Origin: Syncephalis fuscata S228
Taxonomy: Eukaryota; Fungi; Zoopagomycota
NCBI GenBank assembly: GCA_025786725.1
Contig: JAHLTZ010000002.1
Coordinates: 186,001 to 250,000, forward strand
DNA: 64,000 nucleotides
Reading direction: 5' to 3'
In this document: positions 1 through 64,000 of the stretch, piece by piece
How the letters are laid out: every line of letters starts with the position of its first letter
Position numbering within the stretch: the first letter of the stretch is position 1
The notes under the pieces: generated by a model
Seen by the model: the letters and a program-made list of their open reading frames with translations, nothing else
The model's database searches: none
What the model was told of the DNA's origin: nothing
Translations under genes and position numbers: made by a program

Positions 1-1671
1 CTTTGTAGCCAACACGTTTCACAGTAAACATGCCAACATACAATCGATGTAGTTGGTTGTTTGTAATTCTCAATGCAAATAAGACATTTGCCTGCATTGG
101 AGATCAATTGTTCCTATCATAAATGAAATAAATAGTTTATAGTAGTTAGTTCATAGTATAGCTATCAATAATGCATGTATTACTTGTTGTCTAATACGAT
201 CTTTAAGAGAAGCGATTAATAAATGAGCACGAGCTAGATCATCTCCCACTACTGATGATGATGATGATGTTAATACAGAGGTTGATTCAGCATTGGTCAT
301 TTCCATATCCGTTAATCTATCTGTTGATGTTCTAATAGTGTATTATATTAGATTATTAGATGATGAATATTACTATGCTATAAGATTATAGTACTTACGG
401 TGTAGGATCAGTAGATAGTGTTGCTTCAGTATGAATTACACGTCGTACATCTTCTTCAGTATATGTAATCTACATCGATGCAATGTTAAGTATATACCAT
501 TCTATCCTATTCTTCCTATTCTATTATAATCTAATAAAAGGATATTGTTGTGCTCCATACTTTTCGGTATCATCAAGATCAATATCGAGTTCTTCATTTG
601 TATCTTCTTCTACACGACGTGTTGAAGTACTGGCCAGTGCTATTGTAATATATGAATACATTTAATCTACAATATAGCCTATATACTATTACCTGATGCA
701 CCCCCTTCAAGCATAGAAGTAACCCGTACTCGTGTCTGGCCCGCCCATGTATATTCTTCAAATGTCATATCGGTATGATCAGATGCCGCATTACTCGCTG
801 TTGTTGTTGTAGTACTCTATACGTGTATTAATAGACTATAATATTCATACTACTAAGTAATACTAACAAGTACAGATGGTCCATTAGGTGTATCCAAACA
901 TTGATCAATATGTGCATTAATCTGGGTCAAATCACCCGATAATGAAATACCACACATAAAACATGTTGATTCTATTAATTAATTAATTATATTATATTAT
1001 ATTATATTATATTAATACTCTATATAATTACCTATTATTTCACGATCTCCTCCTCGTCGTCGTCGTTCTTGTGGCAATAAGAACTGTGCTGCTTCATCTA
1101 ATTGATCATTATTAAGACTATGACTACCACCTAGTATATTGTTATCATTATTAATACTATTATAGATAATTCTAGCTATTCATCTATTAATCAATTACCA
1201 ATGGTAGATAGCCATTTATCGCGTTGTTCAGCTCGTCTCTTTATTTTATTAATAAGCTATATCATATTTATATAAATAGGTCATTATTATACAAAATACA
1301 CCACTTACTTGATCAGGGGTCTCTTTCTGTGGTGTTGACTCGCCAAGAATACGATGTTTAGCCGCAATGGCTGCACCACGCTTACCTAGATGTCTATTAT
1401 GTCATTAGTATCAATAGAACAGCTAAATCATACGTACGTTGTACCATCACCAGTCATACTACTACTACCACCACTACCACTATTCGTATCTGTATTTAAT
1501 AAAGATAGTTTAGGTGTGGCCAATAATGCTAGTTCTTTGCGATAATGTTGTTCAAAGTTGGTCTTTGTAATAGACTTTGAACATAATGGACACACGTGTA
1601 ATTCCTCTATGAAATACGTTAGATGAATAACAACACTATTAATAATAAGTATGAATTCAATAGTTACCCAT
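1..1671 (-). CDS. RNF220-like RING E3 ubiquitin ligase, multi-exon, 3' end runs off the window
   Basis: Spliced translation gives N-terminal MEELHVCPLCSK...FEQHY, the motif FEEYTWAGQTRVRVTSMLEGG, DDTEKYGAQQYTEEDV and a RING CLICIENYKQPTTSIVCWHVYCETCWLQ. These match the RNF220 motifs as recalled (EEYEWCGQKRIRAT; CWHVHCEECWL). Confidence 0.8.
465..545 (-). other. U12-type (minor) AT-AC intron, 81 nt
   Basis: Minus strand reads ...GCACAACA|ATATCCTTTTATTAG...ATACTTAACATTGCATCGATGTAGATTAC|ATATACTGAA. It has an ATATCCTT 5' site, a CTTAAC branch site ~20 nt from the end and an AC terminus. Removal restores YGAQQYTEEDV; retention hits an in-frame TAA. Confidence 0.9.
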
Positions 1672-2066
1672 TGGATGACTAGAAACTAAATAAACTAACT
1701 AGATGTTACGCGTCAATACAAGTATTAGGATACTCGTTGTTGTTGTTGTTGTTAGTTATTATGCTTCTACAAGTGGTGACTGTGTGTGAGTATGTAAATC
1801 ATTCAAATATAAATCTCAGTTGATTCAAGCTATTTTTTTTCTTTTTTTCTTTTAAATTGAATTGAAACAAGCCAGTTTGAGTTACTTTTACGTAAATTTA
1901 TCTATAATAGGTATTTTTATTATATTGTCTTTTTTCTTTCTTTTTGGTTAGTTGGTTTGAAGCGTTGCGTATTCTTCTTTTTTTCTTCTTCTTCTTCGCC
2001 GTCATCTTTATTGCGGTTCTATTCACTTGATTGATAATCTGGGTTATCTAATTATTCATTATCATT

Positions 2067-3269
2067 ATGACTGACGCTCATCCATTTGAAAAGGCTTTGT
2101 TGGAAGCTGAAAAGATTGAGGATCAGCTAAATAAGATTGAAGAGCGTTTCCGTAAGTTATTATGACATAAAGTATTAAAGTACTATTATTAATATCTATT
2201 ATACATATATAGAACAGGAAAAGGCCAAGTTAACTGGTCAATTTGAATTGGAAAAGGCATCTCTTTACAAGGAACGTGCTGATATTGTTGGCAAGATTGA
2301 TGGTTTCTGGTCTATTGTGGTAAGTTATTAAGAATAGCACTATTTATTTATTATTTATTATTTTATTATTATTATTATGGATAACTTTAAATTAAAGTTG
2401 GAAAGTACCGGTATCATTGGTATGTATAACATTAATCTATATTAATATCAATGTAATAATATTCATGTAATGTAATCATATAATTAGATGGACTACTAAT
2501 TCCAGGAGATGAAGAGGTAATTATATTCATATATCATATATTTGTATAAATACTTATTATATTATATTATTACTAGGCCTTGTCACATCTCATTAATGTG
2601 ATGGTTGAGCGTGATGCTGCCAATCCTGCCAATTTCAAGATTATTTTTGTAAGTATTAATATATAATATATATATATATTGTATTAATTGTATTGATTGC
2701 TATTAATGAATAGACATTTACGGAGAACGAGTTTTTTACCAATACCGAGATTACTAAATCATTTAAACTTGAAGAAAACAAGTATACTACTTCAAAGGTC
2801 AATATTGACTGGAAGAAGGGCAAGGTAATTAATATATCTGTATTAATAGACTATTGAGTTATATTTATTAATTGAATTTTATTATTGTTGTTGTTATTAT
2901 TATTAATAGGATCTTGTAACCAAAGATGAAGGTGGCAATGCTGATGAAGAAGATGAGACTATTGTTATCTTGCCAGGATTCTTTACATGGATTGTAGCAG
3001 CTGAAGATCAATTAGGTTTGGGTGCTCAATTGCTAATGATGTCTTCCCAGATGCTATTAGGTAATTAATAGATAGATATGTTTATTGATCAATTAATTAA
3101 TAATTATTGTATAAATGTATATATTTATATTTATATATATAGTCTATTCCATTCTGCCACTTCACCTGATGATGATGAAGATGATAGTGATCTTGACGAT
3201 GAAGAGGATATTGAAGAGAGTGATAATGAAGAAGACATTCCTGCTCTAAAAAGCACAAGAAATAAATAA
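2067..3269 (+). CDS. NAP/SET/Vps75-family histone chaperone (multi-exon; apparent 1-nt deletion near 3029)
   Basis: Spliced translation gives LYKERADIVGKIDGFWSIV, FTENEFFTNTEITKSF, IDWKKGKDL, FFTW, IANDVFPDAI and an acidic C-terminal tail. Confidence 0.8.
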
Positions 3270-3400
3270 ACTACATTTTATGATTACTTTTAACAATAGT
3301 AACAATAGTTGATATTTATAATAATGTAAATGTAATAGTTAATAATAATAATAATAATAATAATGGTTTATTATAGTCATTCAAGTTGTTGTTTACTATC

Positions 3401-4965
<1,565 letters not shown>

Positions 4966-5192
4966 TCTGAATCAATAGTTACTGTTGTTGTTGTTGTTGT
5001 TTTTGTTATGTTTAAACACAATAATAGAGAGAGAATAAGAGAATAAGTAGAAAAAAGAAGAAAAATTATATTTTCTACCAAACAACAACACTCCTCACTA
5101 CTATTTCTTTTTCTTCTTTCTTTATCTTTATTTACAGTTGGTTATTAACTACGAGTAGTATCGATACTACAAAGAACTACGCATATAACACT

Positions 5193-6405
5193 ATGAGTCC
5201 TATTAACACAGAGGGAAAGATTGTATTGGAGAGTGATCACGTTAATAATGTAAATGAAATACTATGAATATATAATAGTTGGTTAGTTGTTAATAAATTG
5301 ATAATAGCGTCACTCTGAATCCAATGCAGCCTGGAATATTAAACAGTTTGCCGAGGTAAATATTAACAATAACAATAACAATAATAGAATAGAATGAAGT
5401 GTATTAATTGTAACGGTTATTATAATAGTCATTTTCGATTAATGTAGTCCGTATATCGCGTAGAGCAATGGAATTCGATATGCTTAACCTAGAAGCACCT
5501 ATTGCTAATGCTTTTCGCCGTATATTAATGGCCGAGGTTAGTATATTATATTATTCTATATAGTATAATAATATTCATATCTATATTCATATCTAGATTC
5601 CTACCATGGCTATTGAAACCGTATTTATGATGCAGAATACATCAGTTATTCATGATGAAGTATTATGTCATCGATTGGGATTGATTCCTATTAAGGTTGA
5701 TCCAACACAGTTTCAATGGAAGGGCGGTAAGTTAATAGAATGGATAGAATCAATAGAATGGAATATTAACTGTAATATAGATGCTGAGGCCACTGATTTA
5801 AATACTATTGTATTCAAGTTGGATGTTAACTGTTCAGCTAATCCAAAAACCGGTGAACTTGTGAATGCCAATGGTAGGATATCTTAATTAGATGATATAT
5901 ACGATTAATAATGATACCATGTTAACATACTACAGTCTATTCAAGAGATTTAGTATGGGAACCCAAGGGTAATCAGGCTGCTCAGTTTGCCAAAGCCCCT
6001 ATCCGTGCTGCTTATAAATCAATTCTTGTGGCTAAACTACGACCAGGCCAGGTAATATTACTTAACTAACTAATTAATTAGCTAATTGATCATCTTATCT
6101 ATTGTAATAGAGTATTCAAGCTGAATTACATTGTGAAAAAGGTATTGGCCGTGATCATGCCAAATACTCGCCCGTCGGTAGGTTAATTAGATATTTATTA
6201 TTTAATTATCTATAATTAATACAAATGAACCAATTGTTAACTATTAGCCACGGCCTATTATCGATTGATGCCCGAGATTGTTATTACGCAGGATATTGTC
6301 GATGCTGATGCTGATAAATTTGCTAAATGTTTTGTACCTGGTGTTATTAAGATTGTTAAAGAACGTGGTATGTAATAGATGGAATATCAACAACAAATAA
6401 TAACA

Positions 6406-6440
<35 letters not shown>

Positions 6441-6796
6441 TGTACGTAAAGCCATGGTAGATAATCCAAGATTATGTACTATGAATCGTGAAGCACTACG
6501 CCATGATGAATTCAAGAATAAGGTTAAAATAATGCATAAACCAACTCATTTTATTTGTAAGTACTACTGACATCCTATTGAATTGTTTCCATCTTCATGT
6601 CACTAATACTATATATCTATATAATATAGTTAATATTGAATCGACTGGTGCCATGACTCCACCTGAACTTGTACTACATTCTATTAAACGTTTAATGCGT
6701 AAATGTCAAACTGTACAAGCAGCACTTGCTCAACTTAATAGCAATAGCGATGATGATCATAACAGCAGTAATGATAACGAGTCAACAACAGTATAA
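5193..6796 (+). CDS. RPC40: RNA polymerase I/III shared subunit AC40
   Basis: IANAFRRILMAEIPTMAIE, HDEVLCHRLGLIP, AKLRPGQ, KGIGRDHAKYSPVATA, ESTGAM. Confidence 0.95.
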
Positions 6797-6883
6797 TCAA
6801 ATAGATTAATTCATTATCTATTAGTATGTTTTGTTGTTGATTAATTATAATTATGAATTGTTGTCTAAATCATTTACTCATAA

Positions 6884-6909
6884 ACACACACACACACACA
6901 CACACACAC
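6884..6909. repeat. (AC)n microsatellite
   Basis: Uninterrupted AC run between the convergent 3' ends of RPC40 and the Zn-cluster gene. Confidence 0.9.
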
Positions 6910-7034
6910 TTCAATGTCATAAAAATAATAATGACAACATCATCATAATACATAATGATCATTTGACTATTCAAATAAAATATATAGTAGTAAAAAAAGA
7001 GCATCAATGGAGAGAGAGAGAGAAAGTGAAATGA

Positions 7035-8758
7035 TTAAGAACAAGGCAGGAAATTGCCAGCAATTAAAGTAGGAATATTATACTTGTCACGACGAATAGT
7101 AAATGAGAAACAACAAGAAACTTCTACTTTACTACTACGTGCATCCAAGTTATTCTTGAGTATACACGATGTAAGTACGGCTTTTTGACCAGCATCAAAT
7201 GCAATATTGCCATATTTCTATATATATATATATATATATTTATATATAAATAGTTAATTAGTTGTTATTAATATTGTTATTACTATTAACTTACCTCCCA
7301 ATAATTAACGGCAGAATCTTCAGACATAAGCTATTATAGATATAGATATAGATATAGATATAGATTGATTAATACTAGTTATATTCATGCTTGTTTTACT
7401 GTACCTCATAAATACAAACATTGCCTTCACGTAATCGATGAATGGGGATTTGTACTAAATCGGCAAATTCATTATTTGCTTTGTAAATCTCACCAGTACG
7501 TCGCCATAGACATGATGGTATACCCATTGAACTAAATACTCTATCATAATCCTAATCAACCATTTTAACAAGTATTAATGATTCAATATACTAATAATAA
7601 TAATAATAATAATAATATAATTATTAATAAATACTCACCAAGAGTAGACGTTCAAATGCCTCTTCAACTAAGACTAGATCGATATCTGTTAATGATTTGG
7701 CCACTTTACGAAATGTAGGTCGAAATGTGCCCATCACATTAACAATACGCTGTTTACTCATATCTGACATACTATTTAATTATTTAATTAATTATTATAA
7801 TTACTGGTTATTTATCAATACTTACTGAGTCTCCATATATTTTTGTAATCTTGTATAGCCATTAACATAATTGTATGGTTTAAGAAAGCCGGCTTCATAT
7901 TTGGCATTAATAACTTGCATTAACTTTTCTTCTTGAGTACCATCTGATGGATCAGCTGCAGTTAAGAAGAATCGTTCTGTTGTACTCTCTTCCGGTAGTG
8001 TATTTGATGTGGGCGTTGAATAGACGTGTGAGTCTAAACTCAGTAGAAAGTCGCTATTATAAGAGTTAATTAATTGTTATATTGTATATGCATTATATGG
8101 CTATTTACTTGATAACTGTAAACTCATCGCCTACATGTTCACTGGCAAATGTTAAAGGTGCTGCAGGCAATGGTGTAAAACTAGATAGTCGACCATTATC
8201 TAATAGTTCTATTAATTGCTAATATAATTACTTGTTAATTGTACTCTTCAACTATATCTTACCTGCTTTATTACTATTGCTGTTATTATGGCTATTGCTG
8301 CTATTGGATGTATTGTTCTGTGTATTGGATGCACTATTCTGTGACTCGCCCGGTGTTTTGTATTCATCGTGACATAGATGCCAATATTACGTTTAAGACA
8401 TCGCTGACATGGTCGGCCTATGATAAACATATTAGTTGTATTCATATTTGTATTCATACTTGTATTAATCTATTATATAAACTATTTATCTTCTTACCTT
8501 CATCGCATGTCATATGAGAACGGCGACAATATACACAGGCTAATATAATAATAGTTAATTATTAATAAACTATTCGTGTATTTATATGGTTTATTATTGC
8601 ATATATAGCTTACCATGGGCAACTTTACGTCGTTTTGTACCTTTCTTCTTTCCTTTTAGATCAGATGAGTTACTTGCCATGGACGACGTGTCAGTATCAT
8701 TGCCATGTTTTCCAATAGTATTATTGTTATTATTGTTATTGTTATTACGACTATCCAT
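7035..8758 (-). CDS. Zn(II)2Cys6 transcription factor with PAS-like C-terminus, Rds2/AcuM family (apparent 1-nt deletion near 8380)
   Basis: KRRKVAHACVYCRRSHMTCDEGRPCQRCLKRNIG(H)LC, FFLTAADPSDG, LKPYNYVNGYTRL, WRRTGEIYKAN, CCFSFTIRRD...GNFLP. Confidence 0.85.
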
Positions 8759-8969
8759 AGTTATCGTTTGTTTTTAAAAGTTAAACGTTAAATGAAAAAA
8801 GAAAGGTCTGCAGTGGGAATGAGTAAGTGCCGATGGTATCTGTGAATAAAGATTAATTTCAATGGTGACACGTGATTTTAAAGAATTTGCTCATGAATTG
8901 TACTATTACTATGATATATTATTAGTTAGCCAGTCTTTCTTTTATTTTACTCGTGGTTAATACTTTGTC

Positions 8970-10133
<1,164 letters not shown>

Positions 10134-10301
10134 TAATAATAAGCAATTGGCAAATAAAATAGTACTTTGTAAAGTAGTATTGTGTTTTATTATTTAATAT
10201 ACATATAATTGTCACATATTGCATAGTCTATATCATGCTTTACTGAAATGTGTTTTTGTTATGATAATAATAAATGTAGTAATAGCATTAATAATGTACA
10301 T

Positions 10302-11788
10302 TTACAAAGTCTCTTGATTTGTGCTTTGTAATTCAATAATTATAGAGTCGGGTGGTTTTATAAGGGATTGATATTGCCATTTGGATGGAGTTATACAGAA
10401 AGAACCATCGGGTTTGTTTGACTGTGTCGATATTGATTTGATCTCTAGTTGTGACTGTATAAAATGATATTCGGGTGGTGGTGACTGCATTGCCTCAATA
10501 CTTGCACATAACTCTTCATTGGATTTATTATGGCCTTTCCAGTTGGTGCCCATATAGTCGTCGCCACCTCCAATACCATCAAAACCCATTCTAGTTGACT
10601 GAAGGCCATAGCAACTAGCAATCTCGTTGGTTTTAGCCATATTTGGACGAACAAAATAACGAGGTTTTATATTAAAAACTCTGGGCCTTGCACTGATGAA
10701 TCCTTGGCTTTGTTCTCTAAGGCTTACACAGGAAGGATTGTATTCCACAATACTTTTAGAAGGTTCTAAATAGGCATTAGTAATCATGGTGTGCCAGGCA
10801 GCACTTGTAACTTGTTCGGGAATGGTGGAACGACGCAGATATGCCTTTGTATTTTGCGATTGAGTATAGAACAAAACCAATAGTATAGTTTGGTATACAA
10901 CTCCATTGCCACCCACAAAAAATATAATACTTGGCCACAGGCTTAGTAGAAATGCTGTAACAAGTGCGCCAAGAACTACAGATGCTATTGAGCCTAATGC
11001 AAACGTAATAAAAATACGTCGAAAACGATGACCTGCATTAATCTCTTCGGTGTTTAAAAACTGCGTGCTGATGTCTTTTGAAAATGTTTGTTTAAAATTA
11101 TGTAGAATCCATAGCTATAGTATGCCGCCATCACAAGCATAATAACATGTCCAAATACAAAATAAGATCCTAAAACACGATGAACCGGATCGTCCCATTT
11201 TGTTATGCCACGGTGACGTATCCATCCTAGACATATACTAATACTAATGAGGATAATATAGTGCAAAGTCGCAAGTATGGCCGACATCCAAAATAACTGA
11301 TTTGCTGTAGGTGCGTATAGCGTATAAGTTGCTTTCGACGTTGATAAGTAGTTATCATGCTTAAAAATCGATCTTCGAATAAATATCGAGGGGATGTAGC
11401 TTATAATTCCGGTTAGCAGCACAAGAAGAGGAAGAAACATTGTGTAGAGGAGCGTGCCGGTTAGCACACTGCGTGAAATCCAATTACGAGGCCAGTCAAC
11501 GAGTACACAAATATAAAAGAATATTCTGTAAGTGTTACATAGGTAGGCTGCCAATAAGACAGAGTCGATATAGGTTGGAAGCCAGCAACCATCGACACGG
11601 TGAACCAGTTTGATTGGCATGTCGTTGCGCCAACGAATAATTGATACATAGCCTCCGTATATGTTGATACTGACTGTTATGGCCAAACAAACTATAGTGC
11701 CGTAGAATAGCATATCACTGCCATAACAGTCGTAGATATTCATATACGGATCACATACCGTTTCAGGAGGCGTGTTTAATACCTTCAT
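10302..11788 (-). CDS. Intronless multi-pass (about 7 TM, GPCR-like) membrane protein split by a -1 frameshift near 11056
   Basis: ORF 11054-11788 has ~5 hydrophobic segments. The -1 frame continues LNTEEINAGHRFRRIFITFALGSIASVVLGALVTAFLL...FFVGGNGVVYQTILLVLFY into ORF 10302-10916, adding two TMs and a long cytoplasmic tail. Confidence 0.6.
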
Positions 11789-12675
11789 TCTCTTGCCAAT
11801 ATCTACAACGATAGTTTATTAGAGCCGCATTAAATTCACAAATACTAATGGATGAATGGATGCTAGAAATAGCGTGTTACTTCAATTTTACAAAAAGGAA
11901 TTAATATAGCAATTAACGAATAATCAGAAAAGACCGTGGTAGTAGGTGTGGTCGTGATTTGTGTGATTTGCGTGATTCGCGAGATACAATAAAAACAGGT
12001 TATCTGCAGTGGCCGATTCGCGTACCACATGGAAGCTACATAGTCGAATGGCTTGATATGCGCTCGGAGTGATTCCAAGTATTCACACGGTTAGTGCAGT
12101 CTGCAGAAAGATAATCAGCGTAAACTTTGTGTCTCCTCACAAGCTTAACTACACTGGGTATATAAACTATTTCCAAAGTAAATACACCTTGTATTTCGGC
12201 GGAAAGCTTGCATGTTTGTTGGGTGGGCGCATGGATGAACTTGTGTTGTGTGATAATGGCAGTCCAAAGTCTGCATCATGTCACGAGTACCCTAAGATAT
12301 GCATACTGCTGCAGGCCAGCGATAATGTCTAACGTCCCATCACTTGGCTCTTAAAGAGTCATTGGTTATATATTTCCGCTTTGTCAACTAAAATCGGCTT
12401 TAATGTAGGATAAAAATGAAACAATTTACTATAAACTTACATATGTTTTTATTATTGCCAGTAATAGTCTTAAAAAGAATCGTTATGCCTGGGGTAGCCA
12501 TCATTGGAGAGGTGATTTAATACGAATATTGCATATTTAACTCTACATTATTTTCCAATATTACTTATTTATGCTAAAATCTTGTTATAAGCTGGTACTT
12601 TAAAAGTTTTTCTTGAATAATACCATGTTTATATAAATTTTTAGTTTTATTAATTTAATATATATAATAAATAAG

Positions 12676-14851
12676 TTACAAAGTTTTAAAAACAATGGGC
12701 TCAATTATTGGTAAATATATCATGCCATTGTAAGGAGTGTTGACTGGACGTTTACCAGACATTGTACTAAAATCATAGTGGCGCAATGCATAAGCAATAA
12801 CCGACTTCATTATCATGACAGCTAAAAAGCGACCTGGACATGCGTATCTATACAATGTTAGGTGTAAAACCATAGCTACTCGATACTACTTACTGCCCTG
12901 CACCAAATATTGTGAATGCGTCGGTAATTGTCTATAAATTAATAAATTAGTTACATTAATACTATGCACAATTTATACACACTGATGCTTTAGTAATAAC
13001 ACTATTATCGGCATTGATATGATGGTATGGGTTAAATACGGTTGAGTTTGGTCCATATAAATCTTCAGCAATATTTATCTCTCGTCCATCAGCAACGCAA
13101 AAGCTTCCTATATTTACGCGTTAACATCATATTAGTTGCAAGTTTAAACCTACCTTTAGGAATGATGTAACCACTTTTCAACTGAATATCTACCATGGCT
13201 AATCTAACCGTTTCTACAAACATATATGTTATCAATTGTACACAATTGCTGTAATGGCTTACGGGAAGTTGCATTAACACGAAGCGATTCGCGCACACAT
13301 GCATCAAGAAGCTTCATGTCTTTTGTGGCGTCGGTTGTAATATTTTCTCCATGGCGACTAATAATTTCGTCCTGTTCTTGTTTAAGCTTTTTGCTATAAA
13401 TAAATTAGTTGGCTAGTAACACGTAGTTTATGGCTTGATTTACCGAATATCCGGGTAGCTTGCTATGTCAAACATCAAATGCAACGTATTAACAGATGTG
13501 GTGGATACCGATGAAAAAGCAATCTCCAAAGTACGATGTGCCACTATGTTTGCACTGTACAAATTTCCATTTTGGTCCTCAGCGAATGCAATCCATTCTA
13601 ACATGTCATGCTAGAGTAAACATATTATAAGCAGATATAATTGATGACAATTGATTACTTACCAAAGGTATATAATCAGCACCTTGCTTAGTCTTCATAT
13701 TACGCCGACGCTGTATTTCAGGTACAATGACGTGATCAGCAAGTTTGTTATTTTCCTCGTATGAGGTTAGACGGCGAGTAAGCCAGCTATTACAATAGGC
13801 AAATCAATAAACAATGTTAAATACTGACTGCCCGCTTACCGGCTTATTTTAGTAGGAAATGTGATTTTAAGTCTAGATACCAGATCCAAATCCTTGAAAA
13901 TAGTAGATAGCATGCGTAGCACCTCTGGATCATTATGTAATGACTATTGAATGTGAACATGAATTAAATAGTGTATAAATGTGTAAATCCATTAGATTAT
14001 GTACCTCATTTTCAAACAGACACGTAGCAACTGGCAATTACGTTGTTATGACTTGCATAGAAAGTAATTAACGCGACTTACCTGATTTTCCAATTACTTC
14101 ATGAATGAAAGTGTCAGGATTGTTCATGTAATAGGGTTTGCGCACATCTATCAATACATGTTAATTATATCGCGTATATGATTTACGACTACCATTACAT
14201 ACCGCCTACAGTGTCTTTGAATGCCTGCGCAGTTTTTACAACCATACGAGATTGTAGGTTTTGAAGCTGTTTTGCTAGATGCTTGCGCAAAATAGCAATA
14301 TGAAAACGATCGTGTGGTGCTTTATCACCAAAGACATAAACTGTATCCAAAGCCTATAAATTTCTGATTAGCCTTATGTTTAGCCATATGTTTATTATAC
14401 CATTACATAGTTAACGGCTTCTTTAAAACTCAATTGCTCAGATGGTGCACTAGCTACATCGCGTTGTTCACTTCTTCCAATTATTGTCATCCAGCGACCA
14501 AATATTAGAATACTATACACATCTCCATACTGCAAATGTTAAATAAATCAAACATACTAGAATCAATAAACTTACTTTCTTTTTACATTCCATAAAGAAT
14601 CTATTTCGATTGATTATAAAATTTAATCCGTGACCAACTACGGGAATCCAATATTTAACCTTTGGCGGCCCTTTATCATGCTAATTAGTTGTTAGCAAGC
14701 AACTATATATATTGCAACAACTTACTTGTTTTGCGCCAAACAAATCGGACAATATAAAGGCTACAATTGCTATCAACGTAGCCGATAGCAGTACCGTTTG
14801 GCTATTGTAGTCGCGAGTCGACAGTCCCAAATAATCAACAGCTTGTTGCAT
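12676..14851 (-). CDS. Cytochrome P450, copy A
   Basis: N-terminal anchor followed by GPPKVKYWIPVVGHG, I-helix AFSSVSTT, ExxR (RESLR) and the heme motif FGAGRYACPGRFLA; many short introns. Confidence 0.9.
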
Positions 14852-15617
14852 CCTTACTTTTATCAAGACTCAGTATACAGCGTATAAGATAGATTTAGTA
14901 TAGTGCTGACTTGTTGATACGTCGGTATAGCAAATGTCAATAGTAAAACACTAGAGCGTTTTTACCAATTCAAACTCGACACTGCAAGTATGAAAGCTCG
15001 AACAAATAAAATAATCAGTAATTTTGATATTTTGAATGCTACAACATGTGAGTATTTATTTAATGTCTTTATGGAGGTCGTGTACATAATTGTTCATTGT
15101 TGCAACGTTCACATGATCGCTCATACTGGCAGAGTTCCGCAAGTATGAGTGTATAGAGTGTTACATATCTATGAGTGTCACGGATTTTGATTTCTTTGTG
15201 TGTCTCACAAAACATCAAAGTCACACCGTATAATTAACTCTGCCAAGTTTTAGCTAGCTACATTCACCACACTACTACGTTAAAGCGGCTCATGCTGATG
15301 GATAATAAAACTAATTTTCTAAAAATAAAATTGAATTGTGACCTGATAGCTTAGAACAATCAAATGAATAATATGCAGTCTTCCAAAAACAAGTAATTGT
15401 GGCGTTTGTTTGTATCATATAAATGATAGCGGGGTTGATATGTGCGTTGTAGTGCGTTGAATCTACAATCACCTGAATTGTACCAATTACTTATCCACCA
15501 TGTGACAGATAGCAACGCTTCCATAAGTGATTGTCCATTCAACACATCTCATACCAGCATTACTCATCTTTGTCTATCACTTAGCCTTGGCATATTTAAC
15601 CTGTTGGCACTAGTTTA
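14410..15617 (-). repeat. Inverted-repeat arm A (P450 promoter plus first exons)
   Basis: Reverse complement matches 40221-41430. The ORF track shows identical or near-identical spurious ORFs at 14681/40971 and 15360/40292. Confidence 0.95.
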
Positions 15618-16881
15618 TAATTGTTGATACGCATATAATTATTGCTTTGCTAGTTTTTGATCATAATTAAAACGTTTTTATCTATTTTGTCTTGCAGTTT
15701 TAGCTTTCTTTAAAACTATTTTATAATGATTTTATTAGCAAGTAATATAGTAAATTGAATTTTGAAGATAGCCTGACAATACAGTGCGTTATATTGCTAT
15801 AAAATGCAAAATACTTTTAAATTTAAACAAATAATTGAAAGTGCATTTAGCAAGATGTTTGAAAAGATTAATTGTATGAATAACTATGAGCAATTGCTAT
15901 TTTATATACTCGTAGCCTCTTTAATGGTAAAATAACTTGTATTAGCTACTAGCTAATACGTAGTTTATTAAATGAAACAGCCAATAAGTTATTTTAAAGA
16001 TAAGCTTCAACTAATAATATATAAAGTAATAGCGCTGATACAACCGGTAGTTATTGCAGATTAATAGCAAATCAAGAAATGGTAGCTGGCCTTTAATTAT
16101 AATATTTGAGCTAATTAAATGTCAAGCATTTAATTATTAGCATGTTTTCGCATTGTAAAAACACAGTAATAAAAACCAGCTAGTCAAGACTGTTTACATG
16201 ATTTGTAAACCAATTGATGAGCTATGCTACCAATTAATGTGTCACTAACTTTTCTAATAACTACTATTATAAAGAAATGACGTAACATTACAATTTTTAT
16301 TTAATCTTACTGAAGCTACTATTTTGGTGCATGCTATTTAGTAAAGTGACTCATTTCTCTCTACTCACTTTTTCTGTGTGTGCGTGTGTGCATATGTGTG
16401 CGTACCGCTATAAATTCAGCTTTCCTTTTAAAGGGGCTTGAAAAATGAGTATCGCCGCTCTACTTAGCTCAGTTTTTACTTTTTATACTTTCATTACCCA
16501 AGCGCATGCCGTTCAATGCAAACGGAAATATTGCTATTAGTCTAACCAAGGCAGTAACAATAACAGTGACATTCCAACCGTATCAATATTAAGTGGGAAC
16601 TTCGTTGAAGTCACGTGGAAAAGCGTCATATTTCACCTGCTATTCCGTTTCACTTGTTCATTCAATCTTCAATTGCAACCATCTTTTGTTTTCACAAACA
16701 TCTTTTCAAGCCTTTAGTGATATATTGAGTCTTTTGTGTTGTTGTTTTGTGTTTTCAGATTTAGGTGTTTTGCTGTGGTGTTTTATCGTCATTTGCAGAA
16801 TCTACTGTTTGCTTGCTATTAGCTGTTGAAGCGGTTGCTATTCTCACCCGTTACACTCTACTTACTCGATAGTGGTCAACG

Positions 16882-19498
16882 ATGGATATGTCTGATAGTC
16901 CTTTATTTTCCAGTGGCGGCACTGGCCCCTCTACTTCGGAAATGTTTGGCCATCCACCAGGTATAAACAGTCATTTTAGTTTCAGTCGGTCTGCAGATTT
17001 AATGGCGCAATCTTCCGAGTTGGCTCATGCTGGTGTTACTCGACTAGACTCAGAATTTCATAGCTTTCATGTAGTCAACAGTGTAGATGATTTAGTTGTG
17101 GATGCAAAACTACGTTTAATGTGCACTCATTTCAGACTGAAATGACCCAAGAAATCGATATGGATGATGCTGTAACGACTTTGGATAGCCAGGCTGAAGA
17201 GCCTCCAGCATGGGGCATTTTGCAGACTGCCAACAACAAATATCCAACAATCTACATGACCAAAGAGGATACGCCGGGTGGTAAACAAGGTGGTTATCTG
17301 CTTGGAAGACATAGAGAATGCGACGTTATGTAGGTTCTATAACAAATAGTCACAGCAAATAATAACGTCAGTGTGTAGATTTGAGTCCTCATTGATTAGT
17401 AATCGTCATTGTCTTATCTATAAAGTGAATGTATGTGACAATGGATAAACAAGCTATTTAAACTAACAATGAATAGGAGCGTCGTCATAATCCAAGTTTT
17501 GAAGAACAAGGGCGAGAGCGAGTTTTTGTGGAAGATCTTAGCTCAAATGGTACGTTCGTCAATGGTGTCAAGATTGGACGAGGCAATCGGCGCGAACTGG
17601 TACACGGCGATGAATTACAGCTAGCCATTTGGACTGCCGGATCTGAAATTCCATATTTCTACGATAAATGTAAGACGGTTTATTTTGTTATATCGACTAA
17701 ACTGTAACCATGGGAATAAAATATAGTTTATATATTCCAGCAGCCGCCTTCGCATAGAAATACTCAGGTAAGCTTGAATAAAACCATTGACCACAATGCT
17801 GATTAATACTATGTAGAAATTTAAAGACCTGTATGTTATACATAGTGTATTAGGATCGTAAGTAAACAAGTGTACAATTAAATGCATATCAATAGCAGTT
17901 TACACCTAGAGGAGCATTCGCTACGGTTAAATTGGCATTAGAACGTCGGACTGGCCAGTCGGTGGCGGTCAAAATTATGGATAGACGTGCTCTTTATAAG
18001 CGTGGCCAGATGAATGACCAGATTGACCAAGAAACACGAATTTTAATGGCATTGGATCATGTAAGTGTTTGATGTTTGAGGTTTAATCTTGTATAGATTC
18101 TAAACACCAGCTTGTAAACACCATCTAGCCTTGTATAGTAAAGATTAACGAAGTGTTTAACGAGGAGCAGTTTTATATGGTTCTCGAATTGTGAGTTGAT
18201 CATTAGCAGTTACACTCTAGTTTAAATACTAATCAGCTAAATTTATTCAAACTAGTCTTCCTGGTGGTGAATTATTTGAACGTATTAAAAAGCACGGCTG
18301 CTTTAACGAGCTAGAAGCTCGTATTATTTTTTTGCAACTATTTCATGCTATTAAGGTATTTGCTATTCTTAATAAACCAATGTGCAAAGTGATTAATAAT
18401 ATACACACAATAGTATTTGCATCGCCGTGATATTACGCACAGAGACTTGAAGCCTGAGGTATTTAGCGCTAATATTAGTCTGCAACTGTGCTGATGATTG
18501 TATAGAATATTTTGATGTATGATTCATCATCGCTACGGTTGAAAGTATCAGATTTTGGATTGGCCAAAATGGTCAGCGAAGAAACTTTTCTACACACACT
18601 GTGTGGTACACCAAGCTATGGTATGTCTAGTACCAAATATCAATCGAGATTTATTAACGAATTGTCTATTAATTGCAGTGGCTCCTGAAGTATTTAATAA
18701 CAACTCTCAGCGTGCTTACACCAAGGCAGTAGATATGTGGAGCTGCGGTGTTATTCTGTACGTTTGTCTATCAGGCCAGGTGCCATTTAACGGTATGTCC
18801 AATACGCATAGCATCTAATAATAAGCTAAAGTGCACAAACACTGTTTTACCCAGCAATGCGGTCCCCACCAACGTTAAAAGAACAAATCCAACAGGGACT
18901 TTACAATTTCGATGGGCCAGCATGGGCTCACATTTCTGAAAGCGGTAAGCAAACTATAGGTAAAAGTAAAATAGATGGATATACTGACAGGTCACCTTTA
19001 ACAGCCAAGGATTTGATTGAATGGCTATTAGCCACTAATCCAGAAGAGCGTGCTACGATTGACAATGCGCTTGCTCATCCATGGATGCAGGAAACCGATT
19101 TGAGTATAGGCGGTTTAGATGGAGCATTGTTGGTGGAATTGCGTGAAAGCTTGGAAAATACACGCTCATTACGTCGGGAGCCCACAGTTATAGCCAACGA
19201 GGATTTTGCTAATTATAATTCACTAACACTGCAGTTTAATAATTTAAACCCTAATGTGCCTAATAACTCATTCGTGACACCTAGCCAATCGTTTCTCGGG
19301 ACCTCTGATGGCGTCGAAGGCGTTGGCCCACACGCATTCAACGGCATGACGAGTGAGGCTGGTCGTGTCGACCATGGCAGTATGAAGCGTGGCCAATTTG
19401 CGCCATTTGCAGAACCACCAAGGGATGTACCAGGACAGCCCACTGCACCGACATCGTCTAAACGACCAAGAGTTGTGCAGGGTACATGGAAACATTAA
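16882..19498 (+). CDS. FHA-domain Ser/Thr checkpoint kinase (Chk2/Cds1/Dun1-like)
   Basis: TQ motif, FHA domain (LLGRHRECD...ISNRHC...DLSSNGTFVNG) and kinase domain (GAFATV, VAVK, HRDLKPEN, DFG, TLCGTPSYVAPE, DMWSCG). Confidence 0.9.
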
Positions 19499-21356
19499 AT
19501 GTATCGTAGCACATGGCAATTCTGCCGTTACTTTTCTTTTTTCATTTACACCAGGACTGGACGAATTGGACAAAGAGTATTTTTGTAAGAAACTATGAGC
19601 GATTAAACGAAAGACGAGGACAATACCAACGACAATAGAGTGGAGATGATGACACACGTTTTTGTGGACATGAGATTTGCTACAATTTTGTTTATTTCTT
19701 TTTTATCAAGTATTCAATAGATTTTATTTTAGTTGCTGGTTGTTTGGACATTTGTCCATACTATAACTGGTTATAAATAAATCAATTGTGTGTTAGTGAA
19801 GTCAATAAGTCACAGTGTTTATGTTGGCGTCATTATGTATATCATTATTCATCATTCCTATTTCTATCAAATAATGACGCACATCATTTGGAATTTATCA
19901 TATTAATATGTATTAAGCTTAATTTTTCAAAAATACTATTCGAGTCAAAGTGTAGCGGCATGAATACAAATAACAATACACGTATTTTAATTTTAAATCT
20001 ATACGAAATAATTATCACAGGAGTAGTAGCTTATATGATTTCGACTATACCTATTGAGAATATGCTTTGTCAAATAAAATATAGTAATATTTGCTTAATA
20101 AATTCGAAAATGACGCATTCTACTTACAGATTAATAGAATATATTACAAAAAGAATAACCGGCTACAATGTATCATAAACACTGGCGTCAGTAACAGTAC
20201 TGGACCAGAAAAAGCAACGCAAAGATGAAAGACGCTAATACAGCGCCTTGCAAAATCAGTACCTAAGAAAAAGTGCTGATAAGTAGAATTGTCCAGGGAT
20301 GAAAGCGTGTAAAGAGGACGATCAGCGGAACGGTAAAAGCGTATATACTTAACACGGTCATCGTGCTAGAATTGTGCATATACAGCAGTACTAGACCACA
20401 CTGCTATATCGGCGGTGAGTATTTGCCTAGCGATTATATTAGCAATGTGATCTGATATTGTTATATGTGTACAGCAGCTGTGCATGATGACCGTGATAGC
20501 TATATGCTGCCAAATCCGCTGTATGCTTTGGTTTACTATAATCTGCTATAATCCATGGTAATGACAAAGCACAAAACAAGGTTTGCATTACATACTCAAT
20601 ACAGTATAAAAACAAAGCCAAAACTATACTTGCTATATAAACAAAGATTTTAACGCCAGCAATCATAATAAGAAAAATAATTTGTAAAAGAGGTCAGATT
20701 ACAAAAGAGCAATGCAAGGACATAGTGTAGAGGGTGTTTGTACTTGACTAGTAATCAGTCAACTACTGATACTATGTATGTAGTATATATGGAGTGTACA
20801 ATTATATACTATGGATATATGCTATCAAGTGTAAAGAAAGAGAAAGGGAAATGTGATGACGTAGATTGTGAGATGTGATCCTGTCAGTCAATATTTATAA
20901 ACAGCCGAGTTTGACTTATTAATAAATAGTGTAAATAATAAAAGTCAATCTACCCAACATGTCAGTACATCATAGAACAGAATAATAGTAAATGAATAAA
21001 TGCATTGAGAATAAAGTCATTTGACACCGAAACTACTCATTATTATAAAACATATATTCAGTATAATAGCGAATGTATTAAAAAAATAAAAGTTATTTGG
21101 CACCAAAAATAAGTAATATACATATTAACTGTTTATAATGATATTGGTTTGCTGCGCAGTAATTAAGTGCGAGATTGTATATATTACAATTTTGATGTAA
21201 GGCATTATGCAATATTGACAGTTTGTATATAAGTAAAATACTTTTATATTTTTATACTATATATTATATATAATTTAAAATGGACAAGAAAAAGCGAAAT
21301 GCCAACAAAATTTGCACATGAATGATAAAGAAGGAAAGCAGCAAGCGGGATGCGAT

Positions 21357-22857
21357 CTAGCGTAGTCTTGTACCTTGCCGGCGTGTAGATCCGATACGAT
21401 GGACGCCATCTAGCACCTCGCGCCGCAGTGAATTCAACCGACCTCCGCCACTCACGCCACTACGGTCGCCGGGACCTAATGGCTTCTCAGCTACAAATAT
21501 GTGTAAGTTGTGGTAAGATTGTTCGGTGCCAAGTAGTGGTACAGCCATCTCGACCAATGCATCGTATTCGGCCCGTGATATACGGCCAACTGCCAAAGCA
21601 GTAGCTGTACCGGCCGACATAGTCATTTGTAAGTGCCGCATCATAGAGCGACCTAGTGGACCGCCCCATCCACCACATGGAATGGCAATGGTTTCATGGT
21701 GGACGCCTGTGAAGCCAACATGCTCCAGCAATTTATCTAAATGGCGAATGGCATCGGGATTGACGCTACTTTGACGAAGTGCATCGCCTAAAATTATATT
21801 CAGCTGAACAAGTGCCTCTTTGTTGGCCGCATCGATAGTGTTTGGATTGCTTACGGCTGTAGCCGTCGCTATCTGACTATTCATCGTCTGCTCAAGTTCG
21901 ACGAGAAACACGCGGCCACCAGGACGACATAGTCGATAAAGCTCGCGTGCCACCGATGGCCACTGCTTTTCTGTAATGTAGCATCCAATTTGACGCTGGT
22001 GAATCAGATCAAAACTATCATCGCTATGGGGCAGTCCTATAATTATAGCTTTATAAATAAAATGTGGTTGATTATTTACTGCATTGTTATTTACCTTGTA
22101 AAATGCTGCCTTGCTCCCATCGGCAATTGCTGGGCGTTGGGGAGTGGTTCATTATGTCGACAATGTCGCAACCAACAAATTGGACATCAGGATATTCGGT
22201 GGCCATTTCCTGTAAAGTACCAATAAATATGATATTCAAATAATGATATACGGCGAAACACCTACCACTAGCCAAGTGCCATCTCCTGTGCCGATATCTA
22301 GCACACGGCACATATTTAATTCACTTGCTACGGGGCAATTGCCACCCAGAACGTGCTTAACAATTTTGTGATAGAGATCGTATCTACAATCTATTTGTTG
22401 AGTTGATTTGTCGAGTCCATCAAGTGTCAGCTCACCTTTCTGTTTCCATTGTATCGATGGGCATTATAGAGCAGCCATCTCGCATTCGTACATGAGGACG
22501 GCCATCCATCCAGCAAAATTCTATTTCGTAGGATGTGTTGCGTCGCAACATCCTACGTGTTTGCCAACGATACTGTTGGTTGCCGGTATTTTTTTCCGCT
22601 TCTGGAGTTAAACATCTATCGAGCGAATATCGTTGCTGCAACGACATCTGGCGTTGATGTGTTAGCTTGTGATACGACGCATGATGCTGAAGCGACGAAC
22701 GACGAGGATTAACTGTGGGTGATAGCGGGGCTGACGATGAACTGCCGCTATCACTACCTGCAATGGATCCTGGTGGTGAGGACCATTGGCGATGTCGCAG
22801 ACCGTGGCCAGCGGGTGCGCCGCCGGAGATCGTTTCTTTACCAGGCTGGTTCCCCAT
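21357..22857 (-). CDS. SAM-dependent methyltransferase (LaeA-like/Methyltransf_25 type), paralogue 1
   Basis: MGNQPG start, VLDIGTGDGTWL, GCDI, FDLIHQR, ELYRLCRPGG, IPCGGWGG. Confidence 0.85.
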
Positions 22858-23235
22858 ATTACGTCTAGTGTTGGGTAGTTGGCTGGTGCGTAGTTTACAA
22901 AAAAAAGCGGAGCTAGTAAAACAAAAGGTAAAAGAGCCAGCTGCACGCCAAGTTCTATTCGCTGTTATAATATATAGGACAAGAAGAAAGTGTCGTACTA
23001 CCGTGGCCAAGGACGGTCGGAAAAAAGTTGACTCGCTAGTAGAGGATAAAAACCGGTGAAGATACTACATTAAGGGCTGTTGAAAAATAGAAGCGTGCGT
23101 GTTGATATCGCTCTCGCTGTAGCGGTGTTATTGTCAATCTGACCTTTGCATGAATCCGTCCTTGACGATATGTCCAAAGTGACGCAATTGGCGATGGGAA
23201 TATGTGGTTCAAGGCGAGCGTTCCACTAGTACGAC

Positions 23236-23910
23236 ATGTTTTTACAAATTAAAAAACAGCGTGAAAAAGCCGGTTTTTTATTCGGTATAGACGATGGCTA
23301 CCACGTGGACGTTGTGCATCCAGTTAAATTGTAAATATCTTACCTGACTAACTCCGCCACCATCTATTTAACTAGTAATAATTAGCTATTATTTACTAAT
23401 CCGTTCATTAAACCACTCAATGTAGAAATAGTTATATGAACTATCACAGCACATTCATATGGGTTGTCACATGAATACTCATATAAGCAACGACACTGTA
23501 AATTGTTGCTATCTACGCTGTTAAATCATCATTATTATTATTATTATTACAATTATTATTATTATACTAAATCGATACCAATATATAAATTAACATAGTT
23601 ATATTATTTGTCTATAAATGCCACAATAGGATGATTTTTAAGCAATATACTGTTTTAAAACACAGACTCATTGCGACAATAGAAAGAAAAAGTCACTAAT
23701 AATTTAATAAGCTGCAGAGGGTAGCAACAAGTATCTTTTGCTGATCTTTCAGTCAGTAATCTTTTACTTATTTGTAATTTTGATTATACAATGTCAACAA
23801 CTTGGCGTATACATAAAATATTTGTATGCTTTTAAAAATTAAAAACAGCGTGGAAAAGCCGATTCTTATTCGACGTAGACAACAGCTACCATGCAGTTAT
23901 TGTGCACCCA
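23236..23910 (+). repeat. Imperfect ~85-bp direct repeat (23236-23322 and 23826-23910)
   Basis: AAATTAAAAAACAGCGTGAAAAAGCCG...TAGACGATGGCTACCA...TTGTGCA versus AAATTAAAAACAGCGTGGAAAAGCCG...TAGACAACAGCTACCA...TTGTGCA. Confidence 0.75.
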
Positions 23911-24129
23911 AATCATGAAGAACACATAGTTCATATAATTTTATTCTTTGTCAAAAAAGTAATGTTACATATGTCTTAATTATCGCATCTGCAATAGTTT
24001 ATAAATGAGAGAACGGATGGGCAAAACTGTAGAATACAAGAAAAGTAATAAGGAATAATAATATCAACATAGCTGCTAAATGGAAATACTAACGATGGAA
24101 GAATGAGTTACAATATGTATGGAGAGAGG

Positions 24130-25797
24130 CTAGTTATGTTCAGATGGCATGGAAAAACGGCGTGATGTCCAGGAATGATTGTTATCGTCATTATTGACAC
24201 CAGAATTGATACTTTCTGAATTAAAGCCAGAGTTGCGTCCGAAACTTGCCAAACTCCATCGAAAGTTTGACGACGAAGGCGTGGCTGGTGGTGTTATAAA
24301 TGATATTTGCGGTGAATTACTCATTGGTTTTCTTGCCTGGTAAAAGTAGAGCACCGCATAGCACTGATTAATTTCCATCTCCGCCAAGGCATCATTGATA
24401 ATACGGTCTATTTCATGACTGCGGAGTTTGCAATGGCGAACAAGTACGGGACGAGCTGACTCAGCCATATGGCGCGTAGCATCTGCAAGAGTACGCCCAA
24501 CCAGGCCTCCCCAAGCACCAATGGGCACTGCCGTTTGCTTAACTTCAACGTCAACAAAGCCAGCCTGGCGTAGTCGTGGTTCCATTTGTTCGATAGCATT
24601 TGGATCGACTCCGGCCGTGCTTAAACCGCTGCGAAGTAGACGCTGTAATTCAGCAACATTATGGCCAACTGGCTCCCAATGAATTCCCATTTCGACCAAA
24701 TTCAACTGTCCACCGGGACTGCAAACACGGTGTAGCTCTTGCATAACACGGGATAATCGTTTGGCAGGCAGATAAAAGCCTAACTGACGCTGGTGAACCA
24801 TATCGAATTGGTTATCGTCGAATGGTAAGCCTAGAAATGGACATGTGCGTTAATACCGATAGCCAGTCTTGATATCGATGCACACAATGCCGTCTCTTAC
24901 CATAAAGTACATTGCCTTCGACCCATCTACAATTTTTTGGTAATGCATCGCCACCTGTTAGATCAACGATGTCGCAGCCAATTACTTCGCTGTCCGGGAA
25001 TTCCATAGACATTTCCTACATCATTCAAATGTAAGTATATAGAAATCAACCAATGGTAATCATTTAACACCTACCTGAATCCATATACCGCTTCCAGAAC
25101 CAATGTCTAGAATTCGATGGAGCTGACAAGGCAAATCACCATGGTAGTTGCGATCTAGCACATGTTTTACAATATAGTGAAAGCGATCCATGCTATTATT
25201 AAAATCAATCAATGTAAACACATAAGCAAATTATTAGATGATGCTACTGATGGTCATGATTTACTAGCACTTTACATACCTATCGGTTTCTAGTAAATCA
25301 CTAGGTAATAAGGCACAGGAGCTACCGATCCGAACGTGAGTGCGGCCCTCCAATAGTCTTGTACTAGGACCCTGGTTTGCGTCGCGCTGCCATGTGCGCC
25401 ATGAAATACGACGAGAACTACGACGAGACACGTGCACTTCGGTATTCTCGCCTTGTCTTAGGCTATCTGTACTGCTCATGCTGCGCAGATCTGTACCGGC
25501 CACGCTGTTGTTCATGTCGGATGATTGTGAGGAAAAGCTTTTTTGCAGTCGAACAGACTGTTGAAAGCTAGAGTAGCTGGCCCTCGGTGCAGATGGCAAT
25601 GGAGCATTAGTGCTATTCAGCCTCATAAACGCCAATGGAGCATTCAGAATGCGTCTTTGCTTAGTGGCAGCACGAATATCAGGTGCGCTAAATGATCGAC
25701 GGCTTTTACCGTCTTTATTTTTAAAAACTATTTCAGAAGAGCGGCGATCAAGTATAGTTTGCTGGCTGCCATCTAATTTCGTTGATTGATTTCCCAT
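24130..25797 (-). CDS. SAM-dependent methyltransferase, paralogue 2
   Basis: MGNQST start, ILDIGSGSGIWI, GCDIVD, FDMVHQR, ELHRVCSPGG, VPIGAWGG; same intron positions as paralogue 1. Confidence 0.85.
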
Positions 25798-26874
25798 TGA
25801 TGTACCCAACCACTCGATAATCGTTATTCTATGGTTTATATGCACAATAACGTATATATTACACGATTATGCGATATTGAATAGATAACTAGCGTAGTGG
25901 TAGTGACTGTTTTACATAAATAAAGTGAATGAGTATACGTATATAGATGTGAAGCATAAACACAGATAAAAAAACAGTCCTTTAGAAAAAAGCCGTTTAA
26001 ATAGCTTTAAAAATTAGGCAAAAGGGGAAATCCAGATTTAATGTAGGAATGGCTAAAGATAAGAACGAAGAGAAAAAGATGTAGAAAGATTGTCGGCGGA
26101 AAAGATATGGCTACGATAGACGTAGTCGATGGCAAATTTATGTGTTTGGTTTTTAATTATGCTTTGCTAGTGGACCACATTACTCGTCAAGTTTTTGGCC
26201 ATGGCTGAAAACAAACTTGAAAAGACTTGTAGCACGAGGTCTTGTTAGTTTTGGTCAGCAAGCATGCTACAGGGTGGGAAAACAACGCACGAACTGGACA
26301 TCATGTGTACACATCCTTGGCGATAAACTTGCCAGCCACTAATGCCTTGTGCCATTGCCGTTGTCGTGACCATCGTCATTATTGGTAGAAAGGTTACCAA
26401 ATTGGCATTGCTTCTCTATTACATTCCAAGTATCTCTTGCACTCTTATTGGTCTAGATAATACATGAATCCCAAGCTATAAAAATGATGTTTTGTTAATG
26501 CAGCAATTACTTTCGCTCCGCAACTACTATTGCACGCTTGCATGCACTTTGGATTCGGACCGAAATACTGTACTTTCAAATTCTTCTTCAATTACAAGTG
26601 GTCAAAGTGCATTTTGGCACTTTCCAATACCTTAGAACAACTGTGCTACGCAATATACCACTAACAGCTAATAAAGTGCTGATGTAGGACAAACTATTTC
26701 TACATTTCGTCTACGCACTTGATCACCATTTTCAAGTTAGTTTTACTAATTTTTTTTAGCAATGTATTATACTATATGTTAAATAGCAAAGACAGATTTA
26801 TTGCATACTATACGAGAATCATGCTTAATTGACTTCACACTCCTTGTAAACGCGAATAGAATTAGAGTATAATT

Positions 26875-27133
26875 CCATCATGATGAGGCGTAGTTCACAT
26901 GCTTCATGTTGTTAGCAGACACAATGACGCCGCATTGACGGTTTCGGGCCGTAGCTAGCAGCGCTGTGTGATTTAGATGCATAAAATATGTTTGAATTTA
27001 TCTGTTAGATGCGGGTATATTGTAGAGAGCGCCTTTGTCAGATGATTACGCATGTTTAATGGTGTTGTGTCGCGTTTAGTTCCAAAAGACCACGCGCCCA
27101 TAAGAGTTTTAAAGCGTCTGTGGGGTCAGATGG
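26875..27133 (+). ncRNA. Candidate box C/D snoRNA-like RNA
   Basis: CCA-tc-ATGATGA (box C) ... CAGA-TGG (non-canonical box D with a 3-bp terminal stem). AGGCGTAGTTCAC is complementary, with one G-U pair, to the conserved LSU rRNA motif GUGAACUAUGCCU. Confidence 0.3.
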
Positions 27134-27832
27134 CACTTTTAATAGCACTGGTTTTACATTGTGAGTAATTTAAAATCGCTACTTGTTAATGCGCAGTGAC
27201 CCATACTATGTCAGCATAGAATATGCTACACTCATGTTATTATGCACACGCTCAACAGGCTTATAGCAATTATTCATCATTTTTAGGAAAAATTTTATCA
27301 ATGATTTAGCAATGTATTAAATATATAGGCCGCACTAATGTAACCAATAAGTCATATTATACATCATCATACCACTACTCCTTATACACATGTACTTACT
27401 ATCGCATGATCACTATGTTGATCTCCTTACTAAATTTAACACGTTATTTAGCTACTTTAATTGTAGAATATAATGACCAGCAAATAAACCATCGACCCAA
27501 TGTCACTTTACTTACTTTTTCTTTTTGACCAGTTTTCCATCAGCTTTGTCTTAATGCTATGGCATTTAAGCAAGCATACTTATGCACCATGTCTATCATA
27601 ACATTTAAACCAAATAATGCTTTATTCCTAAGTGCCGTAAACTAAAGATACTAGATGCCTTGATCAAACTTATTTATTTTGTTTTAACGAGTCATTAAAT
27701 CGCTGAGTGATTGCAATACACATTAGCGAACATCGACATTTAAATTTATCATACTTTTTTCCTCACGTACTAGCTTTATAGAAAATACAACCTTTTATTC
27801 CACGACTAAATCTTAATAAAGCCATACTTACG

Positions 27833-28731
27833 ATAAAATCCATTCTTGCTGTTACTACCACTGCACTTATGCTAGTATCGGCTACTCAAGCCGCATCTGG
27901 TGGTAACATATCAAATTTACCTGAATTTAATCCTAAGCCTAAGCCAGGTCCTATTAGTAGGCGTCTCTTCCAAGTTATTCGTACTATTTGTTAACTCTAT
28001 TATTCATATAAAATTTATGGGATTTAAAGGCAACAATCCAAAGAGCCCATTTACCATACATGGTATCCATTTTACGAAAAACCCATACAAAGTTAAAGGT
28101 GTTACTATATCAAAGGAACGCAGCATAGCCAGCCTATTACACTTGCATGTGGAATAGATTCAAATACAAAAGATGGTGCTTTTAAAGTATACAAGGCAAG
28201 TTTTATATAACAATAGATATGCATTAATTAACAAGCATTACCATCAATAGAATTTAATTGTACATTCTCCATTATTTAACAGTGACAAGTTTTGGTTCCT
28301 GTACCTAAAAAAAACTTTATATTCCCCGGAAATAGGCGTTATATCATACCAGGCCAATGTGAACAGACATATAAACAATTTGCCGATAATCCTCTCAGGT
28401 ATGGCAACTTTAATAGTATTGCTTTCATATAATATTTATAATGCTAATTTTTTGCCTTTGATAAAGCCGTTTAACAAAATGGGTATTTAAGAATGGACAA
28501 GAAGAAATGATGCGTCTTCATATAAATGATACTACTTTAGATAAAAATTTTCAGCTTGTTCCTGATAAAGTAAAACTGAAATACTCTGCAAAACTAAAGA
28601 CGATGGATATACAGAAAAGATGAAAACTTTATACAGTTTGGTTTGAGCTTATGATAACATTTATAATCTAAAGCCAGATGAATGTTTGGAGAAGGCAGAC
28701 AAGTTCATAATAGACTTGTTGGAAAGAATGA
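27833..28731 (+). pseudogene. Decayed secreted-protein gene, copy 1 (start codon reads ATA)
   Basis: Homologous to 57559-58704. Signal-peptide-like (I)KSILAVTTTALMLVSATQA, FMGFKGNNPKSPFTIHGIHFTK; frameshifts, stops and a degraded splice acceptor. Confidence 0.75.
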
Positions 28732-29198
28732 TATTAATTGTACTCCGGGTTGGCTTTATCAGCAATAGTTTATTAAATAATTCATGACATGTTAGGACTC
28801 AATTACTATAACTGTGTACTATACTTTATCCACCATTTATTTGTTTATAGTTGTATTATAGATATAATTGTAAGTTAGATTGCCATGGTTTTATTAAATA
28901 CAAATTAAAACAGCTATAAATTGTATTGAATTTAAGGATAAAAAAGTTATTTATTCATAAAATTAGTATTGCTCTTGAAGCTAATAATACTTTTGCGTTT
29001 CTTTCCAAAGGTTGGTTTTTTCTTTTAATAAAATTTGTATCAAATCTTTATCGACTTTAATGGCAATACATATGGTATAATTACTATTGCATTTGCAAGA
29101 GTGTAATATGAGGTCCGTGAAACCTGTCCCATAAGCGATGATCGAAATAGGAAATTCTACCAATCTGTCATACTGGCACCGTCTTTACGTGCGCCATT

Positions 29199-29400
29199 AA
29201 AAAGGGGCTGTAGCGGAGGAGGTAGGATTCGTCTTACCTTGGTGCTGTCAGCAATGGCAGCATCTTCTCCATAATGCTATGGTAGCGCCGCTGTGGCAAT
29301 GCCATCGAAACGTCATCAAGAGTTTTGGCAGCTATAATTTTTCGGTCCAACGACCTAAAGGGTGGTCCCTTGGCTTCGCTCAAGCTGGGACTGCCTTCTT
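29199..29400 (+). ncRNA. U11: U11 snRNA (minor spliceosome), expanded form
   Basis: 5' AAAAAGGGGCTG, SL3 CGAAACGTCATCAAGAGTTTTG, closing CAGC, Sm site AATTTTT and a 3' hairpin, in the same order as vertebrate U11 as recalled (AAAAAGGGCUUC...GACAUCAAGAGAUUUCGGAAGCAUAAUUUUU). Confidence 0.9.
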
Positions 29401-30036
29401 ATTAATATAAACAAAAATGTGTTTTTAAATAGTTAGATTGTTGATAGTAATAATAATAATAAATCAGTGGGCTTTTTGTTTGACTTATTTATTAACTGTA
29501 TACAATGTTTCTATTCTAATTATCTCAAAGCTGGAGCTGCTTAATTGGCTGCATTAACAAAATAAACGGTATCTTTTTACCGATATACATTTATATAATT
29601 GTAATATATTATCACTATTTACCAAACAGTTATATTTAAACTCTGCAAATAGCATTCTTATTTCTTTGTAGCCATGCTTAATCAATCTAATTTAGTATAA
29701 TTAGATTGCCCAATCATTACTTTGGTTATTTTGACAGTATTGCACTTTCATTGATAAACTATAGACTACGGATGGTCGACATCGTATATTTCAAAAAATA
29801 TTTCTCAGTCTCAATACTACTACAACGTACAAGCGGCGCATCATTTGTACGATAAACATCGAAAAAAGTAATGGTAAAACGGGGAATTAGGCGACATGAG
29901 GCTGTGCATTAAACAAATCCATAGGCATTTGTATCATAAACTGGTTATAGCTGCCCCTAATAGTCATGGTGCAAAGTGGCAGCAACAGTAGCAACAACAA
30001 TATGCCATGCCCACATTTATACGCACTGGACATAAA

Positions 30037-30565
30037 CTAAGCATGAAGCCATAACGCTAGTGCAAACAAAAATGCGCTTATCATGGTAATGGCCACAACA
30101 ACCGGGCCATATTGATCACCTGTCATTGAATAGCAATAATTAATAAACATTAAATCAATTCAGAGTAGCATCGTAATACTTACTGTAATCAGGCACATCT
30201 CGGTTGGCAATACGGTCCATACGCCAGTGATAGTAGCGCAAAGAGTAGAGCATCATACCGCTAGCTGCAGCCGTAAATAGCACAGCCAGCCAAGCTGCAC
30301 CAGGAAGTGAGGAGTTAAGAAAGCCAACGGCTACCGTCGTCAATACAACGCCCAGATTCAGCCAGTGGAATAGCGTTCGCTCGTTTGCCAGGTGGACCTT
30401 GGGCTCAACGCGTGCTGGCCGCGAAATGATACGTTCATAAGCTACTGGCGCTCCTTTTAACGTGCCATAGCCTGTACGTTGATGTAGACTATTTCCCGTT
30501 CTATCCGAGCCGATAAAACTATCGCTTTCGGCCAATGACAAACGACCACGGTTCGAAGTGGACAT
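30037..30565 (-). CDS. Vtc1-like DUF202 membrane subunit of the polyphosphate polymerase complex
   Basis: PARVEPKVHLANERTLFHWL, three TM segments, YSDQYGP; one intron. Confidence 0.85.
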
Positions 30566-31160
30566 TACTAGCCGTTTCAGATGAATATATAATAATTTAA
30601 CACTGTAAACTACTTACTAAGTGTTTAAAAAGCAACCAAGAAATGAATAAATGAGTGAGTAAACGACAGCAAAAAGAAAGGCTAGTTATTGCAAAACGTT
30701 TAGAGAAAGAATAAGAGGAGAGAGCGGCAAGGCGCTCAAGTTGGCAGTCAAGGAGAAATTATGCACTTGTATTGTTTTACAAGTATATGTATGTGCCCAA
30801 GTGGCAAGAAGGCCTGAATGGTTATAGAGTGAGAGAGTGAGAGAGTAGAAGAGTGCGAAAGAGAGAAAGAAAAAGAACCGTGTAAGTCAATATTAATACT
30901 AATGCCAATAGTAATAATAATGATGTAATATTGTGTCGAATATTCAAGGCACAGAGAGGAAAGACAAGTGTTTTTACACGATATTGGTTTAGTTAGTTTA
31001 TAATAAAATGAATGGAAAAATGAAAATGTTTATTCTGACTGAAACAACACAGTGTCATCGGCTTTTGAAAAAAGCCAGTGGCCACCACTTCATATCGCGG
31101 TAATCATAGATAAAAAGAGTAAGTGGTAACGACGACTGATGGATAGATAAGGTGGTATAA

Positions 31161-33757
31161 TTATGCGAATGGTGGTATTGATGGTGCTGGTGCCGGTGGT
31201 GGCGGCAATGGTATAGGCCCAGTTGATGGTGTATCCTGCAAGCTTGAGAATTTTAGGTAGAAATTAATAAGAACAGCAGCTAAGATGACTCCGACAAGTA
31301 CGCTAGGGCCTGCACGGTCGTCGTATGGGCCTGGTTCACGAGCCCGAATACGGTTCGAACGCCAAATGTACAAGTAAAGCGCGTAAATGAGAATACCCAT
31401 CGAAATGACCGTAAAGATAACACCGGCAGTTCGGCCCACTTTGTCGCCAAAGTTTAATAGACCCAGTGCTAAACCGCCAAGGACAACGGCAAAGTGGACC
31501 CAGGAAAGGAACGTACGCTCGTTGGCAAAGAATACTTTAGGCTCAACACGTACCGGTACAGCAACGCGTTTATCTGTCGTCGCTTTAGGGGCAATTGAGA
31601 TGTGGCGGGCCGTTGAACGACGGCGGCTACTTGATGCAGTGCTACTGCCACCACCAAATACACGGCCTAATGCGGCAGAGAATCGACTGCCTATACCGCC
31701 ACGATAACGACGACGACGATGCGACGACGAGGTAGACGAGGCAATGCTACGCGTTGGCGAACGTGACCGTCCTTGATGTAATGCAGCAGCAGTACTGCTA
31801 CTACTATGACCCAATAAAGGTGCATGTTCACTATTTCCATCATCACGTCGATTATGTCTCTTGCTTCGGCTATTAGATGGTCTCTTTTCGCTACGACGCG
31901 ATTTCGACGATAGATAGTCGTGTCTTTGACGAGGCGATGTGCTTAATGCAGCAATAGCACATGCATCATCAGCTTCATGTCGTCCATCGTCGACCACTAC
32001 TTCAATCGTGTCGTCATCAATGCCGTGGCCGGAACGACGGTGGTCACGATCAGAGTAGCCAGGCGAAACATCGCGTGAATTAGCACGGGACACTTCATGT
32101 GAACGTGAAGCCATTGAGTGCGGACGTGATGAAGTAAGCAGCGAGTTACGTGGCATTGATTTGGGCCGCTTTCTAATATCTTTGTCCATTTGTGGCAGCC
32201 AGAATGGCAGTAATTGAACGTGTGGTTCAAGTAGAGTGGCACAGCCATGAATAAACTTGGAAAACTTGGGCACTTCTTCAACCAAATGGCTTTGAACAAG
32301 ATTGGTTACCCAGTTGGGTGGCTCAGTGCCCACTTCAGTCTGTAGTTTAACTTCAAGAATGGCATATGGGAAGCGGCATATCTCTGAATCAGGTAGATGA
32401 GAGAATGGATAGTTAGTGCCAACATCGGTACGTCGCCAGTTATCGCCAGCACGTGTCTTGCCATCCATGTTGTCTTCACGAATTAGACTAAGTTCAGTGT
32501 CGAGTGAAATACGCACGGTAGCGTCACCAGGAAGCTGGAAGGCTGTACGGTTGTAGAAAGTACGCATTGTTGGCTTTAAGTTCTTGTTGTGCAACGATCC
32601 TTGAATCTCTGCAGCCAGTACTTCTAAGGCGTCAATCTCTACTGGCTTACGAGTACCAGCGGCCCGCATCTTAGCAATGGTTTTATCAAGCGTATATTCG
32701 CCACGTAGGAAAGCGTTGACATGCTTTTCCTTAAGTGGAAATCGTTGTTTAACACTTGTTTCACCGGTCCAGTCTTCTCGGTGTGTTTTACGTTCAATAA
32801 ATATTTCATTATTGGTTACTGGTCCATACCAACGGAAACGAACGGCTTCGGCACCTTCCGTCTTTTCTAAACGACCTTGATACAAGTCAAGCTCCTCATT
32901 ATCAAAATAAATCGAGGAAATGGCTGGATCTGGTGCAGAGGACGGACCGCCTGCTTCATCGGCCATGGAGCCAGTGTTTTTCGATGCTTGGAAAAGCAGT
33001 ACAGGTAGATACTTGAGTACGTAAAACTTGAGTTCCAATACATTGTCTGGATGGACCCAGTATTTAGTAGTGCGGCGGACAAAGTCCTGGGCGCCAGATC
33101 CACCGGCAGCCGCTGAACGACCAACTGGGTCACGTCCACCGTTACGTACAACGTCGTAAAGACGTGATAATTGCAGAATAAGGTCGTCAAAGTTCTCTCG
33201 ATAGAAGGGACGGGCATTGAGGCGGACCATGAACATTGGCTTCAACACATAGCCGGTGTGCTTGTCGTGCTTCTTGATAATCTTAAGAAAGCCGCTGTAA
33301 TTCAAACGAGTGAATCGAGCCAATTCATTAACTTCTTCCAGCACTTGATTGACTTCTTCTTCAATCTGCTGATAGGACGCTGCCTTTTCTTCCTCGCTTA
33401 ACTCGCCAGTCTCTTCTTCGCCTTCCACTGGCTCTTGTGCCGTCTCTTGACGTAGTCGCTTAACACGCTCTTCAAGCGATTGTACTCGTCGATGGATTTC
33501 ACCGAGCTTAACAACTTGAAAGCCGTACACCTAAAGGACACATGATAATTAGCAGTCAATTCGTTATACGTAAAATAAACACTACTTACTTTTTCCAATT
33601 CACGCTCCAATAGCTCTACGTAATAGGCTTCATCGCTTTCTTGATAGCTACCACCCTGGGTACGATCTTTAAGCTGTCGCTTTAAGCCATCATAATCAAG
33701 GTAATAAAAGCGCCATTCTGGAAACAATCCTTCCTTTAGTTGAGAGCCAAATTTCAT
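31161..33757 (-). CDS. VTC4: Vacuolar polyphosphate polymerase (SPX + VTC + DUF202)
   Basis: MKFG SPX start, [57 protein letters not shown]; one coding intron and a probable 5'UTR intron at ~33773-33979. Confidence 0.9.
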
Positions 33758-34408
33758 TGCTTGTATGTTATCTGTTAAGTAGAATCAATCCACGCAGTAT
33801 TAGTCAGTTTGATGGTCAAGAAGAGGAGAAACGGAAAAGATGCAATGTCTGGATATCGTGTAGCATCCTTTGCTTTTAACCAAACAAGGACGCCAGACAA
33901 GTTATGTCCATTGTTCCTTCATTGTTTCAAATAGTTCAAAAGCCGATACCTGCCCGGGCACAGATTACAGGTTACTTACCAGTTAGTAGACTATTGTCAA
34001 TAGTAACTAGTTATACACCCCCGTTCTTCTTGTTGAGATAGACCAATACGCGGTAGCGAAAAGAATAAAATAAGTACTTTGAAGTAAAGATAATATAGAA
34101 GATGTTATTTCAAATAGAAAAGAGTGTAGAATAACAGCGTTGCCAGTAAATAGAATAGTGTATCTATCTTAGCCAGGCACTGTATAGCAATAAATCGGAT
34201 AAGAAGGTGGGGCCAGACACAGACTAGTGAGTGGATATTGGCAAATCAACGAAGGCTGGTCACCAAGAGAACGAGGCGGGGTATTTGCTGGCTATGACAA
34301 GGATGGCACGCGTATACGCACACACATGCACACACTTGCAGGCTCGTGATATTAATAAAATAATAAATAGAACGGATATGAATTTCTTCGGTAACAACCG
34401 TAGATTAT

Positions 34409-34414
34409 CACGTG
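34409..34414. promoter_or_regulatory. CACGTG E-box upstream of VTC4 (possible Pho4-like site; a second copy lies at 35024-35029)
   Basis: The motif is present. VTC genes are PHO-regulon targets in yeasts, but function here is unproven. Confidence 0.3.
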
Positions 34415-35183
34415 TATGAGTATCCTTATTAGTATAATAATACGTGTTAATAATAGAAACAATTACTAAAGTATGATTAATATTATAGTAATTGTAGATT
34501 TGTTACGATCGAATGACAAGATCAAAGTGGATAGAGTCAATAAATGGCACCAATAGATGGATATTAAGAAGAGTAGACGAAGTATCGTTAATGTGATCAA
34601 TAAAGAAAAGACACAATGATAAGAACGCTGCTGTTAAATAGAAGCCAATGCACGGGAATAGCGGTAAAATATATAATATTGGTACAGCTATTTAGTATAA
34701 TCAACTTGCTACTATTATTTACTACCTGGCCGTGGGTACACAATATCTGTGAAACACCGGTTTGACTTGTCCAATAATTCATGCACCGTATGCACAGCAA
34801 TTTGCAAAGAAAAGGGCTATTTTCTCGGTTACTTTGCTTGGGAATTTTCTATTAAAACAAATGTGAAATGGGCTTGAAAAAAGATGAAAGATAAAAAAGG
34901 CCTTTAAGCTCCGCCTATAATACACGCCTATACCACATGTAGAAACTGAGAGGGAAATACGCAGATCAATCAACTTGTATGTTGTTTTGAGAGTGTATTA
35001 CAATAAATCTTTAATGATATGTACACGTGTGTTTCATACTAATATATTTATTGCCTTGAGACTGGTACATTTAAATGATCATAGAGCAGTTTTACAAATG
35101 ACATCAATTACTGTCATTTCATCATTAAGCACAAAAGCATAATGTTTCAGTTCAAGCAAGTTTTAATCAAATCAGAATGTGAA

Positions 35184-35871
35184 TTACGAAAGCAACTTGA
35201 AGGCAATATAGCCACCGACAATCAAAACGGGTACAATAATACGTAGTGCACTAAATAGATGAATTAATACAAATTTGATATACATAATATAGCATTATTA
35301 TTAATAGTAATAAATTATAAATATCATAATACAGTATATTTAGTTTTAATATTCTATAACTTACCTTCCTTCCTCAACAGGTGTACGTTTAGCCGATGGC
35401 AATACATTCTTTTTAGCAACAGGTACCGACTATTAATAATACAAATAACATTATTAGTACACGTATTAGTCAGCTATTAAAGCTGCTATTTGCAAAACTT
35501 ACACTTTGGTCTAGTTCGCCTACAAAGTATTTTTCGAGCATTTCACGTGCCTCCTCGCTATGACCGACATCCTCGAATGCCTCGGTACAGTCTAGGCCGG
35601 CTTGTTCAAGCAACACTTCCTCACCGCCTGGATGCTAAGTTGCAAAGAACAAGCATAGACTAATAAGTATACAGGACAGAGACAGCTACGACAGACCTGT
35701 GCTATTTTATAGACACGTCTACCATGGTATTGACGCTGCACTCGTCCATACTAGCGCAAAACTTACCTCTTCAACAAAATTTGAAATGTCATAGACTTTG
35801 CCGTGAAGTGCGACCCATAGGTTCTTCTTGTTGTTATGTTTGCTAATTTCCTGAAGCGTAATAGTTGCCAT
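35184..35871 (-). CDS. CYB5: Cytochrome b5, tail-anchored
   Basis: [48 protein letters not shown] and a C-terminal TM segment. Confidence 0.92.
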
Positions 35872-36478
35872 GATCTTAATAGGTAGTTTGATTTAATACA
35901 ATAGCCGCAAAGAGGGTCACGATAATCAGGTTCTTATAGGTACGAAAAAAACAAAGAAGAAGCCAAAGAGATCCTATTCGGAACGATAAAGAGGCAAATA
36001 CCGAGAATAAGAATGAAATAAGAGAGCGGAAGGCAGAAAGCGAAGAACAAGAAAAGGCCACGGATGTAGGGATTAGACACACATGAGCACGTACGCACAT
36101 CGGAGAAAGGAACAATTCAACCGATTGATGTCGTTTGAATAGCTCATTGGTGGATTCACTCCAAATGGCACTGTATGATTGGGCGAACCAACCTGATGAT
36201 GTGCAAACAAATACCTAATGGATCATTCTAGATTATTATTGTTGGTCCATACTATTCTATTTACATCAGAACCATTAAAACAATGGTAATAAAAATAGCC
36301 ACTTTGTTGTTATTATAACAGAATACAATGCTATTAAGGCTAAAAGGCCTTGAACAATCCATTTAGGTACATACATACATATTGATAAATAGAACAACAA
36401 TAAAACATTATACTTTAGTGCAAGTACATTCTAGTCAGAAAAAGTCCAGTGATAAACTAAGATTTTTTAATTCAATGT

Positions 36479-38638
36479 CTAAGCATCAGGGTGCGTAATA
36501 ATGACATCGTCAATCTTGAGGATCATTTTAACAAGCTGTGTAGCCAACAAGAATTGCTGTCGCTTAGAAATAAGCGGATCAAATACATGCTGTGCTCGCA
36601 TATCTATACACAAATAAATTCATTGATTTTTGTTAGCTAATGATTGATCTGTTGGCGTATTATTATCATCAACTTACCATTGGATCCCTTCATTAGACAG
36701 TCAATACCGAGACGGCTATTGCCATCGACAGCCTGTTGTGATTTAACATCGGCTAATGTTTCAATCGGAGATAGACCGCTATTTTCCGCCAATGCCAATG
36801 GCGTGGCATCAAGAGCGGTTGCAAATGCACGCATGGCATATTGCTCAATTGATGACACCTAAATAATTTGTAAGTCTACTATCTCTGTTCATGTTTATTA
36901 CAGCTATTTACCTTATCGGCGGCTTGTTCAACAGCCAGTGAGCAGCTAATTTCAGCAGCACCGCCACCATATACTACACGATTGTCACGGACCAAATTGC
37001 GTACAACACAGATGGCATCATGAAGGGATCGCTTAGCCTCGTCGATAATCTATCATGTCAATAACATAATTAGTTATAGTATCATTAGGTTAGCAAACTT
37101 GATGATTAATTACCATTTTGTTGCCACCACGGACAAACACCGTAACGGCACGGGAATTGGCACACTCTTCAATAACAATCATGCGGTCCTTTGTAGTTCC
37201 AAATGAGACTTCACGTACAATGCCGGCCTTACCCAGTTTATCAGCCGTCAAATCCTCAAAACGAGGCACAATACGGCCATTAGTGGCGATGGCAATCAAC
37301 TAAAATATATCTACTAAGTAATAGCTCATATATTAAATTACTATGGCAAAATACCTCAATTTCTTGGCCGCCTACCCAACGCACTGCTGGCAGTTGATTT
37401 TGCATCAACAAGTGGTTGGCCTCGTCGTCAAAGCCCCATTGGCAAATTACAAGATTGGCGCCAGTGTCCTTCACTTGCTTGATCATTTCTTCAAACTTTT
37501 GACGTTCATACTCTTGTAGCTTTTGATACTCTTCGACGTTGTTAATATTTAGCTGATGCTTGGTCTTTGGCTTAGGTGGTTCAAATGGACAGGTAAGAAT
37601 GGCCATACGTGCATCTTTGACTTGTCGAGGCATTTGTGGCTGAGAAAAGTCCTTGTCAATAACTACACCTTGAATAAGCTGGGTGTCGGCTAGTGAGCCG
37701 CCAACTTTGCCGTCAACCTTAATCAAGTCAAATTGGACATCCTTGCGCTCAAGATCTGCTACTGACAACACTGCATCTACAGCAATTTGCGCAAATTGTT
37801 CATGGCATTTGGATACACTGATTGAATTGTTAGCCATTTTCATTACTCATATATTACACTTACATCTTGCTGCCTAGACTGGTCATGGCGCATTTAAACA
37901 AGTTTTCCGTATTATCCTTGCTGAATGGTACAATGTCTGAAATGGTATCAAGATGCGCAACTGCAATCTGACACGCATGTTCAAATCCATCAGCAATACG
38001 AATAGGATGAATGCCACGATCTAACAGTTGCTCTGCCTGCTCAAGCAATGCACCTGCCAGCACTATATGCAACATGTACAATGAGCCTATATGCTCATAA
38101 AATAATCGTATTATCTACTTACCAACTACACCAGTAGTACCATCGCCAATCTCGTCATCTTGCGATTTGGATAGCTGCACCAATAGCTTGGCCACCTGGT
38201 GTTCAACTTCCATATCATTCAAAATGGTAGCGCCATCGTTGGTCACCGTGATGTCACCATCGGGGGAGATCAATATCTTATCCAAGCCTAAATACGTTTA
38301 TTTAGTACTATTACTACATACTATCTAATCGCCAATTGCAGTAGAATCTATAACATACCACGTGGACCCAAAGATGATTTAATAATGTTGGCTACAGTCT
38401 TGGCCGCTAGAATATGTGCCTACATAGATGAAGTGATCGCAAATATAACGTTAGTCAGAGCACAGATGGTGTATAGTGGCAAATACACCATATGGCAATC
38501 ATCTTGATTGCCTTCTATTTTGTAAAAAACGCAGCCTACCTTTTGCGCATCTAAGCCTGTAACTCGCGATTTCCTATCTTGTTCACGAACAATGATGAAT
38601 GGACGACCGTACTCGTCAGTTGCATAGACAGCATCCAT
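36479..38638 (-). CDS. CCT5: Chaperonin CCT/TRiC subunit epsilon
   Basis: [47 protein letters not shown]. Confidence 0.96.
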
Positions 38639-38854
38639 GATGTACAAACTAATAAGAGATCAGCGATGAGTAGGCGACAATATAAAGAGATCAACAGGAT
38701 TAGGACGTGAAAATTGATGATGGTGATGACGAAGGTGCTGTTAGTAATAATCTCACAGTTGTTAAAACGAAATTAAAAACTAATAAAACAAATCCATTTT
38801 ATACACATAGAAAAAGAGGCAATACAAAACTTTAATATCATAAAAAGCAGACAA

Positions 38855-39460
38855 TTAACTGTTGACGGAGAATTTGTATCTATTCACGTATTACTGTTAG
38901 TATTGTATAAATGTTACAAGTATCATCTACTTACCCGCATTTGACACAATTGTAGAAAATAGTTTGGCCTTCATCGGCTGAGCGTAACTGCATCGTGTGG
39001 AAAGACATCTCGGGTGCACCACATTTTGGACACTTTTCTTTAATCTACGGTTCATCTGTTAGTATATTATTTAACTTGCAAATATATTTATGTACCGTGG
39101 CAGCTTTTTCACGTTTATTGGTCTGTTGTACCAACATGCGCTTTAGTTTAAGTGGTGAATTGAAGGCATTTTCCGAACTTTTTGTTACCACTTCGAACGA
39201 TTCAAACACTGTTTATCAGCAGTATCAGCATAACTATTATATACATATATGCAGCGTTTTCTGTGTATAATAGCTACATTAGAGTAATATAATACTAGCT
39301 ACTTACATCGCGTTGATTGAGAATCGCCACATTGATTGCAAACAATTACAGTTTGTTCAGCAATGGAATCCAACAAGTTGCCACAGGAAGGACAGAAGAA
39401 CAGCGATCCATACTGAGAACGGTTCTCGAAACCATGAGATGACGACGAGTATGTTGACAT
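38855..39460 (-). CDS. RPA12: RNA polymerase I subunit A12
   Basis: [14 protein letters not shown]...CNQCG and IKEKCPKCG...[22 protein letters not shown]; four exons, missed by the ORF track. Confidence 0.92.
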
Positions 39461-39914
39461 GCTTTGGCTGTAGTAAAAGCAACAAGAATCAAATGAATTA
39501 ATAAGAAAAAAAGAAAAATATTGTCATGTTTTGATTGTAAATTGCGCAACTGATTATTGTTTTTTATCAACATATGCTAATGATCTTTTTTGCAAATTAT
39601 AATAAAAAGTTATTTAATTTTTGTCTATTATTTGAATTATTTAAACAGCATAAAAATCTGTATTTTTATACAAATTAAAATAATAAATAAATGTTATTAG
39701 TTTATGCACATCGTGTATTATAAACAATAGGTTCAAGCATTGGCAACTCTATCATACTATTATGAAAAGTGCTGATTGATCATTATACATTATAATAGTG
39801 CGTTAAGCTGCACATATTAATTGCTAATAAAAGCAACATTTTAATGGAAAACTAGGTCGCAGACTAACAGCTTAACGCAATATCATAACAATTGTGTCCT
39901 ATGGCTGCCAAGAC

Positions 39915-40470
39915 AAATATGCAGATATTGGTCCAAAAGCAGTTACTTTATAGCGTGTATTTCTAGAATGTAAATGACAAAATGTAGTAATCTACGCTTT
40001 ACAATGCGACAAACTTATAACTATCTGAATTGTACCAATTAGTTATCCACCATGCAAAAAATCATAACGCGTGTAAGAATAACACTTTATTTAGCATATT
40101 TCGCATTAAAATGGCCTATCTTTGTCTACTGCTTAGTCTTGCTTTATTCAGCCTGCTAGCATCAGCCTAAAATTAATCATATGTACGCACAGTCATTCTA
40201 TTATTAGTTTCAACTGTTTTAAACTAATGCCAACAGGTTAAATATGCCAAGGCTAAGTGATAGACAAAGGTGAGTAATGCTGGTATGAGATGTGTTGAAT
40301 GGACAATCACTTATGGAAGCGTTGCTATCTGTCACATGGTGGATAAGTAATTGGTACAATTCAGGTGATTGTAGATTCAACGCACTACAACGCACATATC
40401 AACCCCGCTATCATTTATATGATACAAACAAACGCCACAGTTACTTGTTTTTGGAAGACTGCATATTATT
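39915..40470. repeat. Imperfect foldback (inverted) repeat centred near 40195
   Basis: CTGAATTGTACCAATTAGTTATCCACCATG (~40025) pairs with CATGGTGGATAAGTAATTGGTACAATTCAG (~40334). TTTGTCTACTGCTTAGTCTTG (~40121) pairs with CAAGGCTAAGTGATAGACAAA (~40248). Outer arm limits are approximate. Confidence 0.7.
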
Positions 40471-41430
40471 CATTTGATTGTTCTAAGCTATCAGGTCACA
40501 ATTCAATTTTATTTTTAGAAAATTAGTTTTATTATCCATCAGCATGAGCCGCTTTAACGTAGTAGTGTGGTGAATGTAGCTAGCTAAAGCTTGGCAGAGT
40601 TAATTATACGGTGTGACTTTGATGTTTTGTGAGACACACAAAGAAATCAAAATCCGTGACACTCATAGATATGTAACACTCTATACACTCATACTTGCGG
40701 AACTCTGCCAGTATGAGCGATCATGTGAACGTTGCAACAATGAACAATTATGTACACGACCTCCATAAAGACATTAAATAAATACTCACATGTTGTAGCA
40801 TTCAAAATATCAAAATTACTGATTATTTTATTTGTTCGAGCTTTCATACTTGCAGTGTCGAGTTTGAATTGGTAAAAACGCTCTAGTGTTTTACTATTGA
40901 CATTTGCTATACCGACGTATCAACAAGTCAGCACTATACTAAATCTATCTTATACGCTGTATACTAAGTCTTGATAAAAGTAAGGATGCAACAAGCTGTT
41001 GATTATTTGGGACTGTCGACTCGCGACTACAATAGCCAAACGGTACTGCTATCGGCTACGTTGATAGCAATTGTAGCCTTTATATTGTCCGATTTGTTTG
41101 GCGCAAAACAAGTAAGTTGTTGCAATATATATAGTTGCTTGCTAACAACTAATTAGCATGGTAAAGGGCCGCCAAAGGTTAAATATTGGATTCCCGTAGT
41201 TGGTCACGGATTAATTTTATAATCAATCGAAATAATTCTTTATGGAATGTAAAAAGAAAGTACGTTTATTGATTCTAGTATGCTTAATTTACTTAACATT
41301 TACAGTATGGAGATGTGTATAGTATTCTAATATTTGGTCGCTGGATAACAATAATTGGAAGAAGTGAACAGCATGATGTAATCTGTGCACCATCCGAACA
41401 ATTAAATTTTAAAGAAGCCCTTGACGATGC
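40221..41430 (+). repeat. Inverted-repeat arm B (P450 promoter plus first exons)
   Basis: Nearly identical to the reverse complement of 14410-15617 over the first ~1 kb. Confidence 0.95.
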
Positions 41431-43160
41431 AAGTAAAACAGAGAATAGTATTTAATACATAAAGCTTACATCAAATAGGTCATTGATACTGCCTTTATTT
41501 TTAACGATCCGATTCCACGTGATCGATTCCATATCGGCACTTTGCGTAAGAATTTGGCAAAACAACTTGGAAAACTGCATTCCCGTATGATGATAAGAAT
41601 TGTGCAATCTTTTCAAATACCATAAGCAGTATGTACATATGAAATTGCTATATATTTGGTGCACTAATAGCAATGTGAATTGATAGGCGCATCTACAGAT
41701 TACTATATGAAAGATTCTTATAATTTTGTTCATCAAATGGTTGGAAAAGCAAGTAAGCCACACTAATATAATACTAATAGACTATGCTAATTTTATATTT
41801 AGTGGCGGCGTTTATATTTGAAAACGAAGTAAGATTATCGGTAATTTAATGACATTTCCTTTATTTATATTATTGCTATGTAGGAACTCCAAACCAATTC
41901 AGAAGTGATACGCATGTTGTGCACAATCGCTAATGATACAGATATAGCTGCAAGTTTAAAAATGATATTCCCGCTCAAAGTATATCGGTAAGTGTAAATA
42001 TGTAATAAATCAAGTAAATATTTATTTGTCATGCTAGTTGGATTTTCCGACATATAACTGCTTACAAAAAAAATCATAAGCTTTCCAGTGAGATTTTTGT
42101 ACCTGAGATTCAACGTCGCCGTGATATGAAAACCAAATTGGGCGATGATTATGTCTCGTCAGTAAGCACAGAATATATAGCATAAATGAACGTGTTTATT
42201 GACCCGTGTTTTAGTATGACATGCTGGAATGGATCACATTTACTGAAGATCCAAACGGACGTTTATACAATGTCAATATTGTAGCCAATCGTGTTTTAGA
42301 GGCCGCTTTTGTGGCCGTCTCGACGACATCAAACAACACACTGCATTTATTGTTTGATATGGCTAGCTATCCTGACTATCGGTAAGTCAAATTACAATAT
42401 CAAATACGCAAATTAGCTTATTTGTTTAAAGTAAAAAACTCCAAGATGAACAGAATGAGATTATTCATCGTTATGGAAATGATATTACAGATGAATCTTT
42501 AAGGGGAATGACATTCCTTGATGCATTTGTACGTGAATCACTTCGTGTCAATGGAAATGCTCGTAAGTAATTGTATAAAGCACATTTATATAATTACTAA
42601 TTGTTTACGATATACAACAGAGGCGGTCAGAATAGCTTTAGATGATGTTCAATTGAAAAGCGGATATGTAATTCCAAAAGGTAGATTTAGACATATAAAC
42701 AAATATCACACTAACACGTAAATAGGAACGCTGTGTGTCGCTGATGGACGAGAGATTAATATTGCAGAAGATCTATATGGGCCAGATCCTGTGCAATTTA
42801 ATCCATATCATCACATTAACACCAACACGGGCTTGCTACTAAAGCATCGGTATGTATGAACAATGCATAATATTAATGCAACTAATTGTTGATTTATAGA
42901 CGGTCACCAAATCATTCACGATATTTGGCGCTGGGCAGTAAGTAATAGCAGTAGCTATGGTTTTACACCTAACATTGTATAGATATGCATGTCCAGGTCG
43001 CTTTTTGGCTGTCATGACAATGAAATCGGTTGCTGCTTATGCATTGCGCCACTATGATTTTAGTACAATGTCTGGTAAACGACCAGCTAATTTTTTGCAG
43101 AATAATGTCGTATATCTGCCAGTCACTGAACCAATTATTTTTAAAACGCGTTTTGAATAA
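40986..43160 (+). CDS. Cytochrome P450, copy B (several single-base indels; possible pseudogene)
   Basis: Same exon structure as copy A, with RESLR and FGAGRYACPGRFLA. Indels at ~41212, ~41234, ~41617 and ~41717 break the frame relative to copy A. Confidence 0.8.
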
Positions 43161-43307
43161 ACTATTAGTATTGTTTAATAAGTTTATATAGTGAGTTTTT
43201 TACTTTTGCTGTTTTTAAGCTATAATAATATAAGTATTTACTACACCGTTTAATATAATATAGTATTAAACGAATTATCAATTGTTGTTAACATTATACT
43301 AAACTAT

Positions 43308-44586
43308 TTATTTATTGTCTGCAGTAGTAAAATGGTTTAAAAGAAGCTTATTATAGTTATTCTTTTCCTGCATTGCAACTGAATGACCACATCCTTTAAA
43401 TATTTGTAGTGGCGCTTCAAGCACTTTGGCCATATGTTCCGAGTTAAACATATGGACTACCTTGTCAACATCTCCAGTACAGATGACGATTGGTATATTT
43501 GCTTTACGAATAAGCAGCAAACGATCATCGCTAACTTGATGGGTTTTTAAGGCATTAAACTGGCCAAAAACACCAGTTTTTTTTATTTCCGGTATAGTTT
43601 GCGCCATTTTGCCCATGACCTAGCATAAAGCTGTGGTTAGCATATTCAGATGTAAAGCAGTCTATTAGTTACTTCAGTAATCCATTGAAGATTTGTCTTT
43701 GAAGGCTCGTCGTCATTTTGCGCTTCCAGCCATTCCTATAGACCTTTAGTAACTTTATATTAAACTACACAATGACTATTACCAATGTAAATAATTGTTC
43801 TGCCCATTTTGACCGATCCACATTATTATTTATAATTCTGTCATATATTGGTTCAACTGAATACTCCTTATTCTTTATGATGGTTAATCAATATGTAACA
43901 TAATAAATCGCGTTACTTACTTTGGGTAAGGTTGCATCGGCAAGTGTGCTGGTCAAGCAAAGTGATTTTACATATTGTGGATAATTGATGGCTAGTTCCA
44001 TAGCAATCAGACCACCGAGACTAGCGCCAACTACATGAACACCTGAAGTCCAACCAAGATGATTTAAAAGACCAATGGTATCATTTGCCATTTGTTTTGT
44101 ACTATATAGCTAAATGATTATTATCCACCTTGTTTATGCTTATTGTACTTGCGTGTAGTTAGTCTCTGGCGCATCTATACATAATAATAATAATAATAAT
44201 AGTAATTGTTATTAAATCTACTGATTTACTTATTTCATGCTATTTACCAGTACGACCAACACCTCGATTATCAAACACGCACACTTGATAGCCATTCTTG
44301 ACGAGTGCCTCTTTCTGCAACTCACACGTTTCCATAGTGGCACCCATACCTAAATTGGCATAATCATCACAAAATCATTTCATTAATATCATTTGAATCT
44401 TTAATGACGACTAGACTTGCCCATAATGAGTATGACGCGTTTATCGCCCGAGCCATGCAACTCGTAAGCCATACGCAGCGGATCGGTATCGGGATTGACA
44501 ATTGTCGTTTGGTAGCCAGTGACAGTCATATTGAACAGTAATAATCCAGTAAGATAAACGATAAGTGATAGGTAAAAGCGAGTCAT
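43308..44586 (-). CDS. Secreted alpha/beta hydrolase
   Basis: Signal peptide MTRFYLSLIVYLTGLLLFNMTVTG, FDNRGVG, nucleophile motif GASLGG, GDVD, GCGH. Confidence 0.85.
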
Positions 44587-45071
44587 TTGTTATAATGCCA
44601 GCTAATTTATTTACAAAAATTAATGGCCATTTAAATAGTTTGGACGTAATCTATTGTGCCACCAAACTTGTATTGATACACGCAGCTATGCAAAGATACA
44701 CGTATAATGACTCAACCTTTGGATAGTGTAACCTGATTATCATAATAGCTATTTATATTTTATTATTAAACTCATTCATTCTTCTGTATTATCATTACTA
44801 TCGCTGCCCTAATCCATTATGCTAATAAATTGGTAATTATCAAATTACATACTTTTAATCAATTGGCGTTAATTATTCGTTATTATGATTAGTTTTGTTA
44901 TTGCCGAGAATGACATTGCTGTTACACATGCCTTACTACATCTATTCGCTTCCTTTCTTTTCTCTCGTCCAATCAAGCAGTCCTTTTCTTACAACTATTT
45001 TGTAGATACTTTCTTTTTGTTGAGATTCCACCTGAGTACGAAACGTTGATGCAGATACAAGCGGGTTAACT

Positions 45072-45620
45072 ATGGAAGGAGATTACAGCACACGACACTC
45101 TAACCGACGAGCGTCGGCCAGCGTTGCTCCCGACAGTACAACCACACCAGAAACATTAGCCGAGGAACGCACTCGACAAGGTAGGCACCGAGTAGTCTCG
45201 TTATGCTATGACACGCTACACTTTACAACGCCGTTTATGACTAATAATACTAATGTTGTTTATGACTAATGATTACTAGCGGGACATGCATTGGCACATG
45301 CCTTGAAAACATCACTAAATGACACTTCTATCGGGCTGTATCGTGTATGTGAACATGTACAGAAACGAGTACCGCAAATTGTACAAGATAAGGTATTTAT
45401 TGCAGTCATAGCTATATATATGTATCTTATAATATATACTTTTAAATAATAGCGTAATCTGCGCCGGCTAGAGGAACGAGTAGAATTAGGCACCGCCAAT
45501 ATGTTAGATGCCCGTAAAACAATCGGCACACTACATGACACTGATACATTTGCAAATGTACAGCAATGGCTAGATCAAGCTATTTTTCTTACTACTACGC
45601 CAACTACCACGCCACCATAG
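45072..45620 (+). CDS. BORCS8: BORC complex subunit 8 (MEF2BNB)-like
   Basis: Spliced LNDTSIGLYRVCEHVQKRVPQIVQDK resembles BORCS8 ANEPSVALYRLQEHVRRSLP as recalled; three exons. Confidence 0.7.
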
Positions 45621-45636
45621 GTTGGAATGCCAAATA

Positions 45637-48600
45637 TTAATTGGCATCTTCACCAATTGGCATAACACCCTCCTGCGATAGCCGAACCGATAAAGCACCA
45701 AAGTATTGCTCGGAAAACGAAGAAAGATAATACTATAACCAACCATTAATAAGTACTGTGTCTATTGTTATTAATAAGTGCTATTAATAAACTTACTTCA
45801 TGCTGAGAACTATGCTCTCTACAGAAATTATGAGCCAACTCATGACAAAATGTCATAAACCAGTAAATATACGTTTCAAACTTCTCTTTAATTGCCGCAG
45901 TCGCTATCGTCGTCTCTTTATCTGTAAAGTGTAATCCATCATAGAAGCGTAGATTAAAGAAAAGTGCATGTGCCGGTGATTGATTAAAAGCAATAGTAGC
46001 ACCATCTTTATCGTAGAATATATGTACTGTTTTACGATCTAGTTGAAATACATCGCATAACAATAGTAATACAATAGTAAAACGGTTCAGTGATCGCATT
46101 AGTCGAGCATCTTCAAATACCACGGCTTTATCTAGCTGTTTGTCAATATAAAAGTTAAGAGGTGCATTACCCGTGCCACATATTGCAATCGTTGAGAAGG
46201 AATAGTGTCACAGTAAGATACGGTACTTTCACTAATTTGACGTATTTGTCCCTCACTTTGTAGTGTATCACTTTGATATGGTTGACAAGAAGCAATGGCT
46301 GATTGTAAGGCTCGTTGAAGTCGTTGTGTTGAATTGGGATCGACTGGAGCCACTTCATGTTTTGGTGGTGGTGTGGGTGTTGATTCTGATAATAATGGCT
46401 GCTTCGCCGGTTCTGGTGGTGGTGCCTGCCATCCAAGTAATTGACGTGATAATCGACCCAATAAACCAGATCCACCGCTTAACGAATCATTTGATTGATG
46501 TGATGCTGATCGCTTTCTGTCATCAGGTGTTGGCGATGTGACGGATTTTGGTGCTTCGTTAGCATCATTTTCACTAATTACTTGTGGCTTCTCTTCTGGA
46601 TATTCCATATTGGCCAGTTTATTAGCCACCCGTTCAACATGTCGATCTGATTCTTTGGCCAGCTGCTCCCGCATAAAATCAATATCACAGGTAGGAAACA
46701 TTGATTTCAATTGCTTTATATACTGTTCCATATAACGTGGTGCTAATTAGATCTTTGTTGAGGAGCTACATTGGCCGCCTCAGTAGATTGATTTGATCCA
46801 GAGGGTAGTGATGCCACATTAGGTGCTGCTTTAGGTGTCGGTTTAGGAATATCAAGAATACGGTCAACGGGAAATCCTTTACGACGTAGATTCTCCATAC
46901 TGGATGATAGCAGTGTGGATAATAAAAGGGCATCATTTAATCGGCATTTTGAAAATAATACTTTACCCAATGCATTGGCTGCATCAAAATGATCAAAATC
47001 AACGCGTGTCATATAAAGACGACAAGCACCTCCACTTGCATCGACACAGGCCGATGTTGGTTGTGTCTTAATCGTTTTAGTAGGTAGGAACTCGAGTTGA
47101 ATAGCAATTGCTGGCACTTCAAATACCACCAATTTACGTTTTAACCATTGACTATCGTGTAGAATACGTGAGCCATCACCGCCTTGTTGGTAGTCATAGA
47201 ATAAAAGTGCGGCTCGTTCTTTAATCAATGCTTCTAGTTGCACGGCAATAGGTGTACGATTAGGTGTTCCTTTACGTATAAATGTTTCTTTAACCCGTTT
47301 TGATAGCCAACTACTACCAAGTATCTAATTAAATGATATAAGCCATTATAAATATAATATATAAAATACCTATATTTATCTTACCTCATAGAATCTTTCT
47401 AATAATGCTTCCATGGGTGCACTAATGATCAATCATCGTCAATTATTAGTATTACTAATAAATATAGTCTATTTAATCTACTTACCTAAGAGGTGAAAAT
47501 ATTTGCTGTAATACTGTATCGTCAATAAGATAAATATCCGAGGCCCGTGCCAACTCATATTGTAATTGATGACCTGTATCGGATGTTGTTACAAGTATCT
47601 CTTCTAATTTATTATCAGCACTTTTTTCTTTAGTATCATTGGCCGTGGATTGCTGTTGTTGTTGTTGTTGTTGTTGCTGATTTTCTCTTCCTTTAGTGTC
47701 ATACGTCGTGTACCAAGCAAAAAGGCCGATGTGCGTAGTTTGCCTATTAAATGACGATCTGATAAAAGCTTATCACAGTTAAGAGCTAGCTGTCGTAATA
47801 CATTCAAGTAAGCCTCATATCCATTACAGGCATTAAGGAATGCTTGAGGTGAGCGTGCCAACATTTCAGCCAAATCTTTTGGACTAGGTTCATCACGAAC
47901 ACCACAAGATCTTAAAAAGCTATTAGCCACTGGTCCATAATCAACGTAATCAAAGAATCCACCATGTTGACTAAAATAACCAGCATTAATCATACTATCA
48001 ATGCATTAATGTATTAATAACTACCTTTGTTCACCACTGCTAAAGTAACAGCTGGCTGGTGTTACAAATCGTATTTTTGTTGATTTTTCGCCTTCTTTCA
48101 CATCAGATGCTAATTCAACAATGGGAACAAATGGCAATGCTGTTAATGCCTTTAATTGAATAGGTTTGAATTCTATTAATACCAATTATAATTAGCACAC
48201 ATTATATATATATTTGTTGAATTACTTACCTGATTGTTGCGTGGCTAGAAATTCAAATAGCACTTGTGCTTCTTTATCCGTCTTGGGTGGTTGTTCTCGT
48301 AATCGATTCAAGAGTTGTTCTGATGTCGGGAATGATCGTATACCTAGTTTATCGGCATGACTACGCCATTCCGGCATTAGTACATTAAAGCCCATAATAG
48401 CACAGGACGGGTCTGTAAAGCAATCTTGTGGACAAGCTCGAATATTAACACCGTTTGCACAAGGTAGAAATGCCGTTTTAATCTTTGTTGGTTGATATGC
48501 ATCGCGATAATACGAATTGAAGTTGCCAGTCAAGAAATTAAGAGCCAGTTTCTGTTTGTTCATATCATCCGTTGCGGCAATCTTCAATAGCTCATCCAAT

Positions 48601-51600
48601 GGTGGATAGCTATTAAGTCCAAGAAAGATTAACAATTTACCTAATAAATCAAATATAATTAATATTAGTATAATATTCACCTATCATTATTACCTTCATC
48701 GGTGTAGGCTCTAAATTTATTAGTATTCCACTGAATAATAGGTAATCCTAATTGACGTAAATTATCTTGTGGTAAATACAATTCATGTGCGCAATAGTAA
48801 CGTGATGGCGGCAATGGTGTCCCATCCTCCTTTAATCCTCCTCCTTTGGAAAGAATGCCGTTGAACGGAGTCGTTTCGTTTCACTCTCTGCCAAAGTGGA
48901 TTGAATGGAGGCAAGAAACTTGACCAACTGAACATGGTCCCAATTAAGATCACGTTGTCGACTAAATACCATTTGCAAATCAACATGCTAGCCATCAAAT
49001 CATTAGATAGCCATAGTAGTAGTAATATCTATAAATACCTACCTTACGTACACCAATAGAGGCTAGGAATGCCTCTGATATACCTTTACTCGTAGCAATA
49101 AGTGGCAAATCAGGGAATAGTGTTACTTGTTTGAAATAAGCATCAGTGGGTACAACATGACCACGTTGTGTTGGCACACACTTTTTACTTTGCAATAGTT
49201 GTGTAATTCTTTGTTGAACAGCTAATGGTTGACTTGTCCATGCTCTTGACAGTGTTGATAGTATCGACTCGGTAAATGTTGTATCTGTCTCAAGTTCTGG
49301 TCGTTGATTAACAACAAACTCTATCCAAGTAAGTAGCGATAATTCAGTCCACGGTCTACATCAATTCAATTAATTAGATCAATCAACCAATTATGCTATT
49401 ACACTTACCCAAAATAATGTTCTAATTCTCGTTTCTTAAATGTCTTGGTGATTTCATAATCAATCACTTGATCGGGTAATGGCATCGTTGGTGGAATAAC
49501 ATTGGGATTTAAGAAATAGAATGGGTCAGTGAAAGGTCGACCTGATGGCATCACTGCTCTATTTAGTAAGGCACGTTGGTAATCCACACTGAATCCTTGC
49601 CGTTCCCGTATCCACCAAGCCATTAACGCGGTAATTTCCTTGGCGGAAAGGCGACGTCGATTCAACTCCTCCAATACATCGCGGGCATCTACTGAGTTCA
49701 AAAAGCCTAACAACTCCAACTTTTCAAGAAACTCTTTACAAGTGTCGGCAATAGAAGTGGGAATAACCGGAACGGTTTGTACAAATGAAGACAGTGCTGG
49801 ATTCAATCGTTTAACACTCTGGGCAGGCATCACACCATGGCTGGATAGAATGCGCGGTGCCCGTGTGCCCGTTGATCCAAAGAAGTGATAGGCACCTAAT
49901 TCACCCACTGATGCATTAGGTGTACTCAGCTTATAAGTAAAGGCTTGAATGGCATGACTAGCCCGCTCTTGTAGAAATGTTTGAGCTGCTTGTTTTGCTT
50001 CATTCTCTTGATCATTTCGACCTTTATTATCGTCTATTAGCTGACTAGGATTGCCAACTAGTTCCTGATAGAGATTAGCAATAGTATTTAATTCATCTTC
50101 GTATAAAATACGGGCCAATAGACCACACATGGATAGAACATCTTCATTCCAAGCAGCTAGACAAGGATCTACAAAATCGATTGATTCACGTTCAACCTAA
50201 ACATGATGTATTATATCAATATATTATGGTATTACTAGTACTAATACACTTACAGTTGGAATAAAATGAGCTGCGACATGGCTGCTAAATCCAGTAGTTT
50301 GATGTGTTGGAAAGCCAATATAGATCTATAATAAATCAATACATCGTTATTAAACATATTACTATTAATCAACCATATAGCCACTTACTTGACCCTGCTT
50401 AGGGAATGGCATTAAATCTGCAAATATTGACTTTTTATCAAGAGCACTCGCTCCGTGTTCTTCATAGCCGGAATAGATCATTTGAACAGCAGTAGTGGCA
50501 GGTGGCTTCTTTTTAGTTGTGCGTTCCATGTCATGTATTTGCTGTTTTGATACCTTAACTTGTAAATGGGCTCTAGCCACTCTAGCAAATACCGATACTA
50601 CTTTGCCAGCATCATTACTGCCTGAATTGACGGTTGATTGAAGATGCACTTGTTGTACATCAACTTCTGTCAATGTAAACATCTTTTGAGGTGATTTTAC
50701 TTGTAGTCCAGGTAATTCACGTAGAGAAATAGGACGGGGAATGCCCATTTGTTTCTCTAACGATATCGTCACTTTACCATCAATGATGACTTTTAGCTGT
50801 AATAGATGGGCCGTAAAACTCTAATAATAACATTAATAAATTTTACATATATTAAACAATGACTTACAATTGATGATGCAAGAAATCGACCAAATTCTTC
50901 TTTATTCGGTATTTCAAGTGGATCTCTCATATCAAGTAGAAAAGTTGTCCATTCTCTTTCTTTCTGCTTATTTGTTGTAGATTGATTATTGTCATCGTTG
51001 GAAATGGTCGCTCTTTTAGCGAATAACTGATCACCTTTCCATAGAAATGCCATACACTCATTGCCTGATGTAACACTTTTACAACATTAATATTAACGCT
51101 TTATCATACCATTCACACAACCACTTACAATGGCCCTTCACAAATAGAAAATAAACTATAAAATCCAACACCAAAAAATCCAATCTAATGACTTGATATG
51201 AATAAATTGACAACTGTACTATACTATTCCTACCTTTTGTTCATCGGGATTTCCTTCGGCAATCTTCTTTAATCGATGCCAATCTTCAGTGGCAAATACT
51301 CGACCATTATTACGTACTTGAACTCTATTACAGTGTTCTTTACCAAATAGACCAGATTTCTCAACCCCTTCAAAGTGAATCTCTACACATTGAGCACCTA
51401 CATAATAATATTGTTATTACTTTTATTCCATTCTATATTACACTGTATTGTATTGAATAGATTATTTACCTGCATCATTGGCATTCTGTAGCAATTCACG
51501 GAACACTGTATACTTGGCTGAATATCGGGCCAATATCTTGTCAATAAGATGACGTTGATTCACTTCAACCTAGTAGATGTGTATATAAGGAGTCATTAGT

Positions 51601-51718
51601 GCCATTGAACTGATTGTCTATAACACCGCTACAAACATACTTTCTCTTCAACTCCGGTAGTTTCAAGTACTTGAGCACGAAGAGCGGCTATCGATGATAG
51701 ACCGGCCGAAGATGTCAT
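45637..51718 (-). CDS. Large DUF3684-type protein: sacsin/Hsp90-like GHKL ATPase + CUE-like domain + C-terminal HEXXH metalloprotease motif
   Basis: VNQRHLIDKILARYS, FRELLQNANDA, RNNGRVF, IGFFGVGFYSLFS; LKSMFPTCD...VERVANKL; TFCHELAHNFCREH. Apparent 1-nt deletions at ~46172, ~47680 and ~48831. Confidence 0.8.
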
Positions 51719-51981
51719 CACAATAACAGTATAGACGAGTAGATAGATATACAGGCCATATCAACAATAGAACACCTAGAAAGAAGAGTGCAGCACCTAA
51801 TAGACCAAAAAGAAAAGGGAATACAAAGTAATAAAGCCAGTCTCTAAATTACTAATACCAATGTTTATTATACTACTAATCGATATATTAATCAATTACT
51901 GATAGCATCAATGTTATCATTTGGTTAAAATTTACTTTATTATTATATTACGATATACTGAATCATTATTATAGTTTGCTA

Positions 51982-52704
51982 TTAATCAATGGGTGGTTTC
52001 TCCCATGGTTTACGGCGTGGTGCAAGATTTGATTGACTTGGTGGCTGTTCATTAAGTTGATTGGGAATCATTCTTATACCTATAATGACATAAATACTAC
52101 TACTACTATTATAACTAAATACTAACCAGGTACTGGTTGGCCTGCCGCGATTAATTCACAAATAGCTTGGAATGAATGAGGATATGTTGGCGCGTCACTA
52201 TCAACTTGTTCATTCGATACTATTATTAATAACAAGTCATTCTTTATATCAATTCATATCTATTCAACTTTAATACTCTACTTACCTGTCGTATCTATCT
52301 GTTCATCTGGTGCATCAACTGTATTCTTATCTAACACGGCTTGATTTCCCGTTGATTGTTTCCATTGACGGTAAACGTCATAGTCAAACTCTGTAATAAA
52401 TCTAATCATTATAGTCATTTCAACTTATTAGTTACGTGTGTATATACGTATTTGTTTATTTAATCCTATTACCTGTTGTAGTAGAACCATTGAGCACGTT
52501 CTGTCTTGTCGGCCAACGATACTTCTTGATGAGTAGACGTATCTTTTCCTAACAAGCTTTGTAGGCCCGCCTATTCATGGTAATGAATAAACTAGTTTAT
52601 AGCTATCTTTCTTTTAGTACCTGAAAACGAGTATCATTGTCGAAATCATAGGCTTCAAATGCCTTATAGATCTCTATTTGAGATGGAGTAGTTATAGAAT
52701 CCAT
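51982..52704 (-). CDS. PEX39 (C6orf226/DUF5572)-like peroxin with KPWE motif
   Basis: Five exons giving YKAFEAYDFDNDTRFQAGL...AQWFYY...YPHSFQAICELIAAGQPVPGIRMIP...PRRKPWE; missed by the ORF track. Confidence 0.8.
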
Positions 52705-52781
52705 ATAGAGTTAAAGGGAAAAGTCCATGTAATTTATTACGTTCATCAACATCATCATCAATGTAATAATAATTCATAGAA

Positions 52782-55644
52782 TTAAATTCTGTTTTCAAGA
52801 CTCTTTTCAGTCGATAATGATTGCAAATTGGCAATCACATCCGTTAACAAGTGGGTCTGTCCTTTTGCCTTGGTGCCCACATCATCGCGATTACGTACAT
52901 TGACCGATTGAGTGTCCAGTTCTTCTTGACCGACCACTATTATGTAAATATGTTATATATTAGTATAAGATGTCTATTGACTGCAATGCTGTATATTAGC
53001 TTACCGAAAATAAAGTTATATTGAGCAAGTTCGGCATTACGGATCTTCTTGTTCATTGTATCACCGCTTAGATCGGCATCGGCATGGAATCCGGCGTCAT
53101 AGCACGATTGACGTACTTTTTCGGCATATTCGTAGAAAGTGGCTGCCACTGGAACCACCATAACTTGACGAGGCGATAACCAATAAGGCCTAATGATATG
53201 TATGTATGTATATTAGCGTTGATGCTATAGCTATAGTTGATATCAAAAAACGTACCATTTACCGGCAAAGTGCTCAGTTAGAATGGCAATAGTACGTTCC
53301 AAACTGCCATAGATAGCTCGGTGAATAATGACGGGGCGTTGATAGGTTACAGTATTTTCGGCATCTCGATCGGCCGTGCGGTATTGCAAGTTGAATCGTT
53401 CTGGCAATTGGAAATCGAGTTGGAAAGTGGCACATTGATGTTTACGATTTAAAGCATCAGCAATCGTAATATCAATCTAATACAAATAATAAATATACGA
53501 TATATACATATATATAATTATAGACTTACCTTAGGACCGTAGAAGGCACCATCTCCTGGATCGACTGTCCATGGTTCACCAAATGCATCCATGGCAGAGC
53601 CCAACATCTATTAAATATGACATATTATTATTACTATTACTATTATTACATATTAAGAGTTAATATTTACCTTCTCGGCCTTGTCCCATGTCTCAATGGT
53701 ACCCATGTAATTATCAGGACGAGTTGATAGTTTCAAATAAAACTTGAATCCGAAAATACCATATACTTTACGCATAAAGTTCAGTGCCATTGTAATTTCT
53801 GACTCAATCTACATAATATATTAATATACATCAGTAACTAGTCTCATTATCACTTACTTGGTCGGGAGTACAGAATAAATGGGCATCATCCTGCTGGAAT
53901 CGTCGAACACGCGTCAGTCCAGAAAGTGCACCACTTGCTTCGTTACGATGCAGTACACCAAAATCAGCCATACGAATTGGCAATTCACGATAAGAACGAT
54001 CTTTGTGGCCAAACATAAGACAGTGACCGGGACAGTTCATTGGTTTAAGGGCAAACTTTTCCTTTTCAATCTCAAATGAAAACATATTTTCTTGATAGTT
54101 TTGCCAATGTCCAGACTGTTCCCATAGCTTGACATTATAAATATTGGGTGTAATCACTTCTTGATAGCCAAAATTACGATACTCTTTCTATAAATAGCTA
54201 TTAATATCTCATTATACGAATAAATAGTCGTAACATACCTTCATGAAATCGAGTAAAGCATTGTAGATACGTGCACCATGCGGGAAGAAGAAACAACTGC
54301 CTGGACTCAATTCGTGGAACATAAACAATTCTTGTTCCTATTCAATTATTCTAGTTAGTAATAGTTACTAATAAGGTTGGATTATAATTACCCGACCAAT
54401 TTTGCGATGATCACGCTTGGCTGCTTCTTCCAAAAACTTTTTATAGGCCGTCATTTGCTTGCTATCTGGGAAGGAAATACCGTAGACTCGCTGTAACGTG
54501 TCATTGTTGCTATCGCCGAGGAAATAAGATGCCGAGTTCTATTGTTATATTAGCAAGGTATTTTTATGACAGCTATTCCTAAATTTACCTTCAAAACAGC
54601 AATTGACTTGACCTTTCCGGTGTGTGGTATATGAGGGCCAACACAAAGATCGATGAGTGGACCACAACGATAAACTGTAGTAGCGCCACCATCTTCAATC
54701 TTTGATCCAATTAAATATTGCTTATATGGATTATGCTAAATTGGATTAAAATTAGTTGATATAGCTTGAATTAATTATTATAATTACCTTGAACATTTCC
54801 ATTAAATTTTCTTTAGATACAACCAAACGTTCAAATGGCTGTTTATCTTTTACGATGCTCTTGGCCAGTGTTTCCAAAAGTGGATAATCACCTTGAGTCA
54901 CTGGTCTAAATGATTATTTGTCAGTTAATTAATTAGATAACAGCTATATAAATATACATTAATAAGCTACATACCGCTGATCAATGGTGCCCATTTCGTA
55001 GAAAAAGCCTTCTTCGGTTGGAGGACCAAGACAAAGATTACAGCCGTAGTGACGTTCACAGGCCTCGCCTAGAATGTGGGCACTGGAATGCCAGAACACT
55101 TTTTTGCCTGTAGATTTACAGTTACATAGTATGGGTCATTAATCTATTCAATTAGATTAAATAAATCACTTACCTTCATCGTTATCAAAATCAAGCAGTT
55201 CCAGCTTGCAGGAAGCCTCTAATGGGCGGAGTAAATCCCATAGCTTTCCATCAACCTTGGCAATCACAATACGCTCTGACAGTGATTTAGAAATGGCAGC
55301 GGCAATGCCCATAGGAGAGGTCTCCCAAGCAACACCTTCACGCGTTGAACCATCTGGCAACGTCACTGTAATGGGTACTCGCTCTTTGGCTGTAAGGTTG
55401 TAAATGTTAGTCTGATTTATTTATACTTTTGTAAACACTTACAAGCAACTTCTGCATCATATTGAGCCTTCAATGATTCAAATAGTTGAATACGATGAGC
55501 AATGTATTCTGGTGCTGGTGATATTTCAAGTGGGAAGCCGGATCCAGTAGCGGCGCCACCTTTGGCCTTCTTGGTCTGCTTTCCTGCAGGCTTGCTAGCC
55601 TCGGCAACCGACAAATCTGCCATCTTCTCTTCAATTTCAGCCAT
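52782..55644 (-). CDS. THS1: Cytosolic threonyl-tRNA synthetase
   Basis: TGS domain, [48 protein letters not shown]. Confidence 0.96.
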
Positions 55645-57558
55645 GATTTATAGGCAACGTTGTTGTTTAGACAGTAAATATAGCAAGAGAATTGCGCAAT
55701 GGGATAGACTGAAAAAACAACTGAGAAAACGATATAAAATGTAAATGGTTGAACTGTACTTTGACTCCCACATCTGTCCCCAAAGCACAATTCGTTCCGA
55801 TCAGAGTCATGCGTTATGCACAACATATATATTACTTCCTATTAAAATATTGTTAATAAATTGGTTTAAATAAACGATGTAACATACTGTTTAATTTTTT
55901 GAAACATCTGAGGCTAACTATTGTTATTGTTGGCTATGTGTAGAAAGATTGATCAATATTAATAGAAGCCATATAATTGCAATTCCATATCGTTCCTCAT
56001 TACTTCTGTTGCCTGTTTGTCATACTGCACATCAAACTGTTATATGATCTATTTCTTTTCTCTTTTGTTTCTATTTACTTGAACCATATTTGCATATTGT
56101 AACAATCATATTCAATAATCGCAATATTTTATTATTTTTATACTTGTAGACCATTTCAACAAAGACATTTAACAATTCAGTGTAAAAAGCCTTTTATTAA
56201 ATTAAATGTTATTTCAACTTCAACTAATACCGTAATGTGCATATTTAATTACATTATTGTGTTGATAATTACACATAAATTGATTAATGCTGGATGCAAT
56301 ATTATACATATTATAGTGATGAGTGTATGTTTAATTGTATTTAAACGTGTTAAGGGGCGAAATGGATAAATAAAAATGTAAGAGTCAAAGCGAGGTAGCT
56401 CCATGTAAATAATAGTTTGATCATCAAATTTTAATCTAATTTAAATTGTGCATTTGACTCAATACTATTTCCCCAAATCTTTCTGCCATATGCTCTTATC
56501 TTTATAATTCAACATAGGATACAACTGCTATGATATCCGAGAGAAGATATTATAACAATCTAAAATGTTTAAAATAAATAACAAAAGCAAATAAATCATT
56601 GAGATAAAACATTAATGTCATATTGCGCAATAAAGACAGCTGTGTTAGATATCAGGATAATACTATTAACGCGAGGATGCATTATGTACTACTAGAAGTG
56701 ATGATATACACATAGTAGTCCAATGCCAGCCCTATATATCATAGTCAGCCATTTTGTATAGAATTTGCTTATACGGCATCAATTTCAATAGTTCAACCGA
56801 AAATAACATTGGTAATAAAGTTTGAAATCTAAAGCAGCGTCACAGCCTATTTGTTTTAAAATAGCAAACACAACATTACATCTAGATAGAAACTTGGCTA
56901 TATGGTTGAATTGATAGCTAAACAATGGCCATTGATTCAATGTCATTTTACTCACTGTACTTATTTGTTGCGTGATTTGTTACCAGCTTTGTTTTAATGT
57001 TATAACATTTATGCAAGTATACTTACACTTCATGTCTATTATGATATTTAAACTAAATGATGCTAGTTTCACCAATAACAATGTTTTGTTTTGTTTTAGA
57101 AAACTACACAATTGCAGATCAATTACAAAGTATATTAAAATGTGCATTCAAACTTTTAGCATTTTTATTTGATTTCTGGCCAATAGCAATAAAAAATGTC
57201 TCATTTTTAGCATTGCTCAAATAAATATGTCTGCTTTCTTTTGATGTCTATGTTTGAAAAATAACAACTATGCAAAACATGATATTGGTACAATAAGCCA
57301 CGTGTTGTCCGTTCTGTACTATTCAATATCTATAAATAAAAATGGAAATACTGCTTTAAAGCATTTATATTTCAAATTCCATATTGGAATATCAGAGATT
57401 GTTGCTTTTGGTTGATTCCATGCGCCCTTTTTGCAGTTTCTTACTCGGAAATGTAAATTTGAATGTGTTCAACCATCACATCATACTTTTTTACATACTA
57501 GTTTAATGAAAATACGCTTTTTATTCAACAATTAAATCTTGACATAGCCATATTTACG

Positions 57559-58704
57559 ATGAAATCAATTATTGCTGCCACTGTTACTGCACTCATGCTA
57601 GTATCAATTGCCCAAGTTGCTCCTGTTAATGGCATGCCAGGTTTATCCAAATCTACATCTAAATCCAAGCCTGAACCTGAGCCCATCAGTAAATGTCTAC
57701 TACATATTATCTATGCTATTTGCTAAACTTACTTTTATGTAGAATTTATGGGTTTTGAAAACAACGATCCAAAGAGCCCATTTACCATACATGGTATCCA
57801 TTTTACGAAACCCCCATACAAAGTTGATGGTGTTCACTATATCAAAGGGACGCAGCATAGCCAGCCTATTACACTTGCATGTGGAACATATTCAAGTCCA
57901 AGCAATAATGCTTTTCAAGTATACAAGGCACGTTTTATTTGGCAGTAGATAGGCAAGGACTAACAAGCATTGTCATCCATAGGATTTAATGGCACATTCT
58001 CCATTATTTAAAAGTGATAAGTTTTCGGTTCCTGTACCTAAAGCAGCTTTACATTTCCTGGAAATAGATGCTATATCATACCAGGCCAATGCGCATTGAC
58101 ATATGAAGATTTTCTAAAAAACCGCTCAGATATGGCAAATCTAATTAAATTGTTTTTACATAATATCTATCATTACAATTTTTAATTAATACGATTCAAA
58201 ATTGATATGAAATGGTATCAAATTTATGGCGGAATATTGCATCAATATAAGATTTTATTATTTATACGATATATATTAAACTATTATTAGATCTAGATGC
58301 AATAAAAGAAGCGGAATAGTATGCTCATATAATTTTAAAGGTAGGTATGGTTTTTGTCAATAATGTGTGTATTAATGATATTGCTAGGTATTTGCATCAC
58401 CAAGAATAAAAATAATGAATATATACCACAATCTCTCAACTTTAATAATGCTATTTCAAAAAAAAAATTGTTCAAACATAATACAGTATCGTGAAATTAT
58501 AAATGGTATTACTGTAACGCCGATCTTCAGCTTGCCTCTAAACAAGTAAAAATTGAAATACTGTAGAATTAAAGATGATGAATATGCTGAAAGGAGGAAG
58601 GCTTTATACAGTGATTATTGAGTTTATTTAATCTTTATTCTTTAAAGCCAGATGAATGTTTGAAGAAGGCAGACAAGGTCACTATAAATTTGTTGGAAGA
58701 ATGA
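57559..58704 (+). pseudogene. Decayed secreted-protein gene, copy 2
   Basis: MKSIIAATVTALMLVSIAQVAPVNG signal peptide, an intron, EFMGFENNDPKSPF...FIWQ* and then several stops and frameshifts. Homology to copy 1 spans ~56925-58822 versus ~27485-28850. Confidence 0.75.
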
Positions 58705-60084
58705 CATTAATTCGTACCCCAAGTTGGCTTTCTCAAAAATAGTTTATTAAATAAATTCATGGCATGTTATGCCGCAATTATTATAACTGTGTAATATACT
58801 TTATCCATCATTTATTTGTTTATTAATTACTAATGCTATATGGCTATTTCTTGTAAAATACCATTTAAAATGCTTTAAACAGTAAACAGCAAGTATTATG
58901 TAAACATGATTAAAACAAGGTATATATACATTTTGCTTATTTCAAGCTATCTGACTTTTTTGTTTAGCAATGTATTGTAGTTCTTTGTCTTAATTGATGT
59001 TTAGTCAATACAGAAGGTACAGAATAAAAAGTTTTTTCGCAAAGTTAGACAGGGATGCATTTTGGACAGAAAACATGTCGTTTATTAAATACTGCATTGA
59101 TAAATATTTATAGCAAAGACTAATAATGTGGACGATATATTGACCATGTATGTATGTCTCACGTTTTATAATAAAACTTTTGTAATCTGCAGAACATGAT
59201 TATATTAAGTTAAAGCATGATAGTGAAAACTTGAATTTAAACAAAAGACTAAGTTTAATGCAAATAATGCCATTTTTGCTTCTGTTGGTCGATAGTGTAA
59301 TGCGTTTACATATAACATATTCTGTTCTATACCCACGCGCTTCGGTAGTTGCGCATATCGAAAAATTAAATAAACAAGCTATTGTATTAAGAGTCAATGA
59401 TAAATTTTATTTTAAAACAACAAGTTAACGAAATAACCAACTTACTTCCAATTATTTTTCTTAATAATATAAGCACAATATTTCTAGCCAGTTACGCGAC
59501 CATAACCACCATCATGTTTCTATTGCCCATATTTTACACACTCGTAACAAAAACAAGTAAACATTGTTACACCACTGAATTACAATATTATGCTCACGTG
59601 ATTATCTACCATGCGATTGATCCATGCATGCCATCCATCATGTGATTGAACAACATGCTAACGATAATATGTGAATAGTCACAGCAACAATGTACTAAAA
59701 CCTGGTACTAACAATCCCAAACAACTATTCAAGGACATAACCAGTAAATAACAGGTATTTACTGACATGTGATTAGCTATATGAATAAGGCTCAAGTTCT
59801 ATTGACAACGGTATTTATTATAAAATACTAGCTTTGTTGGAACTATAATAAATCTATATCTTTGGTTCTATATTATTTTTTCTGATTTAGTTACAAGAGT
59901 TATTCAGTTATTAAAAGCTTAGCTGTGGTAATCGATAACTAAAAGAATAATCACTTTGTTTATTTTATAATAGCATCAGGTTCATGCTATATTAAGGTAA
60001 GCGATTATTGTTTGTACATCCTTTAGCCACACTATACATATATTAATTTTTATTATTTATTATTTAAAATTATAGCTTTATAAA

Positions 60085-61488
60085 ATGCGAGCATATTCAA
60101 GTTCTGGTGTTGCAATTGCTTTAACTGCGCTGATTTGCGCAACTGTAGGCTTGAGCATCGATACATCGCAGGAATCACACTACAAGCAACACGATGTTCA
60201 AAAGGCCCAAAAAACTCATGTTTTTAAGCACAAGCTTCCTGAGCAAAGTATAATTAAGCATAATCTTGAACTAGCAAACGGGCGAAAAGACGCTGCAGAA
60301 AGTAAAAAAATTGTGGCTTATTTCTCCGATTGGACAACACGAGACATGCCTGCGTCTTCAATCCCCTTTAACAAATTAACGCATCTAAATTATGGTATGT
60401 CAAAATGACGGTCTAGTAATATAAAATACTAATCTATTGTCTTATTAGCATTTGCCGTTATTGAAGATGGTTCGTATAAACCAGTTATACAGACAGATGA
60501 GCTTTTAAAAGATGTTGTAGCTAAGGCACATGCCAAAGACGTGAAAGTCGCCATTTCCATTGGTGGCTGGACAGCTTCCAAATTCTTCAGTCCAATGTCG
60601 GCTACCGCTCATGGCCGCAAATCCTTTGTTGATGCTACCGTTGATTTTGCCAAACAGTACAATCTGGATGGTATCGATATTGATTGGGAATACCCAGGAC
60701 GATTGGGCATGGCATGCAACATTTTTGATAAAAATAATGATGCCAAAAACTTCTTAACGCTGCTACAAGAGTTGCGCGAAGCTTTGCCAAAGGACAAATA
60801 CATTTCTTTGGCTGTGCGCATCCAACCATTTGATGGCCCAGATGGCCCATTAAAGAACGTTAGTAGGTTTGCTGAACCAGTAGACTTTATCACCGTAATG
60901 GCCTATGACATCAATGTAAGCTGGAATGCAACTACCGGTCCAAATGCACCATTCAAACACTCTACCGCCGGTGGAGCTCCATTCAGTTTTATACAGTCGG
61001 TGAACTCCTGGGTCAATGCAGGCTTCCCCAAGGAAAAGATTCTAATGGGTTTGCCGTTCTATGGTCGAGCAACGCAGGCTCCTGTGGCTGCCAGTTCCAA
61101 AGCACAAACTATGTTTATGCCACGGCTGAAACCGGTACCTAAGGGCGATCGTGATGATGCACCATGGGCCGAGCCTTGTCCAGATGCCCCACAGGTATTG
61201 TCTGGAGTTTGGAAATGGAAGAATTTACGCGAAGAAGGATTGCTTACAAGCCCCAAAACTGCCGGACACGGATGGGAACGTAACTGGGATCATGAAACTA
61301 AAACGCCATGGCTTTTGAACAGGAAAGATGGACACTTTATCAGCTATGACGATCCCGATAGTATCAAGCTAAAGACAGACTTTGTGCGCTGCAATAACAT
61401 GGGTGGTGTAATGGTATGGGCCTTGAATCAGGATAATGGTGAGCTTCTTGATGCCGTCGATGAGGCTATGGACGGTGAACTATGCTGA
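60085..61488 (+). CDS. Secreted GH18 chitinase
   Basis: Signal peptide, KIVAYFSDW, THLNYAFA across one intron, SIGGW, catalytic LDGIDIDWEYP, MAYD, SYDD, MVW. Confidence 0.93.
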
Positions 61489-62663
61489 ACAAAGTTTAAA
61501 TTAAATCCATGGCATTTATCGCAATTAACTTTTTTCCCATCAGGGATTTTTAGCTTTGTAGCTTTTATTATTCAATAATATTATAAATACATAACACTGT
61601 TACTTAAATAATAATAAAGATGCTTTACAATCCAACGTATTTTAACTTGCTATCAGTATTTATATAATTACAGCTTTTGTTATAAATTTGCTAATTTAAG
61701 CTATTGTTATAAGCTAACGCCATTTGATACTAATAATATTTTATTATTATTAAATTGGTATTAAAACGTTTGACTAAGCTACTTCTTCTATTTTTTTCAC
61801 CTCTGGCTACTTGGTCAAGTTACATCATTTATTACTGGTATTGTAACAATGTCATTTTTTATCAACCAAAAGCAGACCAAGTTTGTAATAAGAAATAATA
61901 ACACCTGTTGAGCTAGTACAATTGTTAGTGTGTATTAAATAATGAAATATGTACTTAATGCTTTTACTTGTACATCTTTTAGCTTACACTTGAGAATGCA
62001 GCAACATTATTTACAATTGTCAACAAATCTCGAATCGTCAATTGCAATCCTCAGATCTTTGATATTGGTAAACAGCTTCATCAAATAGTTTGTGACATTG
62101 TGGTAATTTTTTAAAAAAGTATTTTTGGTAAATAACTTATTTTGATTTATAATTTTAAAAATTGTAATTTATTATGGAGATTTATTATTATTATTAAAAT
62201 AAGGCGTTTGCTAATTAAATAAAAAGGAATATTTTGGTAAATTTTCTTTTGTAAATGGTGTTATTGCTGTTAATAAACATGCATTAGATGTATCATATTA
62301 TTCTTGTGTTACAATTAGTGAAAATACACTATCAAAGTGCATATATACATACAAATAACACGCGTATGCTAGAATTAAAGGGAATTTTATGTACGCATAT
62401 ATACCAACTGACCTATAAACACATTGACACGCACTATCGGTCCGGTATCACAGATTCACGCATTGCATCTAACAACAACTGTCTCATGACTCTGTTATCC
62501 ATATTATTTATTGCACATATTGTGATTATTATAATAATCAGCAATAACATAGTATTATTAACAAATAATGCCACAAAAAATAAAGACACATGCTTTGCAT
62601 AGACGGTATTTATTAACCGGCTATAGTCCATTCATTCAATGCATGCTACTCTGTTATGGTTGG

Positions 62664-63861
62664 CTAATTGGTTTCTGATTGAGCTGCCAGATATTCCGTA
62701 TGTCTTTTATGCTGAGCATCCCATTCTTTTTGCAATTTCTTACGACGACTTTTGGCCAGCTCTACGTTTTCTACATCATGCGTGGGAATGCCCTAGTTGA
62801 TGCATGTGTGCATGAGGTGAATTGTAGTTAGAAAGTTGTTATATATAGTACATAGAAACGTATCAGCGGAATTTAGGTCCGAGAGACTGTTTTCATTGGC
62901 GTTGTGTGTGCATCCTACTGATGCGTGTACCTACCTTGTCATCATACAGTGAAAATTGTCCGGCATACTCTCCCGACTTGAACATTTCAGTCGGGTTTAA
63001 CTGACCAAGGGCTAGGCGTTCTAACCGTTTACGCTCTTTTTCCGCGGCTTGAGCTTCCTTCTTTGCTTGTTTTTCTTCTTCGCGCTATATCATTGGTTAG
63101 AATAAAGTGCTATTAATCCTGAATGGCTTACACGGCGCTTCTCATCACGTTCGCGAACTAATTCCTCACGATCTACTAGTTTAACCAGTGCTTTACCGCC
63201 TAGATACACACACACATATACACATATATATATGCATATGTAATAAATTAATATTGTTTAGTAAGCTATAGTATATAGCAATACCTTCGCGGTCATCCAA
63301 CATAACACCTAGCTCTACCAAATCTTCATCTCTTAAGCGATCGCACAATTCAAGTAGCTGCTTGTGGTCTAGTCGTTATCAGTATAAATACAAGGTATTT
63401 CTATCTATCTATCGCTTACCTGCTTTGCCACGAGCCAATTCACGTACTGTATCTCTAAATTGAGAGAGTACTCGCAAATAGGGCATAACCGTATCTTTTA
63501 CCTATATATGTATGTAAATTAAACTGTAATTCTATTCGGCATAATACTTACATTGGCTATAGCGACACCTTCTCCACTCTCTCCATTCGTACCAAATCCA
63601 ATATCGGTACCGTCATTGACCAATCCAAAGATCTAATAGCATATTAATTGGCCATTATTAACTAGCTGCATTGCTACCTACTTTAAACATTTTTGTAATG
63701 TATTGGGCAATATTCTCCAATAGTGGCACATATGGTGATGACTGTGCACTCAAGTAGATATTGGCACGATTAACAAGATCAAGCAATTCACGGACAACAG
63801 TTGGCGTATCAATTGAGTCACATAGAGCATTGTGAATAGCACAGTCTGAGTCGTTTGTAGA
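62664..63861 (-). CDS. Cysteinyl-tRNA synthetase, C-terminal exons (5' part lies beyond the window)
   Basis: IHNALCDSIDTP, FRDTVRELA, LCDRLRDEDLVELGVMLDDR, YDDKGIPTHD...KSRRKKLQKEWDAQ. Confidence 0.85.
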
Positions 63862-64000
63862 CTATATTCGTATTGTTATTATTAGCGACATTAGTAACAA
63901 TACTATCAGCAATTTATTAATATTATTTTCAATACACTAATATTAAACTATTTATCAACTATTTAATGTGATTTGATGTTGAATGACCATTTTTAATAAC

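What the first reader, a model, noticed from the sequence alone, without database searches (positions are those of the whole stretch)
465..545. Obligatory AT-AC U12-type intron in the RNF220-like gene
The intron has a consensus ATATCCTTT donor, an ACTTAAC branch site and an AC acceptor. Only AT-AC splicing restores the conserved YGxxQYTExDV motif; the nearby AG acceptor is out of frame and retention gives a stop upstream of the RING domain. GT-AG gene predictors will mis-model this gene. Inference: slow minor splicing could rate-limit production of the RING-containing ligase. If animal RNF220 has a minor intron at the same codon, the intron would date to the opisthokont ancestor.
Basis: partly seen in the sequence, partly recalled or inferred. 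Interest (0 to 1): 0.8.

Follow-up and report, generated by a model that had tools for sequence, protein, structure and literature searches.

The report
Ancient minor intron in fungal RNF220
The 81-base gap is a genuine rare "minor-spliceosome" (AT-AC) intron in a fungal RNF220 ubiquitin-ligase gene. It sits at the same codon as the minor intron of animal RNF220, so it is very old but of an already known kind.

Summary
Confirmed. Window 465-545 (minus strand) is an 81-nt AT-AC intron with the donor ATATCCTTT, an ACTTAAC branch box and an AC end. It lies in phase 2 of the Gln246 codon of a single-copy, 379-aa RNF220 orthologue (PF15926 plus a C-terminal RING).

A spliced cDNA contig removes exactly these 81 nt. 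Only the AT-AC placement gives recognised splice ends. Retaining the intron gives a stop after seven codons.

The genome has U11 (in this window), U6atac and a U12-like snRNA gene.

- A U12-type intron splits the same codon, in the same phase, in a tick and a pearl oyster (GT-AG subtype).
- The related fungus Thamnocephalis has it too (AT-AC subtype).
- Mouse and human RNF220 are already listed as minor-intron genes, with the same 5' splice-site 12-mer as the oyster.
- The intron is absent in Lingula, a hemichordate, Basidiobolus, Podila, Calcarisporiella, Smittium and Dispira.

The best reading is an intron inherited from the opisthokont ancestor, lost many times, with a subtype switch.

The public protein for this gene is already correct, but the Thamnocephalis model is wrong at this site. 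The idea that slow minor splicing limits ligase production is untested.

The scan had already found other U12 introns in this genome, but not this one. Solid and well supported, but of moderate interest.

The parts
465..545 (-). U12-type AT-AC intron, 81 nt, phase 2, inside the Gln246 codon (ca|a)
   Evidence: cDNA contig skips exactly 81 nt. Only this placement gives AT..AC with the ATATCCTTT donor. The contig arithmetic fits.
537..545 (-). 5' splice site ATATCCTTT (U11/U6atac recognition)
   Evidence: Sequence; the only RTATCCTTT in the window. It is complementary to the AAAAAGGGG 5' end of the U11 gene in the same window.
485..491 (-). Branch-site box ACTTAAC. The presumed branch A is at 486, 21 nt from the 3' end of the intron.
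   Evidence: Sequence. It gives six pairs plus a bulged A against the GUAAGGA box of the U12 candidate. Branch use itself is inferred.
465..466 (-). AC 3' terminus. An AG at 471-470, nearer the branch box, is bypassed.
   Evidence: The AG paired with the AT donor gives a stop (hand translation of the sequence; no such pairing is among the open-frame combinations).
546..639 (-). Exon 8, ending ...DDTEKYGAQ + ca
   Evidence: PF15926 profile positions 186-210.
399..464 (-). Exon 9, starting a|YTEEDVRRVIHTEATLSTDPT
1..1671 (-). RNF220-like gene: 11 exons and 379 aa. The last 75 coding bases lie left of the window, at L001 1425-1500. The other nine introns are GT-AG: 1607-1667, 1394-1437, 1257-1308, 1131-1198, 972-1031, 817-867, 640-692, 332-398, 114-183.
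   Evidence: Model built and identical to public protein P0001. PF15926 at 94.1 bits plus RING. Only one PF15926 locus in the genome.
29199..29380 (+). U11 snRNA gene, the machinery that recognises this intron's 5' splice site
   Evidence: Rfam RF00548, 47.5 bits against a gathering score of 39. The 5' end reads AAAAAGGGGCU and there is an Sm-like AAUUUUUCGG.

Best explanation
Window 465-545 (minus strand) is a genuine minor-spliceosome (U12-dependent) intron of the AT-AC subtype. It interrupts the conserved Gln codon of the YGxxQ|YTExDV motif in the single RNF220-family E3 ligase gene of a zoopagalean fungus. Earlier scan notes name the species Syncephalis fuscata; the nearest named relative found here is Thamnocephalis.

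Inferred mechanism, from the established model of minor splicing: U11 pairs with ATATCCUUU and U12 pairs with ACUUAAC, bulging the branch adenosine. U4atac/U6atac.U5 then replaces U11, and the AT and AC ends are joined out.

Removal is needed to make the protein. An unspliced message stops seven codons into the intron, about 70 codons before the RING.

The intron is homologous to the known minor intron of animal RNF220. It was therefore inherited from at least the opisthokont ancestor, lost in many lineages, and switched between the GT-AG subtype (animals) and the AT-AC subtype (Zoopagales).
For: Shown here:
- Exact 81-nt excision in a spliced cDNA contig, with AT-AC as the only recognised termini.
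- The resulting frame and motif match 54 family members.
- Minor snRNA genes are present: U11 at 47.5 bits (cut-off 39) in this window; U6atac at 37.8 bits (cut-off 33) with the AAGGAGAGA box; a U12 candidate with the AUGAGUAAGGA box.
- Genome-wide, ATATCCTTT-N20-110-CTTAAC occurs 39 times against 9 for the reversed control.
- Family assignment: PF15926 at 94.1 bits plus RING, BLASTP 1e-50 to Lingula RNF220, single locus in the genome.
- Same codon and same phase 2 in Thamnocephalis (L004 2637-2722, ATATCCTTTACG...CCCTTGAC...GCAC), in the tick Ornithodoros (L013 1234-1402, ca|GTATCCTTTT...CTTAGC-13-CAG), and in the pearl oyster Pinctada (L012 17527-19259, ca|GTATCCTTG...CCTTGAC-13-CAG).

From the literature:
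- Mouse and human RNF220 are minor-intron genes with 5'SS ACAGTATCCTTG and BPS TTGTCCTTGACC. That 12-mer is identical to the oyster's (PMC6717393 Tables S1/S2).
- Vertebrate-like isoforms P0046 and P0054 diverge exactly at this codon with Gln changed to His, as a phase-2 junction would give.
Against: - The branch box is 21 nt from the 3' end (about 29 nt in Thamnocephalis). This is longer than the 13 nt seen in the two animals, and a nearer AG is skipped.
- ACTTAAC matches the consensus CCTTAAC at 6 of 7 positions.
- U4atac was not detected, and the U12 candidate scores below Rfam's cut-off.
- The RNA evidence is one assembled contig from one run whose library type is only guessed. It gives no read counts and no information on retention.
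- The intron is absent at this site in 2 of 4 animal loci read here (mouse and human rest on a published list) and in 5 of 7 fungi examined. Inheritance therefore needs 5-7 independent losses.
- The exact codon position in vertebrates was inferred, not read from vertebrate DNA.
Confidence: 0.9

Rival explanations
1. The intron is real and U12-type, but was gained independently in Zoopagales and in animals at a favoured insertion site. On this reading it does not date to the opisthokont ancestor.
For: The distribution is patchy. There is no intron at this site in Lingula, Glandiceps, Basidiobolus, Calcarisporiella or Podila, and Smittium and Dispira are intronless. A plain event count (2 gains plus 2 losses, against 5-7 losses) does not favour inheritance. 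The subtypes also differ: AT-AC against GT-AG.
Against: The codon and the phase are the same, and both introns belong to the rare U12 class, roughly 0.2-0.5% of introns in such genomes (PMC10639083). Two independent gains that both happen to be minor-type at one nucleotide position are very unlikely. Switching between AT-AC and GT-AG is an established process. Another intron, after LEGGxx, is also shared between Zoopagales and animals, which shows that old intron positions persist in this gene.
Confidence: 0.07
2. The 81-nt gap in the cDNA contig is an artefact, either reverse-transcriptase template switching or an assembly collapse across the 4-nt ATAT repeat at both junctions. Alternatively the intron is cut by the major spliceosome at non-canonical sites.
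For: The junction has 4 nt of microhomology ('both = 4'). The evidence is a single assembled contig. An in-frame GC-AG alternative exists nearby.
Against: The deletion restores the frame and a motif conserved in 54 homologues. Its ends carry the full U12 donor and a branch box. Thamnocephalis has the same intron without that microhomology, and animals have it at the same codon. Every other junction of the same contig is a clean GT-AG intron.
Confidence: 0.02
3. One reading: the intron acts as a regulatory brake. Slow or conditional minor splicing limits how much RING-containing ligase is made, and retained transcripts give a truncated protein or are degraded.
For: Retention gives an early stop. 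The branch-to-3' spacing is sub-optimal and there is a competing AG. Human RNF220 shows low-level retention and alternative splicing around its minor intron in published tables (PMC6717393 Tables S5, S7).
Against: There are no retention data for this fungus, because contigs cannot show it. In the fungus Rhizophagus, minor-intron splicing showed no proliferation-linked regulation (PMC10639083). Repeated loss of the intron in many lineages argues against an essential regulatory role.
Confidence: 0.12

Closest known systems
Minor (U12-type) intron of mammalian RNF220, listed in the Minor Intron Database (Olthof et al. 2019, PMC6717393)
   Same: Same gene family. The exonic bases before the intron (ACA) are the same. 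Both have a U12 donor (TATCCTT) and a CCTT(A/G)AC-type branch box. By inference, both split the same Gln codon of YGxxQ|YTE in phase 2; this was read directly in tick and pearl oyster.
   Different: The mammalian, tick and oyster introns are GT-AG subtype, 169-1733 nt long, with the branch box 13 nt from the 3' end (measured in tick and oyster). The fungal intron is AT-AC, 81 nt, with 21 nt spacing.
U12-type introns of early-diverging fungi (Basidiobolus, Rhizophagus and others; Larue & Roy 2023, PMC10639083)
   Same: Same class of intron and machinery, in a phylum (Zoopagomycota) already reported to keep minor introns. Some of those introns are conserved with animals.
   Different: Neither RNF220 nor Syncephalis appears in that paper's main text. 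Basidiobolus itself lacks this particular intron.
Other AT-AC introns noted by this scan in the same genome (TatD, POLD1, SGF73, LplA, SRSF10)
   Same: Same donor consensus and a similar length (69-98 nt). Several are conserved across lineages.
   Different: A different gene. Here the conservation reaches animals with a subtype switch, and the orthologue's minor intron is already catalogued in mammals.

Membership tests
U12-type (minor) intron, AT-AC subtype | 5' splice site /ATATCCTT directly at the exon boundary | tested here: met
   ATATCCTTT at 545-537, immediately after exon base 546.
U12-type (minor) intron, AT-AC subtype | TCCTTAAC-like branch box close to the 3' end, with no polypyrimidine tract | tested here: met
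   ACTTAAC at 491-485, 6 of 7 against CCTTAAC. The 20 nt downstream (ATTGCATCGATGTAGATTAC) is not pyrimidine-rich. The 21-nt spacing is longer than the usual 10-15 nt.
U12-type (minor) intron, AT-AC subtype | AC 3' terminus and exact excision in RNA | tested here: met
   A spliced contig removes 81 nt, and only the AT..AC placement has recognised ends. One contig, no read counts.
U12-type (minor) intron, AT-AC subtype | Minor-spliceosome snRNAs encoded in the genome | tested here: inconclusive
   U11 (47.5 bits, cut-off 39) and U6atac (37.8 bits, cut-off 33) pass. U12 scores 34.6 bits against a cut-off of 53 but has the GUAAGGA box. U4atac was not found.
U12-type (minor) intron, AT-AC subtype | Splicing depends on U11/U12/U4atac/U6atac | not testable with these tools
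   Needs snRNA blocking or a minigene assay.
RNF220 E3 ubiquitin ligase family | PF15926 RNF220 domain followed by a C-terminal C3HC4 RING | tested here: met
   P0001: PF15926 at 94.1 bits (cut-off 26), residues 5-256; zf-C3HC4_2 at 47.4 bits, residues 326-365. The exons match the profile in order.
RNF220 E3 ubiquitin ligase family | Orthology to animal RNF220 (single copy, strong mutual similarity) | tested here: met
   BLASTP 1e-50 with 38% identity to Lingula RNF220. One PF15926 locus in the genome. The top hits of the RING exon are proteins named RNF220. No formal tree was finished (timed out).
RNF220 E3 ubiquitin ligase family | E3 ligase activity | not testable with these tools
   Biochemical assay needed.
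Same intron as the animal RNF220 minor intron | Same codon and phase in an alignment of orthologues, and U12-type signals in both | tested here: met
   Tick L013 ca|GTATCCTTTT...CAG|g tat tcc, oyster L012 ca|GTATCCTTG...CAG|a ttc agt, and this gene ca|ATATCCTTT...TTAC|a tat act. All in the Gln of YGxxQ[YF][TS]E.
Same intron as the animal RNF220 minor intron | The position of the catalogued mouse/human minor intron is this codon | tested here: inconclusive
   The MIDB 12-mer ACAGTATCCTTG is identical to the oyster's. Vertebrate-like isoforms break at this codon. No vertebrate DNA was read; human-like contigs were deliberately avoided.

The most novel reading that the evidence does not exclude
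Zoopagalean fungi may choose the 3' end of minor introns differently from animals. In both Syncephalis and Thamnocephalis, the RNF220 intron has its branch box 21-29 nt from the 3' end, against 13 nt in animals. It uses AC while skipping a nearer AG. This could reflect a changed 3' splice-site ruler in their minor spliceosome, consistent with the undetected, presumably divergent U4atac and the divergent U12. The sub-optimal geometry may also make this ancient intron a tunable brake on RNF220 output.
Probability: 0.1. Interest if true: 0.55.

Novelty: new member of a known kind. Interest (0 to 1): 0.3.

Why it matters
The finding adds one cleanly documented case of a minor intron kept at the same nucleotide position from zoopagalean fungi to ticks, molluscs and, by inference from a published list, mammals. 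It comes with a subtype switch and many independent losses. Cases like this are useful for reconstructing the ancestral set of minor introns and for calibrating loss rates.

In practice, it flags a wrong public gene model in Thamnocephalis and a 6-nt acceptor error or variant in the pearl oyster model. Both are caused by the minor intron.

It does not change what is known. Minor introns in Zoopagomycota and in mammalian RNF220 are both already published.

Tried and rejected
- The motif count alone is not significant: 1 found against 2.0 expected.
- U4atac was not found in the genome, and the control genomes are prokaryotes, so that blank says little.
- A maximum-likelihood tree of 93 homologues did not finish in time and was dropped. 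An exhaustive intron-combination script also timed out and was replaced by hand-derived introns checked arithmetically.
- Look-ups for a coral (P0161) and a fish-like protein (P0050) found no genomic record, so cnidarians and non-mammalian vertebrates remain unread.
- Full-text searches for 'RNF220 + U12' and 'Syncephalis + U12' found nothing relevant. The link was only in supplementary tables.
- The GT donor at 560 and the GC donor after 554, each with the AG at 471-470, were considered as major-type alternatives. The first gives a stop. The second is in frame but contradicts the 81-nt cDNA gap.
Exons were searched by reference. The joined translation was made only inside scripts. Whole-protein searches used P0001, a public protein that proved identical to the model.
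I avoided fetching proteins that looked mammalian (P0031, P0036) and used only published tables for mouse and human.

Full report
**Observation**

On the minus strand the window reads ...gaa aag tat gga gca caa ca|ATATCCTTTTATTAG ... GGTATATACTTAACATTGCATCGATGTAGATTAC|a tat act gaa gaa gat gta cga. The proposed intron is 545 down to 465, 81 nt. Its donor ATATCCTTT is at 545-537, ACTTAAC at 491-485, and the terminal AC at 466-465.

The donor 9-mer alone is not significant: there is one match in 64 kb against 2.0 expected. The case therefore rests on other evidence.

**RNA evidence**

One public run (X1; library type only guessed, kept as assembled contigs) holds 44% of the sampled words of the gene.

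Laid on L001 (window position = L001 position - 1500), its contigs are spliced at every intron of three neighbouring genes, so the run is cDNA.

- A 1670-nt contig crosses the site with a skip of exactly 81 nt and 4 nt of positional ambiguity.
- Of the five equivalent placements, four have meaningless ends. The fifth is window 465-545, with AT..AC and the full ATATCCTTTT donor.
- All other junctions of this gene in the same contig are GT-AG.
- Three junctions were not listed. I derived those introns from the reading frame (44, 52 and 60 nt). Their sum, 156 nt, is what the contig's own coordinates require: 779 exonic letters between two anchors (allowing for a one-base placement shift). So nothing is inserted at the AT-AC joint.

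**Gene**

The model has 11 exons and 379 aa, with a four-base first coding exon. Its last 75 coding bases lie left of the window. It is identical to P0001, a protein already in NCBI nr. The deposited annotation therefore already handles this intron.

P0001 has PF15926 (RNF220) at 94.1 bits and a C-terminal C3HC4 RING. It matches Lingula RNF220 at 1e-50. It is the only PF15926 locus in the 29.4-Mb genome.

Exon-by-exon Pfam scans gave matches in the same order as the profile. The joined translation was made only in scripts.

**Consequences of not splicing**

Retention reads QYPFIRL**, a stop seven codons into the intron and about 70 codons before the RING. The AG at 471-470 is out of frame with the AT donor, and also with the GT donor at 560. 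One in-frame GC-AG alternative of 84 nt (giving YGITYTEEDV) exists. It has a poor donor, loses the conserved Gln, and disagrees with the 81-nt gap.

**Machinery**

| snRNA | Place | Score | Note |
|---|---|---|---|
| U11 | window 29199-29380, + strand | 47.5 bits (cut-off 39) | 5' end AAAAAGGGGCU, complementary to CCUUUU of the donor |
| U6atac | contig C315 | 37.8 bits (cut-off 33) | AAGGAGAGA box |
| U12 candidate | contig C157 | 34.6 bits (below the cut-off of 53) | AUGAGUAAGGA box, which pairs with ACUUAAC |
| U4atac | not detected | - | - |

Across the genome, ATATCCTTT-N20-110-CTTAAC occurs 39 times against 9 for the reversed pattern. This points to a real population of short AT-AC introns and agrees with earlier scan notes.

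**Age of the intron**

A search with the RING exon returned 374 proteins at E<=1e-10. Of the best 150, 54 carry the YGxxQ[YF][TS]ExD[VIL] motif. I read the genomic loci of eleven orthologues.

| Organism | Locus | Intron at the Gln codon |
|---|---|---|
| Thamnocephalis (same order, Zoopagales) | L004 2637-2722 | Yes: AT-AC, 86 nt, same phase (caa ca|ATATCCTTTACG...CCCTTGAC...GCAC|g tat acc gag) |
| Tick, Ornithodoros turicata | L013 1234-1402 | Yes: GT-AG U12-type (cca ca|GTATCCTTTT ... CTTAGC-13 nt-CAG|g tat tcc gaa) |
| Pearl oyster, Pinctada imbricata | L012 17527-19259 | Yes: GT-AG U12-type (cca ca|GTATCCTTG ... ACCTTGAC-13 nt-CAG|a ttc agt gag) |
| Lingula | L005 | No |
| Hemichordate, Glandiceps | L011 | No |
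| Basidiobolus | L009 | No |
| Calcarisporiella | L010 | No |
| Podila | L008 | No |
| Smittium | L006 | No (gene intronless) |
| Dispira | L007 | No (gene intronless) |

(The eleventh look-up, a coral protein, had no genomic record; see 'Not done'.)

- The public Thamnocephalis model P0004 reads into the intron (YGPQQYPLRGENIALS) and is wrong there.
- The oyster assembly was identified through PMC12506671. Its public model uses an AG 6 nt further on.
- Mouse and human RNF220 are listed minor-intron genes with 5'SS ACAGTATCCTTG and BPS TTGTCCTTGACC. That 12-mer is identical to the oyster's (PMC6717393 Tables S1/S2).
- Vertebrate-like isoforms P0046 and P0054 diverge at exactly this codon with Gln changed to His, as skipping the next exon from a phase-2 junction would give.
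- A second intron position, after LEGGxx, is also shared by Zoopagales and animals.

**Reading**

Two independent gains of a rare-class intron at one nucleotide position are very unlikely. Minor introns are about 0.3-0.55% of introns even in minor-intron-rich fungi (PMC10639083). I therefore take the intron as inherited from at least the opisthokont ancestor. That implies 5-7 losses among the lineages sampled, and a switch between the GT-AG and AT-AC subtypes. A plain event count does not by itself favour this, and I keep parallel gain as a rival at about 7%.

**Oddities**

The branch box lies 21 nt from the 3' end here and about 29 nt in Thamnocephalis, against 13 nt in the two animals. Here an AG 16 nt from the branch A is bypassed for the AC. 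In Thamnocephalis I have no RNA, and an AG three bases upstream of the AC would also be in frame.

**Function**

Published work on Rhizophagus gives no support for proliferation-linked regulation of minor splicing in fungi. Repeated loss of this intron also argues against an indispensable role.

**Not done**

- No vertebrate DNA was read. I avoided proteins that looked mammalian and used only published tables for mouse and human.
- Look-ups for coral and fish-like proteins found no record.
- No tree was completed.

**Verdict**

This is a new, well-documented member of a known kind: an inherited minor intron in a phylum known to keep them, in a gene already catalogued as minor-intron-containing in mammals.

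Noticed in passing
L004 2637-2722 (Thamnocephalis sphaerospora, record KZ992449.1): The public protein RKP10515.1 (P0004) reads into the AT-AC intron (YGPQQYPLRGENIALS) and then uses a false GT-AG pair, so it loses the conserved YTE. Splicing as AT-AC gives YGPQQYTEDDIVR and a 349-aa protein. An AG three bases before the AC would also be in frame. There is no RNA to decide between them.
   Followed up: partly
L012 19259-19266 (Pinctada imbricata, GCA_033119305.1): The public model P0132 joins ca| to an AG 6 nt downstream, giving YGKPH-EVD. The upstream CAG, 13 nt after the CCTTGAC branch box, gives the conserved YGKPQFSEVD. This is either a model error or a tandem-acceptor variant of the minor intron.
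   Followed up: partly
window 29199-29380 (+): A U11 snRNA gene lies in the same window as the minor intron. Its 5' end reads AAAAAGGGGCU and it has an insertion in stem-loop 1. The scan had already noted it.
   Followed up: partly
L001 955-1400 (+) and L001 1-830 (-), just left of the window: A small LYR-motif (Complex1_LYR-like) gene converges on the RNF220 gene. It has two very short introns (43 and 47 nt). The 3' ends overlap enough that one cDNA contig spans both genes. The gene order RNF220 / LYR / ATP12-like is the same in Thamnocephalis (L004).
   Followed up: partly
window 1668-1671 and 1394-1437 (-): The first coding exon contributes only ATGG, a start codon plus one base. One intron is only 44 nt long. 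Both are consistent with the public protein P0001.
   Followed up: partly
window 470-471 (-): An AG 16 nt downstream of the branch adenosine is skipped in favour of the AC at 21 nt. Used with the AT donor it would shift the frame.
   Followed up: no
P0002 (hit 2): A 3179-aa protein matches residues 37-59 of the RING exon in 35 separate stretches. It appears to be a giant protein built of repeated half-RING-like units. Its origin is unknown.
   Followed up: no
alignment: The phase-1 intron after LEGGxx (window 640-692) falls in the same alignment column as an intron in Thamnocephalis, Lingula and Glandiceps. It looks like a second old intron position in this gene, here of the major type.
   Followed up: partly

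Follow-up and report, generated by a model that had tools for sequence, protein, structure and literature searches.

A predicted U11 snRNA gene with an expanded stem-loop I in the mycoparasitic fungus Syncephalis fuscata

Syncephalis fuscata belongs to the Piptocephalidaceae (Zoopagomycota, Zoopagomycotina, Zoopagales) and is one of a group of obligate mycoparasites. In a 64-kb stretch of its genome, here called the window, a GC-rich island at 29199-29400 had been read from sequence as a gene for U11, the small RNA by which the 5' splice sites of rare minor-class introns are recognized, and as a sign of a minor spliceosome in this fungus. The locus therefore raises the question of whether the island is a working U11 gene and whether the genome holds the parts and a substrate that such a gene would serve. 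The island itself is as that reading described it, with a G+C fraction of 0.49-0.52 in 29199-29400 and of 0.22-0.27 in the A+T-rich intergenic flanks. The analyses presented below favor the interpretation that 29199-29396 (+) is the single functional U11 snRNA gene of S. fuscata, to which we assign a probability of about 0.93.

The Rfam U11 family (RF00548) matches positions 29199-29380 (+) over the full model (positions 1-134 of 134) with 47.5 bits, and the covariance model, with a curated gathering score of 39 bits, thereby bears out the proposed identity. When the whole 64-kb window was compared with 4227 Rfam families, U11 was the one match above the gathering score (E value of 1.8e-5), and the E value is 1e-6 when the local 3.7 kb is scanned. 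In the 29.4-Mb, 371-contig genome, RF00548 reports the window locus alone, and none of 14 control genomes has a match. The RNA folds better than its shuffled versions (z = -3.6). The gene was extended to 29396 because sequence conservation with the orthologues and a consensus 3' hairpin reach that far, and this conserved hairpin fits the originally proposed end at 29400 better than does the end of the Rfam match at 29380. The mature U11 RNA is predicted to be ~198 nt long, and we infer its exact ends. A scan for bacterial promoters and terminators around the gene was uninformative because the organism is a eukaryote.

Genes flanking U11 made it possible to look for it in relatives. The gene order in the window is VTC4 (-), a DUF202/VTC1-like gene (-), and U11 (+), in which the 789-codon open frame at 31161-33530 (-) encodes a VTC4-type polyphosphate polymerase subunit. 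The translated frame is residue-identical to the NCBI S. fuscata protein except for a 59-residue in-frame stretch; these 59 codons are stop-free, yet they are annotated as an intron in the public S. fuscata annotation. Further VTC4 matches are a metagenome (JGI) protein (80%) and proteins of S. plumigaleata (78%), S. pseudoplumigaleata (74%), and Thamnocephalis sphaerospora (69%). Rfam scans of the sequence that surrounds the VTC4 orthologues in these relatives gave U11 matches in S. pseudoplumigaleata (L052:3905-4092, 45.3 bits) and T. sphaerospora (L053:14419-14570, 58.9 bits, E value of 2.2e-8). In both species U11 is found shortly past the DUF202 gene, and its relative orientation matches that in the window. 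The scan did not find U11 at the VTC4 locus of S. plumigaleata (L051) or Piptocephalis (L054), and the S. plumigaleata result weighs against the favored interpretation. A pattern scan for U11 of relatives in metagenome contigs gave 28 loci, all of which were rejected as chance matches with no U11 similarity outside the pattern; those in gut-metagenome assemblies were set aside.

Several other features of these loci were observed. In S. pseudoplumigaleata, tandem methyltransferase genes follow U11 (L052:4335-10560). In the S. fuscata window, no Pfam families were found in the open reading frames at 24130-24801 (-) and 25264-25845 (-). The window also contains a 278-nt direct repeat with 80% identity (28104-28381 and 57836-58113, 29.7 kb apart), one copy of which is ~0.8 kb upstream of U11, and a large inverted repeat (14403-15650 and 40187-41432) with ~24.5 kb between its arms, which comprise 1032 nt with 98% complementarity and a second pair of 198 nt with 89% complementarity.

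The gene and its parts, all on the + strand, are as follows.

29199-29396, +: U11 snRNA gene (Rfam match, orthologue conservation, and consensus 3' hairpin)
29199-29207, +: single-stranded 5' end AAAAAGGGG, for 5' splice-site recognition (Rfam model positions 1-8)
29206-29210, +: closing helix of the four-way junction, 5' strand (GGCUG), pairing with 29329-29333
29211-29279, +: stem-loop I, which holds a lineage-specific 55-nt expansion at 29216-29270
29241-29264, +: hairpin with a GCAA (GNRA-type) tetraloop within the stem-loop I expansion (consensus fold)
29280-29304, +: stem-loop II (Rfam alignment; two nonstandard pairs)
29305-29328, +: stem-loop III, with the loop AUCAAGA at 29315-29321
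29329-29333, +: closing helix, 3' strand (CAGCU) (Rfam alignment and consensus fold)
29334-29345, +: predicted Sm-protein binding site AUAAUUUUUCGG, aligned to the Rfam consensus AUAAUUUUUgg
29344-29355, +: small 4-bp hairpin (GGUC/GACC) directly 3' of the Sm site (consensus fold)
29360-29396, +: 3'-terminal stem-loop (consensus fold)

The 5' end, closing helix, stem-loop III loop, Sm site, and 3' hairpin were thus each located, in the order in which the sequence-only reading had placed them. The AAAAAGGGG segment is unpaired in both the minimum-energy fold and the consensus fold, and its AAAGGGG is invariant in 3/3 orthologues. The consensus fold of the three U11 sequences has 44 pairs, distributed over the closing helix, a stem-loop I hairpin, stem-loops II and III, the post-Sm hairpin, and a terminal helix of 15 pairs. 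The closing helix is complete (5/5 pairs, with 100% of cells paired in the three species). Stem-loop II keeps six pairs, one of them compensatory, and the 7-bp stem of stem-loop III includes two compensatory pairs. The AUCAAGA loop of stem-loop III, which is universally conserved in U11, equals the Rfam consensus exactly and is invariant in the three species. The AAUUUUUCGG portion of the Sm site is likewise invariant; a C stands between the U run and the G(G), a slight departure from the textbook Sm site, where the G comes straight after the U run. Covariation is silent on the GGUC/GACC hairpin because its stem does not vary among the three species. The 3'-terminal helix has 95.6% of its cells paired, and both partners have changed in three of its 15 consensus pairs. 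Over the whole fold, pair cells are standard in 97.6% of cases and nine of the 44 pairs are changed on both sides, values that come from three sequences with a structure predicted from the same three. When the partners are shifted by 1 to 3 columns, pairing falls to 27-46%, with 0 to 2 double-changed pairs, and the observed pairing and covariation values are reached by 1 to 2 of 500 shuffles.

The unusual feature of the RNA is stem-loop I, into which the Rfam alignment places 29216-29270 as a 55-nt insertion. Folded alone, this segment forms a stem bearing two hairpins (z = -4.4) and is thus branched in S. fuscata. The insert of S. pseudoplumigaleata is 61 nt long and forms one long hairpin (z = -4.5), and that of Thamnocephalis has 17 nt. 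The GCAA-capped hairpin is common to both Syncephalis species, and three of its seven consensus pairs are changed on both sides. The orthologue data confirm the structured expansion of 55 to 61 nt and, by this comparison of sequences, mark it as specific to Syncephalis.

Upstream of the gene, one short element stands out.

29125-29134, +: proximal-sequence-element-like box TGTCCCATAA, spanning -74 to -65 relative to the start of U11

The upstream DNA of the three U11 genes is unalignable except for this box. The identical 10-mer is found at -77 for U11 in S. pseudoplumigaleata and at -71 for the U4 gene of S. fuscata. Related forms are present at -76 for U11 in Thamnocephalis (GATCCCACAA) and, within S. 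fuscata, at -66 for U6atac (AGTCCCACAA, the box also being written TCCCACAA) and at -55 for U12 (TATCCCATGA, the box also being written TCCCATGA). In the 64-kb window, TCCCAYAA occurs twice on both strands together, and one of the occurrences is the U11 box. The other, a TCCCATAA at 28015-28022 (-), has no Rfam match or recognizable small RNA downstream. From its position and conservation, the box at about -72 probably serves the snRNA genes of these fungi as their proximal sequence element. Found ~65-75 nt upstream, TCCCAYAA is a candidate snRNA promoter element with which other small RNA genes might be sought in these genomes. Besides the TCCCAYRA box, the S. fuscata U6atac and U12 genes have TTAAATAGG just upstream, with an AAATAGG core starting at -27 in U6atac and at -25 in U12; U11 has GAAATAGGAAA at about -55, and U4 is without such an element. 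By analogy with plant snRNA genes, the TTAAATAGG-type element may be TATA-like and may set the choice of polymerase. Together, the same-locus orthologues in two species, the compensatory changes, and the conserved promoter box show that U11 is under selection.

A substrate is visible in the same window. The sequence-only reading had placed an AT-AC intron 29 kb from the island, and such an intron was found 28.65 kb from U11.

465-545, -: candidate U12-type AT-AC intron of 81 nt, likely substrate (motifs and frame)

The intron, read as 545-465 (-), starts with ATATCCTTTT and has a branch-like ACTTAAC 21 nt before the terminal AC. Its removal at AT-AC leaves an open frame that runs on across the following exon as far as a GTAAGT donor, as judged by eye from the frames of two exons, and splicing at a nearer AG instead runs into a stop. 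Between the AAAAAGGGG 5' end of U11 and the CCUUUU of ATATCCTTTT, six Watson-Crick pairs are possible, in line with the complementarity that had been claimed for AAAAGG. Elsewhere in the window, GTATCCTTAT at 34420 (+) resembles a GT-type 5' splice site of U12 introns; it lies in A+T-rich DNA, and the 400 nt after it contain no CCTTRA branch box.

The companion parts of a minor spliceosome, which the sequence-only reading had named as a genome-wide check, were recovered in part: U6atac and exons of two U11/U12 protein genes score above their cut-offs, U12 is represented by a subthreshold candidate, and U4atac was not found. The U6atac gene (G000:C315:4451-4610; L003:1501-1660) scores 37.8 bits against a cut-off of 33 and has AAGGAGAGA and a terminal U run. 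An exon with a match to the C terminus of PDCD7/59K scores 29.2 bits (Pfam cut-off, 27), with further in-frame exons upstream, and one with a match to the ubiquitin-like domain of SNRNP25/25K (PF18036) scores 38.1 bits (cut-off, 22.8). The U12 candidate (G000:C157:67826-67997; L002:1501-1672) aligns to the full model with 34.6 bits, below the gathering score of 53, and the shortfall is partly due to insertions. This candidate has an intact branch-site box, AAUGAGUAAGGA, and an Sm site, and it is plausible as the U12 gene. Head to head with it, at L002:993-1211 (-), is a first exon that by eye resembles the N terminus of a clathrin-adaptor medium (mu) subunit.

For U4atac, the genome search with Rfam RF00618, in which 50 of 803 candidates were scored, gave none with an E value of ≤0.001, a result that does not imply absence. 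The sole match with an E value of ≤10 (G000:C309:130080-130157, 21 bits) was rejected as U4atac, its 5' end not being complementary to U6atac. The U6atac segments AGUUGGCG and CCCCCUGGGCAAGGACGGG are the complementarity targets expected of a U4atac, and four patterns were made from U6atac stems I and II (an exact complement allowing 3 mismatches, and combinations of stem II with stem I in which wobble pairs were either permitted or not). In the S. fuscata genome, the four patterns returned only U6atac itself or matches no commoner than those of a reversed-pattern control, and no kink-turn or Sm site was found in the matches. The U4 model finds U4 alone in the genome (100.9 bits). Between the 5' end of this U4 and the stem II region of U6atac, pairing amounts to -16.6 kcal/mol, which 0.8% of shuffles attain; this gives no support for substitution because U6 and U6atac are homologous in that region. 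U4 was rejected as a stand-in for U4atac, as the U6atac stem I region pairs with it no better than shuffles do. A bolder idea, that the Syncephalis minor spliceosome runs on remodeled RNA, with a selected expansion of U11 stem-loop I and a U4atac that is either too divergent for the Rfam model or absent, is in our view unlikely. On that idea, the expansion could offer a protein, or a tertiary contact of the RNA, a new place to dock.

Traces of the RNA were sought in public sequencing libraries. A word-index search returned 22 runs, 18 of which are recorded as RNA, from 14 studies; most of the runs with U11 words are soil, rhizosphere, or plant metatranscriptomes with few words each. Three runs were compared over 28900-29700 (801 nt). 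In these soil or rhizosphere metatranscriptomes, each from a different study, contigs are 90-95% identical to 29263-29373, and coverage is confined to that segment. Upstream, the contigs diverge inside the variable stem-loop I insert, where a consensus of their loose ends upstream of 29263 could, by eye, form a GCAA-capped hairpin with other stem letters. The contigs represent U11 RNA, or possibly DNA, of close relatives and not of this strain, and the ends of the RNA cannot be read from them. Run X1, which has a 100%-identical contig, was rejected as evidence of expression: the contig spans 205 nt of the upstream flank and has adapters at both ends, and it is probably DNA for these reasons. 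Judged from the sequence evidence, U11 is likely to be expressed in S. fuscata.

If the gene works as do those of humans and plants, its RNA would be transcribed from an snRNA-type promoter with the TGTCCCATAA box at about -74 as the proximal element, and an Sm ring would be loaded at AUAAUUUUUCGG. The particle would then assemble with U11/U12-specific proteins such as 59K/PDCD7 and 25K/SNRNP25, the genes for which are present. By the same analogy, AAAAAGGGG would recognize U12-type introns like the one at 545-465 (-) by pairing to their /RUAUCCUUU 5' splice site, and U11 would act in a U11/U12 di-snRNP with the fungus's own U12, to be followed by U6atac.

Of the explanations that compete with a functional U11 gene, the one that survives best is that the locus is a relic, descended from U11 and disused as minor splicing is lost in the lineage; we consider it very improbable. 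It would account for the undetected U4atac and for a U12 under the Rfam threshold, the one contig 100% identical to the gene of this strain is probably DNA, and a relic is in keeping with the pronounced loss of minor introns that Larue and Roy infer for the Zoopagomycota ancestor (PMC10639083). A disused gene is, however, hard to reconcile with functional motifs that are all invariant, stems kept by compensatory changes, and a promoter box conserved across two genera. The genes for U11-specific proteins are also present, an AT-AC intron interrupts an open frame in the same window, and RNA-library contigs of close relatives cover the conserved part of the RNA.

Still less probable, by about half, is that the similarity to U11 is superficial and the locus encodes another RNA of the Sm class, for example a divergent U1 or an unknown snRNA. 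U1 is in the same Rfam clan as U11, and the two have in common a four-way junction, an Sm site, and a 3' hairpin; however, cmscan retains the best family per clan, and U11 is the one retained. The score exceeds the cut-off by just 8.5 bits and stem-loop I is atypical, whereas the Thamnocephalis orthologue, which has a shorter insert, reaches 58.9 bits. The 5' end is AAAAAGGGG and not the U1-type ACUUACCU, and the AUCAAGA loop, which is specific to U11, is matched exactly and does not vary. The least probable of all is a G+C-rich island that has its motifs by chance, for which nothing speaks except the moderate bit score. E values of 1.8e-5 to 1e-6 stand against it, as does conservation of the locus, the structure, and the promoter box among three species, and it is already refuted by the orthologue data.

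Compared with the U11 of animals and plants (Rfam RF00548; human RNU11), the functional U11 of S. fuscata favored here shares the single-stranded 5' AAAAAGGG for pairing with the 5' splice site, the four-way junction, the AUCAAGA loop, the Sm site with a terminal hairpin after it, and the presence of one gene copy preceded by a putative proximal element. It differs in its length of ~198 nt, against 134 for the RF00548 model, in the 55-nt branched insertion in stem-loop I with its GCAA-capped hairpin, in an Sm site that reads UUUUUCGG, and in an extra small hairpin between the Sm site and the terminal stem-loop. U1 (Rfam RF00003, clan CL00005), the functional analogue in the major spliceosome, has the same overall architecture, whereas the S. 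fuscata RNA is of the U11 type in its 5' recognition sequence and in the loop of stem-loop III. The expansion of stem-loop I, covarying and lineage-specific, is hereby documented for U11.

Among fungi, minor snRNAs have been reported in Rhizopus oryzae, Phycomyces blakesleeanus, Mucor circinelloides, and Batrachochytrium dendrobatidis (Lopez et al. 2008, PMC2396436), and all four minor snRNAs together with 205 minor introns are known from Rhizophagus irregularis (Larue and Roy 2023, PMC10639083). In Basidiobolus meristosporus, a member of the Zoopagomycota, 249 minor introns (0.554%) represent the highest density reported in fungi, and a low ancestral minor-intron density with strong loss is inferred for the Zoopagomycota ancestor (PMC10639083). 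Retention of minor splicing by early-diverging fungi has been published since 2006-2008 and was extended in 2023 (PMC2396436 and PMC10639083), and the background statement of the sequence-only reading, that among fungi only some early-diverging lineages have kept a minor spliceosome, agrees with this literature. We found no paper on the minor spliceosome in Syncephalis or the Zoopagales. U11 in the Zoopagales is therefore a known RNA in a previously undescribed lineage, a solid addition and an expected one because other early-diverging fungi are known to have minor-class machinery; the established view that such fungi keep minor splicing is unchanged.

The set predicted for S. fuscata, with U11, a U12 candidate, U6atac, U11/U12 proteins, and a candidate AT-AC intron, resembles that of the early-diverging fungi in which minor spliceosomes have been reported. 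S. fuscata differs from them in lineage, belonging to the Zoopagomycotina and Zoopagales and being one of the obligate mycoparasites. B. meristosporus, which has retained minor splicing, is of the same phylum and of a different subphylum. If many AT-AC introns were confirmed, the Zoopagales would contradict the early depletion of minor introns inferred for the Zoopagomycota. With the present locus, the poorly studied order Zoopagales gains an intact U11 gene, of a kind that protein-centered annotation overlooks, and U11 with its two syntenic orthologues adds data points on the survival of the U12-dependent system in fungi.
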